Part shown: piece after piece, positions 1-64,000 of the stretch
Numbering within the stretch: position 1 is the first letter of the stretch
Layout: each line of letters starts with the position of its first letter
Assembly: GCA_902500055.1 (NCBI GenBank)
Contig: GCA_902500055.1_4131.1
DNA from: Escherichia coli
GTDB taxonomy: Bacteria > Pseudomonadota > Gammaproteobacteria > Enterobacterales > Enterobacteriaceae
DNA: 64,000 nucleotides
Direction: 5' to 3' (one strand)
The notes under the pieces: generated by a model
What the model was told of the DNA's origin: nothing
What the model saw: only the letters and a program-made list of their open reading frames with translations
The model's database searches: none
Translations under genes and position numbers: made by a program

Positions 1-2
1 CT

Positions 3-839
3 AATACTTTCCAACAAGGATATACTGACTGGGCTGTGTATTTCACTGGTATAGATGTTACCCAAATTAAAAAAATGTTATGTGGTTATACAGCATTTAC
101 ATTAATGAAAGACGGAACACTTTATGGAAGAGGATGGAATCGAAGTGGTTCATTAGGTTTAGGACATAAAAATTATGTTTCAGCGTGGACTGTACTTGAC
201 ACTAATGTGGATAATATATTTGGCGGTTACCTTGGCGATACATTGTTTAAGATTAAAAACGATGGAACTGTATATGGTTCAGGTTCAAATAACAGCTTTC
301 AAGTTAAAGCAACATCGGGTGATGCAACCACATTTGTTCCGTTGTTTGATGATATATCTTATGATATAAAATGCAGTTTTGTTTCTGGTGTTGGTTTTGT
401 AATGATAACATCTGATAATAAAATATATGCAACTGGAACTACTTTTGCTGGTAGTGGTGCACATAGTAAAGTTTTTGATGTTGGTTTTACTATAGGTGAT
501 ATGAGTAATATATATCATCCTGATTCGTTGGACTATTCGACTAGTGTTGTATTTTTAATTAATGCAGATACAAACAAACTAATAGCAACTGGGCATACCC
601 CATTTACGGGAAGTAGTTCAAGTTCCCTTCCATATTTTACAGCATTTCAAGAATTCAATTTTACATCGTTCAATTCGAATACACGATATAGTGGGTCTTT
701 ATACTGGAATACATTTTACGAAGGTAATAATGTATGGATGAATGGATATAATCCTAAAAATACGGGTGGAAAGAATTTCTCATTGTGTTCAATACCGTTA
801 GATACTATTATTACTAAGCAAATTGATTTACCTTTTTGA
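3..839 (+). CDS. RCC1-like beta-propeller repeat protein, 5' end cut by the window edge (array paralog 1)
   Basis: The frame is open from nt 3. It has RCC1-type glycine repeats (GWNRSGSLGLGHKN, GSGSNNSFQV) and a C-terminal ...QIDLPF like the other paralogs. Confidence 0.8.
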   Translation, partial: NTFQQGYTDWAVYFTGIDVTQIKKMLCGYTAFTLMKDGTLYGRGWNRSGSLGLGHKNYVSAWTVLDTNVDNIFGGYLGDTLFKIKNDGTVYGSGSNNSFQVKATSGDATTFVPLFDDISYDIKCSFVSGVGFVMITSDNKIYATGTTFAGSGAHSKVFDVGFTIGDMSNIYHPDSLDYSTSVVFLINADTNKLIATGHTPFTGSSSSSLPYFTAFQEFNFTSFNSNTRYSGSLYWNTFYEGNNVWMNGYNPKNTGGKNFSLCSIPLDTIITKQIDLPF

Positions 840-846
840 ATACTAT

Positions 847-911
847 GCCAGTACTCAAGTACTGGCTTTTATTTTTGATTAAATATAGTATAATGAATAA
901 AGGAGGGAAAT
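847..911 (+). promoter_or_regulatory. Intergenic cassette: terminator hairpin, conserved TATAAT box and SD
   Basis: Hairpin gccagtactcaagtactggc (847-866) plus a T-run, then TAAATATAGTATAATGAATAAAGGAGG. TATAAT lies at 889-894 and the ATG at 912. Confidence 0.75.
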
Positions 912-2105
912 ATGTTACCTTTTGCTAGAATGGTTAAATACGGGAATAAACTGCCTATTCCTGATCCAGTTGAGTTCACTGATGTTTTACAGCAACATTA
1001 TACTAATGCTATGTATCTACATAAGCCCACGAATACACTATACGGTTATGGTGGTAATAACTTGAGCCAATTAGGTCTAGGGAATCGATCGGCAGTTTCT
1101 ACTTTTACAGTACTGGCAACGCACTGTGCAGCCTTTTGGTTAGGCGTTCATGGATCATTGATGATTGACTTGGATAATAGAATATATTTCACAGGGAATA
1201 CAGTAGCATTCCCCGATTATGGAGATGCAACTCCAGTTAATGGTTATTTTAGAACATGGACTGATGTTACTGCCGCATTTAACAAAATAAATGTACACGC
1301 TAATTTAATCAAGAGTGTACATATAGGTGAAAGTACTAGAATATTACTACACGATGGAAGAGTCGTTGTTTGTGGTAAAAATGCAAATGCCGAATGTGGA
1401 ACAGGTAACCAAAATCCCATTCCAGTACTAACAGTTGTTACTGGTATGGGTGAAGTTTCTCAATTGGCGTGTTCATTACAGGGTACGCACTATCTCAAAA
1501 CAAATAAAGAAGCATGGTTTTGTGGTAAGGATAACTTTGGTGAAAGTGGTGGTGGGACTAGCTCATACGTTTTTACTAATAAATTAATACGAACCAACGT
1601 CGATTATATAAGTACTACTTATGATGTTACCTGGTGGTTTACTGCCGGTAGGGTGTACTGGAGTGGTAGAAACAATTCTGGACAAGCTGGGAATGGTACT
1701 ACTTCAACTACAAACCAATTAACTACAGTTCAGAATTCACAGGTTATAGTGAATATTAGTGATGGTTTCCTGTGTCCTAGTAATATGGGTAACTCAACAA
1801 TTGGTGCACCTATGGCTCAATACCCATCATATGTCAGGAGTGCAGGCATCAATACATATGGTCAAGAAGGGACGGGAAATACAACAATAATTACTTCGTG
1901 GGGGGCGTTTTCTTTAAGTGCGATACAGGGTGGATATGACAATGTTCTTATGGCATCCAAAGACTGGTCCAGAACAATAATTATAACTAAAGATTATAAA
2001 TTATATGCATGTGGGGGCTTTAACGGTTCAGGTAGTAAATTACCGGATGGTACTTACTTAATTAAAACATTAACATTAATGCCAACGCAGTTATGGCAAT
2101 CATAG
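912..2105 (+). CDS. RCC1-like repeat protein with MLPFARMVKYGN leader (paralog 2)
   Basis: Contains GGNNLSQLGLGNRS, GRNNSGQAGNGTTS and GINTYGQEGTGNT repeats. A strong SD lies upstream. Confidence 0.85.
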   Translation: MLPFARMVKYGNKLPIPDPVEFTDVLQQHYTNAMYLHKPTNTLYGYGGNNLSQLGLGNRSAVSTFTVLATHCAAFWLGVHGSLMIDLDNRIYFTGNTVAFPDYGDATPVNGYFRTWTDVTAAFNKINVHANLIKSVHIGESTRILLHDGRVVVCGKNANAECGTGNQNPIPVLTVVTGMGEVSQLACSLQGTHYLKTNKEAWFCGKDNFGESGGGTSSYVFTNKLIRTNVDYISTTYDVTWWFTAGRVYWSGRNNSGQAGNGTTSTTNQLTTVQNSQVIVNISDGFLCPSNMGNSTIGAPMAQYPSYVRSAGINTYGQEGTGNTTIITSWGAFSLSAIQGGYDNVLMASKDWSRTIIITKDYKLYACGGFNGSGSKLPDGTYLIKTLTLMPTQLWQS

Positions 2106-2114
2106 GAGAAAATC

Positions 2115-3224
2115 ATGTTACCTTTTGTTAGAATGTTTGATTATGGGAATATCACACCTGGTCCTAAAAATATAATTAAAGTTGGTGCTTCTACACAGGG
2201 TCAATTCTTATTGACAGATTCACATGATTTATATTACATAGGTAGAAATCAAGGTGGTGAATCTGGAAATGGAAATACCAACACAGTATCCTCATGGATA
2301 TTAGTAAGTACAGATGTTTCTAATTTTTTCGTGGGTGATCGTACACTTGTTATTATTAAAAATGATAATACGATATGGTCATCAGGTCAAACGTACTGGT
2401 TCACATCTTCCACAACTACTTCTTACAGTACTGTATTAGTTGATAGAACCAGTTGGTTCACAAATGCAATACCAGTAAGTGAAATTGCTAATATTGTATG
2501 TACATATGGTTTAATATTTGTACTTAGCACTAATTCAGTACTCTATGGTGCAGGGGCTAATGGATATCGTGGTGCTTTAGGTATTGGTTCATCATCAATT
2601 TACACATTAACTCAATGTGCTACTAATGTGCGTAAAGTAATGACGAATTCAAATGACAGTATGTATATTACATTAGATAATAAGTTATATAGTTCTGGGT
2701 GGAATGACAGGGGTCAGCATGGCACGGGGAACCGAACACAAATTAACACGTGGGGATTACGTAGTACTGGAGTAATAGATGCAGCTATTGGTGGACATAC
2801 ACTCAATTACTATAATGGTACATCATATTTCACATGTGGTACAACTCCAAACTTTCTTAGTTCAGATTCAACTACATTCAAAGCAGTTCCTGTAAGTACT
2901 TTACCTAATAATTCACCTTTGTTTATGACAAATTCAGAGGCAACAAGCACGGCTACGCAAATTATATTAACTAGTGCATATCAGAAAGGTATTGGGGGAA
3001 ACCGTGGTTTGGGATTAAACAATTCTCAAACGGGTGCTATCTATAGTGCTGCTAATTTACAATTACCTGTAGAAGTTAGTGAGATTAGTGATGTTGCTTT
3101 TAGTGACGGATTAACATCATTATTAACCAAAGACGGGAATGTATATAGTACTGGATCGTATTACGCCATTCCAGGTGCAAGTGCAGATGTTGCAGTCTTT
3201 ACTAAAATTGATTTACCAAAATAA
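2115..3224 (+). CDS. RCC1-like repeat protein with MLPFVRMFDYGN leader (paralog 3)
   Basis: Contains GWNDRGQHGTGNRT and GANGYRGALGIGSS repeats. It is joined to paralog 2 only by a GGAG SD, so the two form an operon. Confidence 0.85.
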   Translation: MLPFVRMFDYGNITPGPKNIIKVGASTQGQFLLTDSHDLYYIGRNQGGESGNGNTNTVSSWILVSTDVSNFFVGDRTLVIIKNDNTIWSSGQTYWFTSSTTTSYSTVLVDRTSWFTNAIPVSEIANIVCTYGLIFVLSTNSVLYGAGANGYRGALGIGSSSIYTLTQCATNVRKVMTNSNDSMYITLDNKLYSSGWNDRGQHGTGNRTQINTWGLRSTGVIDAAIGGHTLNYYNGTSYFTCGTTPNFLSSDSTTFKAVPVSTLPNNSPLFMTNSEATSTATQIILTSAYQKGIGGNRGLGLNNSQTGAIYSAANLQLPVEVSEISDVAFSDGLTSLLTKDGNVYSTGSYYAIPGASADVAVFTKIDLPK

Positions 3225-3230
3225 CATAAT

Positions 3231-3295
3231 GCCAGTACTCAAGTACTGGCATTTCTTTTTGGGGTAAATATAGTATAATGAATAAAGGAGGAATT
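3231..3295 (+). promoter_or_regulatory. Intergenic cassette: terminator hairpin, conserved TATAAT box and SD
   Basis: Hairpin gccagtactcaagtactggc (3231-3250), TATAAT at 3274-3279, AAAGGAGG, ATG at 3296. Confidence 0.75.
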
Positions 3296-4465
3296 ATGTT
3301 ACCTTTTGTGAGATTGTTTGATTACGGGAATATTGCACCTGATAAACCAAATATTAAAAAAATACTTGCTAACAACTATAATGTTGCTGTTTTAACAAAC
3401 AGTGGTGATTTATATGTGCGTGGTGATAATGCATATGGTATTTTGGGTTTAGGTCACAAAAATACTGTTACTACATGGACTTTTAGTACTTCTGGTGTTG
3501 AAGATTTTTGGATGGGAGCCACGTCGATAGTTGTTAAGAAAAGCAATAATGAAATATGGTACAGTGGAAGTTCAACAACTGTTGGTATGAAAGGGTCAGG
3601 AGTATCAATATGGACATCTGCTATGCCTATATTCAATACATTAACATTACCAATATTAGATATAGCCGTTAGTTATCAGACTACAAGTGTGTTACTATCA
3701 GACCAAACAATATGGAGTACTGGAGTAGGGTCGGATGGTCAGTTGGGTGATGGGACAACAATTAACCATGTTTCTGGTAGATTCGTCAAAAGTACTGTTC
3801 CTACCGCAGCAAATCAATTACCTGTTAAATTGTTTGCAAGTAATTTAATGCACGGTTATGTTACAAACCAAGGATGGTTATTTTATACAGGAAGAGTCAA
3901 TGCAGTTACAAGTTCAGGAAGTAAGTTATATAATATATATTATGGTGCTCCTACCAGCTTAAGTAATACAATTAATATAAAGTACTATGTGAATAATGGT
4001 ACTTCAATGGCAATGGCAATAGGCACTGATCCCACTGGTAAAACTATCATCGCAAATGGTGGTTCAAGAATATTTGGTGCACAAGCAGATGGGAAAGATG
4101 GTTCTCTCAAAGATTATAGAGCATTTGAGGTACAAACAGCATCACTAATGCCACCTGGTGATGTAGTAAGCATTGCTAACAATACTTCATATTATAACCA
4201 AGTTATTGCTACAACAGATGGTATATATTGTTGCGGCTACAATCAATCTACACAAGCTGGTATGTTAGGTATTGGTACATCTACTAATGCATTAGTATAT
4301 ACCAAAGCAATCGTACCTGATGGGTTTGATTATAGTAAGTCACAGATGGCAGGTAGTTATAACCGAACTTATATAACTGATGGTAATTTTGTATATAGCA
4401 CGGGAACAGATGTCACATATGGTGGCATTAGTAGTTTAGAATTTATATTAGATTCGCCAGTTTAA
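3296..4465 (+). CDS. RCC1-like repeat protein with MLPFVRLFDYGN leader (paralog 4)
   Basis: The start was moved to the MLPF ATG because the track ATG lies inside the SD box. Contains GDNAYGILGLGHKN and GSDGQLGDGTT repeats. Confidence 0.85.
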   Translation: MLPFVRLFDYGNIAPDKPNIKKILANNYNVAVLTNSGDLYVRGDNAYGILGLGHKNTVTTWTFSTSGVEDFWMGATSIVVKKSNNEIWYSGSSTTVGMKGSGVSIWTSAMPIFNTLTLPILDIAVSYQTTSVLLSDQTIWSTGVGSDGQLGDGTTINHVSGRFVKSTVPTAANQLPVKLFASNLMHGYVTNQGWLFYTGRVNAVTSSGSKLYNIYYGAPTSLSNTINIKYYVNNGTSMAMAIGTDPTGKTIIANGGSRIFGAQADGKDGSLKDYRAFEVQTASLMPPGDVVSIANNTSYYNQVIATTDGIYCCGYNQSTQAGMLGIGTSTNALVYTKAIVPDGFDYSKSQMAGSYNRTYITDGNFVYSTGTDVTYGGISSLEFILDSPV

Positions 4466-4471
4466 ATATAG

Positions 4472-4536
4472 GCCAGTACTTGATACTGGCTTTTCTTTTT
4501 TGTATTAAATATAGTATAATGAATAAAGGAGGAAAT
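4472..4536 (+). promoter_or_regulatory. Intergenic cassette: terminator hairpin, conserved TATAAT box and SD
   Basis: Hairpin gccagtacttgatactggc (4472-4490), TATAAT at 4515-4520, ATG at 4537. Confidence 0.75.
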
Positions 4537-5727
4537 ATGTTACCTTTTGCAAGAATGATGAATTATGGGAATATTGTGCCTGTACCACTACAAATTAAGA
4601 AAATAATACCAACTGATACTGAGGTTGTTGTACTTTATACCGACGGTCAACTATACGCACGAGGCAGTAATAGTTATGGGAAGTTTGGTAGAGGAAATAA
4701 TAATGCAGTAAGGTCGTGGACATTAATTAGAGAAAATGTCAAAGATTGCTGGATGACACAAGGAACTTTGTTAGTACAAGATAATGACTTAAATTATTTT
4801 TATTGTGGATATGGTAGTCATATTGGTTTAGAAACTAGTACTACATCATTTTTAAGTTATAACCAATATATTGAAAATTTGTACACACAAAGTTCAAGTA
4901 CTTCAATTAAACAGATGTATGCAGGTACTACGTGGTTTACTTTCTTAATGGATAATAATACAATATGGAGTACAGGGTGGAATAGTGCTAGACAATTCGC
5001 AGATGGTACAGGAACTACTTATCAAATATCAGATGGTTCATTTGTTAAAGCGGTAACACCAGATGTAGATATTGCACAAATACAGTCAACAAATTACTGT
5101 GCAATGTTTTTTGATACACAAAATAATTTATATATTGGTGGTAGTACATCTGGCATAAGTACTAGTACCACATGGACACCATTTAATGAATATACTTTGT
5201 ATAAGCCAAGTACCACATATACAAAAACATTACAATATACTGTTTGTTCATTTGGTGCTGTCAGTGCTTTAGTGGAGAATCCAAATACAGGAGCACGTCA
5301 GTTTCTAGTTGGTGGATTAGCTAATAATGGGGCATGGGGTAATAACACTACGAATAGTACAGCACTAGCAGTATTAGGGAATAATAGTACTACATTACCA
5401 TCAGGAACTTATTATTCAATCCATACTGGATATGCATCACAATCTAGTATACTAGTTACGAGTACAGGTGTATATGCAACTGGTTTAAATGCGAGTGGTT
5501 ATGCTGGTACATTAGGTGTTGGTTCTAATGTTACCATTGGTAAATTTACTGCATGTCCATTGCCGTCAGGAATAACATATTCTATGTATGATAAAATTAA
5601 AATATATCGCGGTTCGTATCGTACTTTCCTAACTGCTGATATGAAAAATATATATTCAACCGGAACGCATGATGATGGTGGTCCTCGTACAAATAGATAT
5701 GTACTGGATACTCCAAGACAGTTATAA
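4537..5727 (+). CDS. RCC1-like repeat protein with MLPFARMMNYGN leader (paralog 5)
   Basis: Contains GSNSYGKFGRGNNN and GLNASGYAGTLGVGSN repeats. The start was set at the MLPF ATG. Confidence 0.85.
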   Translation: MLPFARMMNYGNIVPVPLQIKKIIPTDTEVVVLYTDGQLYARGSNSYGKFGRGNNNAVRSWTLIRENVKDCWMTQGTLLVQDNDLNYFYCGYGSHIGLETSTTSFLSYNQYIENLYTQSSSTSIKQMYAGTTWFTFLMDNNTIWSTGWNSARQFADGTGTTYQISDGSFVKAVTPDVDIAQIQSTNYCAMFFDTQNNLYIGGSTSGISTSTTWTPFNEYTLYKPSTTYTKTLQYTVCSFGAVSALVENPNTGARQFLVGGLANNGAWGNNTTNSTALAVLGNNSTTLPSGTYYSIHTGYASQSSILVTSTGVYATGLNASGYAGTLGVGSNVTIGKFTACPLPSGITYSMYDKIKIYRGSYRTFLTADMKNIYSTGTHDDGGPRTNRYVLDTPRQL

Positions 5728-5733
5728 TATAAT

Positions 5734-5799
5734 GCCAGTACAGAGTACTGGCTTTTCTTTTTTGTATTAAATATATTATAATGAATAAAGGAGGGAATT
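5734..5799 (+). promoter_or_regulatory. Intergenic cassette: terminator hairpin, conserved TATAAT box and SD
   Basis: Hairpin gccagtacagagtactggc (5734-5752), TATAAT at 5777-5782, ATG at 5800. Confidence 0.75.
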
Positions 5800-6537
5800 A
5801 TGTTACCTTTTGGAAGAATGGTTAAGTACGGGAATAAAATTGAATATAAGCCACATGGTGAACAATTAATCACGACAATAGGAACAACACAATTTACAGT
5901 TCCTGCTGGCGTTACCGAAATATCAGTATGTGTTATTTCGCCGGGTGGTCAACGTGGTGCTGGTGGCGGCTTATCGTGGCGTAATAATATTCCGGTTACT
6001 AGTGGTGAGTACTTAAGTGTTTCTCTTACACATCCCAACACTACTACACCAGTTGAAAACGGTTTATATCGTGGAACTGAAAAACTATGTGTTAGCTTCA
6101 CTGGTGAATATAGGGTTGGTGGACTAGGTGGGAAAGCTGCTAACGCTATTAATGATGGTGGTGGTAATGGGGGCAACGCTGGTGTAAGTGGTGGTGCAGT
6201 CATTGGTGGTGGTGCTGGTGGCTACACTGGTAAAGGTGGTAACGGAGATGCAATCACTGGTGAAAATGGTGCTGGCGGCGGCGGTGGTGGTGGTGCATTC
6301 TATAATACCTCGTTCATTGGTACGGGTGGTGGTACTGGTATCATTGTTCAAGGTGCTAATGGCATTGGCGGTAGATACGATGGTTCATATAATGGTGGTG
6401 CTGGTAGTGGTGGTGCTGGTAAGATGTATGGTGGTGGTGGTAGTATATGGGATAATTTTTCTTATACGGCTGCTGGTGGTGGTGCTGTGCGAATAATATG
6501 GGGACGTGGGAGATATTATCCTAACAATTCAGTCTAA
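5800..6537 (+). CDS. Glycine-rich domain protein with the same MLPFGRMVKYGN leader (array member 6, not RCC1)
   Basis: Begins FTVPAGVTEISVCVISPGG, continues with long GGxGG tracts and ends GGGAVRIIWG. This is the layout of glycine-rich-domain proteins. Confidence 0.8.
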   Translation: MLPFGRMVKYGNKIEYKPHGEQLITTIGTTQFTVPAGVTEISVCVISPGGQRGAGGGLSWRNNIPVTSGEYLSVSLTHPNTTTPVENGLYRGTEKLCVSFTGEYRVGGLGGKAANAINDGGGNGGNAGVSGGAVIGGGAGGYTGKGGNGDAITGENGAGGGGGGGAFYNTSFIGTGGGTGIIVQGANGIGGRYDGSYNGGAGSGGAGKMYGGGGSIWDNFSYTAAGGGAVRIIWGRGRYYPNNSV

Positions 6538-6544
6538 AATATAG

Positions 6545-6608
6545 GCCAGTACAGAGTACTGGCTTTTCTTTTTGTATTAAATATAGTATAATGAATAAAG
6601 GAGGAAAT
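6545..6608 (+). promoter_or_regulatory. Intergenic cassette: terminator hairpin, conserved TATAAT box and SD
   Basis: Hairpin gccagtacagagtactggc (6545-6563), TATAAT at 6587-6592, ATG at 6609. Confidence 0.75.
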
Positions 6609-7718
6609 ATGTTACCTTTTGGGAGAATGTTAAAGTACGGGAATATAGCACCTGAAGATCCAAAGATAAAGAAAGTACTGTGCGGTCTTGATAATTTGTA
6701 CGTCCTCTATGGCGATGGCTCACTTTATGGTTGTGGGGTTAATACTTATTTTCAGTTAAACGTTGAAAATACAGCAACAAGAAATACTTGGATATTAATT
6801 TCAGAAGGTGTTACTGATGCATGGGCTGGGGCGTACAATATTCTTTATCTCAAGGGTGAAGAATTCATAATGCATGGAGTTACCACACAATTAGGCACAG
6901 GAAATACTACGATTCCGTTGGGTGGTTTGAATGTTACTTCTTCATTTCCACATATATCTAATATTAAAATGATATCAATTGGTGTAGATACAATGCACTA
7001 CGTTGATGCTAGTGGTTCGATTGTTTATGGTAGAGGCATGAATGGTAACTATTCACTCGGTGGTGGGTATTCCACGGCTCAGAGTACTTTTGTTTCAGTT
7101 ATTAATACCGGAGCTAATACAGTCCTTGATATATTGGGTACACAGAATAACACATTAATATTAACATCAAATGGTGAACTTCTCGGTTGTGGGAGTAGTG
7201 GGTATGGTTCACTTGGCGTAAGTCCAGGACAGTATACTACACTAGTAAGCAGGTTAACCAGTGTTAAACTGTTTGGTGGTAACAGTACTGGTACTCTTGC
7301 TTATTCAGCCAGCAATATATACAACGCAGGTTGGCAGTATATTGGTCAACTTGGTAACGGTATTACAACGAACACACAAGTATATCCATTTGCATTTAAC
7401 TCCACTACTATTGATAGTAAGATACATAAAATATCAAAATCAAGTGCGACTTCATATGTTAATATGTACGCAACAACCGAAGGAAAGATATACAGTACTG
7501 GTGAATTTGGTAGAAATGGTTCTGGTGGTGGTTTGAGTAGATTCACCAATACACTAACTTTAGATAATTACAACCCAGAAAAATCAGCATTATACACATG
7601 TGCACATTTTAGTATAGTATTTGATGGTAATAATCAAATTTATGCTTGTGGTTCTTTTTTGTATGTGCCAGGTCCTATTACCACGAACTCATGGTCTGCA
7701 ATTACAATGCCGAAATAA
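6609..7718 (+). CDS. RCC1-like repeat protein with MLPFGRMLKYGN leader (paralog 7)
   Basis: Contains GVNTYFQLN, GMNGNYSLGGG and GSSGYGSLG repeats. The start was set at the MLPF ATG. Confidence 0.85.
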   Translation: MLPFGRMLKYGNIAPEDPKIKKVLCGLDNLYVLYGDGSLYGCGVNTYFQLNVENTATRNTWILISEGVTDAWAGAYNILYLKGEEFIMHGVTTQLGTGNTTIPLGGLNVTSSFPHISNIKMISIGVDTMHYVDASGSIVYGRGMNGNYSLGGGYSTAQSTFVSVINTGANTVLDILGTQNNTLILTSNGELLGCGSSGYGSLGVSPGQYTTLVSRLTSVKLFGGNSTGTLAYSASNIYNAGWQYIGQLGNGITTNTQVYPFAFNSTTIDSKIHKISKSSATSYVNMYATTEGKIYSTGEFGRNGSGGGLSRFTNTLTLDNYNPEKSALYTCAHFSIVFDGNNQIYACGSFLYVPGPITTNSWSAITMPK

Positions 7719-7732
7719 TACTATAAAACTAT

Positions 7733-7796
7733 GCCAGTACTTTGTACTGGCTTTCTTATTTGTATTAAATATAGTATAATGAATAAAGGAGGAATT
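7733..7796 (+). promoter_or_regulatory. Intergenic cassette: terminator hairpin, conserved TATAAT box and SD
   Basis: Hairpin gccagtactttgtactggc (7733-7751), TATAAT at 7775-7780, ATG at 7797. Confidence 0.75.
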
Positions 7797-8966
7797 ATGT
7801 TACCTTTTGGAAGAATGTTAAAGTACGGAAATATTAAACCAACTCTTCCCGAAATAAAGAAATTGGATGGTAGTCAATTACATGTCGGATTACTTTATAG
7901 TACAGGGAATATGTATATGCGTGGTTCTGGATCGAACTACAAATTAGGAACAGGGAATGATAGTGATGTATTAGGTGGTTGGGTACATGTACCCTATGAA
8001 GTTGATGATTTTTGGGCGTGTGTATCCGGTACATTAATAAAGACGGTTGATAATAAGTTATATTGTGCCGGACTATACATGGGTGGATATTTTGGGGCTA
8101 GTGGTTCATATGTTAACTGGACTGAAGTAACTTCATTATTTGTAGGTATTGACGTGTCGCAAATAAAGAATATAGAATTTACGTCAGCAGGTACGTCAGG
8201 TAGTACACTAATATTGATGTTAGATGGTCGTTTATATGGGTTCGGTATGAACAGTAGATCTGAGTTAGGTGTTAATAACAAAGTTGTATCTCCCATTCTT
8301 ATAGATACTGGGGTAAGTGAAATAGGAGCACATAAGTTAGGCGGTTCATCGTTCCATTATATAAAAGGCGGTAAGTACTACAGATGTGGAACATCGGTTG
8401 GTAGTAATATTGGAAGTTCTTCTTTAACTACTTTTACGGTATTGAGTATTCCTGATAACGTTATATCTATGCAAATTTTATATGACAACGTACAGTTATT
8501 ATGTTTAGGAAGTTCTGGATATAGTATCTATATGGCTGGTTCTAATGATTATGGTGGAAGAGGTGTTGGTGGTTCTACTGTTTACACTACATTCAGGAAA
8601 ATAGATCTTACAGGATTTGGTGTTGTTCCCAGTGAAATACTATTTGAAAATGCCGGAAATGGTTATGTTAATATATCAACTGATAGTACTGGAGTATATA
8701 CATGTGGTGGTGGAGCGGGTGTTAACGGTTTAGGTAGACCAACTAATGTAATACCAAGTTCACAGTTGGGGGTAGTTCAGTTCAGTACTGGAGTAGAACA
8801 ATCAAATATAAGTCGTGTGTATTCACAGAGTTCGAGTTCTGTTATATATTGTATAGTCAATAATGAATTGTACTGGGCTGGGAGTAATTCATATTTTACT
8901 GATCAAACCACAAATACTGGTACACAATTTTCATTTATTAAGATGAAGAATATGCCTTCTGCTTAG
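7797..8966 (+). CDS. RCC1-like repeat protein with MLPFGRMLKYGN leader (paralog 8)
   Basis: Contains GSGSNYKLGTGN, GMNSRSELGVNN and GSNDYGGRGVGG repeats. Confidence 0.85.
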   Translation: MLPFGRMLKYGNIKPTLPEIKKLDGSQLHVGLLYSTGNMYMRGSGSNYKLGTGNDSDVLGGWVHVPYEVDDFWACVSGTLIKTVDNKLYCAGLYMGGYFGASGSYVNWTEVTSLFVGIDVSQIKNIEFTSAGTSGSTLILMLDGRLYGFGMNSRSELGVNNKVVSPILIDTGVSEIGAHKLGGSSFHYIKGGKYYRCGTSVGSNIGSSSLTTFTVLSIPDNVISMQILYDNVQLLCLGSSGYSIYMAGSNDYGGRGVGGSTVYTTFRKIDLTGFGVVPSEILFENAGNGYVNISTDSTGVYTCGGGAGVNGLGRPTNVIPSSQLGVVQFSTGVEQSNISRVYSQSSSSVIYCIVNNELYWAGSNSYFTDQTTNTGTQFSFIKMKNMPSA

Positions 8967-8973
8967 ATTTTAT

Positions 8974-9037
8974 GCCAGTACTTAACACTGGCTTTTCTTT
9001 TTGATTAAATATAGTATAATGAATAAAGGAGGATTTT
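8974..9037 (+). promoter_or_regulatory. Intergenic cassette: terminator hairpin, conserved TATAAT box and SD
   Basis: Imperfect hairpin gccagtacttaacactggc (8974-8992), TATAAT at 9015-9020, ATG at 9038. Confidence 0.7.
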
Positions 9038-10243
9038 ATGTTACCTTTTCCAAGGATGTTAAAATACGCAAATAAAATGAAAGTTCCTGAAGTGAAAGAA
9101 ATCTTTATGTACAATGGTTATAGTGCGTCAGTTATTCCAGCAACAGCACTCTTACTATTATATAAAAATGGAGACTTAATGGGTATAGGTGGAACTAGTT
9201 CACAAAACTATGGATTCGGAAATGGTGTACCTAATGCGAAAGTAAAAGAGTGGGCTTTAATATACCAAAATGTAAAACGTTTTAGAACAGCCCAAGGTTC
9301 TTTTAATTTAATCCAAACCGAAGATAATAAATTTTATTACAGTGGCGTAGGTAGAGCTATTGGTACAGGATTAAGTACTGTCAGTACTTATACTGATTGT
9401 ACTTCATATTTTACATCAGTATTCAATGCAACACAATTGTCGCAAATTAAGGACATTCAAATTGTAGGGGAGGGTATTTTTGTTTTACTTCAAAATGGTA
9501 CGCTATATGGAATGGGGGCCAATACACAGGGATATTTTGGTAATAACACAACCACAAGATTATCAACATTTACTTCAATTAATACGAATGTGGATAGTGT
9601 AAAAACAGGTTCAAGTGCAGTGATTGTGCAGAAAATTGATAAAACACTTTGGGTCACTGGTCAAAACACATGGGGTTCACTTGGTATAAGTAATGGTGAA
9701 ACTAACATTAGAGTATGGACACAAATGGGTGCATTAGCCAACAATACTGTTATACATTATGAACTTGGTGGGAGTGCATCATGGGTTGTATCTAAACACA
9801 ACACGAATAATACATATACAGTTCGTGCAAGTGGGATTCAATCGGAAGGTAACTTGGGTAATAGTTCAGCCGCTTCATCAGGGACAGTATTATCTACAAT
9901 CTCCACTCTACCAATATCAGATAATATGGAAATGAAATCAAATTCATTAACATATGGTGGGCTTACGGTTAAAACTAACAATTCACTTTATATGTGTGGT
10001 ATAAACACATATGGTAGGCTCGGTCGCGGTAATACCACATCAAGTACTACATTTGTAGTTCCAGTTGATGCACCTAAAGTTGGCAGCATCGAGTTATTCT
10101 GTCCAAGTGAATGTACAAATGTGTATATGGATAATCAAGGGGATGTGTATTTGAGTGGCTATATCCCACAAGCAGCAGGGACAACAGTTTCTGATTACTA
10201 CACTAAATTCCAATTATATCAAATACCCAGTCGTGGTATATAA
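9038..10243 (+). CDS. RCC1-like repeat protein with MLPFPRMLKYAN leader (paralog 9)
   Basis: Contains GANTQGYFGNN, GQNTWGSLGISNG and GINTYGRLGRGNTT repeats. Confidence 0.85.
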   Translation: MLPFPRMLKYANKMKVPEVKEIFMYNGYSASVIPATALLLLYKNGDLMGIGGTSSQNYGFGNGVPNAKVKEWALIYQNVKRFRTAQGSFNLIQTEDNKFYYSGVGRAIGTGLSTVSTYTDCTSYFTSVFNATQLSQIKDIQIVGEGIFVLLQNGTLYGMGANTQGYFGNNTTTRLSTFTSINTNVDSVKTGSSAVIVQKIDKTLWVTGQNTWGSLGISNGETNIRVWTQMGALANNTVIHYELGGSASWVVSKHNTNNTYTVRASGIQSEGNLGNSSAASSGTVLSTISTLPISDNMEMKSNSLTYGGLTVKTNNSLYMCGINTYGRLGRGNTTSSTTFVVPVDAPKVGSIELFCPSECTNVYMDNQGDVYLSGYIPQAAGTTVSDYYTKFQLYQIPSRGI

Positions 10244-10250
10244 AAAAAAT

Positions 10251-10315
10251 GCCAGTATTTTGTACTGGCATTTTTTTGTCCTAAATATAATAACGATTTA
10301 CATTTGGAGGATACA
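10251..10315 (+). promoter_or_regulatory. Divergent copy of the intergenic cassette
   Basis: Hairpin gccagtattttgtactggc (10251-10269) flanked by an A-run and a T-run. TATAAT at 10286-10291, GGAGGA SD, ATG at 10316. Confidence 0.6.
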
Positions 10316-11468
10316 ATGCTACCCTTTGGAAGAATTATCACATCATCAAAAAAGAACATACAACCTTCTGTAACAAAAATAGCTTCATCTGATACAACAG
10401 TTTTTGCCCTTATGTCAGATGGTACGTTGTACAGTAGAGGCTCTCAAGAGTTTGGGCAAATGGGTATAGGTAATATTATAACACAAACCAAATGGGTTTT
10501 GTGCAATACAAACGTAGAAGATATATGGGTGCGGGTATGAGTCAACCTTAATAAAAAAGAAAGATAATACGATGTGGTACGCTGGAAATGGTGCATCATT
10601 CGGATTATCAACTGATAAGTCAACAACATGGGCTTCTGCAAAGATAGTGTTTGATAGAATAACCGCCCTAGGCAAAACAATAAAACAAATTGCAGTTAGT
10701 GCAGGTGCATTAAGCGTATTATGCACAGACAACACTATATGGAATACGGGCTATGGTAGTTATGGTCAACTGGGAAATGGTAGAAGTACCGATTCACTTT
10801 CATCATTTGTACAAGGAACAGTACCTACTGGAGTAACACCATCCAAAATACTGGCAAATTTTCTTATGCAAGGATTTATTGGAACCGATGGGAGATTGTA
10901 TTATACTGGTGCAATATCAGGCGTAGGTACAACCGACATGACGTTATATTCAAAGTACACGTTATGTTCTCAAATAACTAATACCTATACGGTGAAAGAT
11001 TATACAACAAACTCAAGTTACTTCGCTTTTGCTATAGCAAGTAATAATAGTAGTAATAAATTATTTGCATATCATGGTGGTGGACAATACTTTGGTCAGT
11101 TAGCAAATGGTTCTACATCACAAACATATATTTCGTTAAGACAAACAACACAAGCACCAGGTGATATAATAAGAAGCAGTGTGGGTTATTCATATTTTTC
11201 TAATCATATTATAACTTCATTAGGTGTTTACGCAACTGGTTATAACACAGGCGATAACGCAGGTCAATTAGGTATAGGTACACAAACAGATGTCTCAGCC
11301 TATACCAAATGTGTACTACCAATAGAGATGAATATGAATAACGTATATGTTACAGCAACTTTATACAGAACTTACTTAACCGATGGTATACAAATTTACA
11401 GTACTGGACAATATGTTACAGACGGTGGAGTTGCCAGTACTGTATTTGTCAAAGATTCACCATTTTAG
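10316..11468 (+). pseudogene. RCC1-like paralog 10, reading frame broken by a +1 shift between 10518 and 10540
   Basis: The MLPFGRIITS... frame stops at 10538-10540. The +1 frame is open from 10518 and reads GCGYESTLIKKKDNTMWYAGNG, which continues the paralog alignment to 11468. Confidence 0.6.
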
Positions 11469-12111
11469 GAATATTGTACAAAGTGTATGCGGTTATTTTA
11501 GAACTCTTTTTAAATTCATCGTAAAGATAATTCAAAATTTTGGAGCATTCAATATACTTTTCAATATCTTTATGGATTAATGAGTACTGAAACATTAAAT
11601 CAGATGATATAGTGTAGGTACTACCTTTTAAACTGTTTAAAATATCACAGATTTCAGGGTTTACTGGTACTTCGTCAAAATTATCATCTAAAACATTTAT
11701 TTCAAAATCAAAGCTATCTTTGTTTTTGATTAATTTGATAATAGAATCACCATAAACATTATATTGTTTTAATGGATTTACTACAATGTTAAAAAGATTG
11801 GATGTATTACAATCAATATCCATAAAGTATGTATTATCATTGTACTTAATATTGAAACATCCGTACTCAATAAAATCACCAGGAGTTATTGATGAGTTTC
11901 TTCTCGTTTCAACATAAGAAGCTTTAATTTTGTTTTTATGTAAAAGAGTAATAAATTTCTTAGACTGTTTAGCACCAGCTAAGTAAGTATTATAACTTGG
12001 TCTTTTAAAGATTATAGGACTAGACTTCTCGCCAGAGAAATATTTTTTTATAAATTTACGTTGTTTAACAAAATAGTTTTTATAAAACAAACCTAATTTT
12101 GATTTCATCAT
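11449..12111 (-). CDS. Hypothetical protein, distant member of the F-Q-x-S motif family
   Basis: Intact 220-aa ORF, convergent with the array. Carries the C-terminal motif SDLMFQYSLI. Confidence 0.7.
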   Translation of the reverse strand: MMKSKLGLFYKNYFVKQRKFIKKYFSGEKSSPIIFKRPSYNTYLAGAKQSKKFITLLHKNKIKASYVETRRNSSITPGDFIEYGCFNIKYNDNTYFMDIDCNTSNLFNIVVNPLKQYNVYGDSIIKLIKNKDSFDFEINVLDDNFDEVPVNPEICDILNSLKGSTYTISSDLMFQYSLIHKDIEKYIECSKILNYLYDEFKKSSKITAYTLYNIPKMVNL

Positions 12112-12123
12112 AACTCCTTATAC

Positions 12124-12147
12124 ATCCAGTACTTAATAGTACTGGAT
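12124..12147. other. 10-bp perfect hairpin ATCCAGTACT-taat-AGTACTGGAT
   Basis: Inverted repeat read directly from the sequence. The T-run lies only on the + side, so its role as a minus-strand terminator is doubtful. Confidence 0.5.
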
Positions 12148-12153
12148 TTTTTA

Positions 12154-12525
12154 TTATGACATACGCTTATTATGAATGGAATTATGAATGGATTTTAAAT
12201 AATTATATAATTTTATCAATCCACTACCAGTAGCTACAAACAGTAGTGCTGTTGGTATCATACATCCAAACATGGTTATTAATTCATGTATTTCCATACC
12301 ATCACTATTTGGTCCCACATCAAATATAACAACCAAAACAACACCTAAAATGCTTAGACAATAATATCCCATAAAGACCATAAAAGTGATATATCCGGCA
12401 CTTGATTTAATATTAGATAACATATTATACACTGGATTAATACAGAAGAAGTATAATAACCATACCAGTGTTCCAGTACTGAACATAATAATTGAAATAA
12501 TGGAAAATATCTCACGGTAACTCAT
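12154..12525 (-). CDS. Small multi-pass membrane protein (TM family, cluster 1)
   Basis: Has several hydrophobic segments and a basic tail ...SIHNKRMS. It abuts its neighbour. Confidence 0.7.
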   Translation of the reverse strand: MSYREIFSIISIIMFSTGTLVWLLYFFCINPVYNMLSNIKSSAGYITFMVFMGYYCLSILGVVLVVIFDVGPNSDGMEIHELITMFGCMIPTALLFVATGSGLIKLYNYLKSIHNSIHNKRMS

Positions 12526-12526
12526 A

Positions 12527-12889
12527 TTATTTCCTCATACCCAAACGTTGGTGGATTTCAGAGATCTTTATATACAATAGTACCACAAGGTGCAGTACTA
12601 AACAACATATAATTACGGCTAATACCAATGAACATATCATAAGACCGAAGGTTATTGTATTCAAAGAGGATGTGAACAGTCCAATTATTAATACAATAAA
12701 ACCAAAATTGAATACTGTACCCAACACAGTATATGCTGGACTATATCTCTTTTGGATTACATCATATATATTTGATAATGGTCGCTTATGGAAGTACTTC
12801 CCAATGCACACGAATGCATTCAGTGAGAAGATAAATGTATACGCCATTACTAGTAATTGACCAACGAAAGATAATTCTATCCCGTTCAT
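12527..12889 (-). CDS. Small multi-pass membrane protein (TM family, cluster 1)
   Basis: The start was moved to MNGIELSF (12889), just after the upstream stop at 12891. It is hydrophobic and ends ...HQRLGMRK. Confidence 0.7.
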   Translation of the reverse strand: MNGIELSFVGQLLVMAYTFIFSLNAFVCIGKYFHKRPLSNIYDVIQKRYSPAYTVLGTVFNFGFIVLIIGLFTSSLNTITFGLMICSLVLAVIICCLVLHLVVLLYIKISEIHQRLGMRK

Positions 12890-12890
12890 A

Positions 12891-13259
12891 CTAACCTCGT
12901 TTACGTTTTTTAATTGTACTGTGCATCTTTTCGAAATAGGGAACCAAAACATATTGAACAGTTTGCCAGATAACCATTAGATTATGCACTGCACCACCAA
13001 GGATACCAAACACTAGAACAATAATTGCCATAATAGGATCACCGTCTACCATACCCCATTTAAAGATATGTAAAATCCAAGCAATGACTAGACAAAATAA
13101 ACTAAGCCAATACGTAATGAAAAATCCGGCTTGTAGTTCATAATCATCAGCAATTTCATCGTATACCGTTTCTAAAAATGATACACAAAAGAATTTACCA
13201 ATTATAACCACAGTACTAATAAACAACATAGCAGTTAAGATAATAAGAGCAATTTCCAT
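12891..13259 (-). CDS. Small multi-pass membrane protein (TM family, cluster 1)
   Basis: Hydrophobic segments with a basic tail ...STIKKRKRG. Confidence 0.7.
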   Translation of the reverse strand: MEIALIILTAMLFISTVVIIGKFFCVSFLETVYDEIADDYELQAGFFITYWLSLFCLVIAWILHIFKWGMVDGDPIMAIIVLVFGILGGAVHNLMVIWQTVQYVLVPYFEKMHSTIKKRKRG

Positions 13260-13573
13260 TACATCCCTCGTTTACGCTTTTGATTGCGTCTAAATTCTGT
13301 TAGTCCACGGCTAATCGGCGGCATCAGACTACATAAAAAAGTAACAGTTGTTGGTAGTAACATCAAGTCAATCATTGCAGTGTTATCTGGTGGATCAAAA
13401 ACCAAAAAATACACACAAGAAACACTAATAATGGTTGAACCGATAAAAGGAATACAAAATTCTTTTATCTGTTTTTCAACATAATCAAACATCTTGAGTA
13501 CAAATAAAAATCCAACCCAACACATAATGAAATAGAATGAATACAACGTGTAAATCAATGTTACTATATCCAT
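13259..13573 (-). CDS. Small multi-pass membrane protein (TM family, cluster 1)
   Basis: Hydrophobic with tail ...RRNQKRKRGM. It has a 1-nt start/stop overlap with both neighbours. Confidence 0.7.
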   Translation of the reverse strand: MDIVTLIYTLYSFYFIMCWVGFLFVLKMFDYVEKQIKEFCIPFIGSTIISVSCVYFLVFDPPDNTAMIDLMLLPTTVTFLCSLMPPISRGLTEFRRNQKRKRGM

Positions 13574-13911
13574 TAGTACCTCGCATCAGGAACTTTAGCA
13601 CGTAACTTATGAACGACTGGGAACAACAACAAACTTACATATGCAATAGTTGAACCCCAATAGAATACTAATACAATTGGTTCACCATTAGAACGGAAAC
13701 CTCTACTAATCATTGAGTAGTGAATAATAGGCATAATCATCGCCATACCAAACCATGCGTGTAATTTTAATTGCAGCATGTTATCAGCGATGAATACTGA
13801 AATTGGTCGTTTAAAGAACCACATCAGAAAGTAGAATCCAGCACTAATAATATAGTACATGGTACTAACTTTCATATACCACGGCAGTAAATCAATAAAG
13901 TACTCCATCAT
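13573..13911 (-). CDS. Small 3-TM membrane protein (TM family)
   Basis: WFFKRP motif after TM1. Tail ...HKLRAKVPDARY. Confidence 0.75.
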   Translation of the reverse strand: MMEYFIDLLPWYMKVSTMYYIISAGFYFLMWFFKRPISVFIADNMLQLKLHAWFGMAMIMPIIHYSMISRGFRSNGEPIVLVFYWGSTIAYVSLLLFPVVHKLRAKVPDARY

Positions 13912-14255
13912 TCCTCCGGTATCTTATTTCGAAGTTCAATCATAACACAACAAATTTTAATGGTCAATATAAAAGTTAAACATATCATCCCAAGTGTGCC
14001 GTAAACTGCGGAAAAAGCTGGTAGTACCTTTCCTGTGAGTGTTGCTACAATACATGCAATCAATGTTGATGCAAACAACGATTGATTAATGGCAGAATTC
14101 ATAAAATCTTCACCATTACGTTTATAGAATTGTCGTTTAAAATACCATCCTAGAAACATAACTACCCAAAATGATACATAAGTTGTTAGAATAATCCCTG
14201 CAAGTGAATGTGCAACTGAACTACTCCTTAAAAACTCAAGATAAGCTTCAAACAT
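13908..14255 (-). CDS. Small 3-TM membrane protein (TM family)
   Basis: WYFKRQ motif, tail ...ELRNKIPEE, ATGA overlap with the neighbour. Confidence 0.75.
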   Translation of the reverse strand: MFEAYLEFLRSSSVAHSLAGIILTTYVSFWVVMFLGWYFKRQFYKRNGEDFMNSAINQSLFASTLIACIVATLTGKVLPAFSAVYGTLGMICLTFILTIKICCVMIELRNKIPEE

Positions 14256-14593
14256 TAGAAGTCTCCGCGAATTTTATCTCTACCATGAATAATGAGATGG
14301 ATTAAGTATACAACTAACCAAATGAACAACCCAAAGAATACAATATATTGTGAGATTGAGTTCAAGTGAGGATTGGCACAATAAATTAAGTGTGCCATAA
14401 GACCAACAATTGCAAACAAACCTTGAACTAGTGTGTAAAGAACTAGTGATGAATTCCTTACTGGATACAGTTTAAAAACAATTTTCTTTTTAAAATACCA
14501 CAGTACTACAACCAGTGCATGATAAAAGAAAAAACCAAACAGATAAATCAAAGTAATACTAATCATTGTATCTGAATTAAAAAACTCAAGCAT
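14255..14593 (-). CDS. Small 3-TM membrane protein (TM family)
   Basis: WYFKKK motif. Tail ...HGRDKIRGDF. Confidence 0.75.
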   Translation of the reverse strand: MLEFFNSDTMISITLIYLFGFFFYHALVVVLWYFKKKIVFKLYPVRNSSLVLYTLVQGLFAIVGLMAHLIYCANPHLNSISQYIVFFGLFIWLVVYLIHLIIHGRDKIRGDF

Positions 14594-14622
14594 ATCGTAT
14601 CTCCGGTGGTGAATATTAAGTT

Positions 14623-14651
14623 ATAGTACTACCATAGTGTAGTACTGTCAA
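14623..14651 (-). promoter_or_regulatory. Sigma-70-type promoter TTGACA-N17-TACTAT
   Basis: The reverse complement reads TTGACAgtactacactatggtagTACTAT, upstream of the TM gene cluster. Confidence 0.6.
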
Positions 14652-14660
14652 TACATGTAA

Positions 14661-15434
14661 TTAAATTTTCTCAAGGAACATATTCTCTGCCATTGATTCC
14701 CAATCGTATGGGAATTTATTATACAAACCAGCGATCAGTACTGGCATACGCAGTGATGGACTACGCAAACGTTCTTCGTTGTTCAGCATCCAATTCAGGA
14801 TTGCTTTACAACCATTTTTGTTAACACCATTGTTTTCAAGGATGTTAGTTTTGTTCATGATGTTCTCAATGTGAATCATCACTTCTTCGTTGGTGAACAG
14901 TTGCAGGTCAACAAAGATACTACGAGTGATCAGTGCATCGATGTGTGGTGCTAAGCTGCTTTTACCTTTAGCAATCTGTGACAGGTTTTTGTTAGTCAGA
15001 AAGATTACTTTACCACGGAATTCAAACTGCTTAGGGATACCCTGCTGTTCCAGGTACTTAGCAGAAGTCGCGTAAGAAACTACACGCTTCTCTGACGTAT
15101 CCAACACAGCTTTAAGCAAATCAATATTAGTCTCGTCAGAGAAGATATCAACGTCATCAAGTAACAGTACTGATGCGGCATGACGTGAACGATACAGTGC
15201 TTCGTACAGACCCAAAGTAGTTACTTTACCACTGATTTTCTTGTAGTCGATTTCAAAGTTATCATCAGCTTTCTGTAACCGTTGGTCAACGTTATAAGTT
15301 TTACCAACACCACCTTTACCTGATACGATCAGAGAGTTGATAGAGTTAGCTTGTGTATCAAGAAGGCATTCCAGTGCAGCCATCATGCTATTGAAGTTTT
15401 TTTCGATTTGGATTGCTTTCTCTTGACGGGTCAT
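14661..15434 (-). CDS. P-loop NTPase (AAA-like ATPase)
   Basis: Walker A VSGKGGVGKT and Walker B VLLLDDVD. The SD AAGGAGA precedes the ATG. Confidence 0.8.
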   Translation of the reverse strand: MTRQEKAIQIEKNFNSMMAALECLLDTQANSINSLIVSGKGGVGKTYNVDQRLQKADDNFEIDYKKISGKVTTLGLYEALYRSRHAASVLLLDDVDIFSDETNIDLLKAVLDTSEKRVVSYATSAKYLEQQGIPKQFEFRGKVIFLTNKNLSQIAKGKSSLAPHIDALITRSIFVDLQLFTNEEVMIHIENIMNKTNILENNGVNKNGCKAILNWMLNNEERLRSPSLRMPVLIAGLYNKFPYDWESMAENMFLEKI

Positions 15435-15462
15435 GGTTTGTCTCCTTCGTTTCGATATAGAT

Positions 15463-15494
15463 ATAATAGCAAAAGGGCCGACCTAAGTCAACCC
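15463..15494 (-). promoter_or_regulatory. Composite hairpin element (terminator-like stem with embedded -35 TTGACT) plus TATTAT -10
   Basis: The minus sense reads GGGTTGAC-TTAG-GTCGGCCC followed by TTTTGC. TTGACT (15486-15491), N17, TATTAT (15463-15468). Confidence 0.6.
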
Positions 15495-15504
15495 TTTTTT
15501 TATT

Positions 15505-15864
15505 CTATTCTAACTCACTCATTGTGGTGATAGTTAATCCCATTTCTTCTGCAATGTTGCATAGCAAACCAACTGCATTGCGAAGAATATCAGTGTTATC
15601 CACCGAGAATGATGAGTTTTCATTTACAGTTGAAGACTCAATGTAGTACTCAAAATAACGAGAAGTTGAACGGACAACTTTAACACCTTCATACTTCTGT
15701 AGTTCAGAGTTGATACGCTCGATGAGCGAATCTTCCAGTACTCGATAGTCACCATTCATTCCACGTTTCCATCCATCAGCAGGACGGAAGTAAAACGTCT
15801 TGGTGCGTTGAACAGTACTAATTACCAGTGGATTCAGTTCAGTGATTTCAGATAAAGATGCCAT
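15505..15864 (-). CDS. Hypothetical protein
   Basis: Intact ORF tiling the minus-strand block. I recognise no motif. Confidence 0.7.
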   Translation of the reverse strand: MASLSEITELNPLVISTVQRTKTFYFRPADGWKRGMNGDYRVLEDSLIERINSELQKYEGVKVVRSTSRYFEYYIESSTVNENSSFSVDNTDILRNAVGLLCNIAEEMGLTITTMSELE

Positions 15865-15894
15865 TTCCGATTCCTCATTAGTTGGTGTACATAC

Positions 15895-15923
15895 ATAATA
15901 CAGTTAAATGAGTACGGTGTCAA
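15895..15923 (-). promoter_or_regulatory. Sigma-70-type promoter TTGACA-N17-TATTAT
   Basis: The reverse complement reads TTGACAccgtactcatttaactgTATTAT. Confidence 0.65.
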
Positions 15924-15929
15924 TACCTT

Positions 15930-16199
15930 TTACTCAACAATTCCCAACTTAACAATCTCATACCCATCGAGTTGCCCGTGGGGACACTCAGGTGTTTCAT
16001 AAGATGAACCATCATGGATGTCCTGGCATTGACTTTTGGAATTCTCAAGCAATCGTTGCAGTACTGATACGTCATCAAGAACGTAATACAAGTTAGCATA
16101 TAAGTCCGTTACAATACAGTACTCCAACATGTCAAATGTATCAATCGAAATTTCAACCTTAGCAAATCGTTTCTTTTCTTTATTATACAGTGCGTACAT
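15930..16199 (-). CDS. Hypothetical protein (paralog of 18063..18317)
   Basis: The start was moved to MYALYNKEKK (GGAGA SD 5 nt upstream). It shares the M[FY]AL.NK...YEI..L pattern with 18063..18317. Confidence 0.7.
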   Translation of the reverse strand: MYALYNKEKKRFAKVEISIDTFDMLEYCIVTDLYANLYYVLDDVSVLQRLLENSKSQCQDIHDGSSYETPECPHGQLDGYEIVKLGIVE

Positions 16200-16200
16200 A

Positions 16201-16572
16201 TTAATCTCCATAATCAAGTTTAACCAACTTACCACACAGATACCCAAAGTTTTCTGGCTTCGCATCTGAATAGAAGAAGTCAGTACTTAACTCTGAATCC
16301 AATGCTAAAGCTCACAACTCCACCCAAAATAAACCCCTATGTTGTACTGGCTTACAACGTTTCTGTACAGTTACTAGTCCAGTACATGATGACCACAACG
16401 TAGGGCAGATACCACTATTACTACGCTTGGAGTACTGCATCCACGAACGTTCATTGAGGTTAGCTATCATCCCTGTTAAGAATAGCTTCCAACTTTTAAA
16501 GGTTGGAATCTTGATAGCATATTCCCCAATGAGTATGACAGTTCGTGTTGCACCTTTCAAATCTATATTCAT
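16201..16572 (-). pseudogene. Minimal protein-kinase-like gene interrupted by an in-frame TGA (16312-16314); pseudogene or readthrough
   Basis: The N-terminal part has TRTVILIGEYAIKIP (glycine loop and VAIK-like Lys). After the in-frame TGA the same frame reads ...FFYSDAKPENFGYLCGKLVKLDYGD (catalytic D-x-K-x-x-N and DFG-like DYG). Confidence 0.55.
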
Positions 16573-16583
16573 ATTTTTTTTAA

Positions 16584-16835
16584 TTAGAAGAACACAAACC
16601 AAGTCCAGAATAAATTCCACACTACAAATAAAGACATAGTGGTTTTATGTACAATATCAGCAGTACTGGTCCATCCTCCACCGTGTCCTATTCCATTTAT
16701 GAATAGAACTAAGAACAAGATACCATTTACTACAATAGTACATAGTAAGTACACAAACACATTCCATGCAAGTTCAGGGGATACTAACGTAAATGGTAAA
16801 ACAATTAGTAGTATTAGAACTAATAAAATTTTCAT
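16584..16835 (-). CDS. Small membrane protein
   Basis: 83 aa, almost entirely hydrophobic, with an N-terminal signal/TM segment. Confidence 0.65.
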   Translation of the reverse strand: MKILLVLILLIVLPFTLVSPELAWNVFVYLLCTIVVNGILFLVLFINGIGHGGGWTSTADIVHKTTMSLFVVWNLFWTWFVFF

Positions 16836-16863
16836 TTATCGCCTCACTTAATTAACGTGACAA

Positions 16864-17040
16864 TTAGTACGAATCAGATTCCCAGTACTCGATTGCTTCT
16901 TTCAGCAATTCTTTAGCACGTTGTTTTGCAATGCGAGCGGGAAACTGATATGTGTACATTAACTGACGCTTCACTTCATTCAGCGAAAGCTGTTCATGGT
17001 ACAGTGCATCCATCAGTCGATTACGAGTACGTAGTTTCAT
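16864..17040 (-). CDS. Hypothetical 58-aa protein (below the ORF-track cutoff)
   Basis: My own translation is MKLRTRNRLMDALYHEQLSLNEVKRQL...EYWESDSY. It fills an otherwise empty gap. The + ORF 16926..17129 is antisense to it. Confidence 0.55.
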   Translation of the reverse strand: MKLRTRNRLMDALYHEQLSLNEVKRQLMYTYQFPARIAKQRAKELLKEAIEYWESDSY

Positions 17041-17051
17041 ATAAGTTATCC

Positions 17052-17606
17052 TTATTTCAAAGAATCATAGTAAGCAGTGTCAAAGATTGGAGTCATAATA
17101 ACATAGTCAATACGGTCAATGTAAGTTGAACTCCACATTTCTGGTTTGTCATATAACTGACGCTCGCGTTCATTCATACGAGTCAGTACTTCTTCCAATT
17201 TACTACGTGAAGCCATCAATGTATTACGCGATCCATAAGTGAAGTACTCAGTCCATTGATATTCATATTCAGTACTGATAGATTGAATAGTACCATCTTT
17301 GAAATGAGCTAATGCATAACCTTTCTCTACAAAGTTATCAGGTGGAAGAACACCATCTGGATTAGTTTTCAATGCTTTTTCTAACTTTTCTTTAATTTCA
17401 GTTAACGTGCATACTGAACGAATGTTCTTCAGGTTTGATACTTGAAAATCACTGTACTTTCCAAAGAAAAATACACGCCAATCTTTAGGTTCATTATCAG
17501 ATACGGTAACATCAGGATGATGGGCGAGTAAACGAAGAAGGCCAGCTTTGTGACCGTTAATGTAGATTTCATGGATGTGGTTAGCAGTTTTCTTAAAAGT
17601 AATCAT
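17052..17606 (-). CDS. Hypothetical protein
   Basis: Intact 184-aa ORF with a GAGGAA SD upstream. Confidence 0.75.
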   Translation of the reverse strand: MITFKKTANHIHEIYINGHKAGLLRLLAHHPDVTVSDNEPKDWRVFFFGKYSDFQVSNLKNIRSVCTLTEIKEKLEKALKTNPDGVLPPDNFVEKGYALAHFKDGTIQSISTEYEYQWTEYFTYGSRNTLMASRSKLEEVLTRMNERERQLYDKPEMWSSTYIDRIDYVIMTPIFDTAYYDSLK

Positions 17607-17653
17607 GGTAGTTCCTCGATTGTAGGGATGAGAAGTTCATCCCCTTGATAAGC

Positions 17654-17681
17654 ATTATACAGTACTGAATGTGTTTGTCAA
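17654..17681 (-). promoter_or_regulatory. Consensus sigma-70 promoter TTGACA-N16-TATAAT
   Basis: The reverse complement reads TTGACAaacacattcagtactgTATAAT. Confidence 0.75.
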
Positions 17682-17682
17682 C

Positions 17683-18078
17683 TCAAAATAAATTCATTTC
17701 ATGTGCGTATTGTGGTTCAAGATAAGATAAGTTTTTGAAACTGTCTTTCAATTCCGCATCATCTACGTACACAGTACCAGGTACATTCCCCATAGTGAAG
17801 CCAACCCAAACAGTCATGTTTCCAGTTCCTAAGCGGGGCATTGATAGCGTCCCGTCAGGTGAAACATCAAACGCTACACTAAAGTCATCCGTTACAACTT
17901 CCGACCCATTTTCCAGAATAATACAACCACGTTCTTTAAGCTTCTGAATGTGGATAGCAGCCTCTACAGCACGTTTAAAGTTATAATAAGACTCTTTATC
18001 CTCGAACATTGATTGTTTAACCAGACGCTTGTTTAGCTCGGTTACTTTGTGCATTTGACGCATTACTTCAACTCCCAC
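17683..18078 (-). CDS. Hypothetical protein
   Basis: Intact 131-aa ORF in the tiling. Confidence 0.7.
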   Translation of the reverse strand: MGVEVMRQMHKVTELNKRLVKQSMFEDKESYYNFKRAVEAAIHIQKLKERGCIILENGSEVVTDDFSVAFDVSPDGTLSMPRLGTGNMTVWVGFTMGNVPGTVYVDDAELKDSFKNLSYLEPQYAHEMNLF

Positions 18079-18317
18079 AGTTGTAGAATTTCATAAGAGC
18101 CTGGTGGTGCTGGATTGATAATCTCAGGGTATTCAGTACTGTTAGGATTACCACCAGCATTGAACTCAGCAAGTAATAATTCGAGTTCATTCCTATCATG
18201 AACAACAAACACGCAATATCCAGTTCCTTCTTCAAGAACTGTAGTTGATCCCGCACAATCCCATACGGTATCAATACATAATAATTCTTTAGTGTTTTTA
18301 TTACGCAACGCAAACAT
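18063..18317 (-). CDS. Hypothetical protein (paralog of 15930..16199)
   Basis: Intact 84-aa ORF. The overlapping 137-aa ORF 18068..18481 has low-complexity composition and was rejected. Confidence 0.7.
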   Translation of the reverse strand: MFALRNKNTKELLCIDTVWDCAGSTTVLEEGTGYCVFVVHDRNELELLLAEFNAGGNPNSTEYPEIINPAPPGSYEILQLWELK

Positions 18318-18326
18318 ATATGTCTC

Positions 18327-18671
18327 CTATCGATTCGGCATATTCTTTCGTAGTCGCAAGAGAAATTCAACCACTGACCATGTTGTAATGAAGGCAATAT
18401 AAGTTGCAAGGAATCCAGTAAGAATAAATGCAACCAGCGTACTACCATTTGGGGAATCAGTTTTAATGCCGATGACACCATCGGCTACAGTGAAACATGT
18501 AGCCATTAATGTGTAACCTACGTACAACACAAAGAAAAACTCATTCTCCATTGAAGGATAGAAACGGTTAAACACTTTATAAAATTTAAAGTACAGTAGG
18601 ATTATACCAACAAAGGCATAGAATGTAAACAGTGTTGTTATAATATATGAGATTAGGTTCAAATTATACAT
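18327..18671 (-). CDS. Small 3-TM membrane protein (TM family, cluster 2)
   Basis: The start was moved to MYNLNLISY (GGAG SD). YFKFYKVFNRFYP motif and tail ...LRKNMPNR. Confidence 0.75.
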   Translation of the reverse strand: MYNLNLISYIITTLFTFYAFVGIILLYFKFYKVFNRFYPSMENEFFFVLYVGYTLMATCFTVADGVIGIKTDSPNGSTLVAFILTGFLATYIAFITTWSVVEFLLRLRKNMPNR

Positions 18672-18672
18672 A

Positions 18673-19020
18673 TCAACGCTCCGGTAGATTATCACGTAAT
18701 GTTTTAATTCGATGATACATTTTCATACCAATATTACCAAAGATACCATATCCAAGTACTAAAATGTATGCAATAAGCATAGTAATAATTACTATAGTGC
18801 CAAAACTATAATGTACACTACTGATACCCATTGTAGTTTCAACGATTATTTGAGAAACTGAAAGAATCAAAAGTACAACTACAATTGGATGATTTGGGTA
18901 CATTCGGTTGAACAACGTTTTGTACTTAAAGAAGCACAGTACTCCACCGAATAAGAAGTAAACAATGTAAATGCAAGCAACAGCATAGGCAAACATGTTA
19001 GTGTAATAAATCATTTCCAA
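18673..19020 (-). CDS. Small 3-TM membrane protein (TM family, cluster 2)
   Basis: FFKYKTLFNRMYP motif. Tail ...LRDNLPER. Confidence 0.75.
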   Translation of the reverse strand: MEMIYYTNMFAYAVACIYIVYFLFGGVLCFFKYKTLFNRMYPNHPIVVVLLILSVSQIIVETTMGISSVHYSFGTIVIITMLIAYILVLGYGIFGNIGMKMYHRIKTLRDNLPER

Positions 19021-19023
19021 TCC

Positions 19024-19362
19024 TTACTTTTCAGGGATATTAGAACGCCATATATCAATGCGATGAACTAGTCCAAAGAACAACCATACTGGAACGGCAG
19101 CTATCATAACAACAAATGAAAACCCAGTCAACACCGATACCAGATTTAATTCATCAGTACTATACCCACATATCAGTACTTCTAATATTCCCCACGTACA
19201 TGCACAAAACATCAAGAATGAAATTGGGGCATCATAGTAGATACGTTCATATAAAGTAGTATATCGGAAGAATGCAATAATATAGCAAAACATATAATAC
19301 ACCCAAACCAAAGATACTACATAAAATGATACTTTGTTTATTAATTCAAAATATTGTTCCAT
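19024..19362 (-). CDS. Small 3-TM membrane protein (TM family, cluster 2)
   Basis: FFRYTTLYERIYY motif. Tail ...WRSNIPEK. Confidence 0.75.
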   Translation of the reverse strand: MEQYFELINKVSFYVVSLVWVYYMFCYIIAFFRYTTLYERIYYDAPISFLMFCACTWGILEVLICGYSTDELNLVSVLTGFSFVVMIAAVPVWLFFGLVHRIDIWRSNIPEK

Positions 19363-19364
19363 TT

Positions 19365-19646
19365 TTACCCCAATATATATTCAGAGAGTAATGTATTAGC
19401 TTCATCTTTGTTCTTAAGGTAATACATGTAATATAGATTCGGTTCACCATCTTTAGAACTCAAATCGAAGTACTTTAAACTATGTACTTTCATAGTAAAA
19501 ACAAATAATGACTTAAAACCAATCTCACCGTACTTAATAAACAGTTCATCCAAATGAATGTAACTTTTTGATTTGGATAATTCTTTAACGTCTGCATCAA
19601 TTTCAGATAAAAGATGCTTACCTATTAAGTTTTCAAATGAACGCAT
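19365..19646 (-). CDS. Hypothetical protein
   Basis: Intact 93-aa ORF in the tiling. Confidence 0.7.
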   Translation of the reverse strand: MRSFENLIGKHLLSEIDADVKELSKSKSYIHLDELFIKYGEIGFKSLFVFTMKVHSLKYFDLSSKDGEPNLYYMYYLKNKDEANTLLSEYILG

Positions 19647-19682
19647 GATTTTATCCTTTACCGCAATTTTTATGGTTTATTA

Positions 19683-19711
19683 AGAATACACCAGAACATC
19701 AGTTCTGTCAA
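19683..19711 (-). promoter_or_regulatory. Possible sigma-70 promoter TTGACA-N17-TATTCT
   Basis: The reverse complement reads TTGACAgaactgatgttctggtgTATTCT. The -10 is weak. Confidence 0.4.
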
Positions 19712-20349
19712 TAAAAAACTGGATCTTCTTCAGTAACTGGTATTTCTCTACGTACATCACACGAAAGAGGATCAGTAATGAATACATTGCCATCTTTATC
19801 CATCATCACATTACTTGAATGAATGTCTGGTACAAAACGCCCGTGAAACTCTTTCATGATGTTAGCAGCGACCGTTGCAATAGCAATCTCTTCAGAATTT
19901 CCACGCATATCATTCACTGAAGTAGCGTACTGACCAGCATGTGCATAAGAATATAAATCTCCAATTTTAGTACTAACAAAGTCATCATAATTATTTTTTT
20001 GTTTAATTATAGGATAGTACTTGTCCATCTCATACCATCCAAAGTTTCCTTGTTCGTTGGCACTGTAGATCACTGGAAGAAACTTGGTTCCTGCGTTTTC
20101 AATGCAGTACTTTGCATAAGCACGAAAACCATCCCAGCGTGAAGTGGTTACTTTAAATGCACGTCCAGGATAGTTTTTATGTTCAACTACTACAGAGTAC
20201 ATCCCCATTCCAAGCAAAGTAAGTCCAGCAGCTTTAACTTGTGGAAAGATTACGCGTTCAGCATAAGGAATATCAAACTCCATCGCACAACGAGTTTTTG
20301 ATGGACGCAAAATGTCAATTAAAGTTTTGAATATGTCTTGCTTAGTCAT
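19708..20349 (-). CDS. Protein-kinase-like protein (atypical, short)
   Basis: GMGMYSVVV...GRAFKV (glycine loop and Lys) and FVPDIHSSNVMMDKDGNVFITDP (catalytic D-x-H-x-x-N and a DFG-like motif). The start was set at MTKQD after a GAGGA SD. Confidence 0.6.
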   Translation of the reverse strand: MTKQDIFKTLIDILRPSKTRCAMEFDIPYAERVIFPQVKAAGLTLLGMGMYSVVVEHKNYPGRAFKVTTSRWDGFRAYAKYCIENAGTKFLPVIYSANEQGNFGWYEMDKYYPIIKQKNNYDDFVSTKIGDLYSYAHAGQYATSVNDMRGNSEEIAIATVAANIMKEFHGRFVPDIHSSNVMMDKDGNVFITDPLSCDVRREIPVTEEDPVFY

Positions 20350-20378
20350 TACTTTATCCTCTGTAGTTAATACCAACA

Positions 20379-20409
20379 TCATAACAAAAAAGGCTGACCG
20401 AAGTCAACC
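20379..20409 (-). terminator. UUCG-tetraloop hairpin element GGTTGAC-TTCG-GTCAGCC plus U-run
   Basis: Hairpin at 20392-20409 followed (minus sense) by TTTTTTG. It carries an embedded TTGACT, but the -10 is only TTATGA. Confidence 0.65.
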
Positions 20410-20419
20410 TTTTGTTTTA

Positions 20420-21679
20420 TCATTTACCGTATTTGCTCATGATATCCTTTTCCCAAGGAGTTACATTTCCATTTTCGTAATCACGGAAAGAGTCATCAAG
20501 TGTAGTCAATGCATAATCATATGCCTCACCGGATTCAACATCAATGTCAACAGCACCATTCACTACATCAGTCCACGCTTTTTGTAGTTTACGAGCGTTG
20601 TTACCAACTTTATCTTTAATCCAACTAAGATTTCGGTTTATACTCTTCTTATCAGCACCAGCTTTTTCACCAACATCTGCAACCCATTGCATTAATTTCT
20701 GTAGTTCGTTATGGGATTTTTCAGTCATTTGGCGGTCTTGTGACAGTTCAGCTTCCATGTCATCAATTTCTTCGTCTGAATGAACATCATTCTGTTCTAC
20801 TGCACCTTCTTCATCATCACGCATCAGATAACCATCTCGTGTAACCTTCTCACCATGATCAGCTTCATACTTTTTCATAGTATTGAATGCAGCATCCATT
20901 GCAGTTACAAAACGACTCTTTTCACCTTGTACATAAGATTTAAGTGCATCGTTAACTGCATCAGATACTAATTTAATCTTATCGTCTTTACCTTCCAGAC
21001 GGTTTTCTAACTTAGCTAGTACATTCTTAACTTGTTGAGCATTAGCACGGTCTTCTTTACCAATACTATCAAATGTTTTAAGTACGCTTTCAAGACTTAC
21101 TTCCTCTTGTGCAGGCACATCACCTTGTTGCGTACCTTCAAGTGCACGCATTATAGTACTGAATACTTCAGTTGGTTCAGTACTGGTATTTCCACTCATT
21201 GCATCAAGTACAGCTTGTGCTTTGACTTTTAATTCTTCTTTAGGTACAGATTGCAATTCTTTCACAATACCTTGGATAAGTTGTGGTTTATTAGCAAAAA
21301 TCTTACCTAACTTATCAGACAGTTCTTTGACAGGGTTAACCGCCTTTGGTGCTTCTTGTTTTGGTTCTTCTTTCGCAGGAGCAGACTTTTCTTTTTCTTC
21401 ACGTTCCATATCAGCTAGACGTTGTTTTTGTGTAGCATTAAGAAGTCCCAATGAATTAACATAACGTAGCTTTTCTAGCTCAGTCATGTTCTCAGTACTC
21501 TTAACTTCACCTGCTTCTGCGTTTGCCTTACCAGCAAGTCCCGTTCCTTGGTTTCTGGAACCACGTGAACCTTGTCCTGCTTGATAACTATTTTTGCGAC
21601 GATTTCGGTCGGCCCATTTATCCGAGTGTTGTACTAGTCCACCATTACGATGTTTCATATCCCCATTATCTTGTGGCAT
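20420..21679 (-). CDS. Highly charged, Lys/Glu-rich hypothetical protein
   Basis: 419 aa with a basic Gly/Arg N-terminus. It shares the Y(V/L)(N/D)SLGLL...Q segment with 23024..23407. Confidence 0.75.
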   Translation of the reverse strand: MPQDNGDMKHRNGGLVQHSDKWADRNRRKNSYQAGQGSRGSRNQGTGLAGKANAEAGEVKSTENMTELEKLRYVNSLGLLNATQKQRLADMEREEKEKSAPAKEEPKQEAPKAVNPVKELSDKLGKIFANKPQLIQGIVKELQSVPKEELKVKAQAVLDAMSGNTSTEPTEVFSTIMRALEGTQQGDVPAQEEVSLESVLKTFDSIGKEDRANAQQVKNVLAKLENRLEGKDDKIKLVSDAVNDALKSYVQGEKSRFVTAMDAAFNTMKKYEADHGEKVTRDGYLMRDDEEGAVEQNDVHSDEEIDDMEAELSQDRQMTEKSHNELQKLMQWVADVGEKAGADKKSINRNLSWIKDKVGNNARKLQKAWTDVVNGAVDIDVESGEAYDYALTTLDDSFRDYENGNVTPWEKDIMSKYGK

Positions 21680-21683
21680 ATTT

Positions 21684-22226
21684 TTAATCCTCTATCCATG
21701 TTTGATTGTATAAAATACGACGTATTGTTTTTTTACATACACGGTATTTATTACAATTTTCTCGTGCATATTCTATCACATCATTATAATTATCATTATA
21801 ATCTTTTCTTATTTCTCTTACAATTTCCCATGTCAACACAGCAGCACCACGATTAGTTGTTGCGTTACCATGTGAATAAGAATATAGTACGTTTTCAGAT
21901 GCTGTGTTCCATTCCAAATTCAAATAGTGATTGTTACTTCTATTACAATCTTTATGGTTTATGTGAACAACTTTTTTCTTTGTTCTACTCGCCCACTGTA
22001 ACTGTTTCTGTGTGGGTGGTGGTAAAAATGCTTCAGCTACTAGTCGATGAATCGCCTTTCTATTTTTCACAGAATTGCGATACAAATCGACCTTCACATA
22101 CCCATCTTTATTTTTAAATCCACAACTTATATATCCAGTTTGTTCGTTTCTTACTCTTCCATGATCAGAAATTGAATAGTCATAATCAGGAATTAATTTC
22201 CAACGTTCCATGTTTATTTCTTCCAT
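21684..22226 (-). CDS. HNH homing endonuclease (NUMOD4-type N-terminus plus HNH_3-like core)
   Basis: ERWKLIPDYDYSISDHGRVRN, IHRLVAEAF and HINHKDCNRSNNHYLNLEWNTASEN. Confidence 0.85.
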   Translation of the reverse strand: MEEINMERWKLIPDYDYSISDHGRVRNEQTGYISCGFKNKDGYVKVDLYRNSVKNRKAIHRLVAEAFLPPPTQKQLQWASRTKKKVVHINHKDCNRSNNHYLNLEWNTASENVLYSYSHGNATTNRGAAVLTWEIVREIRKDYNDNYNDVIEYARENCNKYRVCKKTIRRILYNQTWIED

Positions 22227-22254
22227 TATATATAAAGGTTGACCGAAGTCAACC
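22225..22254 (-). promoter_or_regulatory. Composite hairpin element GGTTGAC-TTCG-GTCAACC with embedded TTGACT-N16-TATAAT
   Basis: Perfect 7-bp stem at 22237-22254. TATAAT at 22225-22230 (minus sense). Confidence 0.6.
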
Positions 22255-22276
22255 CTATTTTCACTGTACTATACCA

Positions 22277-22573
22277 TTAGTAGTTACAGTCAGCTTTCGC
22301 TGTGAATGTTTTACTTTCTCCGCGTTGTGTGGTGATTCGTCCGAGTAAAGTAGTTTTGTCAATAGTCATTGTAGTTAGTACTGGAACATTACCTTCAAAG
22401 TCAATAGCTTTGAAATTGTAGGTGGTTTCATTCTCCACTACACTTGGACCAAAGAGTTCATATGTGTTGATTTCAAGTGTGTCACCATCTGAACGCAACA
22501 GTGTGCAGTCCAGATTAGGAGTAGCCAGTACAGGGAAAGCCAAACACATTATCATTGCTATAATTAATTTCAT
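22277..22573 (-). CDS. Small secreted protein (signal peptide)
   Basis: N-terminus MKLIIAMIMCLAFPVLATP. Related in pattern to 26448..26798 and 27191..27550. Confidence 0.7.
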   Translation of the reverse strand: MKLIIAMIMCLAFPVLATPNLDCTLLRSDGDTLEINTYELFGPSVVENETTYNFKAIDFEGNVPVLTTMTIDKTTLLGRITTQRGESKTFTAKADCNY

Positions 22574-22833
22574 TTCACTTCTCCTGATTTTTTCTTAGGA
22601 TCAACCAATGACCAAATGAAGAATCCGAGAATTACAAGTACCCACAGAATCATGATAAAGAAAGCAAACAGTACAATAGTATTTGTCAAAAAGAAATACA
22701 ATAGAATGTTCGACCCAATACTACATACAATCAATGCAGCTTCATGTTTAACAACACGAATGGCTGTAATGAGTGCGGGAAGAAATCCGACAAATAACAG
22801 TACTAACGCATATAGTGATAATGTTTCAGCCAT
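22570..22833 (-). CDS. Small membrane protein
   Basis: 87 aa with three hydrophobic segments. ATGA overlap with the downstream gene. Confidence 0.7.
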   Translation of the reverse strand: MAETLSLYALVLLFVGFLPALITAIRVVKHEAALIVCSIGSNILLYFFLTNTIVLFAFFIMILWVLVILGFFIWSLVDPKKKSGEVK

Positions 22834-22841
22834 GATATCCC

Positions 22842-22955
22842 TTATTTGGTTTGTTCAACACTAGGTGTATTGATATAGGTGTCAATTGAATAACATACTG
22901 TACCCACTACAACAGCAGCGATTAGGGCAGCAACTACAAATTTCAAACCTTGCAT
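22842..22955 (-). CDS. 37-aa single-TM peptide (below the track cutoff)
   Basis: My own translation is MQGLKFVVAALIAAVVVGTVCYSIDTYINTPSVEQTK. A GAGGT SD lies 7 nt upstream. Confidence 0.5.
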   Translation of the reverse strand: MQGLKFVVAALIAAVVVGTVCYSIDTYINTPSVEQTK

Positions 22956-22984
22956 ATATGATACCTCAGTTATATTGAGAAGTT

Positions 22985-23016
22985 ATGATACAACAAAGGG
23001 CTGACCTTAGTCAACC
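22985..23016 (-). promoter_or_regulatory. Composite hairpin element GGTTGAC-TAAG-GTCAGCC with TTGACT-N18-TATCAT
   Basis: Hairpin at 22999-23016. The -10-like TATCAT is at 22985-22990. Confidence 0.5.
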
Positions 23017-23023
23017 ATTTTTA

Positions 23024-23407
23024 TTACTTCTTGAACTTATGTTTTTCACTTTCGATTGCATTCACGATTTCATCATGAATTTTACGAAGATTGTGAGTTT
23101 TCTTTAGAGAATCATGCAATGCACGGAATGCAGAGTGTACAGTTGCTTTAAAGTGCTCTTTAGGAGTTACTTTAAGTTTCTCGATAATATCACGTACATA
23201 GATTGGGTGATCCTCAAACACACGATTAAGCTCATGGCCTAGTGATTCTAGGCTAAATGCTTTTTCACGGGATGGACGATCATGTGCAAGACTTTGGTCT
23301 GGTTTTAGAAGACCTAGTGAATCTAGATACTTGTGCTTATGTGCATTGTCTAGACCAGAAATATCAACATCATGTGATGGATCTTTCTTATTCCATTTAC
23401 CAACCAT
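23024..23407 (-). CDS. Hypothetical protein (short paralog of 20420..21679)
   Basis: The segment KYLDSLGLLKPDQ...IIEKLKVTPKEHFKA parallels RYVNSLGLLNATQ...IVKELQSVPKEELKV. Confidence 0.7.
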   Translation of the reverse strand: MVGKWNKKDPSHDVDISGLDNAHKHKYLDSLGLLKPDQSLAHDRPSREKAFSLESLGHELNRVFEDHPIYVRDIIEKLKVTPKEHFKATVHSAFRALHDSLKKTHNLRKIHDEIVNAIESEKHKFKK

Positions 23408-23522
23408 TTTTATAACTCCTATAAGAGATAAATTTTACTATAATATTTATAGTTCCGTTGTCATTTATATCGAATGACATAAAACATTATATCATAATAA
23501 GAATGGTTGTCCCAAAGTTAAA

Positions 23523-23966
23523 TTAGTACTGATCAAGTTCAGATGTAAAAATGAATGCATCCATGTCTTCCAACGTAAGTTTTAAGTCTGGTACATACTT
23601 AAGAATAACGCACTCTGGCTTCTTAATAGCAGCTTGATAAGCAGCAATGGCAAGGGATTCCAACTGCTGTGCTGTATAATTTTTCCGTTCTGCATTAAAA
23701 ACTTTGTTTTTGATATCACCACCTGGGAGTTTTTCAAACTCACGCATAACTGCGGCAAGAACATCGTCGGCAGTGTTACTATATACCCATTGGGGTAATT
23801 GCATTACATTATAAATCACACCACTATCATCCATCAAAGAGATCCATTTATATCCATCACTCGCACTGAACAAACGCCCTTTTAGTACTGTATTATTGGT
23901 TAAATTTACAAATGCAAAAATATCTTGTTCGTTAAGTTCAATACTATTAACATTTACCCAACTCAT
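23523..23966 (-). CDS. Hypothetical protein
   Basis: The start was moved to MSWVNVNS to clear the upstream stop at 23980. Confidence 0.7.
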   Translation of the reverse strand: MSWVNVNSIELNEQDIFAFVNLTNNTVLKGRLFSASDGYKWISLMDDSGVIYNVMQLPQWVYSNTADDVLAAVMREFEKLPGGDIKNKVFNAERKNYTAQQLESLAIAAYQAAIKKPECVILKYVPDLKLTLEDMDAFIFTSELDQY

Positions 23967-23979
23967 TACGATTCCCCAT

Positions 23980-24552
23980 TCATAAATCACGAACAATATT
24001 CATTAAACACAATTTAGGCTTTATAGAATTCAAAACCCATATGCACTCTTTGTAAGTAGCTATTATATCATCTAAATGCTCAGTCACAATACTTTCTTGA
24101 AAATATTCTTCATCATTGAGCTTTGCTAATTTAGTAACATCACATGTAGGCACTATAGGTCTGGATTGTACACCCATTCCATTATTGATATTAGTGAAAT
24201 GTACAAAATGGTACTTCACAACACCTTTATCTAGATTTATTATACATGACAAATTTTCCAACTCAGTTAGTTTTTTATTACAAGTAACATTAATGAAACC
24301 AGCATTATAGGCTCTATAATCATCTACTGATATCTCAAAATCATTACGTTCAAATATAAGTGAAATGAGTTGGTCCAGTGGTTTGACATTCATATATTTT
24401 AATGAATTTACGTATGATACTTCAATCTTAGATGAAATTATCTTTTTACTAAGTGCAGTTAAATCTTTGTTAGATTTAACTGTTAAAACAATAGGTTTAA
24501 ACCTAGAACTTTTGTTCTTTTTTGATACTTTAAAACGACCTTTACGATTCAT
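23980..24552 (-). CDS. Hypothetical protein, F-Q-x-S motif family member
   Basis: The start was moved to MNRKGRFKV (GAGGA SD). C-terminal motif DEEYFQESIV. Confidence 0.7.
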   Translation of the reverse strand: MNRKGRFKVSKKNKSSRFKPIVLTVKSNKDLTALSKKIISSKIEVSYVNSLKYMNVKPLDQLISLIFERNDFEISVDDYRAYNAGFINVTCNKKLTELENLSCIINLDKGVVKYHFVHFTNINNGMGVQSRPIVPTCDVTKLAKLNDEEYFQESIVTEHLDDIIATYKECIWVLNSIKPKLCLMNIVRDL

Positions 24553-24559
24553 AATTTCC

Positions 24560-24781
24560 TCAATTAATAATTTCACATTTAACGTGTGGTTTATATAGCA
24601 TAATTAACCCATTTTTAAGTACAATGATTGTTGCTCTGTTAGTAATCGAAACGTTTTTAATTATACTTTTTTTATATGTTTCAACATATTTCTCTTCATA
24701 ATTTATACATTTAACATATTCTTTTTGTTTAGCACTTACAACAGTACTGAATAATATCAGTACAAGTACTATATATTTCAT
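24560..24781 (-). CDS. Small secreted protein
   Basis: Signal peptide MKYIVLVLILFSTVVSAKQ. Confidence 0.65.
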   Translation of the reverse strand: MKYIVLVLILFSTVVSAKQKEYVKCINYEEKYVETYKKSIIKNVSITNRATIIVLKNGLIMLYKPHVKCEIIN

Positions 24782-24833
24782 TACTATACCTTATAAACAA
24801 AAAGGAATTCATTTAAGAATTCCTATTTTACAA

Positions 24834-25127
24834 TCATTTATCTAACATACCATTGTGTAAACGTTCATATACTTCAGTTCGACGCAAATTCACAATATCT
24901 TCTGCGTATTTTAATGTAAATGCCCATGCTTTTGGATGTACGTTAAGCTTCATACGAATTCGATTTTTCATCAACTCTCCACTTAAACGAATAAATTCGT
25001 GTACACCACGACTACCGTATTCAGTAATTAAATCATTAATGTACATATCACGAAGAGTTTCATCTGCACATTCTTTAACCATTTCTACGTCAGCGACGAT
25101 GCTTTCATTAACTGAAGTACTGATCAT
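24834..25127 (-). CDS. Hypothetical protein
   Basis: Intact ORF. The antisense + ORF 24853..25146 was rejected. Confidence 0.65.
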   Translation of the reverse strand: MISTSVNESIVADVEMVKECADETLRDMYINDLITEYGSRGVHEFIRLSGELMKNRIRMKLNVHPKAWAFTLKYAEDIVNLRRTEVYERLHNGMLDK

Positions 25128-25138
25128 TTTAATTTACC

Positions 25139-25405
25139 TTATTTAAATTCGACTGTAATTTTATCACCTTCAACTACGAACTTACAGTTGTAGCGACGTG
25201 CCATATCCATGTACATATGCTCAGAGTACCAAGGAACATCAATAATCGGATGCTCTGCATATTGTAGAACTTCACGGTCGCCCACTGTAGTAATGATGAA
25301 AGGAATGTTCATCTCTCGTAAAAACAGTTCAGCACCAGGAGAACGATTAATAAATTCAGTATCATTACGTAAAGTAAATCCATTATATTGTAATTTAAGC
25401 TTCAT
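25139..25405 (-). CDS. Hypothetical protein
   Basis: Intact 88-aa ORF in the tiling. Confidence 0.65.
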   Translation of the reverse strand: MKLKLQYNGFTLRNDTEFINRSPGAELFLREMNIPFIITTVGDREVLQYAEHPIIDVPWYSEHMYMDMARRYNCKFVVEGDKITVEFK

Positions 25406-25419
25406 ATGTTATCCTCTAT

Positions 25420-25764
25420 TCAATACCATTCTTTAAAACCATTAAGTTCGGCTACGTGAGTGATTATAACACATATAACATTCAGGTCAAGTATAATTTG
25501 ATCATAATTTAATTTTATACGATCATCATTATATGCTCTAAAAACTACATCGTAATCAAAGAAATTTGCGTTTTCATCATTCATTGAAACGATTCGGTAT
25601 CTACGTCTTCCATCTGTATTGAATATAGTTAAACACTGTTGAAACTTTCTCATTAACTGTTTAGATAGGATATTATAATATTCAATATCTTTTTGTGAAT
25701 TACGTGGGTCATCAGGAAGATAGAATGAAACAAATTTCTTTAATTCTATTTGAGTTTTATCCAT
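25420..25764 (-). CDS. Hypothetical protein
   Basis: Intact 114-aa ORF in the tiling. Confidence 0.65.
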   Translation of the reverse strand: MDKTQIELKKFVSFYLPDDPRNSQKDIEYYNILSKQLMRKFQQCLTIFNTDGRRRYRIVSMNDENANFFDYDVVFRAYNDDRIKLNYDQIILDLNVICVIITHVAELNGFKEWY

Positions 25765-26197
25765 ATATTACCTCATGTGTTTCTCTTTTACTTTGTCGGA
25801 ACTCATCCTTTGCTTCCTTAACTGACATGATACGAACTAATTTAGCACTACCGCAATAGTACTGAACCTGATTACGACCAATGTCTACATGGTGGTCTGG
25901 AACTTCATATACAGATATAGCAAACCCAGCACGATGCAATTTACCTAAGTCCATAGTGAAGAATCTGAACAAATCTTTCAAACTTTGACAGCCAAATACC
26001 CATCCACTTTTGATTGAATAGATCCCATCCTCAGTTGGTTCAGGTTGGAATTGAGAAGGTGTAGTCATGAGCAAACGGTCAAATCCATTTTTAGTACTGT
26101 ATCTGGTTGAATACCGTGCAAACGGACCTACAGTTCGTGCAGGATCTAAGTTAGGTTCAATGTAACTAAATTTAAGTTCAAAACGATATACATACAT
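25757..26197 (-). CDS. Hypothetical protein
   Basis: Intact 146-aa ORF in the tiling. Confidence 0.7.
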   Translation of the reverse strand: MYVYRFELKFSYIEPNLDPARTVGPFARYSTRYSTKNGFDRLLMTTPSQFQPEPTEDGIYSIKSGWVFGCQSLKDLFRFFTMDLGKLHRAGFAISVYEVPDHHVDIGRNQVQYYCGSAKLVRIMSVKEAKDEFRQSKRETHEVIYG

Positions 26198-26225
26198 AAT
26201 TAAAATCCTCTAATTTATTAAGAGA

Positions 26226-26257
26226 ATTATAACAAAAAAGGCTGACCGAAGTCAACC
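26226..26257 (-). promoter_or_regulatory. Composite hairpin element GGTTGAC-TTCG-GTCAGCC with TTGACT-N18-TATAAT
   Basis: Hairpin at 26240-26257 plus TTTTTTG. TATAAT at 26226-26231 (minus sense). Confidence 0.6.
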
Positions 26258-26443
26258 TTTGTTTTGAAGTTCTTGAACTAATTGTCGTACTTCGTTAATA
26301 TTATTACACTGCTTTACAGTGAAGTAATCATACTTACGACCATAGGTTCTTGGGTCATCACCTTCCATATACTGCTGCACATCAAAGATTTGTAAGTAGG
26401 GATGCTGCATAACACGAATATTTTCACTTTGATAAATCAACAT
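26252..26443 (-). CDS. Hypothetical 63-aa protein
   Basis: The start was moved to MLIYQSEN, clearing the upstream stop at 26448. AAGGA SD. Confidence 0.6.
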   Translation of the reverse strand: MLIYQSENIRVMQHPYLQIFDVQQYMEGDDPRTYGRKYDYFTVKQCNNINEVRQLVQELQNKG

Positions 26444-26447
26444 AATA

Positions 26448-26798
26448 TCAATCCTTATATTTACACAAGCCACCAAAACTAGTTTCTTTAGCACCACGAC
26501 GCATCATAACTAATTTAGCATATTGTGTACCATTACTATCTTCATATACATCTACTTCAATAAACGCTAAGAAGTTAGGGTCTGTGTCGTTAGAAAACTC
26601 AGTGAAGCTAATGTCGCCTACTGTATGCTCTTTAACAAACGTATATGATTGTCCATCAATATATACAATATCTCGATCGTCACTATCACCTTGATAGATA
26701 TGTTTAATATTACCATCTGTACAAACTAAACCTTCCAATGGTTCAGCATATGACAATCCACACATTAACATACATACAAAAAATAAAATAATTTTCAT
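26448..26798 (-). CDS. Small secreted protein (paralog set with 27191..27550)
   Basis: Signal peptide MKIILFFVCMLMCGLSYAEP. Core pattern C..G......G......V.IDG..Y.F. Confidence 0.7.
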   Translation of the reverse strand: MKIILFFVCMLMCGLSYAEPLEGLVCTDGNIKHIYQGDSDDRDIVYIDGQSYTFVKEHTVGDISFTEFSNDTDPNFLAFIEVDVYEDSNGTQYAKLVMMRRGAKETSFGGLCKYKD

Positions 26799-26800
26799 GA

Positions 26801-27178
26801 TTATTTTCCTCCAACGTTAAGTGATTTCTTGTACTGATATTCTTTATAAGTACTATACCATATATCACCAACGTAAATCAAGTACCACGTAGCAGGATAA
26901 AGAGCCAATCCAGTACTGATGTATACGAACTTTTGGTCAAGGACATCAAATACATGCAGAAGGAAAGTTACTCCCATAATGCAAGAACAAATTAACCATA
27001 AGTTATAAGCCATTGAATCGCAAGCAAAAATAGAATCAAGCTTAGAAATTAGGACATATTTGTTTGTTAAAATAAAATGAATTACTGCAACTAAACAATA
27101 TCCTGCCATAAAAATAGAAATTAAAAAAGACAGAATAATTGGAATATTCAACAACAAAAGTAAAATAGTGTTTACCAT
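26801..27178 (-). CDS. Multi-pass membrane protein
   Basis: 125 aa with four hydrophobic segments. Confidence 0.7.
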   Translation of the reverse strand: MVNTILLLLLNIPIILSFLISIFMAGYCLVAVIHFILTNKYVLISKLDSIFACDSMAYNLWLICSCIMGVTFLLHVFDVLDQKFVYISTGLALYPATWYLIYVGDIWYSTYKEYQYKKSLNVGGK

Positions 27179-27190
27179 TTTTTTTAAGTC

Positions 27191-27550
27191 CTATATTTCA
27201 CAGTGTAAGTTCAATTTATCTATATCTAGGTCACGGCGTACCGATGAGTCCAAGTAAATTACTATATAGATATCACCATTACCAGTTCTTGGGTCTACAA
27301 TTAATATTACGTTTGCTAATGTACCAGAATCATCTCTATAAGTCGAGATTTTTTTATTACCGATAATACTTTCTACTTTAAAACGATAAATCACACCATC
27401 AACAACTATATTTTTACCATTTCTAGGGTCGTTAGTCAATACATGCCACGTTCCCTTAGTACTACGACAATATGTTTCTGCTGCTACACCATAACTAAAA
27501 CATGAAAATAATGCACACACAAGTGCTATTAATTTTATATAGCTTTTCAT
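27191..27550 (-). CDS. Small secreted protein (paralog set with 26448..26798)
   Basis: Signal peptide MKSYIKLIALVCALFSCFSYGVAAE. Confidence 0.7.
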   Translation of the reverse strand: MKSYIKLIALVCALFSCFSYGVAAETYCRSTKGTWHVLTNDPRNGKNIVVDGVIYRFKVESIIGNKKISTYRDDSGTLANVILIVDPRTGNGDIYIVIYLDSSVRRDLDIDKLNLHCEI

Positions 27551-27628
27551 AACAAACCTCTAACGAGAAATACTTCTGTACTATATATATGTACAGAAGT
27601 ATTTAATACTATAGAGGTATTTTGACTG

Positions 27629-27955
27629 TTACATCTTATTCGTGAACTTGAATTTGATAATATCAATCCAAATTTTAACATTTCCTGCAAATAGTGCTTT
27701 GATTAGCCACATAATTGCAACAAAGTTCTCAACTAAATCCAAAGTTTTAACTACTGCACCGAGTGGGAAGATAAAACTCAAAACCCATACAATTACTGAA
27801 ACCACAACGACTGTATAGAAAATACGCACAATCGGTGAATCAAGCATAAACAACTCAGAGAACTCTTTTTTATCATTATCATCAGTAATAAAGCATTCGT
27901 AAACCAGAAGCCAAATCAGAATTAAAGACGGAATTGAAATTAGTACTGATAGCAT
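27629..27955 (-). CDS. Small membrane protein
   Basis: 108 aa with three hydrophobic segments. Confidence 0.7.
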   Translation of the reverse strand: MLSVLISIPSLILIWLLVYECFITDDNDKKEFSELFMLDSPIVRIFYTVVVVSVIVWVLSFIFPLGAVVKTLDLVENFVAIMWLIKALFAGNVKIWIDIIKFKFTNKM

Positions 27956-28001
27956 ATTTTTTACCTCAAGTTTAAGTGTTAAGTTTCAGACTACAGGAAC
28001 C

Positions 28002-28029
28002 ATTATACAGTACTACTAATTGTTGTCAA
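28002..28029 (-). promoter_or_regulatory. Consensus sigma-70 promoter TTGACA-N16-TATAAT
   Basis: The reverse complement reads TTGACAacaattagtagtactgTATAAT. Confidence 0.75.
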
Positions 28030-28255
28030 CTGGTTTTTCTTCAATAAGCATAAGATAACTGATTACGAAGAGTAATACCGACACAATATCAATAACAGTA
28101 AAGCTCACGGGAATGATAATAGAAACCAGTACTAATGCCACGTTTAGCAAGAATACAGTAGTGATATCTACAATCGGTCGTTTAGTGGCTAATGCTACTA
28201 GTGTAGGATAAAACATAAACAATAGTGCAACAACAAAACTTAGTACTAGATACAT
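28016..28255 (-). CDS. Small membrane protein
   Basis: 79 aa with two long hydrophobic segments. Confidence 0.65.
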   Translation of the reverse strand: MYLVLSFVVALLFMFYPTLVALATKRPIVDITTVFLLNVALVLVSIIIPVSFTVIDIVSVLLFVISYLMLIEEKPVDNN

Positions 28256-28926
28256 TTCTTTTTCACCTTAATAAAATTATAACACAAAACCACATCAACA
28301 TCTGGTTCATCATACAAGTACTCAAAACGTTCTTTACTTCGTTTAGTACCAATATAATCACCATTCTTATGCCAACGCCATCCACCATCCTTTGGTTGTT
28401 CAGACTTCAGTACTGGGTGATAGCACAGGACAATTTCTTCTGGACCTTCAATTAGGTTCTTGTACTTATTCATAATCTGTTCAAGCGTATCTGCTACACC
28501 ATAAGATGGATGCATAAGATAAGACTCAGGACGTGGACGTCCACTTGGTAGAATATCATCAGTACTATTAAAGATAGCACGGAAGTCTTCAGATGTGTAT
28601 AGACTTCCATCTTCATGGATCATTGGGTATTCATCCACTACATCGTAATCAGTGAAGTGTTCAATTGCATGTCCAGGTCGATAACCTGCAAGGATACCTG
28701 CATGTTTAGTCTGGACAATAGTCATAACAGATGTATTGTTGTTTACAGTTGGATCATGAATTTCAGCCCAGAACGGATGATTTGGGTCAAAAGTTGCATT
28801 TACCAATGTACACTCACCAATGTAATCAAACATAGTTTCCTTGAAGTTTAAAGAAACCCCACGTAATGCCCAGTCAGGTGAAGTGATGAAATTAAGATTA
28901 ACTAACATAAGTATCCTCAGATGCAA
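28246..28926 (-). CDS. Hypothetical protein
   Basis: Intact 226-aa ORF. The start codon is uncertain (several Met near the N-terminus). Confidence 0.7.
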   Translation of the reverse strand: MHLRILMLVNLNFITSPDWALRGVSLNFKETMFDYIGECTLVNATFDPNHPFWAEIHDPTVNNNTSVMTIVQTKHAGILAGYRPGHAIEHFTDYDVVDEYPMIHEDGSLYTSEDFRAIFNSTDDILPSGRPRPESYLMHPSYGVADTLEQIMNKYKNLIEGPEEIVLCYHPVLKSEQPKDGGWRWHKNGDYIGTKRSKERFEYLYDEPDVDVVLCYNFIKVKKKCI

Positions 28927-28939
28927 TTTTTTGATGTGG

Positions 28940-29155
28940 TTATTGTATCAAAGATGTATCGATTTGTACAACATTTATTGTAACTATTTCGTACATATAG
29001 TCAGGTGCATTGAACTCAGCATACCACTCAATGATCTCACAGGCAGCATCAACTTGGTTGTTCGCATTAACACGTCTTGCATAGGTACTAGACATTTTAT
29101 ATCTACCATTTACATACACGTTATATACACCATGACACCACCACATCTTAGTCAT
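28940..29155 (-). CDS. Hypothetical protein
   Basis: Intact 71-aa ORF in the tiling. Confidence 0.6.
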   Translation of the reverse strand: MTKMWWCHGVYNVYVNGRYKMSSTYARRVNANNQVDAACEIIEWYAEFNAPDYMYEIVTINVVQIDTSLIQ

Positions 29156-29366
29156 TTATGCTAGGCCATACTTTGTATTGTAAGTTCTGGTATTGAAATT
29201 TACCAATTTCATTTTTCTTACGGAATGATTCATCTACTTGAATTTCCGCATCGTACTGACCATCAGCCTGTACAACGTACTTAAATTCTTCTACGTGTGA
29301 AAAACGTTGACCTTCACCTTCTGGTTTATAGACTTGTACTAAACCTTCAACTAGATATAAATTCAT
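29148..29366 (-). CDS. Hypothetical protein
   Basis: Intact 72-aa ORF in the tiling. Confidence 0.6.
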   Translation of the reverse strand: MNLYLVEGLVQVYKPEGEGQRFSHVEEFKYVVQADGQYDAEIQVDESFRKKNEIGKFQYQNLQYKVWPSIND

Positions 29367-29369
29367 TTA

Positions 29370-29591
29370 TCATTCCTCATCACTTTCAGTTAGCATAATG
29401 CTATGTACAGTTTCCACATAGCGGTGTGTTTTAGGTGTGTTATACTTTGTAATTTCATCAAACAATTTAAACAGTGCATCTACTTCACTAAGAGCACGAA
29501 TGAATACATCCATCTTGGTGACTACTCTGGAAAACCCGCGTATGTTATTAAATTCAGAGACGTGTTCATACACAACATAGTATCTATTCAT
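29370..29591 (-). CDS. Hypothetical protein
   Basis: Intact 73-aa ORF in the tiling. Confidence 0.6.
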   Translation of the reverse strand: MNRYYVVYEHVSEFNNIRGFSRVVTKMDVFIRALSEVDALFKLFDEITKYNTPKTHRYVETVHSIMLTESDEE

Positions 29592-30106
29592 ATATTAAAA
29601 AGTTCCATGAATTCATTGAATAAAGAAGTTCTAATGCACATAACAAATTCAAAGTCAACATCGATGGTGTCAAGTAGTTTGAACAACTTTGGTACTAATG
29701 GATCATTCACCTCAAAGTTATAAATCAAACTTTGTTGAAACACATTTTCTTCAGTACTATAATCAATAACAAAATATTCAGCAATACCAGGTGGTGTGTA
29801 AACATCATATAAAATATGGCGGTGATGATTTGTTTTAGAACTAGGGGAATATATAAGTTCTATTTCATAAGATTTATCAGCACTGCGTGCGTAACAAACA
29901 ATATCAGTACTTGTTATTTCTGAACCATCACTTCTCTCTGAAAAACAAATATCAGCATATCGTTTTCCAGAAAGATTCAAAAGATCATGAGTTGTTTTAC
30001 CATAACAGAAATCAGTTTCAATGCGTATCACATCTTGATATTCAATTGGTCTTGTATCGCGGCGTTCACGATTAAACACTAATGTCAACAACTCATTAAT
30101 ATCCAT
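29588..30106 (-). CDS. Hypothetical protein, F-Q-x-S motif family member
   Basis: C-terminal motif STEENVFQQSLIYN. Confidence 0.7.
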   Translation of the reverse strand: MDINELLTLVFNRERRDTRPIEYQDVIRIETDFCYGKTTHDLLNLSGKRYADICFSERSDGSEITSTDIVCYARSADKSYEIELIYSPSSKTNHHRHILYDVYTPPGIAEYFVIDYSTEENVFQQSLIYNFEVNDPLVPKLFKLLDTIDVDFEFVMCIRTSLFNEFMELFNI

Positions 30107-30306
30107 TACTTAGTCTCAATAACCTTTAGATTTACAAAGTCACCTTTAACCTTCATACATTTGTATTCAGTGCGAGTTTCATCACCAGCATCACGAGGCC
30201 AATGAGTTGCAGAGTAACACTGATCAGGTGTTTTATATACACCTTCACCAACGGTGCGAGTGATTTCACCATTAGTTAGTACTACTGCAAGATATAAAGT
30301 AAACAT
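30106..30306 (-). CDS. Hypothetical protein
   Basis: Intact 66-aa ORF in the tiling. Confidence 0.6.
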   Translation of the reverse strand: MFTLYLAVVLTNGEITRTVGEGVYKTPDQCYSATHWPRDAGDETRTEYKCMKVKGDFVNLKVIETK

Positions 30307-30314
30307 ATTAGTCC

Positions 30315-30461
30315 TTACAATAATTTATTAATAATAATAGCACCCAAACCAAGTACTGCAATAATTGCAGATACCCACATTACCGCGTTCACTGTACCTG
30401 TGAGTTCTTTATCAAACTCTCGGCACTTCTTGCGGTAATCTTCCCACTCTTTGTTATTCAC
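30315..30461 (-). CDS. 48-aa tail-anchored membrane peptide (below the track cutoff)
   Basis: My own translation from a GTG overlapping the upstream TGA (GTGTGA) is VNNKEWEDYRKKCREFDKELTGTVNAVMWVSAIIAVLGLGAIIINKLL. Confidence 0.45.
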   Translation of the reverse strand: MNNKEWEDYRKKCREFDKELTGTVNAVMWVSAIIAVLGLGAIIINKLL

Positions 30462-30673
30462 ACTGCCACTCCTAATAGGTCGGTAGCTTTCTTGAGTACT
30501 ACGTCAATGGTTTCCAGTACTGCACCTTTGTGTTCAATTGATACAATATTATTATAAGTATCAAGGTCCAAGTACTCCATATATTCAGTTTTGAATACAC
30601 GAACATCAGTACTAGTGATTTTAATATCACAACCTTTATCCCAAATAACCTGCATCATTTCATTGGTAGTCAT
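30458..30673 (-). CDS. Hypothetical protein
   Basis: Intact 71-aa ORF in the tiling. Confidence 0.6.
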   Translation of the reverse strand: MTTNEMMQVIWDKGCDIKITSTDVRVFKTEYMEYLDLDTYNNIVSIEHKGAVLETIDVVLKKATDLLGVAV

Positions 30674-30948
30674 TATTCAACCTTATCATAAACAAGTTTG
30701 TGTGTGCTTAGTACTTTGTTGTGATGTCCAGGGCATTCATATACATACAATCGCTCCTGTCGTTTTTCCCAACCACCACAGATACGACCTGATTGTGTAC
30801 ATACCTCATACTCGTTAATAAAAGACTTACCTGTGAATGTACAATCCTGACGAACTAAGTCTTTTGCACTAAACCTGCCGTCATCATTACATGCTGTAAG
30901 AAACATTGTACAGAATACAAAGACAACTGTCAATAGTTTTTTAATCAT
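30673..30948 (-). CDS. Small lipoprotein
   Basis: Signal peptide with lipobox: MIKKLLTVVFVFCTMFLTAC-NDD. Confidence 0.7.
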   Translation of the reverse strand: MIKKLLTVVFVFCTMFLTACNDDGRFSAKDLVRQDCTFTGKSFINEYEVCTQSGRICGGWEKRQERLYVYECPGHHNKVLSTHKLVYDKVE

Positions 30949-31313
30949 TGAACATCACCCCAACGGAAGCCATTCATATAATTCAAATTCACCTCAACGA
31001 GTTCATGTGTTTTTGTACACCAAATTGATAGAGTTTTTGTAACATCACCAGGTGAACTTTCATACTTCACACAATACCCTTCAATGCGAAGAGTTTTGTT
31101 AGTCCAATGTTGCCACTCAATCCAAATTTCATTAGGATAATAAACCATATCTTCCTTGAACCTATGGTATTGATCCATCGGTAAGTGACCTTCAACTTCA
31201 ATTACTTCAGCACTTCGAGCCAGTTTTTCAAGCTTGTACTTTATTTCAGCAAGATATTCTTCATCATTCAGACGAGTTAATAAATCTGCTGCACGTGTTG
31301 TATCAAGGCTCAT
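30945..31313 (-). CDS. Hypothetical protein
   Basis: Intact 122-aa ORF with an ATGA overlap. Confidence 0.7.
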   Translation of the reverse strand: MSLDTTRAADLLTRLNDEEYLAEIKYKLEKLARSAEVIEVEGHLPMDQYHRFKEDMVYYPNEIWIEWQHWTNKTLRIEGYCVKYESSPGDVTKTLSIWCTKTHELVEVNLNYMNGFRWGDVQ

Positions 31314-31315
31314 TG

Positions 31316-31561
31316 TTATTCTCCATGAATTACGGAAGTGTTGATTCGTGTTTTACCGCTAGTGTATCCAGTACTTGTATTTGCATTAGGACAGTACACA
31401 GTGTATAAAGTCGCACCAGCACCATCTTGTTGCATACGATAAATCTTACACCCTGCTTCTTTTAATTCAGCAGGTAGAACAAAATCACTTGTACGTTCTT
31501 TGGTAGAAGCATCACATGCAGTGAGTAGAAATGCGACGAGTACTGCTACAATGTATTTCAT
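31316..31561 (-). CDS. Small lipoprotein
   Basis: Signal peptide with lipobox: MKYIVAVLVAFLLTAC-DAS. Confidence 0.7.
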   Translation of the reverse strand: MKYIVAVLVAFLLTACDASTKERTSDFVLPAELKEAGCKIYRMQQDGAGATLYTVYCPNANTSTGYTSGKTRINTSVIHGE

Positions 31562-31869
31562 TAACGAACCTCCACTTCTTGAGAAAGAGCATGAGTCAGT
31601 GCATTTGAATTCGAACCATTCATTTCACGCTGACATACAAACATAATGGCATCTTGTACTGAACCTGCGATTTCATACTCACGACCTTCTGGATCAGTTA
31701 CCAGATGTTCAACGATACAACCACCTCTCAGTACAGAAGCACCAGTACTTACACTAATCCTGTAACCTAAAAAATCAAACTGCATACATGCGTCAGTAGG
31801 TTTCATCCAATAACCGCTGTTTTGATTCAAATCGATGATTACAAAACCTTGAGTGTTAGTTTGAAACAT
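31561..31869 (-). CDS. Hypothetical protein
   Basis: Intact 102-aa ORF with a GAGGAA SD. Confidence 0.7.
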   Translation of the reverse strand: MFQTNTQGFVIIDLNQNSGYWMKPTDACMQFDFLGYRISVSTGASVLRGGCIVEHLVTDPEGREYEIAGSVQDAIMFVCQREMNGSNSNALTHALSQEVEVR

Positions 31870-31962
31870 AGTTAATTCCTCATTTAATTTAAAAGGGCGG
31901 GAACGCAGTGACGAGTACGATTATGCTGTCTTTCCTTTCACTGCATTCCCTTTGATATAAAC

Positions 31963-31991
31963 ATTATACTGCTATTATTCAGTACTGTCAA
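31963..31991 (-). promoter_or_regulatory. Consensus sigma-70 promoter TTGACA-N17-TATAAT
   Basis: The reverse complement reads TTGACAgtactgaataatagcagTATAATgtttatatcaaa. Confidence 0.75.
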
Positions 31992-32266
31992 TCGATATAA
32001 GTACCTTTTTTAACATCACAGACTTCTTCCATCCAATGTGGATTTTCGTTTTTATCAGTGAAGATTTGTTCTGCTTCTTCTTTTGTTTCAGCTAGGACAA
32101 TACGATCCCCTTCATCCAAATCACGGATACGATACACTTTCAGTTCTTGTTTCTTCTCAAGAATATTACACAGTTCACGTGCTTTTTCTTCATCGCACTT
32201 CCCTTCATTAGCATAAAACCAAATTGCTTTTTTAATAAGGTCACGTTCTTCTTTAGAAAAAGACAT
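31988..32266 (-). CDS. Hypothetical protein
   Basis: The start is probably MSFSKEERD. An acidic 92-aa ORF. Confidence 0.65.
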   Translation of the reverse strand: MSFSKEERDLIKKAIWFYANEGKCDEEKARELCNILEKKQELKVYRIRDLDEGDRIVLAETKEEAEQIFTDKNENPHWMEEVCDVKKGTYID

Positions 32267-32311
32267 AATATTTCCTATCATTTGTTAAAGTGGATTTCGT
32301 TTGATATAAAC

Positions 32312-32339
32312 ATTATACAGTACTGATATCTTATGTCAA
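32312..32339 (-). promoter_or_regulatory. Consensus sigma-70 promoter TTGACA-N16-TATAAT
   Basis: The reverse complement reads TTGACAtaagatatcagtactgTATAATgtttatatcaaa. The downstream box is the same as in promoter 31963..31991. Confidence 0.75.
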
Positions 32340-32342
32340 GTA

Positions 32343-32426
32343 TTAATCACCAAAAATCATCAGATACCCAAACCAACCCACACAGACGACTAAGCTAACA
32401 ATACCAAAGACAATCTCTAAAGTCAT
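32343..32426 (-). CDS. 27-aa hydrophobic peptide (below the track cutoff)
   Basis: My own translation is MTLEIVFGIVSLVVCVGWFGYLMIFGD. A GGATG SD-like sequence lies 4 nt upstream. Confidence 0.35.
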   Translation of the reverse strand: MTLEIVFGIVSLVVCVGWFGYLMIFGD

Positions 32427-32435
32427 GTTACATCC

Positions 32436-32636
32436 TTAATCAATGATTTTATATTCACGATGACCATAGAAGCCAGCTTCAAGGATGCGATTACCATCAG
32501 CATCTTCCAAGTCCCAGCCACGGGATGTTTCGGCAATAATAGTCATGATGTGACCTCTTGGGAAAATCCCACTCAGAGTGGATACATCCTCAAGTAATTG
32601 AACTTTCTTACCAACATTGGAATTCGGTTTAAACAT
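32436..32636 (-). CDS. Hypothetical protein
   Basis: Intact 66-aa ORF in the tiling. Confidence 0.6.
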   Translation of the reverse strand: MFKPNSNVGKKVQLLEDVSTLSGIFPRGHIMTIIAETSRGWDLEDADGNRILEAGFYGHREYKIID

Positions 32637-32646
32637 TTTATTTCCC

Positions 32647-32829
32647 TTATTCGTTGATTACATCAAGTACTTTATCCAGCTTTTTACCAATGCTTTCCTT
32701 TGGTTTCTCACCATTCTGGAATACATTAGTACTGCAATACTCAGGACGCGTATTAGGAAACTTCTCGTTCATCCAGGAGTGACCGTAAACACCCAGCATG
32801 ATGCCAACGATAAGAATGATAATTTGCAT
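32647..32829 (-). CDS. Small N-terminally anchored membrane protein
   Basis: Hydrophobic start MQIIILIVGIMLGVYG. Confidence 0.55.
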   Translation of the reverse strand: MQIIILIVGIMLGVYGHSWMNEKFPNTRPEYCSTNVFQNGEKPKESIGKKLDKVLDVINE

Positions 32830-32844
32830 GATAATTTCCTCTGA

Positions 32845-33633
32845 TTAAATGTTAGTAGTATAGTACTTGATTTCGTTTTGAATTGCAAGTTCTATTTGTT
32901 TATTGAAAAGAATTCCAAACTCTTTGATTGATTCACAATCGAATTCAATAGAAAAAGTATACTCTGGTACACGTACATTGTCAATACCCAAATACTCTTT
33001 TATGTAAATTTTAATGAGTTCACATAGTGCAGTACTAAGACATTGAATTTCAAAATGTTTTGCACCTTTGTCAAAATACTTGAATGCATCAATATCACCT
33101 ACAATAAAACTATTCTTTAATGTAGTGAATAGGTTCTCAGGAAACACGGTAATAGGTGACATTGATTTAAGAATGTATGTATCTTTGGCATTCTTAATGT
33201 ACTCAATGAAGCAGTAGTTAACGTCAGGCTCGATTGAACGATCCGCGTTATGATACCAGTGTTTAAACTCACTGTATTCAGCAAACTTATGCTGGCGTAA
33301 TGCGTTACAATCTTCACACAGTGCAGTCATGTTCTCTTTATCATTACCGCCCTGAAGACAGTCCAGTACATTATGGTCTAACGTCATGCGTACAAGGCGT
33401 TTCCCTTTAAGTACATAAGGTCTGAATTTATAACGATCTTTAGTACTGTGCTTGTGTAAAGTGAATACTACATTTGATTCACCGCAACAATCACATTTAA
33501 AGCCATCACGTGACATTACATGAATGAGTTTTCGAGTATTTGGACCAAACTCTGATTTGGTAATGTTACCTACAATTTCTGATGGTTGGTAATATTTTGA
33601 ATTCCGTCGAATCAGTTCATCTATAGTGCTCAT
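32845..33633 (-). CDS. HNH endonuclease
   Basis: CDCCG...TLDHNVLDCLQGGNDKENMTALCEDCNALRQHK (Cys pairs plus an H-N-H core). Confidence 0.75.
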   Translation of the reverse strand: MSTIDELIRRNSKYYQPSEIVGNITKSEFGPNTRKLIHVMSRDGFKCDCCGESNVVFTLHKHSTKDRYKFRPYVLKGKRLVRMTLDHNVLDCLQGGNDKENMTALCEDCNALRQHKFAEYSEFKHWYHNADRSIEPDVNYCFIEYIKNAKDTYILKSMSPITVFPENLFTTLKNSFIVGDIDAFKYFDKGAKHFEIQCLSTALCELIKIYIKEYLGIDNVRVPEYTFSIEFDCESIKEFGILFNKQIELAIQNEIKYYTTNI

Positions 33634-33634
33634 T

Positions 33635-33865
33635 TTACATTAATCCTTCTATGCTACAACCAATAAGTACTTTTTTAACTTCAACAACTCGTACCAAATA
33701 GAATCCATTTGAAAAGTTAAAACTATACATTTGTACTAAGGCATCTGCTTCAGATTTCGCACGGATACATGATAGATAAATTTCACGTATATCACCATCT
33801 AACGATACTTGTTTCTCTGCATCGATGACAATAGAACGAATCTCAAAACGAACACCATAACTCAT
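33635..33865 (-). CDS. Hypothetical protein
   Basis: Intact 76-aa ORF in the tiling. Confidence 0.6.
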   Translation of the reverse strand: MSYGVRFEIRSIVIDAEKQVSLDGDIREIYLSCIRAKSEADALVQMYSFNFSNGFYLVRVVEVKKVLIGCSIEGLM

Positions 33866-34071
33866 TGAGTTTGTCCTACAATAAGCTTTGTGTTAGTATT
33901 ACTATTGTAACACCACATTTGTTCTTTATTAACTGTAATCCAAATATCTTTGTTTACTTGTTCGTATGTACTATCACGTACTGCTATGCATTGATTCATG
34001 GAATTCATTGGGGTTATTTGTATACCGGAATTAACAGAGAAAGCGACTACTAAAAAGATTACTGAATTCAT
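33862..34071 (-). CDS. Small secreted protein
   Basis: N-terminal signal-like MNSVIFLVVAFSVNSG. Confidence 0.6.
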   Translation of the reverse strand: MNSVIFLVVAFSVNSGIQITPMNSMNQCIAVRDSTYEQVNKDIWITVNKEQMWCYNSNTNTKLIVGQTQ

Positions 34072-34135
34072 TGGATATTCCTTAATGGTTAATCATCCAT
34101 CTCTTCGAGATGTCTGTTCGCTTCTAATACTACGT

Positions 34136-34164
34136 ATTCTACGCGAATGATTAATAACTGTCAA
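34136..34164 (-). promoter_or_regulatory. Sigma-70 promoter TTGACA-N17-TAGAAT
   Basis: The reverse complement reads TTGACAgttattaatcattcgcgTAGAAT. Confidence 0.7.
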
Positions 34165-34660
34165 GGACTTTTAATATTGACGGGATTTGAGGAAGGGATT
34201 TTTCTTCCCCCCCCAAGGAGGGAAATTTGACGCTGATGGTATCAGAGCTATTGCATTGAAGATTACTCATAACGAGTGCGAAAGCGGGTCATCCTGTTTC
34301 TCTCTACTTCAGTTTCATATGACGGTCTACACTTTTAAACATAGTGTATCTTCATTAAGTATCTATGCAATCAAATACTTAATGTGAGTACTCAAATTTT
34401 GGACGCAACTTTCCTGTACAAAATTCGATAACTCTCCCTTAGATAATTCGTAAGGTGTTATCCTTATATGTCTATCAAGGAACCACCAGCTATCCTAACG
34501 TGGTTCTTTATACAGCCGCATTGCCGTGAGGGGTTCAAACTATGCCCACATCTAACGGGTTTCTTTTGCTGTTCGCACTGTCGGACTGCTCAACTGCCCT
34601 CTACGTTTTCGAGTGGATCAGGTACATGAATATCATGCCAACAGAATTGTACAAGATAAT
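34165..34660 (-). ncRNA. Candidate structured non-coding RNA region; class unknown and strand tentative
   Basis: About 500 nt without a credible ORF and visibly GC-richer than its flanks. It has many local hairpins (for example GGAACCAC...GTGGTTCT and TTAAGTAT...ATACTTAA) and a C8 run. It is bounded by the sigma-gene terminator and the next promoter. The extended -10 TGaTATAAT lies near 34655-34663 on the minus strand. Confidence 0.35.
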
Positions 34661-34695
34661 TATATCACAAACTTTTACTTCATCCCATAAAAAAA

Positions 34696-34713
34696 GGTTG
34701 GCATAAGCCAACC
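34696..34713 (-). terminator. Rho-independent terminator (bidirectional form)
   Basis: GGTTGGC-ataa-GCCAACC flanked by an A-run and a T-run, directly after the sigma gene stop. Confidence 0.75.
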
Positions 34714-34721
34714 TTTTTTCT

Positions 34722-35687
34722 TTAGAAATCTTCGTATTCGTACCCTTTTGCAAGTACTAACTTCTTAAGCTTTTGCATAGCTTCACTGTACTTTCGGTGT
34801 ATTGATGAACGGGATTTAACATATTTTCCATTATCATCAACAAAACCATTATCAGCAATCTCACGAAGCGTTTCAGGTTCATATTCACCTAGACCATGAA
34901 CACGCTGGATAATCTCACGTTCTTTAGTACTCAATTCGTTAGTCAGTTCATTGATAGCATAACGTAAAGGTGCACGGATACTATCAACATTGAGGTTAAA
35001 ATCAGAAGCAGGTGAATGAATAATGTCACCTAATGTACCATCTGTAACACCGTCTAATGGTGCATCCAGCGAAGTGTATTCGCTTTGAAATAACAAACAA
35101 TTATTAACATGCTGAATCTCAATCCCAGTACCCTCTGAGATTATTTCAGGAGTTGGGCGAACACCATGTTTACGCATATATTCCTGACAGAATCTTTTTA
35201 CTTTGATCTTATGAACACTCATATAACGTGGGAAGTGTACCATATAGTTAGCGTCAGAACTTTCGTTATAGACTGTCATGTAAATACTAGAAGAAGCATA
35301 GGTAATGAACTTAACATTCTTATTAAGATCAAAGGTTTTTAGTGCTCTCATGAACCCCTCAACACCATATGAAATCTTATCTTCAAATGGGATATAACAA
35401 GTACATTTACTTGCTACATCAATAATCAGTCCATAATTGTAACGAACTAACAGTTCAGTGTTTTTCTTTACATTGATACCAGCTTGAATATCACGAATTA
35501 GATCTTCATTGGAAACATTTGGTGGTCGCTTAAGTGTAATATTATATTTGAAACTGCTTTGTACTTTACCTTCATTTTCATCTTTATCTTCAACGAAATC
35601 TAAGGCTTCTAGTGTGTTGACTTCTTCATTAGCAAAACATTCATCCAGAACTTCTTCGGCAATTGTATTTAAATCAAGCTTTTTCAC
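34722..35687 (-). CDS. Sigma-70 family RNA polymerase sigma factor
   Basis: Region 2-like LLVRYNYGLIIDVASKC...EGFMRALKTFDLNKNVKFITYASSSIYMTV. Region 4-like LSTKEREIIQRVHGLG...TLREIA...SRSSIHRKYSEAMQKLKK. GTG start after a GGAGAT SD. Confidence 0.85.
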   Translation of the reverse strand: MKKLDLNTIAEEVLDECFANEEVNTLEALDFVEDKDENEGKVQSSFKYNITLKRPPNVSNEDLIRDIQAGINVKKNTELLVRYNYGLIIDVASKCTCYIPFEDKISYGVEGFMRALKTFDLNKNVKFITYASSSIYMTVYNESSDANYMVHFPRYMSVHKIKVKRFCQEYMRKHGVRPTPEIISEGTGIEIQHVNNCLLFQSEYTSLDAPLDGVTDGTLGDIIHSPASDFNLNVDSIRAPLRYAINELTNELSTKEREIIQRVHGLGEYEPETLREIADNGFVDDNGKYVKSRSSIHRKYSEAMQKLKKLVLAKGYEYEDF

Positions 35688-35708
35688 TTACATCTCCTAA
35701 TGACGAAA

Positions 35709-36206
35709 TCAAAATCGATATACATTAATATTATCATCTGTGAAGCAATCATGGTTATGCACATCCATGAAAGTACTAAACACTTTATCATATAAAGTTG
35801 TATGTTCTTCATGAATAGCAGCATCTACCATGTATTCTCCACCACTTCCCATAAAGAAAGTGTAGTCTTCATGTAGATATTCAAGTTTTTTAATAAACTT
35901 TCCTTTAGTTAAAATCATATGAATAACATAATCTTTAGAAAGAAGCACACAATGGCAACTTAACTTTCTGTCAGGTATAACTGGTACTTTATTAATTAAC
36001 CAATCCAGTACTTTATCAATTTCACTTACTGCCCCACTAGCACTGAATAAACGGTCATGTACATATAAAGTTTTTTGATTAACAACTCCATATTGATATT
36101 TTGGTCTTAGTGGAAAAAAACCAAATAAGTTTCGTGGTATAGTTGACGTAACTCTAGAATCGGTAATCAATAAATTTAATCGTTTATCAATATAAACAGT
36201 TGTCAT
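35709..36206 (-). CDS. HslV / proteasome beta-subunit-like N-terminal-threonine peptidase
   Basis: Starts MTTVYI (Thr directly after Met) and has ITDSRVT, FSASGAVSE and FFMGSGGEYMVDAAIHE. These are collinear with HslV TTIVSV, IAGDGQAT, FAGGTADA and IAIGSGGPYAQAAARALLE. Confidence 0.6.
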   Translation of the reverse strand: MTTVYIDKRLNLLITDSRVTSTIPRNLFGFFPLRPKYQYGVVNQKTLYVHDRLFSASGAVSEIDKVLDWLINKVPVIPDRKLSCHCVLLSKDYVIHMILTKGKFIKKLEYLHEDYTFFMGSGGEYMVDAAIHEEHTTLYDKVFSTFMDVHNHDCFTDDNINVYRF

Positions 36207-36207
36207 A

Positions 36208-36627
36208 TTAAACCTTATCTAAGAATTTATCGTATATATAAAATTCTTTATCGGTGAATACATTAATTCTAGTATCGAATCTTTGCATCGTGTTCATATA
36301 CAATGAACTTTTTAAATAAAAATACAAAGCAACAAATTCTGATATATGCATATTCTTTTTATTGTTACATAAATTCTTTAGCATTTTGATGCTATCAAAT
36401 TCTTCTTTATCAAATCTGTACTGGTAAAAATTATATCTATTGAACTGGCACTCATAGATACGAAGTGCCATTATATCAATACATGCTTGCGATTTACAGT
36501 ACTTATTCAATACGTCATAATCACCCGTACATAATGCTACAAAGATTTTATGTGCAAGTGTAGCTTTTCCTTCAATCGTATGATAACCAAAGAACTTAAT
36601 GATTAAGTACTGAAGAAATCTAAACAT
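36208..36627 (-). CDS. Hypothetical protein
   Basis: Intact 139-aa ORF in the tiling. Confidence 0.7.
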   Translation of the reverse strand: MFRFLQYLIIKFFGYHTIEGKATLAHKIFVALCTGDYDVLNKYCKSQACIDIMALRIYECQFNRYNFYQYRFDKEEFDSIKMLKNLCNNKKNMHISEFVALYFYLKSSLYMNTMQRFDTRINVFTDKEFYIYDKFLDKV

Positions 36628-36632
36628 TTTAT

Positions 36633-36893
36633 TTAGAATTTCTCCGAAATTACAAGTGTATCATCATAATCATCAGCAATATCATGAAGAACTTTTAAGT
36701 TACTTTCACCAGAAACGCTTTTTACTTCGTTCAAAAGATAGTTTAGATCAACTTTAGTTACTTTTTCTGAATCAAACACACAGAAAGTTAATTCAGCGTT
36801 TGGACAGATCTTCTTCAGATTATCAGCAACCACTTGTTTGAAGTTGAAAGATGGGGAAGCAACTAGGTTAACTGCAACGAGAATAGATTTCAT
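36633..36893 (-). CDS. Hypothetical protein
   Basis: Intact 86-aa ORF in the tiling. Confidence 0.65.
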   Translation of the reverse strand: MKSILVAVNLVASPSFNFKQVVADNLKKICPNAELTFCVFDSEKVTKVDLNYLLNEVKSVSGESNLKVLHDIADDYDDTLVISEKF

Positions 36894-36932
36894 AATGTTT
36901 TCCTTTCTAGCTGATAATTAAATTAGGAGCAC

Positions 36933-36961
36933 ATTGTACTCCATATTATTTGTTATGTCAA
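36933..36961 (-). promoter_or_regulatory. Sigma-70 promoter TTGACA-N17-TACAAT
   Basis: The reverse complement reads TTGACAtaacaaataatatggagTACAAT. Confidence 0.7.
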
Positions 36962-36967
36962 ATACTT

Positions 36968-37219
36968 TTAGATACCAAGTGCAGTAGATAACTCTTTACG
37001 TTTGTTATATGAATCAGATTCAATCTTACTTTTCTTGTTGAAAAGGGATTCGATATCCTTATAGATTGCTTCGATAGATTTAGTTACTACCCATTCTGAT
37101 TCTTGAAGCATACCTTGGAGTCGTGCGTACTCAACTTTGATAGTACTGCGAAGTTCTTCACAAACTTCTTCATTCTTAATTAGTGCAGCACTAAGTTCTT
37201 TGACCTTATCGATGTTCAT
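36968..37219 (-). CDS. Hypothetical coiled-coil-like protein
   Basis: Intact 83-aa ORF rich in Lys, Glu and Leu. Confidence 0.65.
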   Translation of the reverse strand: MNIDKVKELSAALIKNEEVCEELRSTIKVEYARLQGMLQESEWVVTKSIEAIYKDIESLFNKKSKIESDSYNKRKELSTALGI

Positions 37220-37253
37220 AAGTTCCTTACTCTAATTTGTTTTTAACAAAATA

Positions 37254-37282
37254 ATTATATATAACATACTAAATTATGTCAA
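37254..37282 (-). promoter_or_regulatory. Consensus sigma-70 promoter TTGACA-N17-TATAAT
   Basis: The reverse complement reads TTGACAtaatttagtatgttataTATAAT. Confidence 0.75.
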
Positions 37283-37704
37283 GTATTTTTAGTACCTTCT
37301 TCTGCCATTTTTGTGATATACCAATTAAGTACTGATTTGTGTACCATAAAAAATGTGAATGCAAATATAGCAATAGCTGCTGATGTAACACTATTAGATA
37401 ATGACCCAAGTTGGATGTTAGTACCTAAAATAACAATAAATGGATACAACACAATCAATCTACTGTAAGGTTCGTCTCCAGTATCACGGAGAAATCCAAG
37501 CCTTTCATGATCAGTATCCATAGTGACAATTGGACAGAACATAAGTGCAGACATAAGAGCAATACCAATTTGTGCTACATTGGAAATTGTAAACCACAAA
37601 GGATTTAAACCATATGAAATATTATTTTCTGTACAGTAGTAACCAAACGAATTGAATGCACAAACTAAAAATACAAAAATACAAATCTTATTATAACCTC
37701 TCAT
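37279..37704 (-). CDS. Multi-pass membrane protein
   Basis: 141 aa with four hydrophobic segments. Confidence 0.7.
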   Translation of the reverse strand: MRGYNKICIFVFLVCAFNSFGYYCTENNISYGLNPLWFTISNVAQIGIALMSALMFCPIVTMDTDHERLGFLRDTGDEPYSRLIVLYPFIVILGTNIQLGSLSNSVTSAAIAIFAFTFFMVHKSVLNWYITKMAEEGTKNT

Positions 37705-38123
37705 TTGTTTAGCTCCGTTAATTTTCGTTTAACTTCTAGATCATGAAATTCATCGGCATATGAGTTTTGAACAGTTCTGATGTATTCCAACATAACAAAC
37801 ATAGTTCCACATACCCATAGATATGTATAGTAATCAAATACAAATGCATATAACATACACGGTACTAAAATGAAAGTGTAAACAAAACTATATCGGGTAG
37901 TTCCAAATACTTTCAGATATAACAAACGTCGATAATCACGGGCAAATGTATTGATGCACACTGAAAATGTAATTAATGTATACCATGAAATACCCTGAAT
38001 TAAACCTGAAACATTTAAAAGTTTATGTTCATCGGAAAACCCCAGTGCATTTAGCACTGGAGCCATAACCCAACCAATAATACTAATAAGAAAAAGATAT
38101 TTTGCATTACTTAGTGTGAACAT
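37701..38123 (-). CDS. Multi-pass membrane protein
   Basis: 140 aa with four hydrophobic segments and an ATGA overlap. Confidence 0.7.
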   Translation of the reverse strand: MFTLSNAKYLFLISIIGWVMAPVLNALGFSDEHKLLNVSGLIQGISWYTLITFSVCINTFARDYRRLLYLKVFGTTRYSFVYTFILVPCMLYAFVFDYYTYLWVCGTMFVMLEYIRTVQNSYADEFHDLEVKRKLTELNK

Positions 38124-38124
38124 A

Positions 38125-38583
38125 TTACTTTAGTCCCCATGCTTTTTTGATTGCATCAACAGAGTTTTGGTCCACTACTTCCTTTTTTTCTGATGTAGTT
38201 TGAAGTTTATTAATTACATATTCCTTTGCATCTTTTTCTATCATAAATTTACCATCAACCAACACACCAAAAACTTTAGAATTTCGGGCTGGATATGGAT
38301 TAATTTCATCAAGAGTACGGACTTTCTTATCAACTATAATGGCTTTGATGTAACCAGTTTCAAGTACTGTTGTAATCACAGTCATTTCAATTGCAACTGG
38401 TGAATCTTCCCAATACGCAATCCATTTAGTAAAGCTACGATCAGGTGAATCTTTTGTGCATTTTAATTTAATTGCACTATTAAAAATGTATTGTTTAAAA
38501 TTGTCATCGACAACTTCACTAATACTCAAATAACCTTCACGCTCTTCTGTGTTACGTTTGAAATTTGTAGCTAATACATCCAT
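38125..38583 (-). CDS. Hypothetical protein
   Basis: Intact 152-aa ORF in the tiling. Confidence 0.7.
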   Translation of the reverse strand: MDVLATNFKRNTEEREGYLSISEVVDDNFKQYIFNSAIKLKCTKDSPDRSFTKWIAYWEDSPVAIEMTVITTVLETGYIKAIIVDKKVRTLDEINPYPARNSKVFGVLVDGKFMIEKDAKEYVINKLQTTSEKKEVVDQNSVDAIKKAWGLK

Positions 38584-38625
38584 TTTCCATCCCCCCTTGG
38601 GTTACTTGGTGTGTTAATTATAATA

Positions 38626-39102
38626 CTAAGAATCTTTGTTGTCAAACTTTTCCCTCAAGTATTTTTCTATTAATCTAATTTGTGTTGGTGGTAAGATAAA
38701 GTAATCGTACATAGATTTACTACCATGTATCGAACAACCTACACTAATACTATAATCATATGGATATAAGTATATTGGGTCTTGTATATCAGGTATGAAA
38801 ACTATTCTTGGTATATTACCATTTCCTATTCTTACTTGGACGTTATCATTATTATTAAGATAATTTCTTATACAGTACTCAATTATACCATTTACTTTAG
38901 AATCATAACCATAATTTTTATATTCAGGAAAAATGAAATAGCGTTCATGGTATAGATATGAGCATAGTAATGCTGGGAAAAAATTCCAAAAACCTTCATG
39001 CTTTGCAATTGTTTGTGCATATTTAAAATGATTAGCATTACTAAAAATATTATACAGCACAAAATACACAAATGGACTAACCAACAACACTATTGTTAAC
39101 AT
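38626..39102 (-). CDS. Hypothetical protein with N-terminal TM segment
   Basis: Hydrophobic N-terminus MLTIVLLVSPFVYFVLYNIF. Confidence 0.7.
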   Translation of the reverse strand: MLTIVLLVSPFVYFVLYNIFSNANHFKYAQTIAKHEGFWNFFPALLCSYLYHERYFIFPEYKNYGYDSKVNGIIEYCIRNYLNNNDNVQVRIGNGNIPRIVFIPDIQDPIYLYPYDYSISVGCSIHGSKSMYDYFILPPTQIRLIEKYLREKFDNKDS

Positions 39103-39563
39103 CAGAAGCCTCTGTATTTTTCATACACTTCAACGCATTCCATGATTTTGTCATCGTCCATCATATCATAGCCTTGTAGAAATTCTTCTTTATCAACCTT
39201 CCCTGCCATCATATCTGTGTCAGAAATTCTGGAGTCATAGAAGTAATACATATCTTTATAGTACTGGTTTTTGTGCTGCTCAATCTTTACTTTAGCATAT
39301 CCAGCACAAAATGAAGGAGATTTAACAACTTCCCATTTATGCTTCTTGATGGGTTTATCATTAGCATGTTTTTCCCTGTATGTCTGACGATAACGTTCAC
39401 GCATTTCAGGCATGTATTCTTCAGCAGTACGTTTAGGGGGAGTTTTACCAGTCCCAATAGTTTTAATAGTTTGACGTTGTTCTTCTGCGTGTACTGGGGA
39501 AATGAAACATGATGTACCAAACAGTACTGCTACGATAACCATAAAATTCTTAAACATAATCAA
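39102..39563 (-). CDS. Secreted protein
   Basis: Signal peptide MIMFKNFMVIVAVLFGTSCFISPVHAEE. Confidence 0.7.
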   Translation of the reverse strand: MIMFKNFMVIVAVLFGTSCFISPVHAEEQRQTIKTIGTGKTPPKRTAEEYMPEMRERYRQTYREKHANDKPIKKHKWEVVKSPSFCAGYAKVKIEQHKNQYYKDMYYFYDSRISDTDMMAGKVDKEEFLQGYDMMDDDKIMECVEVYEKYRGF

Positions 39564-39787
39564 ACCTCTTTTACAATAATATCGATTGATACTGGAATTG
39601 CAATTTCACTATTACATGAATATACATCAGCACAGTACTCAATATCTAGCACTTTATAATATTTCTCAAAACCACAAATGGTAAGATTCAACGTTGACCC
39701 AACTGCTGGGAGTACAGGAAATGATAAGAACGCAATTTTAGAATGAAATTCTTCATTGATATCTTGATATACAGTTGCAGTAATCAC
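39560..39787 (-). CDS. Hypothetical protein
   Basis: Intact 75-aa ORF with an ATGA overlap. Confidence 0.6.
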   Translation of the reverse strand: MITATVYQDINEEFHSKIAFLSFPVLPAVGSTLNLTICGFEKYYKVLDIEYCADVYSCNSEIAIPVSIDIIVKEV

Positions 39788-40368
39788 AATGGTAACTCCT
39801 GTAGTGGTTTCATAATACCGAGTACTGGGTGATTTTCAATCATTGGTCGCCCTGGTACACCAGTGAGGATAACTGGGATAGAACTAATATCTTTTACATA
39901 GTTGAATCCCTCAAACGTGAACTCTTGTTTTTTCTCATTATACAATACCCATAGTATTACGTCAGCTTTTTTCTGGATATTTTTTAACTGTCGAGTACTA
40001 ACACATGGTCCAAAGTCAGTCCATGATTTATACTTGATACCTTTTACTTCAATACGAAGGTTGTTTACCTTAATATCACATTCACCGTCACGTGCTTCAT
40101 TTTGGAATGCTGGATCGATATTAAGTTTAATACCAGTATTGTTTTCAATTTCATTAAAAAGTACTAAAGATGCGTGCTCACACACCATACCAACAAAATG
40201 ACTATGTGCATGATTAAAACCATATGGCGATTTACTTGCTGGAGCCAAAAGTTTATATCTTTCTGATTTTTCAATCGCTTTTGCCATAAAGGAATCAGCT
40301 TCATCTTTATATAACTTAACAGTCATTTTTCCATTTTTCAGTACTAATCTATTATCAATAACATTCAT
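39784..40368 (-). CDS. Possible PD-(D/E)XK-fold nuclease
   Basis: GECDIKVNNLRIEVKG has D...E-x-K spacing. The call rests on this motif alone. Confidence 0.4.
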   Translation of the reverse strand: MNVIDNRLVLKNGKMTVKLYKDEADSFMAKAIEKSERYKLLAPASKSPYGFNHAHSHFVGMVCEHASLVLFNEIENNTGIKLNIDPAFQNEARDGECDIKVNNLRIEVKGIKYKSWTDFGPCVSTRQLKNIQKKADVILWVLYNEKKQEFTFEGFNYVKDISSIPVILTGVPGRPMIENHPVLGIMKPLQELPL

Positions 40369-40395
40369 AAAAACACCTCATTATTCATTCACTAC

Positions 40396-40424
40396 ATGAT
40401 AACACCAAATCATACACCAGTCAA
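40396..40424 (-). promoter_or_regulatory. Sigma-70 promoter TTGACT-N17-TATCAT
   Basis: The reverse complement reads TTGACTggtgtatgatttggtgtTATCAT. It is divergent from the + promoter. Confidence 0.6.
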
Positions 40425-40433
40425 GCTCATTTT

Positions 40434-40462
40434 TTGGATATGCATAATAAATACGTTATAAT
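40434..40462 (+). promoter_or_regulatory. Sigma-70 promoter TTGGAT-N17-TATAAT for the lone + strand gene
   Basis: TTGGATatgcataataaatacgtTATAAT, then a GGAGGG SD and the ATG at 40485. Confidence 0.65.
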
Positions 40463-40484
40463 AATTATACCAATGGAGGGATAA

Positions 40485-41639
40485 ATGTCAAGGTCAATTG
40501 CTGCGGCTGGACGCTATAAGTTTGGTGAATGTGGTTATGTTGTTGATGGTGCAATCCTCAATGATGGAACTAGACTAAAAAATATTAGAATCTATCGCCA
40601 AAGAAGCCATAGATTATATGATTTAGTTGATCCAAGAACTAATATAATATATCGTAAAGTACAAATAACAACTAAAGATAATAAAGGTTATCTATTAAAT
40701 TACAATAAAACTAATGACCAACTATTAAGTGAAATTAATAAAAATTGTTTCTTTGTTCGTGGATATTCTGAAGAGCCACAAGAAACTGATACTGGATTTG
40801 TATATAAATTTATGCTACATAAAACAATTTTAGGTAGTTCACAAACCTTGTATCATATGTATACACCTGAATGTGGTATTATAGATCGTGATATAGATAA
40901 TATTCTCATTTCACCAGTATTTGTTGGTAATGACTCAATTAGTGGTAAATTATTCAACACTGGTTCAGAAATTGATACTAACGGTATGGTAATAACAATC
41001 GTATTACCAGACGGGACAGAATACTTTACTACCCAATTTGTTAATGATGCATTTACAATTCCAGTTGATGTTATCACACAATCAGGGAAAGGTACTGCTA
41101 CACTCACTTCTCCATATTATAACACTAAAGTGGTGGAATTTGATGTTCTTGAAAGTGGTGAGGATATTGATTTTGTTACATCAGTTCTTCTATCCCAATT
41201 TGAACCTGTTTCGGAAGGTGTATTTTCTGCGGTTGTTCCATTTGATGTTCATGATCGTGGACAGTACTTAGCACTTCAAGCATACAGTGGTGACTTATAT
41301 CAAGTTGGTGTAGATCTTTCTGTAGACGCAGAAGGTAATATTACTGTGTATCAAACTGACAATTTACCTGTTTCTTTGAGTATAATCGGAAAAACACTGC
41401 ATACTACTCCTTTCCATAAAGAATATACTTTAAGTGAGTGGGTTCTCGGTGAAGACTCTATGTACTCTATCTCAGTTCCAGTAACTGAACATGGTAAAGC
41501 ACTACCACAAGTTCAATTATATTCTTCAGACAATCATGTAGTTCATAGTGAAATACAAGTGGATGAAGATGATAATGTAATTCTTAAAGTAGTAGAACCG
41601 CTTGACTGCTCAGTCGTAATAGTTGGTTACAACGCATAA
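40485..41639 (+). CDS. Hypothetical protein with an internally duplicated C-terminal module (beta-sandwich-like pattern)
   Basis: Two collinear segments, ...FDVHDRGQYLALQAYSGDLYQVGVDLSVDAEGNITVYQ...LSIIG and ...VTEHGKALPQVQLYSSDNHVVHSEIQVDEDDNVILKV...VVIVG. It is the only + gene in the minus-strand block. Confidence 0.8.
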   Translation: MSRSIAAAGRYKFGECGYVVDGAILNDGTRLKNIRIYRQRSHRLYDLVDPRTNIIYRKVQITTKDNKGYLLNYNKTNDQLLSEINKNCFFVRGYSEEPQETDTGFVYKFMLHKTILGSSQTLYHMYTPECGIIDRDIDNILISPVFVGNDSISGKLFNTGSEIDTNGMVITIVLPDGTEYFTTQFVNDAFTIPVDVITQSGKGTATLTSPYYNTKVVEFDVLESGEDIDFVTSVLLSQFEPVSEGVFSAVVPFDVHDRGQYLALQAYSGDLYQVGVDLSVDAEGNITVYQTDNLPVSLSIIGKTLHTTPFHKEYTLSEWVLGEDSMYSISVPVTEHGKALPQVQLYSSDNHVVHSEIQVDEDDNVILKVVEPLDCSVVIVGYNA

Positions 41640-41646
41640 TAAAAAA

Positions 41647-41665
41647 GCCACTACATTGTAGTGGC
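41647..41665. terminator. Bidirectional rho-independent terminator
   Basis: GCCACTAC-att-GTAGTGGC flanked by an A-run and a T-run, between convergent genes. Confidence 0.8.
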
Positions 41666-41680
41666 TTTAATTTTATCTAA

Positions 41681-42469
41681 TTATTTGAAATTGTCACGTA
41701 GAACTTCTTCAAGTGTTTTATCTGGATTGCTAATGGCTACATTATAAATCAATTCTTTAAATGCAGTTAGTGCCTGCTCAGTTGCTTCTGGACCAAAGTT
41801 CTCACTAATGCTTTTAAACATACTTTGTGCACGTTCTGATTTGATACAACTAGTTACAAACTTGTCAATTTCATTACGAAGCTGCTTAGTTGTCATGTCA
41901 CCAATGAGCATCTCACTAATTTCTTTTGGTTCATCTGCACTTGTTCGGACATTCGTAAAACCAAACACATCATCACCTGAGCCAAAGCTACGTTTTTCTT
42001 TTTTAGTTTCTTTTACTGGTTCTTCTTCAACTTCTTGTTCGTATTCTTTAGTAAAGAGATGAGATAGTACATCATCAAGATTTTTAACCATACCGTCAAT
42101 ACGAGATTCAGCATTCTTGGATACATGTTTGAATGCTTGCTCTAGTGCTTTTTCTTGAATCTGGTCACGAACATTATTAACTACATTACGAAGTTTTTCA
42201 TTACAGTTGTCTAAAATTTCTAATACTTCACCAGTTTTGATTTTTTCCAAAAGTACATCTAAATCAGATTTTACATGTTGTTTTTGACTTACTTCACCAT
42301 TAAGAATTGAATTCAATTCTTTAGCACCTTCAACTGCTTCTTCATGTGTTTTAAATTCAACTGGTACGTCAACACCATCCAGTACAATATTAAGCACTTT
42401 ACCATCAACGTAGGCGTAGGAGTAAGATGCTTTTTTGAAAGAAATAGTTTTGAAGAAAATGTTGCTCAT
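41681..42469 (-). CDS. Hypothetical acidic protein
   Basis: The start was moved to MSNIFFKT (GGAG SD) to clear the upstream stop at 42483. Confidence 0.7.
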   Translation of the reverse strand: MSNIFFKTISFKKASYSYAYVDGKVLNIVLDGVDVPVEFKTHEEAVEGAKELNSILNGEVSQKQHVKSDLDVLLEKIKTGEVLEILDNCNEKLRNVVNNVRDQIQEKALEQAFKHVSKNAESRIDGMVKNLDDVLSHLFTKEYEQEVEEEPVKETKKEKRSFGSGDDVFGFTNVRTSADEPKEISEMLIGDMTTKQLRNEIDKFVTSCIKSERAQSMFKSISENFGPEATEQALTAFKELIYNVAISNPDKTLEEVLRDNFK

Positions 42470-42482
42470 ATTGATATACTCC

Positions 42483-42824
42483 TTAATGCCCACTAGCTGG
42501 GAAGGTTTTAAACATATAGTGACATTGTACTAAATCATCGAACTTCAAGCCGAAGTCTTTAGTACCCATCAGTGTGTGGTAAAAATAATGCGAAATTGTA
42601 TTAGTTTCAGCGTCTTTAATATATATACCAAATTCGGTACAGCAAAACTGAACAACTTCATTATAACTTTCTAACTTGGAAATTACAAGTACTTGATCAT
42701 AAGAATTTTTATCAAATCCAATGATGTACATTTCCTCTGTTTCTGGGTGTACAATCATCCCACCGCGAGAAATAATTTTCTCGAAGTTACTGCTCAAGTA
42801 CTGAATTGTTGAACTTAAGTTCAT
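42483..42824 (-). CDS. Hypothetical protein
   Basis: Intact 113-aa ORF in the tiling. Confidence 0.7.
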   Translation of the reverse strand: MNLSSTIQYLSSNFEKIISRGGMIVHPETEEMYIIGFDKNSYDQVLVISKLESYNEVVQFCCTEFGIYIKDAETNTISHYFYHTLMGTKDFGLKFDDLVQCHYMFKTFPASGH

Positions 42825-43037
42825 TTACAACTCCTTACGTATTACTCGTCCGGTAAGATGTTCATCTGTACAGAACTTCATTATAAATGCTTTTAGATGG
42901 AAGTCTTCTAAAATTCTATATGCTTGCTTTTTCATAACGACTTCCTTCTTCTCCACATCAACAATTATATCATGTTTCTCGTGAAGTTCCTGGATCATTT
43001 GATATGAATTCAAACTTAGTACGCTCATAACCACCAA
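42825..43037 (-). CDS. Hypothetical protein (start uncertain: 43037, 43034 or 43028)
   Basis: Intact ORF. It overlaps the tail of 42970..43344, and a GGAGGA SD lies just upstream. Confidence 0.55.
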   Translation of the reverse strand: MVVMSVLSLNSYQMIQELHEKHDIIVDVEKKEVVMKKQAYRILEDFHLKAFIMKFCTDEHLTGRVIRKEL

Positions 43038-43344
43038 TGTCCTCCATCTCCCACAAAATTTGAACTGCCACTTCTAATTCGTGGTGAATTTGAAAATAAC
43101 CATTACTTGCAGTATAGATGTAGCCATTTTTAGTAATTGCATAACCCCACTTTTTACTTTGAGAATGCATCTCACGTTTCAACCCATAAGGTGATGGTGG
43201 CTTCTTGACTGGTTCTGGTTCTCGGTTTTCGTTGTAAATCTCTTGTTCGATTCGCAACGCTTTATGATATGAGTATACATGAATCAGGCGACAAAGTACA
43301 ATAGTAATGCAACAAATAATTGTAAATGTTATCAAGCTCATCAA
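42970..43344 (-). CDS. N-terminally anchored membrane protein
   Basis: Hydrophobic start MMSLITFTIICCITIVLCRLI. Confidence 0.65.
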   Translation of the reverse strand: MMSLITFTIICCITIVLCRLIHVYSYHKALRIEQEIYNENREPEPVKKPPSPYGLKREMHSQSKKWGYAITKNGYIYTASNGYFQIHHELEVAVQILWEMEDIGGYERTKFEFISNDPGTSRET

Positions 43345-43760
43345 TTTGCCCTCTGCCTAGATACATATTCATTAATTGCATCTTCCAAATCATACCCTGA
43401 CATTTTTACATTATCAATTGAAACATGATATTTTTTCAGCACTTTTTGTCCAGCAGTGTTCTCCCATATAGACCCATCAGGCTCAATATGAACTTTATGG
43501 TTCAGGATGAAATCGAACATTTCTTCTTTTGATAAGTTTGCTTTACGGGTTTCAATGTGATTAGTATTAAGTAATTCACGAGTATGTTTAATGCCATATT
43601 CAGTGTGCTCACCAACACTACGATGCAAAACTTTTAACTGCTCGGCAGCAGTATCTTCATCATAAACATGAATAGTTTCAGTACTATATAAAATATCCTG
43701 AATATTACCAGTACTCACTTCTGTCCATGTGTCTTTGAAATGCACTTTGATTGTTTTCAT
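43341..43760 (-). CDS. Hypothetical protein
   Basis: Intact 139-aa ORF in the tiling. Confidence 0.7.
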   Translation of the reverse strand: MKTIKVHFKDTWTEVSTGNIQDILYSTETIHVYDEDTAAEQLKVLHRSVGEHTEYGIKHTRELLNTNHIETRKANLSKEEMFDFILNHKVHIEPDGSIWENTAGQKVLKKYHVSIDNVKMSGYDLEDAINEYVSRQRAN

Positions 43761-43771
43761 AAAAGCTCTTG

Positions 43772-44218
43772 TTAGTTATATGCAGTGAATAGATCAATAT
43801 TTTTATCATCTACACTGATTAATTTACCAGTTGAACTAACAAACACAATATTACCACCAGGGGTGATTTGAACACGCTGGTTTACTGAATATTGATCACT
43901 AAGGTTATAATTAGCCCATTCAACTACATAACGCTGTTCAACACCGTTAGTATCATATAGATAAACGTGTGTAACGTCACGCATTTTTAAACGGTCTAAC
44001 AGTGTAGAGTTGTCCATGAAATCCGATGGTGTATTGCTGCGTAATGCAATACCGAACTCACCGATAACAGTACTAATTGTCAGTCCGTTTGAAAAACGGC
44101 TACAAAGAGTCTTCTCATCAGCAATATGCATCCATAAAACATTCTTTACATCAATATCAACAAATTCACAGTTTTCAAAAACCAAACCTACTTTGGAAAC
44201 TTTACCATTAAATTGCAT
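43772..44218 (-). CDS. Hypothetical protein
   Basis: Intact 148-aa ORF in the tiling. Confidence 0.7.
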   Translation of the reverse strand: MQFNGKVSKVGLVFENCEFVDIDVKNVLWMHIADEKTLCSRFSNGLTISTVIGEFGIALRSNTPSDFMDNSTLLDRLKMRDVTHVYLYDTNGVEQRYVVEWANYNLSDQYSVNQRVQITPGGNIVFVSSTGKLISVDDKNIDLFTAYN

Positions 44219-44618
44219 TAGTAACTCCTATTTTTTTATATTTTAAAATTAAATCACTCACGGCTTTCATTAGCTTATATGGAATAGCTAACTCTTGAAC
44301 AGTACTTTCCATAAAATGTTCTTCTTCTGTATCATAAAATGTTGAACTATAGTGTTCACAATCATCTATACTATCATAAAAAGAAGACGTAAGTTTATCA
44401 ACAATGACAGTGATTTGTTTGTCAGTTTTGGCACATCCTACCTGAACGGTTAATCCAATATCATCAGCCTCTACACGAATTATAAACGAATTATTAGTAT
44501 AGTTCAGCCAACAATCTTCACCAAAGTATACAACACTGTGTTTCTTCTGAAATGAAGTTGCGGTGTTAAGAACACCAATAACAACATCAACTGTTTTTTC
44601 ATTTAAAATATTAGACAT
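44208..44618 (-). CDS. F-Q-x-S motif family protein
   Basis: Motif TEEEHFMESTV. The start was moved to MSNILNEK. Confidence 0.7.
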   Translation of the reverse strand: MSNILNEKTVDVVIGVLNTATSFQKKHSVVYFGEDCWLNYTNNSFIIRVEADDIGLTVQVGCAKTDKQITVIVDKLTSSFYDSIDDCEHYSSTFYDTEEEHFMESTVQELAIPYKLMKAVSDLILKYKKIGVTNAI

Positions 44619-45027
44619 TTTTATTCCTGCTTCGTATGTTTCGTGAAATCTCAAATATTCCATTCAACTGCTCAACAGTTAAACCCTGTAAATCGTAAAC
44701 TGTTGATAGCTGAAAGAACATCTCTGAATCTATAGTATCATGTTCAATTGGAAGACTCAAGAGGTCTTTATTAATAAAATAATCATATGTTCGAATTGTC
44801 AAAGAATCACCAAAGATATCAATGTAAAATTTCGGAACATTATGTAACGAAACATCTATTAATATGTTTTCAGCATATCTACAAGAAATTTTAGAATTAT
44901 TTTTATAAGATTGGTATGAAAAATTATAAGGTTCATCGACCAATGTGTATGATGAGGTATCACCTTCGGAAAATATTACACCACATTCAATAAGATGTGT
45001 TAACGACTTAGGTGGAATTTTTAACAT
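44611..45027 (-). CDS. F-Q-x-S motif family protein
   Basis: Motif DSEMFFQLSTVYDLQGLTVEQLNGI. The start was moved to MLKIPPKS. Confidence 0.7.
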   Translation of the reverse strand: MLKIPPKSLTHLIECGVIFSEGDTSSYTLVDEPYNFSYQSYKNNSKISCRYAENILIDVSLHNVPKFYIDIFGDSLTIRTYDYFINKDLLSLPIEHDTIDSEMFFQLSTVYDLQGLTVEQLNGIFEISRNIRSRNKNV

Positions 45028-45028
45028 T

Positions 45029-45448
45029 TCACTTCCCATCCTTACTCATATTACTACGGATCACCCCACTAAGAAAACATATTTTCCTTAATGTATCATA
45101 ACTGATATTTGTAAGATCATGTACAAAATTCAACTGCAAGTACATTTCTTCAGTTAATTGATTAAATGTATCATCAACATGAATGTTAGTATGTTCCGTT
45201 ATATCTATTTCTATATTATTTTCCCAAATATCAATGCTAACAGCATAGTCTGATGTATGTCTGGATTGAACTGAAATAAAAATATTATTACTGTTGTATA
45301 ATGTCTCTGTGTATCCATTCAAAAATGATCCAACGACAACATCAAAAATGCCATCTCTAATTGGGTTTTTTGTTTCAAACGTATCACTACAAACTTGACG
45401 GTATACAATGTCAACATACTTATCAATTAAAGTAAACAAATAACTCAT
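45029..45448 (-). CDS. F-Q-x-S motif family protein
   Basis: Motif TEEMYLQLNFVHDLTNISYDTL. The start was set at MSYLF (AGGTGA SD). Confidence 0.7.
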   Translation of the reverse strand: MSYLFTLIDKYVDIVYRQVCSDTFETKNPIRDGIFDVVVGSFLNGYTETLYNSNNIFISVQSRHTSDYAVSIDIWENNIEIDITEHTNIHVDDTFNQLTEEMYLQLNFVHDLTNISYDTLRKICFLSGVIRSNMSKDGK

Positions 45449-45472
45449 TGCATTCACCTATATAAGAAAAAA

Positions 45473-45493
45473 GGCCGATTCATCGAATCAGCC
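45473..45493 (-). terminator. Rho-independent terminator
   Basis: The minus sense reads GGCTGATTC-gat-GAATCGGCC followed by TTTTTTC. Confidence 0.7.
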
Positions 45494-45622
45494 TTAAGTA
45501 TAACACAGTAGAAGTTAAAAAGTCAACTTCTAAATTACAGCATCCAAGAGGAATAAAAAGATACTGTTAGAGGGTAACGAATATAATGAATTTGAGGGTA
45601 ATATCATTATACGTAAAAAAGT

Positions 45623-45669
45623 GATAGCTTCTATACATAAGGAGGAATCAGTACTGACTAGAAGCTATC
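45623..45669 (-). terminator. Long-loop hairpin followed by a U-run
   Basis: 11-bp stem GATAGCTTCTA...TAGAAGCTATC with a 25-nt loop, then ACTTTTTT on the minus sense. Confidence 0.5.
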
Positions 45670-45682
45670 GGGTTAAACGATT

Positions 45683-45967
45683 TCAGTACTGAGTGTTTAG
45701 TTTAGGATGAGTATTTCCATCTTCGATTTGTTTTAGAATCGAGTCACGAATTTCTACTGCCCCTTGATAACTATATTTATCTTTTGGGATCACCCATGTA
45801 TATTCGCCATCAGTGGTTTTAAAATCAATACATGGATTATCCCTGTATTCAGATGCAATGATTGCAATAACATGTAATGAATTCAATGAATGATTTGTAT
45901 AAGGATAATTGTTATTATCTCTGAACGTGAATGTTTTAAGTTCATCAGGTGCAACAATGAATTCCAT
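45683..45967 (-). CDS. Hypothetical protein
   Basis: Intact 94-aa ORF in the tiling. Confidence 0.7.
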   Translation of the reverse strand: MEFIVAPDELKTFTFRDNNNYPYTNHSLNSLHVIAIIASEYRDNPCIDFKTTDGEYTWVIPKDKYSYQGAVEIRDSILKQIEDGNTHPKLNTQY

Positions 45968-46158
45968 TATTCATCCTCGTACTTCTTGAATGGTGGAACA
46001 TCTACCTTGAAGTCTTTGCACATCTTAGTTGTACGAACTTCAGTATTGTTGTGATAATTTTTCTTAAATTCATAAGAAACATAATTACGAATACCAGGTG
46101 TATGAATAATAGCAAGAACCAATGTACGACCAAACAAGCATAATAAATTCCAGAACAT
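45967..46158 (-). CDS. Small N-terminally anchored protein
   Basis: Hydrophobic start MFWNLLCLFGRTLVLAII. Confidence 0.6.
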   Translation of the reverse strand: MFWNLLCLFGRTLVLAIIHTPGIRNYVSYEFKKNYHNNTEVRTTKMCKDFKVDVPPFKKYEDE

Positions 46159-46167
46159 ATGAATCTC

Positions 46168-46533
46168 CTAATTGTGGGTTTTAACCAAACGTGAGACAGC
46201 TAGTATAGCATTAACCTCATCCAATGTCAACCCACCAATGTCATTAATCATTGAGTACTGAAATAGTGATTCTTCAGTGTAATGGTAATCATGAGAAGCA
46301 ATAAAGATTGCTGGTTTAGATGCATCCAAAATTATCTTTGTCATTGTACTATATATATCAAATTGATATAATAGATTTTCACCTGTATATGCTACGTAGA
46401 TATTATTTGAATAGGCTGGATGTACCATTGTAAAACCATCATAACATAATATTTTTATGTTCGGATCGTCAAAATTGCCTGTATAAAGGTTATTACAAAC
46501 ATCTTGCATTATACGTACTATTAGACTAGTCAT
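46168..46533 (-). CDS. F-Q-x-S motif family protein
   Basis: Motif TEESLFQYSMINDIGGLTLDEVNAI. Confidence 0.7.
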   Translation of the reverse strand: MTSLIVRIMQDVCNNLYTGNFDDPNIKILCYDGFTMVHPAYSNNIYVAYTGENLLYQFDIYSTMTKIILDASKPAIFIASHDYHYTEESLFQYSMINDIGGLTLDEVNAILAVSRLVKTHN

Positions 46534-46954
46534 TTAACGGATTTAATACCTCTTCTGGAATCAATCTTTGAACTTTAAGGATAGCACTAATGTCATCAAA
46601 TGTTAATCCTAATGTGTTGTTAACGAGGCAGTACTGGAAGAATTTTTCTTCAGTGTTTATATCATCTACATTAAATTCAATGTTTTCATCAATATAATAA
46701 TCTTCATTAAAATTATCATATTCAGAAATTCTAAATGTAACAGTGTTCAAATACATATCAATTGAATAAAACTGCTTATTAAGTTCATAAGCCATAAAAA
46801 TATTAAAACATTTACTCAAATCAGTGATTTCATTCAATTCTGGATCATAGCAAAAAACACGCACTTCACCAACGTCTTCTACTTGTACATCGTGTAGTGA
46901 CCATGTTTTATTTTGTAATACATAATCAACAAATTTTACAATGTTCATTTTCAT
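46526..46954 (-). CDS. F-Q-x-S motif family protein
   Basis: Motif TEEKFFQYCLVNNTLGLTFDDISAI. Confidence 0.7.
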   Translation of the reverse strand: MKMNIVKFVDYVLQNKTWSLHDVQVEDVGEVRVFCYDPELNEITDLSKCFNIFMAYELNKQFYSIDMYLNTVTFRISEYDNFNEDYYIDENIEFNVDDINTEEKFFQYCLVNNTLGLTFDDISAILKVQRLIPEEVLNPLND

Positions 46955-46970
46955 TGTGTACCTTAAAAAT

Positions 46971-47672
46971 TTATTTACGATTCCTTGCGGAGTTTTTATT
47001 TCTTGCTCTAAATGTCGGTGTCATTGAATGACAATTCGGACAAAGAATTTTTAAATTCGATAGGTCATTATTTGTTGCATCACCATCAATATGTTCAACT
47101 TCGGTAAGGACTGCACCATCAACTGGATGACGTTCATCCCATCCACAATCTTCACATGCAGTTCCACGTGTTTCATGTAGGTATCTTCTCACATAATTAC
47201 TAATTTTGCAAGTCTTACCAGTACAACCCAGTTTATCACCAGCAAGCCAAGACTTAACATAAGTGTCATATTGGTGCTGTTTATGGCATTTCGAATCACA
47301 ATATTTCTTATCTGTTTTTCCTTTAGGTATAAATGTATTACATGATAAACAGTACTGATCCTTCACCATCTCACCTGTATGTCGGTTATAACCTTTATTA
47401 TTATAACTAGCAGCACAAGATTGATTGCAAAATTTCTTTACTTCAACCCCTTTACAAAAAGGTATTGAGTTATGACACATCAAACACAACGTTGGATTTT
47501 CATTATAATATCTTTCACGAAATTCTTTATTAAGATTCGACAATGTAAATCCATACTTTAATAGTATTGTATTATAAGAAGGTAGTTCTTTACATTCATT
47601 GATATCTTTTTTGGTTATATTTGATTTTTTATTTTTGTATAGATTGTACATAATCTCTTTCATAACATCCAT
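46971..47672 (-). CDS. HNH endonuclease with Cys-rich zinc-finger region
   Basis: CEDCGW...VEHIDGDATNNDLSNLKILCPNCHSMT, with multiple CxxC pairs upstream. Confidence 0.8.
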   Translation of the reverse strand: MDVMKEIMYNLYKNKKSNITKKDINECKELPSYNTILLKYGFTLSNLNKEFRERYYNENPTLCLMCHNSIPFCKGVEVKKFCNQSCAASYNNKGYNRHTGEMVKDQYCLSCNTFIPKGKTDKKYCDSKCHKQHQYDTYVKSWLAGDKLGCTGKTCKISNYVRRYLHETRGTACEDCGWDERHPVDGAVLTEVEHIDGDATNNDLSNLKILCPNCHSMTPTFRARNKNSARNRK

Positions 47673-47729
47673 ATCCTATATAAGTAATATATAGTATTTA
47701 GTGCTATGAAATAGATTCGAACTTATTTG

Positions 47730-47803
47730 TGCCCCAATTCCGACTCGAACGGAAAAATCTCACGATTACAAATCGTGTGCATTACCAATTTTGCTATTGA
47801 GGC
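47730..47803 (-). tRNA. tRNA-Thr (anticodon UGU)
   Basis: Cloverleaf folded by hand. Acceptor GCCTCAA/TTGGGGC, anticodon arm CACGA-TTTGTAA-TCGTG, T arm TTCCG-TTCGAGT-CGGAA. Confidence 0.85.
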
Positions 47804-47886
47804 TAATTTAGGAAGTAAGATAACCAACAAGTCTCCATACTCTTTCGCATTGAGGGGAGGTCATCTTACTGTATTATTTATCATTT

Positions 47887-48064
<178 letters not shown>

Positions 48065-48066
48065 TA

Positions 48067-48192
<126 letters not shown>

Positions 48193-48211
48193 GCATACTC
48201 GAAGTACCTCT

Positions 48212-48317
<106 letters not shown>

Positions 48318-48361
48318 AATTGCTTTATAAGCTACTGAATCGGGAATCACAACCTCCCCAT

Positions 48362-48616
<255 letters not shown>

Positions 48617-48625
48617 TAATACCCG

Positions 48626-49027
48626 CTAGTAGTTTAAGTCTGCGGCGTTGAATACACCAAGTGAAGTCTTACCACGTAGTTTAGGTGAAAGGACATACTT
48701 TGTCAATTTCTTTTTACCGTACCAGTGATTGAATTCGTCTTCAGTAACATGTGGGTTCTGGAAATCGTATTCACGTTTCTTATGAAGTTTTTTAGCTTGT
48801 TCTGCAATCTTAGTTCGTTGATCTTCTGGAATGTCGAATGTATTGTTACGTTTGCACCATTCGTGCACTAATGCTTCCAGAAGGAACTGTTCAGTTTCTT
48901 TGACTAGAGTGATTTTAGTCAAGCCTTTTTCGATGTTCATATAATCATCGACATATCCATTCCAAATAACAATCTCTGGATTGCCGTCAATCTCTTGAAG
49001 CATTTTGATCAAGTCATTCTTTTTCAT
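48626..49027 (-). CDS. Hypothetical protein
   Basis: Intact 133-aa ORF in the tiling. Confidence 0.7.
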   Translation of the reverse strand: MKKNDLIKMLQEIDGNPEIVIWNGYVDDYMNIEKGLTKITLVKETEQFLLEALVHEWCKRNNTFDIPEDQRTKIAEQAKKLHKKREYDFQNPHVTEDEFNHWYGKKKLTKYVLSPKLRGKTSLGVFNAADLNY

Positions 49028-49035
49028 TTAAATTC

Positions 49036-49293
<258 letters not shown>

Positions 49294-49316
49294 GTATACC
49301 TCTCGTTGTTTTTTTG

Positions 49317-49389
49317 CGACTCTGGAGGAACTCGAATCCCCAACCAATTAATTAACAGTTAATCGCACCACCTATTGTGCTACAGAGTC
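49317..49389 (-). tRNA. tRNA-Asn (anticodon GUU)
   Basis: Acceptor GACTCTG/CAGAGTC, anticodon arm ATTAA-CTGTTAA-TTAAT, T arm GGGGA-TTCGAGT-TCCTC. Confidence 0.85.
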
Positions 49390-49397
49390 ATAATTAT

Positions 49398-50102
49398 TTA
49401 TAAGCCATGTCTTTTCAAAAATCTAGCAAACACATTTTTGGAAGCACCATAACTTTCATATATACTAACTTTTTTCTCACCATTATTCAAACGTTGTTTG
49501 ATATCTTCTATGTTATCTTCTAAACGTTTTACGTTTGCAAATTTCTTAGATGGTATATTATTTTTGGTTCTATAATTCAGTACTGAACCTGAACTAATAT
49601 TCATTATTTTAGCAATTTCAGTATCTAATAAACCTTGGTTAATATATTCTTTTACCTTTTCATAATCAACAGATGTTTCACCACCCTTTGTATTAGAAGG
49701 AGGCTTGACCATTTTTTGTGAACACTCAACACTACAATATTTTGTATATGATTTCACTTTAGTATGCCTACGGGTAAATTCCATATTACAACAAGCACAT
49801 ACAAATGAATCATATCGTGCTTGCACACCATTCTTATGTGTTTTATAACGATGTTCATCAACATGAAGTATTTGCAAATTTGACAAATCATCATTTGTGA
49901 AATCATTATCAATGTGGTCTGCTTCTTCAGACTCAGTTAAATATCTACCTTCTTGTACTGCTAATAGATATCTGGCATATTGAGTACTGCTTCTATCAGT
50001 TGGAGAATTATAAAGTATTACAGTTCTTCTACCTTCAGGGTTTATCTGTATATACCCATTCTCCCAATCATTACTGTATGGATATTCTAATTTTATTTTC
50101 AT
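49398..50102 (-). CDS. HNH endonuclease with C-terminal helix-turn-helix-like region
   Basis: EADHIDNDFTNDDLSNLQILHVDEHRYKTH. The C-terminal DTEIAKIMNISSGSVLNYR looks like an HTH. Confidence 0.8.
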   Translation of the reverse strand: MKIKLEYPYSNDWENGYIQINPEGRRTVILYNSPTDRSSTQYARYLLAVQEGRYLTESEEADHIDNDFTNDDLSNLQILHVDEHRYKTHKNGVQARYDSFVCACCNMEFTRRHTKVKSYTKYCSVECSQKMVKPPSNTKGGETSVDYEKVKEYINQGLLDTEIAKIMNISSGSVLNYRTKNNIPSKKFANVKRLEDNIEDIKQRLNNGEKKVSIYESYGASKNVFARFLKRHGL

Positions 50103-50121
50103 TATTTTATTTCAAAGTTTG

Positions 50122-50426
50122 TGAGCCATCTGTGAGTCGAACACAGTACCTAACGATTCGTATAATCTATAGTTTTCACTATAGTACGGACTATATCATC
50201 ATCCCATAGGGATGCCGGACGCTAATGATGTATTACACAGTAAGATCGTACTGTACCATCTAGTCTCTGCACCTTCCCAATACGCTTATTGGGCTTGGCT
50301 CAGGATTGTCATCACCATTACGTGTTAAGATTTCCCTGAATTCATCCAGTTTTTCAATCACCATTACTGATGAAAGTCACCATTGTCGATGAGTCGTTTG
50401 CTCTAACCACCGTGAGCTAATGGCCC
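50122..50426 (-). tRNA. tRNA with CAU anticodon (elongator Met or Ile2), split by a group I intron
   Basis: 5' exon at 50389-50426 is GGGCCATTAGCTCACGGTGGTTAGAGCAAACGACTCAT. 3' exon at 50122-50158 is AATCGTTAGGTACTGTGTTCGACTCACAGATGGCTCA. Joined, they give a full cloverleaf with anticodon loop CTCATAA. It lacks the initiator features (1:72 is paired and there is no GGG/CCC in the anticodon stem). Confidence 0.85.
50159..50388 (-). mobile_element. ORF-less group I intron (230 nt) in the tRNA anticodon loop
   Basis: The conserved core elements are read directly. P-like TTCAGGGAAATC (50329-50340), Q-like AATCCTGAGCC (50297-50307), R GCAGAGACTAGA (about 50261-50270), S GATATAGTCC (50188-50197). 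The 5' splice site follows U and the intron ends in G. Confidence 0.85.
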
Positions 50427-50433
50427 GATTTAG

Positions 50434-50670
<237 letters not shown>

Positions 50671-50676
50671 AAATTA

Positions 50677-50695
50677 ATTATATCAGTACTGAAAA

Positions 50696-50705
<10 letters not shown>
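50677..50705 (-). promoter_or_regulatory. Sigma-70 promoter TGGACA-N17-TATAAT (extended -10 TGa) in front of tRNA-Ser
   Basis: The reverse complement reads TGGACAatagttttcagtactgaTATAAT. The tRNA 5' end lies 6 nt after the -10. Confidence 0.7.
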
Positions 50706-51085
<380 letters not shown>

Positions 51086-51448
51086 ATCACCAACTTTAAT
51101 TAAAAAAAATGGATGGTGACGCTTTTAAACGTCGCTGTCAATTCAGCTTTATAACCACCCGTTTTAACTTACCTTTCGGCTACCTTGACGTGGGGCGTAC
51201 AGGCTACTAAAAGCAACTTCTGTAAACATATTTCCACGCCTTACCCTTTTAAATAAAAGTCCATCCGGTTTTCCAGTTTGATGAAGGACTGTCACCTCTA
51301 GTTTAAACCTGCTAGTCAAGTAATAATTGCCTATCGTCCAATTATCAAACCCGTCTAGGTTAACATTCACCACTTCCTAGAGTACCAGAGATCTTGTTCT
51401 GGATTGCATCGACGTAACTTACACCATATACGTCTGATTGTGGAATTC

Positions 51449-51486
<38 letters not shown>

Positions 51487-51543
51487 ACAAATCTGGACGT
51501 TCATCTTTAAACATATTAATATCCTCAGTACTGAATTATTTAG

Positions 51544-51956
<413 letters not shown>

Positions 51957-51968
51957 GCTTTTTTTTAA

Positions 51969-52129
<161 letters not shown>

Positions 52130-52133
<4 letters not shown>

Positions 52134-52294
52134 ATTCGTACCATTAGTTCAATTAAGTACTTTTTATATTCTGGGTCGTTGATAAGTTTATCATACAGAT
52201 GCAACTTTGAAATGAATTCCCAATGATACTTTAGCCATTTACCAATACCTGCATATCTAAAATTAATATCATTCATCCATTCTTCATGCGTCAT
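52130..52294 (-). CDS. MTHEEW micro-protein, 54 aa
   Basis: My own translation is MTHEEWMNDINFRYAGIGKWLKYHWEFISKLHLYDKLINDPEYKKYLIELMVRI. ATGA coupling at both ends. Confidence 0.65.
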
Positions 52295-52455
52295 ATTCGT
52301 ACCATTATTTCAATAAAGAACCACGGATACACTTCATGATTTATAAGTTTATCGTATTCTGCTGGGTCTGATATAATCTCCCAATGATATTTTCGCCAAT
52401 TACCTATGCCGGAGTATCTGAACTTTAGTTCACTTAACCATTCTTCATGGGTCAT
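52291..52455 (-). CDS. MTHEEW micro-protein, 54 aa
   Basis: My own translation is MTHEEWLSELKFRYSGIGNWRKYHWEIISDPAEYDKLINHEVYPWFFIEIMVRI. Confidence 0.65.
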   Translation of the reverse strand: MTHEEWLSELKFRYSGIGNWRKYHWEIISDPAEYDKLINHEVYPWFFIEIMVRI

Positions 52456-52489
52456 GGTTTTCCCTTTTAATTAATGGAATATAATTGTA

Positions 52490-53032
<543 letters not shown>

Positions 53033-53046
53033 AATATTATATTTTA

Positions 53047-53118
53047 TAAAGGGCCGGAGAATCGAACTCCGATTGGATTCTTAGAAGGAATCTGTTTTAT
53101 CCGTTAAACTAGCCCCTC
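53047..53118 (-). tRNA. tRNA-Arg (anticodon UCU)
   Basis: D arm GTTT/AAAC, anticodon arm GATTC-CTTCTAA-GAATC, T arm CGGAG-TTCGATT-CTCCG. The acceptor has two G-U pairs. Confidence 0.8.
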
Positions 53119-53128
53119 AGTACTAATA

Positions 53129-53156
53129 ATTATATCACATCTTTTTGTGCTGTCCC
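53129..53156 (-). promoter_or_regulatory. Promoter GGGACA-N16-TATAAT (extended -10 TGa) in front of tRNA-Arg
   Basis: The reverse complement reads GGGACAgcacaaaaagatgtgaTATAAT. The tRNA starts 10 nt after the -10. Confidence 0.55.
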
Positions 53157-53161
53157 ATTAT

Positions 53162-53434
53162 TTATGATTCGGTTTGGGGATTAAATTTGATAAATTCATC
53201 TTTATGTTCATCTTCGATTGCAATATCTTCTACATCTTCAGGCCAGATTGTGGTGTCATCTTGGAAGAAGCGATAATTATCGAATTCTGCACTACGTGTT
53301 CTTCCCTGTTTCCAACCAATAGTGCAGTCATGATATACATCACCACTACGTGTACGAATACTAATTGAGTCTTGTGTTTCATAAAGAACATCAATGCGTG
53401 TGTCACGACTTGTGTTGAATTTTTCAAAATGCAT
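53162..53434 (-). CDS. Hypothetical acidic protein
   Basis: The start was moved to MHFEKFNT (GAGGA SD). Confidence 0.65.
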   Translation of the reverse strand: MHFEKFNTSRDTRIDVLYETQDSISIRTRSGDVYHDCTIGWKQGRTRSAEFDNYRFFQDDTTIWPEDVEDIAIEDEHKDEFIKFNPQTES

Positions 53435-53528
53435 AATATTATCCTCATTTAGAACCAATGATAATCATTATATAATGAATTAATCATTTATGCAAGTGCT
53501 TTAGATACACTAACGCAATTTTCTATAT

Positions 53529-53708
53529 TCATTGTTTGATTGTTTTTCTAAATGCCAGTTCGCATATAAACCAGGGTTTTCTGGTATCCAAAACATATGA
53601 CCTGAAAAGATTTTCATCTCTTAAGATGTCATAGTGTACCTGACGAATACCATTCCCAAAGAAATCATGTTCTTTATGTTGTTTGGACATCCATTCTTTG
53701 TGTGTCAT
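53529..53708 (-). CDS. MTHEEW-family micro-protein, 59 aa (MTHKEW variant)
   Basis: My own translation is MTHKEWMSKQHKEHDFFGNGIRQVHYDILRDENLFRSYVLDTRKPWFICELAFRKTIKQ. Confidence 0.6.
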   Translation of the reverse strand: MTHKEWMSKQHKEHDFFGNGIRQVHYDILRDENLFRSYVLDTRKPWFICELAFRKTIKQ

Positions 53709-53709
53709 T

Positions 53710-54045
<336 letters not shown>

Positions 54046-54050
54046 TCTTA

Positions 54051-54227
54051 CTATTTTTTATCTCTAATAGCAAGCTCGTAGATGAACCAGTGGTTGGAAT
54101 CTTCGTCCAAAACCAATGATTCGAACGTTTTTTTATCGTTCAAAATATCATAATGGCCTTGGCGTATACCAAATCCAAAATGATCATGTTTATATTTTAG
54201 TGACTCTATCCATTCTTCATGTGTCAT
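54051..54227 (-). CDS. MTHEEW micro-protein, 58 aa
   Basis: The start was moved to MTHEEWIESLKYKHDHFGFGIRQGHYDIL.... Confidence 0.65.
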   Translation of the reverse strand: MTHEEWIESLKYKHDHFGFGIRQGHYDILNDKKTFESLVLDEDSNHWFIYELAIRDKK

Positions 54228-54305
54228 TTTATGTATCCAGTTCAATTAAGTGTTTCATTTATTCTTCTGTAAAGAAAGCATTGCAATGGACAATGGAAAA
54301 GGTTA

Positions 54306-54485
54306 TTATATTTTTTTGTCTCTAACCGCAAGCTCATAGATGAACCAACGATTTCCATTCTCATCTAGTACATATGATTCGAACTTATATTTGTCTCGTA
54401 AAATATCGAAATGACCATCAATAAATCCATTTCCAAACTGGTCATAACGTTTTTTCATCATTGCCATCCATTCTTCATGTGTCAT
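54306..54485 (-). CDS. MTHEEW micro-protein, 59 aa
   Basis: My own translation is MTHEEWMAMMKKRYDQFGNGFIDGHFDILRDKYKFESYVLDENGNRWFIYELAVRDKKI. ATGA overlap with 54482..54667. Confidence 0.65.
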   Translation of the reverse strand: MTHEEWMAMMKKRYDQFGNGFIDGHFDILRDKYKFESYVLDENGNRWFIYELAVRDKKI

Positions 54486-54667
54486 CTCTTAATATCCATA
54501 ACGGCTATACTAAAATATGTACCAAAATCATCACAATTGATAATGTTGTTATAGTACTCAATTGGGTTACGCAATGATATATACAATTCAAGCTTAAAAT
54601 AGTATATATCTGCTGCATTTATATTATAGTGTAGATTAAACCACTCATCAAATGTCTTAGGCTGCAT
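54482..54667 (-). CDS. Hypothetical protein
   Basis: Intact 61-aa ORF in the tiling. Confidence 0.55.
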   Translation of the reverse strand: MQPKTFDEWFNLHYNINAADIYYFKLELYISLRNPIEYYNNIINCDDFGTYFSIAVMDIKR

Positions 54668-55061
54668 TATATTTATCTTTATAAAAATCCATGATTTTAG
54701 TCAACAGTACTGCAATCGTATAATCTAAATCAGGATAAAGTAAATTGTACTGAAATTCTTCCTCAACACTATAGTTAGTGGTACAGTACTGGTAATCTTT
54801 ATAACCTATTGAAAAATAATTCGGATACAATGTACAACGAAAGCGATAAGCTTCATCTGTCATATAATCATTGTATTCAACACAGAAGTATAGTGATTTT
54901 GAATTTAATTCGATAAGCTCCACGAAACCATCTGGTAATGAATGATTATAAATGGTATTATCATTATTAAACCATTCATAATATTTTTCTAAAAAATCAC
55001 TAATAGATACATCAAGACTTTGTATAGGTGGAGTTATGATAATTTGAACTTCGTTATTCAT
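54657..55061 (-). CDS. F-Q-x-S motif family protein (divergent)
   Basis: Motif SVEEEFQYNLLYPDLDYT. Confidence 0.7.
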   Translation of the reverse strand: MNNEVQIIITPPIQSLDVSISDFLEKYYEWFNNDNTIYNHSLPDGFVELIELNSKSLYFCVEYNDYMTDEAYRFRCTLYPNYFSIGYKDYQYCTTNYSVEEEFQYNLLYPDLDYTIAVLLTKIMDFYKDKYNAA

Positions 55062-55546
55062 TTTCTCCCCTTATTATATTTTACATATGGGTTATCATAA
55101 AGATCATAACTTTTCTGAGCACGTTCTTTTTTGCGTTCATACATAATTCTATCATACTCCTTCGCTTTCCCATTTGCTTCATTATACAGTTTTAAAATTA
55201 GCAAAAATGTATCAAGGTCAGGGTAGTTTGCTGGATTGATAGTACTTAACATAAATCGTTCTTCTTCAGTTCTAGCAACATCAAACTCATACTTAATAGT
55301 TTTATACCCACTCCATTTATATGTGTGTATTACTTTGTTAGTAAGTACATTATATTCAACGAAATCAGTACTACCATCAAGTACACGAGTAATCTTAATA
55401 GATGTACCAATGACAATCTGTACAGAACTCATTTCTGAAGTTTTAAAGTAATAAATGTTATTACGGCGAAGATTAACTTCTCGATCTCCAATGCGAACAT
55501 GCTTAATAACTTCCATTAATGGTTCTGGTACACCACGAATTGGCAT
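55058..55546 (-). CDS. F-Q-x-S motif family protein (divergent)
   Basis: Motif TEEERFMLSTINP. The start was moved to MPIRGVPE (GGAG SD). Confidence 0.7.
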   Translation of the reverse strand: MPIRGVPEPLMEVIKHVRIGDREVNLRRNNIYYFKTSEMSSVQIVIGTSIKITRVLDGSTDFVEYNVLTNKVIHTYKWSGYKTIKYEFDVARTEEERFMLSTINPANYPDLDTFLLILKLYNEANGKAKEYDRIMYERKKERAQKSYDLYDNPYVKYNKGRK

Positions 55547-55547
55547 G

Positions 55548-55766
55548 TTAATGCTCCTTTTTAATTCTATACATTTTAACAGCACTGGTTTCCCAAAAGT
55601 CACCATCTAAGTTGCTGAATTTATATATAGTTTCGAGATTTTCACCATCAAACGAAAACAACACAACATCTTCTTGTACAGTGCCGTTATGTAACATGAT
55701 ATCATAAACTTCATTTCTTACAAATAATTCTTTGGCCTTAGAAATATCAAAATCAATAAATTTCAT
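55548..55766 (-). CDS. Hypothetical protein
   Basis: The start was moved to MKFIDFD (GGAGG SD). Confidence 0.65.
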   Translation of the reverse strand: MKFIDFDISKAKELFVRNEVYDIMLHNGTVQEDVVLFSFDGENLETIYKFSNLDGDFWETSAVKMYRIKKEH

Positions 55767-55814
55767 ATATCCTCCTATTATCATTATTTGTATTATATCA
55801 GAGTTTCATTGCAT

Positions 55815-56207
55815 CTACCAGCATGTTTTCATAACTTCTGTGATGTGATTCATTTTATCTTTAAGTACGTAAGGGATGCAAATTTCACCTGGGCTTAACG
55901 TTGTGTTCTTTTGAAACTCATCTTCTTCGGAATCAGCCAGGTAAAATGGGTGTGTCACAAAGGTATCATCAACTGGACGATTATGTGGTTTCATTAATGC
56001 ATCATGATTGACAAAATAATAAGCATCAATATCAGGACGGAAATACAAACAATCAACCTTAATGCACGGGTGTAACCATAAGGACAAAGAATATGTTATT
56101 TGGTTACCAATTTGTCTTGGGCCTGATGCAATTGTATTGATGTTATTTTTATCTTGTACCATTTCATAAATGAAATCTATCATTTCGTGTAGTTCTGATT
56201 CAGTCAT
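55815..56207 (-). CDS. F-Q-x-S motif family protein (divergent)
   Basis: Motif SEEDEFQKNTTLSP. Confidence 0.7.
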   Translation of the reverse strand: MTESELHEMIDFIYEMVQDKNNINTIASGPRQIGNQITYSLSLWLHPCIKVDCLYFRPDIDAYYFVNHDALMKPHNRPVDDTFVTHPFYLADSEEDEFQKNTTLSPGEICIPYVLKDKMNHITEVMKTCW

Positions 56208-56224
56208 TTTATTTCCTTAAAAAA

Positions 56225-56247
56225 ATACCCAGTACTTGACTGGGTAT
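56225..56247 (-). terminator. Rho-independent terminator
   Basis: ATACCCAGT-caagt-ACTGGGTAT followed by TTTTTTT on the minus sense. Confidence 0.75.
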
Positions 56248-56261
56248 TTACAAAGTAACGT

Positions 56262-56411
56262 TTAATCAGATTTATTTTCGTAATCTGTAAAAACAGTCAG
56301 GATTGTTGCACATAGTGAATCAACTACTGATGCACGTGTGTTATCAAGGTCTTTAGCTAGTGCTTGAATCTCTTGAAGTTTTACTACTAAGTCGATTTTT
56401 TGATTACTCAT
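56262..56411 (-). CDS. 49-aa hypothetical protein (below the track cutoff)
   Basis: My own translation is MSNQKIDLVVKLQEIQALAKDLDNTRASVVDSLCATILTVFTDYENKSD. A GGAG SD lies 5 nt upstream and a terminator follows. Confidence 0.6.
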   Translation of the reverse strand: MSNQKIDLVVKLQEIQALAKDLDNTRASVVDSLCATILTVFTDYENKSD

Positions 56412-56433
56412 TACTTCTCCTATTGGATGTTTT

Positions 56434-56724
56434 TTAGATATTAATTTTTATACCACTAAGGTCTAGAACTTTTTTATTAGATACTGTTTCTGATTCTAAT
56501 TTAGTTTCTTTTACCTCAGTGTTAATATTTACGTCATCTTTGAGAATATCAGGGATAATACCATGTTGAATATCATCGTACATAGAAACAACGGTTTCGG
56601 CACAAGATAACATTTCACGAACTTTGTACTGATAACCCTGTGGTAACTCATTGATGATTTCCATAATATCTAATAATTTAGTTTGGACATCAATAAGAAT
56701 TTTTCTTGATTTTTCTGGTTCCAT
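56434..56724 (-). CDS. Hypothetical protein
   Basis: Intact 96-aa ORF in the tiling. Confidence 0.7.
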   Translation of the reverse strand: MEPEKSRKILIDVQTKLLDIMEIINELPQGYQYKVREMLSCAETVVSMYDDIQHGIIPDILKDDVNINTEVKETKLESETVSNKKVLDLSGIKINI

Positions 56725-57230
56725 TACTCCAACTCCACAACATTACTTTTTTTGGATTTAATCACTGATGGTGGCTCATTAACGCTTGTTTGACCACGAA
56801 GTGATTTTTCCAACGCAATGATGCGTTTTAAAGTTTTTATTGATGGTCGCTTCTTCGTCAACTCAGCTTTTGCTTCTGAATAATATTTTCTTACATATCC
56901 ATAGGCATAATATTTTGAACCAATGAAAATTTCAGCAACTACTGGATTTGAGTATTGTGTATCAATCCCATTCTGTTCTGTCTCTACAGTGTAAAATGAA
57001 ATATTTGTATCACATGCTGAAATTTTAGCCACCAAAAGATTTGCATCGAACTTATCTAAAATTAGAGAAATTGTTTTTTCGGCATCAGCACTATATGGCA
57101 TAGCAGACATTAAAAGTTGGAATGTCTTAAAGTACTTACTTCCACTAATCATGGTATTGAAAATCAATCCAATGGTGATTAATGCAAGTGTACCAATACA
57201 CACAAACAAAAACCAATATTCAACACTCAT
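56724..57230 (-). CDS. N-terminally anchored membrane protein
   Basis: Hydrophobic start MSVEYWFLFVCIGTLALITIGLIF. Confidence 0.7.
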   Translation of the reverse strand: MSVEYWFLFVCIGTLALITIGLIFNTMISGSKYFKTFQLLMSAMPYSADAEKTISLILDKFDANLLVAKISACDTNISFYTVETEQNGIDTQYSNPVVAEIFIGSKYYAYGYVRKYYSEAKAELTKKRPSIKTLKRIIALEKSLRGQTSVNEPPSVIKSKKSNVVELE

Positions 57231-57262
57231 TTATAAATCCTCTTACTTTATATGATTAAAAT

Positions 57263-57284
57263 GCCCCATCAAAAATGATGAGGC
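57263..57284 (-). terminator. Rho-independent terminator
   Basis: The minus sense reads GCCTCATCA-tttt-TGATGGGGC followed by ATTTTAAT. Confidence 0.65.
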
Positions 57285-57295
57285 GGTAAGATAAA

Positions 57296-57505
57296 TTACT
57301 TACGATTTGCTTTACGCAGTTCAGATAGTTCTTCTTGAAGACTTTTCTTCCATGCAATCAAGTGAGCAAAACGGATTGGCCTTGCACCAGTACCGTGGAA
57401 TACTGCTAGAGCTTCTTCTGCTTGATGAATCTGGAATTGAATATAGTTCACAGTGCGGTCGAAGTCGGTGATATCTAGTACTTGTGCGTTAGTTTCTTTA
57501 GCCAT
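57296..57505 (-). CDS. Hypothetical protein
   Basis: Intact 69-aa ORF in the tiling. Confidence 0.65.
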   Translation of the reverse strand: MAKETNAQVLDITDFDRTVNYIQFQIHQAEEALAVFHGTGARPIRFAHLIAWKKSLQEELSELRKANRK

Positions 57506-57588
57506 TTTAATACCCTTTTATTTCTTTTTTATGAAAAACCCTCATCATTGAGGAATGGTTTGCATTTTAATATCTGCCGATAACAAAC

Positions 57589-57616
57589 ATTATATCACAA
57601 TATCTGTTCTTGTCCA
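57589..57616 (-). promoter_or_regulatory. Sigma-70 promoter TGGACA-N16-TATAAT (extended -10 TGa)
   Basis: The reverse complement reads TGGACAagaacagatattgtgaTATAAT. Confidence 0.7.
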
Positions 57617-57620
57617 ATTT

Positions 57621-57917
57621 TTAATTATTAGAAAGAACAATTTTTGAAACTGGTAAATCTGTATTATTTACACGTTGTTCATTATATCCATTCTGTACAA
57701 GAATGTCAATAACTTTAGACTTATCAATTGTAAATGATTCTAACATATCATATCGGTAATAACCAATAGTCTGACTGAACTCATATTTTCCTGGCTGTTG
57801 ACGACAACACGTATTTGTTTCAGCCATAATCTTATTGATTAGGTAATATGTTTCAGTACTATCAATATTTGGAATATAGATCTTATCATCAAAATGAATT
57901 ACTTCATGTTTATTCAT
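57621..57917 (-). CDS. Hypothetical protein
   Basis: The start was moved to MNKHEVIHFDD, overlapping the upstream stop. Confidence 0.65.
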   Translation of the reverse strand: MNKHEVIHFDDKIYIPNIDSTETYYLINKIMAETNTCCRQQPGKYEFSQTIGYYRYDMLESFTIDKSKVIDILVQNGYNEQRVNNTDLPVSKIVLSNN

Positions 57918-58179
57918 AGAGTGATTCAATCTCCGCTTTAAGAATGGAAATAATCTCTTTCTGAAGGCCAGTAATTTCACTGTTCAAAGATGATAGTCGC
58001 TTCGATAATGCCATGAATTGCTTTGCATCTTCTTTAGAACGGTCATTTCGTACTTTATCAGAACTCCAGTTAGCATATGATTGCTCATCTTTCCTGTTAA
58101 GGATATCCCAGTCTAAACGTACTAGTTTACGTTCTTTCTTCAGTTCGCTTAAGCGAGATTTCATTTCTTCTTTAGTCAT
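57910..58179 (-). CDS. Hypothetical coiled-coil-like protein
   Basis: Intact 89-aa ORF rich in Lys, Glu and Leu. Confidence 0.65.
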   Translation of the reverse strand: MTKEEMKSRLSELKKERKLVRLDWDILNRKDEQSYANWSSDKVRNDRSKEDAKQFMALSKRLSSLNSEITGLQKEIISILKAEIESLYE

Positions 58180-58469
58180 TAAATTGTTCCTTTCATGAAG
58201 TCTGGAATAACGATTACGATAGGAGGATTATACTCTACATAACCATTTTTTGTCAATAGACTTTTAATATCTGAAATCACATTATCATGCTGTTCAATAT
58301 CTTTATCACAAAAGATTTCCAATTCTTTCTGAAACGGTTTTTTAACCGAGATGTTTTGAGTCAGTGTTTGGATTCTCTGTAACATATCAATTGGATCTGG
58401 ACTGAACTCATTACCAACATAAAGAGTACCAGATGCATCTTTTTCTAGCAAGACTTCTAAAATTTTCAT
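58179..58469 (-). CDS. Hypothetical protein
   Basis: Intact 96-aa ORF in the tiling. Confidence 0.65.
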   Translation of the reverse strand: MKILEVLLEKDASGTLYVGNEFSPDPIDMLQRIQTLTQNISVKKPFQKELEIFCDKDIEQHDNVISDIKSLLTKNGYVEYNPPIVIVIPDFMKGTI

Positions 58470-59302
58470 TTCTTATCCTTCAATTTACTAAAGTTTTCTC
58501 GTGTAAATCCAGGAACTGGAAAATATACATCACAGTCAACATCAGGATTAATAATTACCATGTCATTACATATTATATCACGAATTTTACTACCGTCCAC
58601 GATTTTTTGCATTAAATCATTCCATTTTTTACGAGAAACAACGAATGTACTAATTATACATAAATCATGTCCACGTTTTGAAATATATCCTAATACTTCA
58701 TTATCGTAAACAACACGTATGGTAACTTTTCCAATTGTTACCCCTCTTACTGGATTAATACTAGTATCTTCAAAAATTAATTCTAATTTAAGTTTACCAT
58801 TTGAAATAAGTGATGAAGTATATTTAGAAACCATTTTATCAATTTCTTGAGTCAAATCATCTCTACCTAGATATTCAAATACAGAATAAGTTAATTCGTC
58901 TGCACCTAACTGTTGGATAGTTGGAAGCTGGGCAACCATATCTAAAGATACAGGTTCGATATATATTCTTTCAATATCAGACGATTGTATAAATAGACAA
59001 CCATCAGGTGTCGTATCTCTAACAATTTCGGCATAATATGTATAAAGATAAAAAACATTAGACTCTGATGAGTCAGTTTCTACCCAAATCTCAGATTGTT
59101 TCATTTCATCTTTATGAAGAATTCGTTGAGTAAATCCTATGTAAAAACCAAGATATAAATCATCATCAGTTTCAAACGGATTAAACATCAAATACGGATA
59201 TTTGTCAAGGTACTCATTGAACTTACGCTGCACATCTCTATCACAATCCATGATATACTTTCGGAATTCAGAAATGATTATTTTTTCTAATGACATAATC
59301 AA
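58466..59302 (-). CDS. Hypothetical protein
   Basis: Intact 278-aa ORF in the tiling. Confidence 0.75.
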   Translation of the reverse strand: MIMSLEKIIISEFRKYIMDCDRDVQRKFNEYLDKYPYLMFNPFETDDDLYLGFYIGFTQRILHKDEMKQSEIWVETDSSESNVFYLYTYYAEIVRDTTPDGCLFIQSSDIERIYIEPVSLDMVAQLPTIQQLGADELTYSVFEYLGRDDLTQEIDKMVSKYTSSLISNGKLKLELIFEDTSINPVRGVTIGKVTIRVVYDNEVLGYISKRGHDLCIISTFVVSRKKWNDLMQKIVDGSKIRDIICNDMVIINPDVDCDVYFPVPGFTRENFSKLKDKK

Positions 59303-59496
59303 TCCTCAAGATGCATGTAGTACATAAACATCGCCAACCATATAAAAAAGCCGAAACAACGAAGTAAAATATCAATTGTTGGATCTGTCCCACCATTAAC
59401 TTGGTAAACGATTACTGGGATTAAAGCAATAGTAAGAGACACAGCACATAAGATGAATGCAACAAACACCTCAAACATAAACTTAATCGTTTCCAT
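59299..59496 (-). CDS. Small 2-TM membrane protein
   Basis: 65 aa with two hydrophobic segments. Confidence 0.6.
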   Translation of the reverse strand: METIKFMFEVFVAFILCAVSLTIALIPVIVYQVNGGTDPTIDILLRCFGFFIWLAMFMYYMHLED

Positions 59497-60055
59497 TATT
59501 ATCCTTCAGTGTGTAGTGTAGTACATCTAAAAAGTTATACATTGATTCATTACGCATAACCTTGATTGTTAAATTACGACAACCCAACATACGTTTGAGG
59601 CGACGCTTCACCGCAGTTAAATCATGTGTACTATTCGTATACAGACCATTAACCTGACCTGGAACAGTTGGCACATGAAGAATGTAATCATAATTCATTA
59701 GTAAGCGTTGATTATATTTCTTTAATGCTTGCTTGTATTCTGAAATATTTTCAAAGAATGTACAATAACGGTCGTAACGATTCATTTTATTCAAAATTGA
59801 AATACGAAAAGCGTTACCACTATTCCAATCATCTTCAGTTGGGTTTGGGTTGATATGTGCCATGTTAGCTGTACTGTACCCACCACTTGTGAAAACTTCA
59901 GAATATCCATTCTCAAAAACATACAATGTTGCTTTGTGGCCTCTGAATTCTTTACGGTACTTTGACAGTACTTGGATGTGATTACGCTTGGACTTGTACA
60001 TTTCGTAACCTTCATAATCTGAACTGAATTCACAAATTTTATCAACACCAGCCAT
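59483..60055 (-). CDS. Hypothetical protein
   Basis: Intact 190-aa ORF. The overlapping ORF 59791..60096 was rejected. Confidence 0.75.
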   Translation of the reverse strand: MAGVDKICEFSSDYEGYEMYKSKRNHIQVLSKYRKEFRGHKATLYVFENGYSEVFTSGGYSTANMAHINPNPTEDDWNSGNAFRISILNKMNRYDRYCTFFENISEYKQALKKYNQRLLMNYDYILHVPTVPGQVNGLYTNSTHDLTAVKRRLKRMLGCRNLTIKVMRNESMYNFLDVLHYTLKDNNGND

Positions 60056-60087
60056 TTCGTATATCCTCGTTTAATTAATATAGGAGT

Positions 60088-60116
60088 ATTATACATACTC
60101 CATTTTCATGTGTCAA
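60088..60116 (-). promoter_or_regulatory. Consensus sigma-70 promoter TTGACA-N17-TATAAT
   Basis: The reverse complement reads TTGACAcatgaaaatggagtatgTATAAT. Confidence 0.75.
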
Positions 60117-60256
60117 GCTTTATAATACGGAAGACTTTTTACTAAAGATTCAGACGTATTATTTTTTACCCATGTACTACCGTTGTCATTAGATACGTAT
60201 CCAGTACCATTAATAAATTTACGCATAATACCAGTAAAAATGTTAGTGTATACCAT
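60113..60256 (-). CDS. 47-aa hypothetical protein (below the track cutoff)
   Basis: My own translation is MVYTNIFTGIMRKFINGTGYVSNDNGSTWVKNNTSESLVKSLPYYKA. TAATG overlap with the upstream gene. Confidence 0.45.
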   Translation of the reverse strand: MVYTNIFTGIMRKFINGTGYVSNDNGSTWVKNNTSESLVKSLPYYKA

Positions 60257-60426
60257 TATTCAGTATCCTTCGGTTTAGAATGCAAACCATACTTTTCATC
60301 ATAACGATCATAGGTAGTGCCATTAGTACTGGCTTTGATGCTTTCTGTTCGATTGATTTTTTCAATCTTAACACCACGATAACCAATCTCTTCTTTAAAT
60401 TGTTCCCATGATTCACGTAGACTCAT
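60256..60426 (-). CDS. Hypothetical 56-aa protein
   Basis: The start was moved to MSLRESWEQ (GGGGC SD-like). Confidence 0.55.
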   Translation of the reverse strand: MSLRESWEQFKEEIGYRGVKIEKINRTESIKASTNGTTYDRYDEKYGLHSKPKDTE

Positions 60427-60440
60427 TTTAGCCCCTTTTG

Positions 60441-60584
60441 TTATTTCATACACTCACGTAGGTCAATCTTTTCAACTGAACCACCGAGTACTAGATAGTG
60501 AAAATTAGAATCTTTGTTTGCCATATTCAAAAGATCTGCTTTCTGTTGAAGCGTAAAGCGTGAAGTACTGTTACGTACTGGCAT
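60441..60584 (-). CDS. 47-aa hypothetical protein (below the track cutoff)
   Basis: My own translation is MPVRNSTSRFTLQQKADLLNMANKDSNFHYLVLGGSVEKIDLRECMK. A GGAG SD lies 5 nt upstream. Confidence 0.5.
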   Translation of the reverse strand: MPVRNSTSRFTLQQKADLLNMANKDSNFHYLVLGGSVEKIDLRECMK

Positions 60585-60586
60585 AG

Positions 60587-61030
60587 TTACTCCTTAAAGT
60601 AGATATCACGAATTTGCTTAATCATCTCTAACTCTTGAAGTCCTATCATACCAAAGTTTTCTTGTACTGTCAACTGTTGGAAGTACATTTCCTCTAAATT
60701 ATCATAAGGAATATCCACTAATGATAAAGGAACACGTTCACCACGGTATAGCAGATCTTCAACTAAAAGTTTTAAAATCATGATAGAAAATGAATCTTTT
60801 TGGATATGAAATTTGTAAAATGTCTGGTTAGTACTGAACATTGTATTTGATGGATTGAAACCCATTTCAACAAATACTGTATCTTTATCATTATGTGTGA
60901 CATATGTACATCTTGAATTCGCAAGAACTTTAGATTTTGGGAAATAAAAATCACCCATCAACTTCTGTCGTTTCCAATCCTCGTATACAACTGGATGCTT
61001 AACCTTCTTCAATTGGTGCAGTACTGTCAT
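60587..61030 (-). CDS. F-Q-x-S motif family protein
   Basis: Motif LEEMYFQQLTVQENFGMIGLQELEMI. Confidence 0.7.
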   Translation of the reverse strand: MTVLHQLKKVKHPVVYEDWKRQKLMGDFYFPKSKVLANSRCTYVTHNDKDTVFVEMGFNPSNTMFSTNQTFYKFHIQKDSFSIMILKLLVEDLLYRGERVPLSLVDIPYDNLEEMYFQQLTVQENFGMIGLQELEMIKQIRDIYFKE

Positions 61031-61410
61031 AGTTTTTTCCAGTCCAATGAATCGAAATCGATTTGCTCAGGATTATCAACAGCGACAACTCGTGCATTAT
61101 GAAGAGTTTCAAAGTAGCCGTTCCACGGTGTTCGTAATGGAACTGTCACATCGCCAACTTTAACCAAGAATGAATATTCTGGTGATATTGGGTCAAACCA
61201 CTCTTTTTGTTTAGCATTTTCAACGATAGTTTCGTGTTCTTTAGTATAGCAATTATCTTGCTTCATATAAAACACCCAATGCTCTTTTAGGCACTGTAAA
61301 GCAGCAACTGCTTCCTCTTTAGAAGACCATTGAATATCAATTGTATTAAGAACGTCATAACAATTTTCAGTGTCCCCTGTAGTGTAATGTACTTCAATGC
61401 TGTATTTCAT
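61027..61410 (-). CDS. Hypothetical protein
   Basis: Intact 127-aa ORF with an ATGA overlap. Confidence 0.7.
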   Translation of the reverse strand: MKYSIEVHYTTGDTENCYDVLNTIDIQWSSKEEAVAALQCLKEHWVFYMKQDNCYTKEHETIVENAKQKEWFDPISPEYSFLVKVGDVTVPLRTPWNGYFETLHNARVVAVDNPEQIDFDSLDWKKL

Positions 61411-61865
61411 TAATCATCGCCTTTTAGTAATTTACAAATTTCAATCATATGATAATAACATGTATTCCAAAATTGTCCATTAGTACTTCCAACATCATGC
61501 ACAGTACTTTGTTGGAAAACATATTCATCGTTGAACATCATTTTAATATCATCAATGTAAAATTCTGGTTTTGAATCATTATTGTATTCAATACTCGTTT
61601 CACCATCTGGATCAAGTGAAATTGATGATATGTCGTGAATTCCTCTCGGATTTGTTGGATAAATTCTCAACGTAAGAGGATAGAAGTCTGGATCGGTTTC
61701 ATAAGTATATTCGATTATGTAATAACCATCACCAGTAATTGATTGATATTTAAATGTAGTTTCAATTGAATTTGAGATGTTAAATCCCAGTTTCTTTATC
61801 TCATGTAGATGTGATAATATTTTATGTAAAGATCCTAAAACATGAATCAAATTATCAATTTTCAT
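61410..61865 (-). CDS. F-Q-x-S motif family protein
   Basis: Motif NDEYVFQQSTVHDVG. Confidence 0.7.
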   Translation of the reverse strand: MKIDNLIHVLGSLHKILSHLHEIKKLGFNISNSIETTFKYQSITGDGYYIIEYTYETDPDFYPLTLRIYPTNPRGIHDISSISLDPDGETSIEYNNDSKPEFYIDDIKMMFNDEYVFQQSTVHDVGSTNGQFWNTCYYHMIEICKLLKGDD

Positions 61866-62377
61866 TTACGATCCTTTGAAAAGTTCAGTTTAAAAGTTTT
61901 ACCAAATTCCATTGTAGCTTTACCCAGATTGTTAATATTTTCTTTCAACATTTCTTGCATCTTCCTAATACTTTCAATCCAGGCTTCTTCTTCGATACGA
62001 AGAATTGGTCGCAATCGTTCCTGAATATCGTTAAAACGTGTATTGAGTTCAACCAATGATTCATATGTGAAATCTTTCATATCGATAATAGTACTTCTTT
62101 GAAAGAATTCTTCTTCAGACAAATTACTTAAAATGATTTTATCACGACCAATAGATAATGTCAATTCATCATCTTTATTTTTTTTAATTACAATACTAAT
62201 AGGTGTTTTTAATGTAATGCAAATATCATGATTATTAAATGTTTCAGTTTGGTTTGACATTCTGAATTGAAGTTTCCCAGATAAAGCATGTACTGGTGAT
62301 GGTTGCTTTTTACCAGTAATAACATCTTCCCATGAATCGAGAATATTATTAATAATTTTAACATAAGGAATTGGCAT
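61862..62377 (-). CDS. F-Q-x-S motif family protein
   Basis: Motif SEEEFFQRSTIIDMKDFTYESL. The start is probably MPIPYVK (AGGTG SD). Confidence 0.7.
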   Translation of the reverse strand: MPIPYVKIINNILDSWEDVITGKKQPSPVHALSGKLQFRMSNQTETFNNHDICITLKTPISIVIKKNKDDELTLSIGRDKIILSNLSEEEFFQRSTIIDMKDFTYESLVELNTRFNDIQERLRPILRIEEEAWIESIRKMQEMLKENINNLGKATMEFGKTFKLNFSKDRK

Positions 62378-62419
62378 ATATGCACCTATGAAAAATCCAC
62401 GCATTGCGTGGATTTGTAA

Positions 62420-62950
62420 TTATTCAAGTATAGTAATTTCAATTAAACGAATTTCGATAAACTCGTTTTCAGTTTCCCATGACGTGCCAAATTTCTTTTC
62501 AAGTTCAGATTTCACATCACTTTTAAATTTTCCCATAGTATTAGGAATAATTTGTTTGGTTAATTTGTCGTAACCACAATAAAACATAGGTTTCTCCCTT
62601 CGAGATATTAGCTGAACAAAATCTTTTGGATATGCAGGTATGTTATGCATCACTTCATGAATACACTCAGTACTTGAATCTTGTACTTTGTACATTACAT
62701 TAAGTTTACCTCTGAAATTTGCGGTCATATCAACAATAGTTCCTTTACCCGATTTAAGTAAAGTTCCATTCTTTGAATGAGAGCAATAAAATACCTCATC
62801 ACCAATATTAGGATAATACAAATTAAATTCTAATTCAGATTTTACAGCCAGACGTTTGAAACTTTCTGCACGTTTTATATAAGTTTGGTGTTTGTTTATG
62901 TTCAAAAGAATATATCTCGTAGTAAGTGTGATATAACTGGCATAGTCCAT
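62420..62950 (-). CDS. Hypothetical protein
   Basis: Intact 176-aa ORF. Its first 49 nt overlap the methyltransferase 3' end. Confidence 0.65.
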   Translation of the reverse strand: MDYASYITLTTRYILLNINKHQTYIKRAESFKRLAVKSELEFNLYYPNIGDEVFYCSHSKNGTLLKSGKGTIVDMTANFRGKLNVMYKVQDSSTECIHEVMHNIPAYPKDFVQLISRREKPMFYCGYDKLTKQIIPNTMGKFKSDVKSELEKKFGTSWETENEFIEIRLIEITILE

Positions 62951-63762
62951 CCATTCCCAAGCATTTTGTATGCTTGTGTTGAACTACTAACTTTGAAGTA
63001 GTTTACATCAATTCCTTGCAACATGCAACACTCTTGTACTGTTAAATGACGATAGTCCACATTTCGCTTACCATGTTCAATAAGGAAATCCCTATCGATA
63101 TCAGGTTCTTTGAAAACAATTTGTCTTCTTGATTTATTAAAGTACTGGTTACAATCACCACCTTTAAAATAGTTAGCATCTATACAGTACGAAGCGGTTC
63201 TGTCAGTGTACCAACCATCTTCAATAATATCTTGAAGTTTAGGTGCATTGGATAATGCAGGTGGTATAAAAAGCTTATCAGTACTGTACCAGTAATATCT
63301 CTGCCTGAAGTGAGGCGTATAATGCTGGGAGTTTATCAGTACTGGTGCAACACCAATCTCTTTGTTGAATATATCCAATGATTCTTTTTTCATTTTAACA
63401 TTCTCAAACAAAAAATTCAAATTGGGATTTAAACTTTTTATGTGATTGAAAATGTCCATCATTGTGTAAAATAACATACTACGTGGATCTTGTAATCCTA
63501 ATTGTTTCCCAGCCGTTGATAGTCCTTGACATGGACTACCCCCGATAAGTAAATCAATTTTATCCCACTCAATATCCCATTCTCTCCATTTAGTTACATC
63601 ACCCAATTGGGTGATATCAGGAAAGTTAGCTTGGGATTCAGCTATTGCGTACTTGTCAATTTCGGATGAATAATATTTTTCAACAGGGATGCCAGCATCT
63701 TTTAATGCCATGTATCCCACACTCATCCCATTAAAAAGAGATAGTACTCGGATAGGTTTCAT
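62902..63762 (-). CDS. DNA (cytosine-5)-methyltransferase
   Basis: Motif I LFNGMSVG, motif IV GGSPCQGLS, motif VI FENVKM, motif VIII FRQRYYW, motif X LGNGWTMPV. Confidence 0.9.
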   Translation of the reverse strand: MKPIRVLSLFNGMSVGYMALKDAGIPVEKYYSSEIDKYAIAESQANFPDITQLGDVTKWREWDIEWDKIDLLIGGSPCQGLSTAGKQLGLQDPRSMLFYTMMDIFNHIKSLNPNLNFLFENVKMKKESLDIFNKEIGVAPVLINSQHYTPHFRQRYYWYSTDKLFIPPALSNAPKLQDIIEDGWYTDRTASYCIDANYFKGGDCNQYFNKSRRQIVFKEPDIDRDFLIEHGKRNVDYRHLTVQECCMLQGIDVNYFKVSSSTQAYKMLGNGWTMPVISHLLRDIFF

Positions 63763-63814
63763 ATAAAATCCTTTTTATATTGTTAAGGTACTATAATATA
63801 TTATAGCATCTTAT

Positions 63815-64000
63815 TTAGAAATCTTCCAAACTTTTTTCATCACACCATCGTGATGTACAGATGATTGCAGATGCCATAATTGAAGCACTTGCACGTCCTC
63901 CACCGAGTAAGTACTGGCTAATTACACCAATCATATTGAACACTTTATCATACTCGGTTAGTTGTTCAAAACCTTTCTTCCAATGCTGATATTCTTCTTC
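63815..64000 (-). CDS. Hypothetical protein, 3' end only (gene continues beyond the window)
   Basis: The frame is open from the window edge and reads ...EEEYQHWKKGFEQLTEYDKVFNMIGVISQYLLGGGRASASIMASAIICTSRWCDEKSLEDF with its stop at 63815. Confidence 0.5.
   Translation of the reverse strand, partial: EEEYQHWKKGFEQLTEYDKVFNMIGVISQYLLGGGRASASIMASAIICTSRWCDEKSLEDF

What the first reader, a model, noticed from the sequence alone, without database searches (positions are those of the whole stretch)
62902..63762. Orphan C5 cytosine methyltransferase with no adjacent restriction partner
All the classical C5-MTase motifs are present (I, IV PCQ, VI ENV, VIII, X GNG). The flanking genes show no endonuclease motifs. 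Its 3' end is overlapped by 49 nt of the next ORF. In a genome saturated with AGTACT, which has one C per strand, an obvious but untested idea is that this enzyme or another modification protects or marks that palindrome. The target-recognition domain between motifs VIII and X cannot be assigned by eye.
Basis: partly seen in the sequence, partly recalled or inferred. Interest (0 to 1): 0.4.

Follow-up and report, generated by a model that had tools for sequence, protein, structure and literature searches.

The report
Solitary DNMT3-like phage cytosine methyltransferase
This is an intact stand-alone DNA cytosine-5 methyltransferase gene of a jumbo E. coli phage, already annotated in its relatives; it looks most like the catalytic core of animal DNMT3 enzymes, and no evidence ties it to the AGTACT palindrome that saturates the genome.

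Summary
The ORF at 62902-63762 (minus strand, 286 aa) is a real, complete C5 DNA methyltransferase (Pfam PF00145, E 1e-33). All catalytic motifs are present and it evolves under purifying selection (dN/dS about 0.22). The window is an Asteriusvirus jumbo coliphage (121Q/PBECO4 group). The orthologue is annotated as a cytosine methylase in every relative and is mentioned in several papers, so the call is correct but not new. No neighbouring gene resembles a nuclease. The wider family (PHROG 116, more than 8000 homologues) sits almost only in phages and prophages, with no recurrent restriction partner.

What I add: by sequence and predicted fold, its closest solved relatives are DNMT3A/3B/3C catalytic domains. 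The gene is mosaic. In phages UE-S1 and A4 the orthologue carries a LAGLIDADG intein immediately before the catalytic cysteine.

The AGTACT idea is not supported:
- The RaK2 paper reports 5mC at CpG in a phage whose only C5 methylase is the orthologue, and AGTACT has no CpG.
- The AGTACT cytosine is mutationally cold.
- Related methylases occur in phages that avoid AGTACT.

The target remains unknown. In passing: GCGC is completely absent from this phage clade.

The parts
62902..63762 (-). Coding sequence of the C5 DNA methyltransferase (286 aa)
   Evidence: ORF. PF00145 E 1.2e-33. AF2 model pLDDT 89.9. dN/dS 0.22-0.24 against 121Q and UE-S1.
63721..63735 (-). Motif I (F10-N-G-M-S14), the AdoMet-binding loop, in the DNMT3-type variant
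   Evidence: Alignments. F10, G12 and S14 are invariant in 29 family members.
63526..63543 (-). Motif IV, GGSPCQ, with the catalytic Cys78 (codon 63531-63529). In the UE-S1 and A4 orthologues a LAGLIDADG intein sits between codons 77 and 78 (63532|63531).
   Evidence: Sequence read directly. Alignment. Intein domains.
63397..63405 (-). Motif VI, E120-N-V
   Evidence: Invariant in alignment A1.
63298..63306 (-). Motif VIII, R153-Q-R155
   Evidence: Invariant R153 and R155. Aligns to RAR of DNMT3B.
63052..63285 (-). Short target-recognition region (aa 160-237). The conserved core is DRxxSYCIDANYxKGG..KSRRQ, followed by a variable, dispensable segment at aa 218-236.
   Evidence: Alignment A1: C193, D195, A196, Y198, K200, K210, R212 and R213 are invariant. 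The variable segment is absent in 268-276-aa members.
63013..63051 (-). Motif IX (R238..E244..Q249-G250)
62950..62958 (-). Motif X, G269-N-G271
63800..63829 (-). Sigma-70-like promoter candidate, TTGGAA-18 nt-TATAAT with an upstream TG
   Evidence: Consensus scan, 10 of 12 matches. The total number of such hits in the region is not above the shuffle expectation, so this is a candidate only.
63769..63774 (-). Shine-Dalgarno-like AAAGGA, 6 nt upstream of the ATG
   Evidence: Read from the sequence.
62420..62950 (-). Downstream co-transcribed ORF of unknown function (176 aa from the ATG; more likely 161 aa from TTG 62905)
   Evidence: PHROG_28599, function unknown. Found by tblastn only in Asteriusvirus. 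Weak similarity (E 1e-6) to GAP32_391, the gene in the same position in GAP32. Start evidence. AF2 model unusable, pLDDT 47.
62393..62415 (-). GC-rich hairpin AAATCCACGCAATGCGTGGATTT followed by a T-run, a likely terminator closing the two-gene unit
   Evidence: The same position is annotated as a terminator in G17.

Best explanation
The ORF encodes a functional, solitary, S-adenosylmethionine-dependent DNA (cytosine-5) methyltransferase. It belongs to the phage-borne short-TRD family (PHROG 116), whose closest solved relatives are the DNMT3 catalytic domains.

It lies in the long array of small early-type genes. It has its own sigma-70-like promoter and forms a two-gene unit with a small ORF of unknown function, closed by a hairpin terminator.

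Mechanism, taken from the established chemistry of the family rather than tested here: the target cytosine is flipped out, Cys78 of the PCQ motif attacks C6, Glu120 of ENV protonates N3, and the methyl group of AdoMet is transferred to C5.

Inferred function: it methylates a short motif (2-4 bp, given the roughly 80-residue recognition region) on replicating phage DNA, and incidentally on host DNA. This makes the phage resistant to host restriction enzymes that cut that motif.

Inferred target: unknown. My best guess is a CpG-containing motif, either CpG itself or a subset of CpG contexts. I do not think it is AGTACT.
For: Identity and integrity:
- PF00145 E 1e-33.
- All motifs present and invariant across 29 homologues.
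- AF2 model pLDDT 89.9, pTM 0.88.
- dN/dS 0.22-0.24, and 0.13-0.15 even in the anciently diverged mosaic blocks.

DNMT3 likeness:
- The best PDB sequence hits are DNMT3B/3A over residues 2-282, E about 1e-24, against E 1e-14 for M.HhaI over the N-terminal half only.
- The top 50 Foldseek PDB hits are all DNMT3A/B/C, TM about 0.8.
- hhalign of the family profile against DNMT3B gives probability 99.8 and 34% identity over 254 columns.

Solitary status:
- No nuclease or defence hits in the neighbours.
- Neighbours of 48 bacterial homologues are integrases, SSB, AntA, NinG, helicases and N6/N4 methylases, with no recurrent REase family.
- Only 3 plasmid hits.
- The gene is solitary in GAP32, RaK2, Justusliebigvirus and ICP1.

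Early expression:
- Promoter and terminator.
- The CBB orthologue CBB_399 lies in the region its authors regard as early genes (PMC5259590).

CpG guess:
- RaK2 encodes two methylases. Only gp194, the orthologue, is of the C5 type, and bisulfite sequencing found methylated CpG (PMC3622015).
Against: No activity or methylome data exist for this phage.

The RaK2 bisulfite and restriction results are 'data not shown', and the motif is cut off in the text held here.

Virion DNA of the Asteriusvirus fEgEco12, whose methylase is 82% identical, was cut by SmaI, ClaI and NruI with the patterns predicted in silico (PMC13070987). From my own knowledge of supplier methylation-sensitivity tables, these enzymes are blocked by CpG methylation. 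So CpG cannot be fully methylated there.

Polarised substitutions on the window and 121Q lineages show no C>T excess at CpG (12 events at 693 sites, equal to the background).

The catalytic loop differs strongly between the window (PCQGLSTAGKQLGLQDPRS), 121Q (PCQAWSVAGKQGG..) and RaK2 (PCTDVSFAGKQEGLVKPDENGDGGTRS). Specificity may therefore not transfer between them.

The DNMT3 residues that read CpG (K777 and N779 in DNMT3B) are not clearly conserved.
Confidence: 0.65

Rival explanations
1. One reading: the enzyme methylates the cytosine of AGTACT (or of GTAC). This would protect or mark the roughly one-per-330-bp palindrome that saturates the genome.
For: AGTACT is 8.8-fold enriched. It occurs in all three reading frames and is 3.5-fold above synonymous-codon shuffles, so it is selected at the DNA level. 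The enrichment co-occurs with the methylase in Asteriusvirus, GAP32 and RaK2. A 50-kb sample of the more distant PA5oct has neither the enrichment nor any methylase mentioned in its paper. No published digest used ScaI or RsaI, so it is not directly excluded.
Against: - RaK2 bisulfite reports methylated CpG, not CpT.
- The GTAC cytosine is a C>T cold spot: 1 event at 346 sites against 5.9 expected. Only 3 of 26 changes at AGTACT sites that differ from 121Q are of the deamination type.
- GGTACC and CGTACG are absent (0 sites each) despite the GTAC excess.
- Short-form homologues sit in contigs with GTAC at 0.37-0.54 of expectation. Justusliebigvirus has 0 AGTACT sites against 14 expected.
- A recognition region of about 80 residues is small for a 6-bp site (inference).
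- A(5mC) is an McrBC substrate (R-5mC), yet Sharanji and slurp01 grow on E. coli MG1655. The McrBC specificity is from my own knowledge.
- The AGTACT methylation described in a virus (mollivirus) was detected by SMRT, whose motifs were N4mC or 6mA types (PMC7253447).
Confidence: 0.08
2. The methylase and the translationally coupled downstream ORF form a cryptic two-component system, either restriction-modification or toxin-antidote. On this reading the methylase is not truly orphan.
For: The two genes share one promoter and one terminator, and they overlap. A weakly similar gene sits in the same position in GAP32.
Against: The downstream protein has no nuclease, PD-(D/E)xK or HNH signature in any library. 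It is absent downstream of RaK2 gp194 (the next gene is a 69-aa ORF) and absent from the other family members. Predicted secondary structure is a small beta-rich core, but the model is too poor to use.
Confidence: 0.05
3. The enzyme acts mainly on host DNA as part of early takeover, at a motif the phage has purged from itself such as GCGC. It could mark the chromosome for a methyl-directed nuclease or interfere with host processes.
For: The gene has an early-region location and a host-type promoter. GCGC is absent from every Rak2-like sequence examined: window, 121Q, G17, Sharanji, A4, UE-S1, GAP32 and RaK2. About 175 sites would be expected from base composition in the four large samples.
Against: This is pure inference. 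Family members at 54% identity sit in phages with 2-4-fold excess of GCGC. RaK2 virion DNA itself is reported to be methylated, so phage DNA is a substrate.
Confidence: 0.07
4. It is a DNMT2-like tRNA cytosine-5 methyltransferase serving the phage's many tRNAs, not a DNA methylase.
For: It lies in a region rich in tRNA genes in relatives. An invariant Cys begins the TRD core (CIDANY), reminiscent of the CFT motif of DNMT2 (the CFT motif is mentioned in PMC3227630; the resemblance is my own reading).
Against: DNMT2 matches cover only the N-terminal half, at E 5e-9 to 3e-7, against full-length E 1e-24 for DNMT3. In three contigs examined the family sits among phage replication or packaging genes, with no tRNA gene called nearby. 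RaK2 DNA carries 5mC.
Confidence: 0.03

Closest known systems
Orthologous annotated methylases of Rak2-like jumbo phages: 121Q gp91, G17_00216, Sharanji gp251, phAPEC6, PBECO4, GAP32_390, CBB_399, RaK2 gp194
   Same: Same gene in the same genomic position, at 68-97% protein identity. Already called a C5 methylase in the records and in papers. A 100%-identical protein, P0001, is in NCBI.
   Different: The window allele has a rewritten central block (motifs IV-VI, GGSPCQGLS...) and a variant TRD tail relative to 121Q. It lacks the intein present in UE-S1 and A4.
Mammalian DNMT3A/3B/3C catalytic domains
   Same: Best sequence and fold matches among all solved structures. Same length (about 285 aa), the same motif I variant, a very short recognition region, and 28-34% identity over the whole domain. 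RaK2 data suggest CpG methylation as well.
   Different: No PWWP or ADD regulatory domains. Motif X is the bacterial GNGW rather than GRSW. The TRD-loop residues that read CpG are not clearly conserved. Oligomerisation and partner proteins were not tested.
Other phage-borne solitary C5 methylases of PHROG 116 (Justusliebigvirus 'Dcm-like', Vibrio phage ICP1, Bacteroides, Cellulophaga and Vibrio phages, many prophages)
   Same: 44-56% identity, the same conserved TRD core, always without a restriction partner.
   Different: The 320-330-aa members carry an extra 45-residue TRD insert. Their genomes lack the AGTACT excess and the GCGC absence.
Type II modification methylases M.HhaI and M.HaeIII (the names used in some automatic annotations)
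   Same: Same fold, motif order and chemistry.
   Different: Similarity is confined to the N-terminal half (E 1e-13 to 1e-14). The TRDs are unrelated, there is no cognate endonuclease, and GCGC does not occur in the phage. The labels 'HaeIII' and 'HpaII' in databases carry no information about specificity.

Membership tests
DNA (cytosine-5) methyltransferase, Pfam PF00145 / TIGR00675 | Ordered motifs I, IV (PC with the catalytic Cys), VI (ENV), VIII (RxR), IX and X (GNG), not permuted | tested here: met
   Motif I is the FxGxS variant.
DNA (cytosine-5) methyltransferase, Pfam PF00145 / TIGR00675 | Two-domain class I methyltransferase fold | tested here: met
   AF2 model pLDDT 89.9. Foldseek PDB hits E 1e-23, TM 0.8.
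DNA (cytosine-5) methyltransferase, Pfam PF00145 / TIGR00675 | Transfers methyl from AdoMet to C5 of cytosine in DNA | not testable with these tools
   Indirect only: purifying selection and the reported 5mC in RaK2 DNA.
Type II restriction-modification system | Cognate restriction endonuclease encoded next to the methylase | tested here: not met
   No nuclease or defence family in the neighbours, and none recurrent in 48 homologous loci. Several neighbours are of unknown function, so an unrecognised nuclease is not strictly excluded.
Eukaryotic DNMT3 family | Catalytic domain of DNMT3 type (short TRD, about 285 aa) | tested here: met
Eukaryotic DNMT3 family | N-terminal PWWP and ADD chromatin-reading domains | tested here: not met
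   The protein starts 3 residues before motif I, and Pfam finds only PF00145.
Eukaryotic DNMT3 family | CpG read-out by TRD-loop residues (R836/N838 in 3A, K777/N779 in 3B) | tested here: inconclusive
   The profile alignment of this stretch is gapped and low-confidence, with no clear equivalents.
AGTACT-specific (ScaI-type) or GTAC-specific modification methylase | Methylation of the C in AGTACT or GTAC | not testable with these tools
   Indirect tests all point against it: a C>T cold spot, GGTACC and CGTACG absent, homologues in GTAC-poor phages, and CpG reported in RaK2.
5mC-based hypermodification pathway (methylase plus TET/JBP dioxygenase plus glycosyltransferase) | TET/JBP or glycosyltransferase genes adjacent to the methylase | tested here: not met
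   No such Pfam families in five genes downstream and six genes upstream.
DNMT2-type tRNA methyltransferase | Full-length similarity to DNMT2 including the CFT motif in the TRD | tested here: not met
   DNMT2 matches cover only residues 1-128. The TRD reads CIDANY, not CFT.
Intein-containing gene | Hint plus homing-endonuclease insertion in frame | tested here: not met
   Absent from the window gene. Present in the UE-S1 and A4 orthologues at P77|C78.

The most novel reading that the evidence does not exclude
The methylase, the eight-fold excess of AGTACT and the total absence of GCGC are three parts of one clade-specific self/non-self scheme. The phage would mark a dense private palindrome, or be free of a motif that its own or a host nuclease attacks, so that phage DNA can be told apart from host DNA without base replacement. 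A milder novel reading, at roughly 0.3 probability, is that this 286-aa protein is a minimal stand-alone CpG or CpG-subset methylase, representing the viral kin of the DNMT3 catalytic core.
Probability: 0.07. Interest if true: 0.7.

Novelty: already known. Interest (0 to 1): 0.22.

Why it matters
As a gene call it adds nothing. The orthologue is annotated in more than 30 published genomes, and an identical protein is already in NCBI.

It has modest practical value. Asteriusviruses are being proposed for phage therapy, and which restriction systems their methylase defeats affects host range. A 286-aa DNMT3-like enzyme with a short target would also be a compact methylation tool.

The side observations are more interesting than the finding itself: an intein split exactly at the catalytic cysteine in some alleles, a mosaic homing-site region, the clade-wide AGTACT excess, and the absolute GCGC avoidance.

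Tried and rejected
1. Target assignment by homology. No characterised close relative turned up in the PDB, in plasmids or in database names (names such as 'HpaII' and 'HaeIII' are automatic). REBASE is not available here.

2. Target assignment through a linked endonuclease in bacterial homologues. I scanned 148 neighbour proteins from 48 loci against Pfam and found only prophage genes.

3. Mutational footprint of 5mC. Unpolarised window-versus-121Q differences and substitutions polarised with fEgEco12 as outgroup show no hot spot at CpG, ACGT, GC, CATG or TGCA, and a cold spot at GTAC. Only 98-158 C>T events were available, so power is low.

4. Protected-site logic, in which the target should escape palindrome avoidance. 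Four C-containing 4-mers (ACGT, TGCA, CATG, GTAC) are not depleted in the three Rak2-like genera. The pattern is not shared by other family members, and CpG-context words show nothing special after Markov correction.

5. Structure of the downstream ORF. The alignment has only 5 close sequences and the model reaches pLDDT 47, so I did not run a fold search.

6. Transfer of DNMT3 CpG-reading residues. The alignment is too weak in the TRD loop.

7. Whether PA5oct truly lacks a homologue was not checked over its whole genome.
Full report
**What is there.** The minus strand of 62902-63762 holds a 286-codon ORF from ATG to TGA. It matches the C-5 cytosine DNA methylase family at E 1.2e-33 in Pfam, the dcm superfamily model of NCBIfam above its cut-off, and PHROG_116 'DNA methyltransferase' over its full length. 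Each is invariant or nearly so in an alignment of 29 homologues down to 53% identity. An AlphaFold model built on that alignment is confident (pLDDT 89.9, pTM 0.88).

**Where the window comes from.** The 2 kb around the gene is 92-94% identical to about 33 Asteriusvirus jumbo coliphages, including 121Q, PBECO4, G17, Sharanji, phAPEC6 and UE-S1. Most of the window is 97-98% identical to 121Q. In those records the orthologue is already annotated as a DNA cytosine methyltransferase, sometimes with meaningless automatic labels such as 'HaeIII' or 'HpaII'. The phAPEC6, UE-S1, Sharanji, CBB and RaK2 papers all mention it as presumed anti-restriction equipment. A 100%-identical protein is in NCBI (P0001). 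The gene call is therefore right but not new.

**Is it orphan?** Five downstream ORFs in the window, and the upstream genes taken from the collinear 121Q, give no hit to any nuclease or defence family in Pfam, NCBIfam, PHROGs or PADLOC.

- It is nearly confined to phages and prophages, with 253 phage records and only 3 plasmids.
- In 48 bacterial loci, 148 neighbouring proteins were integrases, SSB, AntA/KilAC, NinG, helicases, N6/N4 methylases and similar. No restriction-enzyme family recurred.
- In GAP32, RaK2, Justusliebigvirus EmilieFrey, ICP1 and three metagenomic siphovirus contigs the gene is likewise alone.

'Solitary' is well supported, with the usual caveat that the neighbours are of unknown function.

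**Local anatomy.**
- A sigma-70-like promoter candidate (TTGGAA-18-TATAAT with an upstream TG, 63829-63800) and an AAAGGA ribosome-binding site precede the ATG.
- A GC-rich hairpin with a T-run at 62415-62393 follows the next ORF. G17 annotates a terminator at the same place.
- The methylase and the following small ORF therefore look like a two-gene unit.
- The ORF overlaps the methylase by 49 nt only if its first ATG is used. 121Q annotates a start that in the window is TTG 62905, overlapping the stop as TTTTGA. The most divergent homologue (P0124, 71% identical) begins exactly there. I consider the 4-nt overlap more likely.
- The downstream protein occurs only in Asteriusvirus by tblastn. 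It has a weak similarity (E 1e-6 in a pairwise test) to the gene in the same position in GAP32. It has no recognisable domain, and its structure model was too poor to use (pLDDT 47).

**What kind of methylase.** Among all solved structures, the best sequence matches are the catalytic domains of mammalian DNMT3B and DNMT3A, aligned over residues 2-282 at E about 1e-24. M.HhaI and M.HaeIII match only the N-terminal half at E 1e-13 to 1e-14, and DNMT2 is weaker still. The 50 best Foldseek hits in the PDB are all DNMT3A/B/C (E down to 1e-23, TM about 0.8). A family profile aligns to DNMT3B at 99.8% probability and 34% identity over 254 columns.

Shared features are the length, the motif I variant, the N-terminal PIRVLSLF(D/N)G stretch and a very short recognition region. 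The phage protein keeps the bacterial GNGW motif X and has no PWWP or ADD domains. It therefore resembles the DNMT3 core but is not a DNMT3. This is not new either: viromics pipelines routinely label such phage genes 'DNMT3A' through KEGG. An independent prokaryotic origin of DNMT3 has also been argued before.

**Evolution of the gene.** dN/dS is 0.22 against 121Q and 0.24 against UE-S1, so the protein is maintained by selection. The gene is strikingly mosaic.
- It is 97-100% identical to UE-S1 at both ends, but only 60-78% identical to any relative between nt 180 and 420 (motifs IV-VI).
- A second block (nt 630-750) diverges from 121Q.
- In both blocks synonymous sites are saturated, while dN/dS in the central block stays at about 0.14.

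In UE-S1 and A4 the orthologous ORF is 626 and 632 codons long. A 340- or 346-residue insertion sits exactly between P77 and the catalytic C78 (GGFP|CFPAGT...VVHN|CQAWS). It carries Hint, intein-splicing and LAGLIDADG domains. The window allele has no intein, and its sequence around the insertion point is rewritten. That pattern is what intein homing and escape from it would produce, but I did not test this.

**The AGTACT question.** The enrichment is real and strong.
- 193 sites against 19.5 +/- 4.4 expected, 8.8-fold over base composition.
- Present in all three reading frames and in intergenic DNA.
- 165 sites in genes against 46.6 +/- 6 in synonymous-codon shuffles.
- Shared by GAP32 (7.0-fold) and RaK2 (7.1-fold), but not by PA5oct, Justusliebigvirus or ICP1.

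The only argument linking it to the methylase is co-occurrence in that one clade.

Against the link:

1. The RaK2 paper states that RaK2 encodes two methylases, gp194 and gp447. It also states that bisulfite-treated DNA 'contains methylated CmpG', and that the DNA is cut only by enzymes insensitive to Dam, Dcm, CpG and EcoKI methylation (PMC3622015). The data are not shown and the motif is cut off in the text held here. gp194 is the orthologue and AGTACT has no CpG.
2. With fEgEco12 as outgroup, the cytosine of GTAC changed to T once in 346 sites, against a background of 0.017 per site. Of 26 changes at the 23 AGTACT sites not shared with 121Q, only 3 are C5>T or G2>A. The site is conserved, not a deamination hot spot.
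3. GGTACC and CGTACG are absent although GTAC is 2.5-fold enriched.
4. Short-form homologues at 54% identity lie in contigs where GTAC is at 0.37-0.54 of expectation.
5. From general knowledge, A-5mC is a McrBC target, yet Sharanji and slurp01 were isolated on E. coli MG1655.

None of these is decisive. I put the AGTACT/GTAC hypothesis at about 0.08.

**What the target might be.** The RaK2 statement and the DNMT3 likeness point to CpG. However, fEgEco12 virion DNA was cut by SmaI, ClaI, NruI, HindIII, SexAI and others with the patterns predicted in silico (PMC13070987). From my own knowledge, SmaI, ClaI and NruI are blocked by CpG methylation. Full CpG methylation is therefore excluded for that Asteriusvirus, whose methylase is 82% identical and intact.

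CpG sites also show no excess of C>T changes. CpG is depleted (0.73) with a CA/TG excess (1.24) in the window, but the same is true of many AT-rich genomes and not of all carriers of the family.

A subset of CpG contexts such as ACGT would fit both papers. ACGT is the only CpG-containing palindromic tetramer that is not depleted in the window and GAP32; in RaK2 it is about as depleted as TCGA. This is conjecture. The catalytic loop differs between RaK2, 121Q and the window, so specificities may differ. I leave the target as unknown, with CpG-containing motifs favoured at about 0.35-0.4.

**Verdict.** This is an ordinary, correctly recognised, already annotated solitary phage C5 methyltransferase. 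The proposed connection to AGTACT is unsupported and mildly contradicted. The finding itself deserves a low score. The GCGC absence, the AGTACT excess across three phage genera and the intein at the catalytic cysteine of some alleles are the things worth a separate look.

Noticed in passing
window 1-64000; also L001-L004, L007, L008, L089, L090: GCGC does not occur at all in the window (53 expected from base composition, 24.7 +/- 4.2 in synonymous-codon shuffles). It is also absent from the sampled parts of 121Q (70 kb), G17, Sharanji, A4, UE-S1, GAP32 (41 kb) and RaK2 (41 kb). It is normal or over-represented in PA5oct, Justusliebigvirus and three other methylase-carrying phage contigs. Other GC-rich tetramers are only 2-3-fold depleted, so something specific acts on GCGC in this clade.
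   Followed up: partly
window 1-64000; L003, L004, L007/L008: The AGTACT excess (7-9-fold) is shared by three genera on three hosts: Asteriusvirus on E. coli, GAP32 on Cronobacter and RaK2 on Klebsiella. It occurs in all reading frames, is 3.5-fold above synonymous shuffles, and the sites turn over more slowly than other hexamer palindromes.
   Followed up: partly
L090:2403-4283 (UE-S1) and L089:2732-4630 (A4); insertion point corresponds to window 63532|63531: The orthologous methylase genes of phages UE-S1 and A4 contain an in-frame 340/346-aa intein (Hint plus LAGLIDADG) inserted exactly before the catalytic cysteine of the PCQ motif. That cysteine would serve as the +1 splice residue.
   Followed up: partly
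window 63343-63582 and 63013-63132: The methylase gene is mosaic. Two blocks (nt 180-420 and 630-750 of the gene) are only 55-78% identical to relatives that are 97-100% identical elsewhere in the gene. Two allelic forms of the catalytic-loop block (GGSPCQGLS and GGFPCQAWS) are shuffled among lineages.
   Followed up: partly
window 1-64000: 26 of the 64 palindromic hexamers are absent, all with four or six G/C (one search counts 26, matching the zero rows). They include GGTACC and CGTACG despite the GTAC excess. AT-rich hexamers such as GAATTC and GATATC are not avoided. GATC is at 0.46 of expectation.
   Followed up: no
window about 811-948, 3219-3364, 4464-4585, 5719-5836, 6535-6656, 7723-7841, 8969-9078: A repeat of roughly 110-140 bp recurs about every 1.2 kb. 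Each copy matches many positions in the 121Q region that holds a tandem array of paralogous 'RCC1-like DNA condensation protein' genes.
   Followed up: no
L006 (Vibrio phage ICP1, 49.5 kb) and L005 (EmilieFrey, 41 kb): ICP1 has no CCWGG at all (36 expected). EmilieFrey has no AGTACT (14 expected). Both are strong motif avoidance in other phages that carry a homologous methylase.
   Followed up: no
window 61862-62404 (minus strand): The 180-aa ORF two genes downstream gives a sub-threshold match to MutS domain IV (E 7.5e-4, 20.2 bits against a cut-off of 22), as does its 121Q orthologue. This is probably chance.
   Followed up: no
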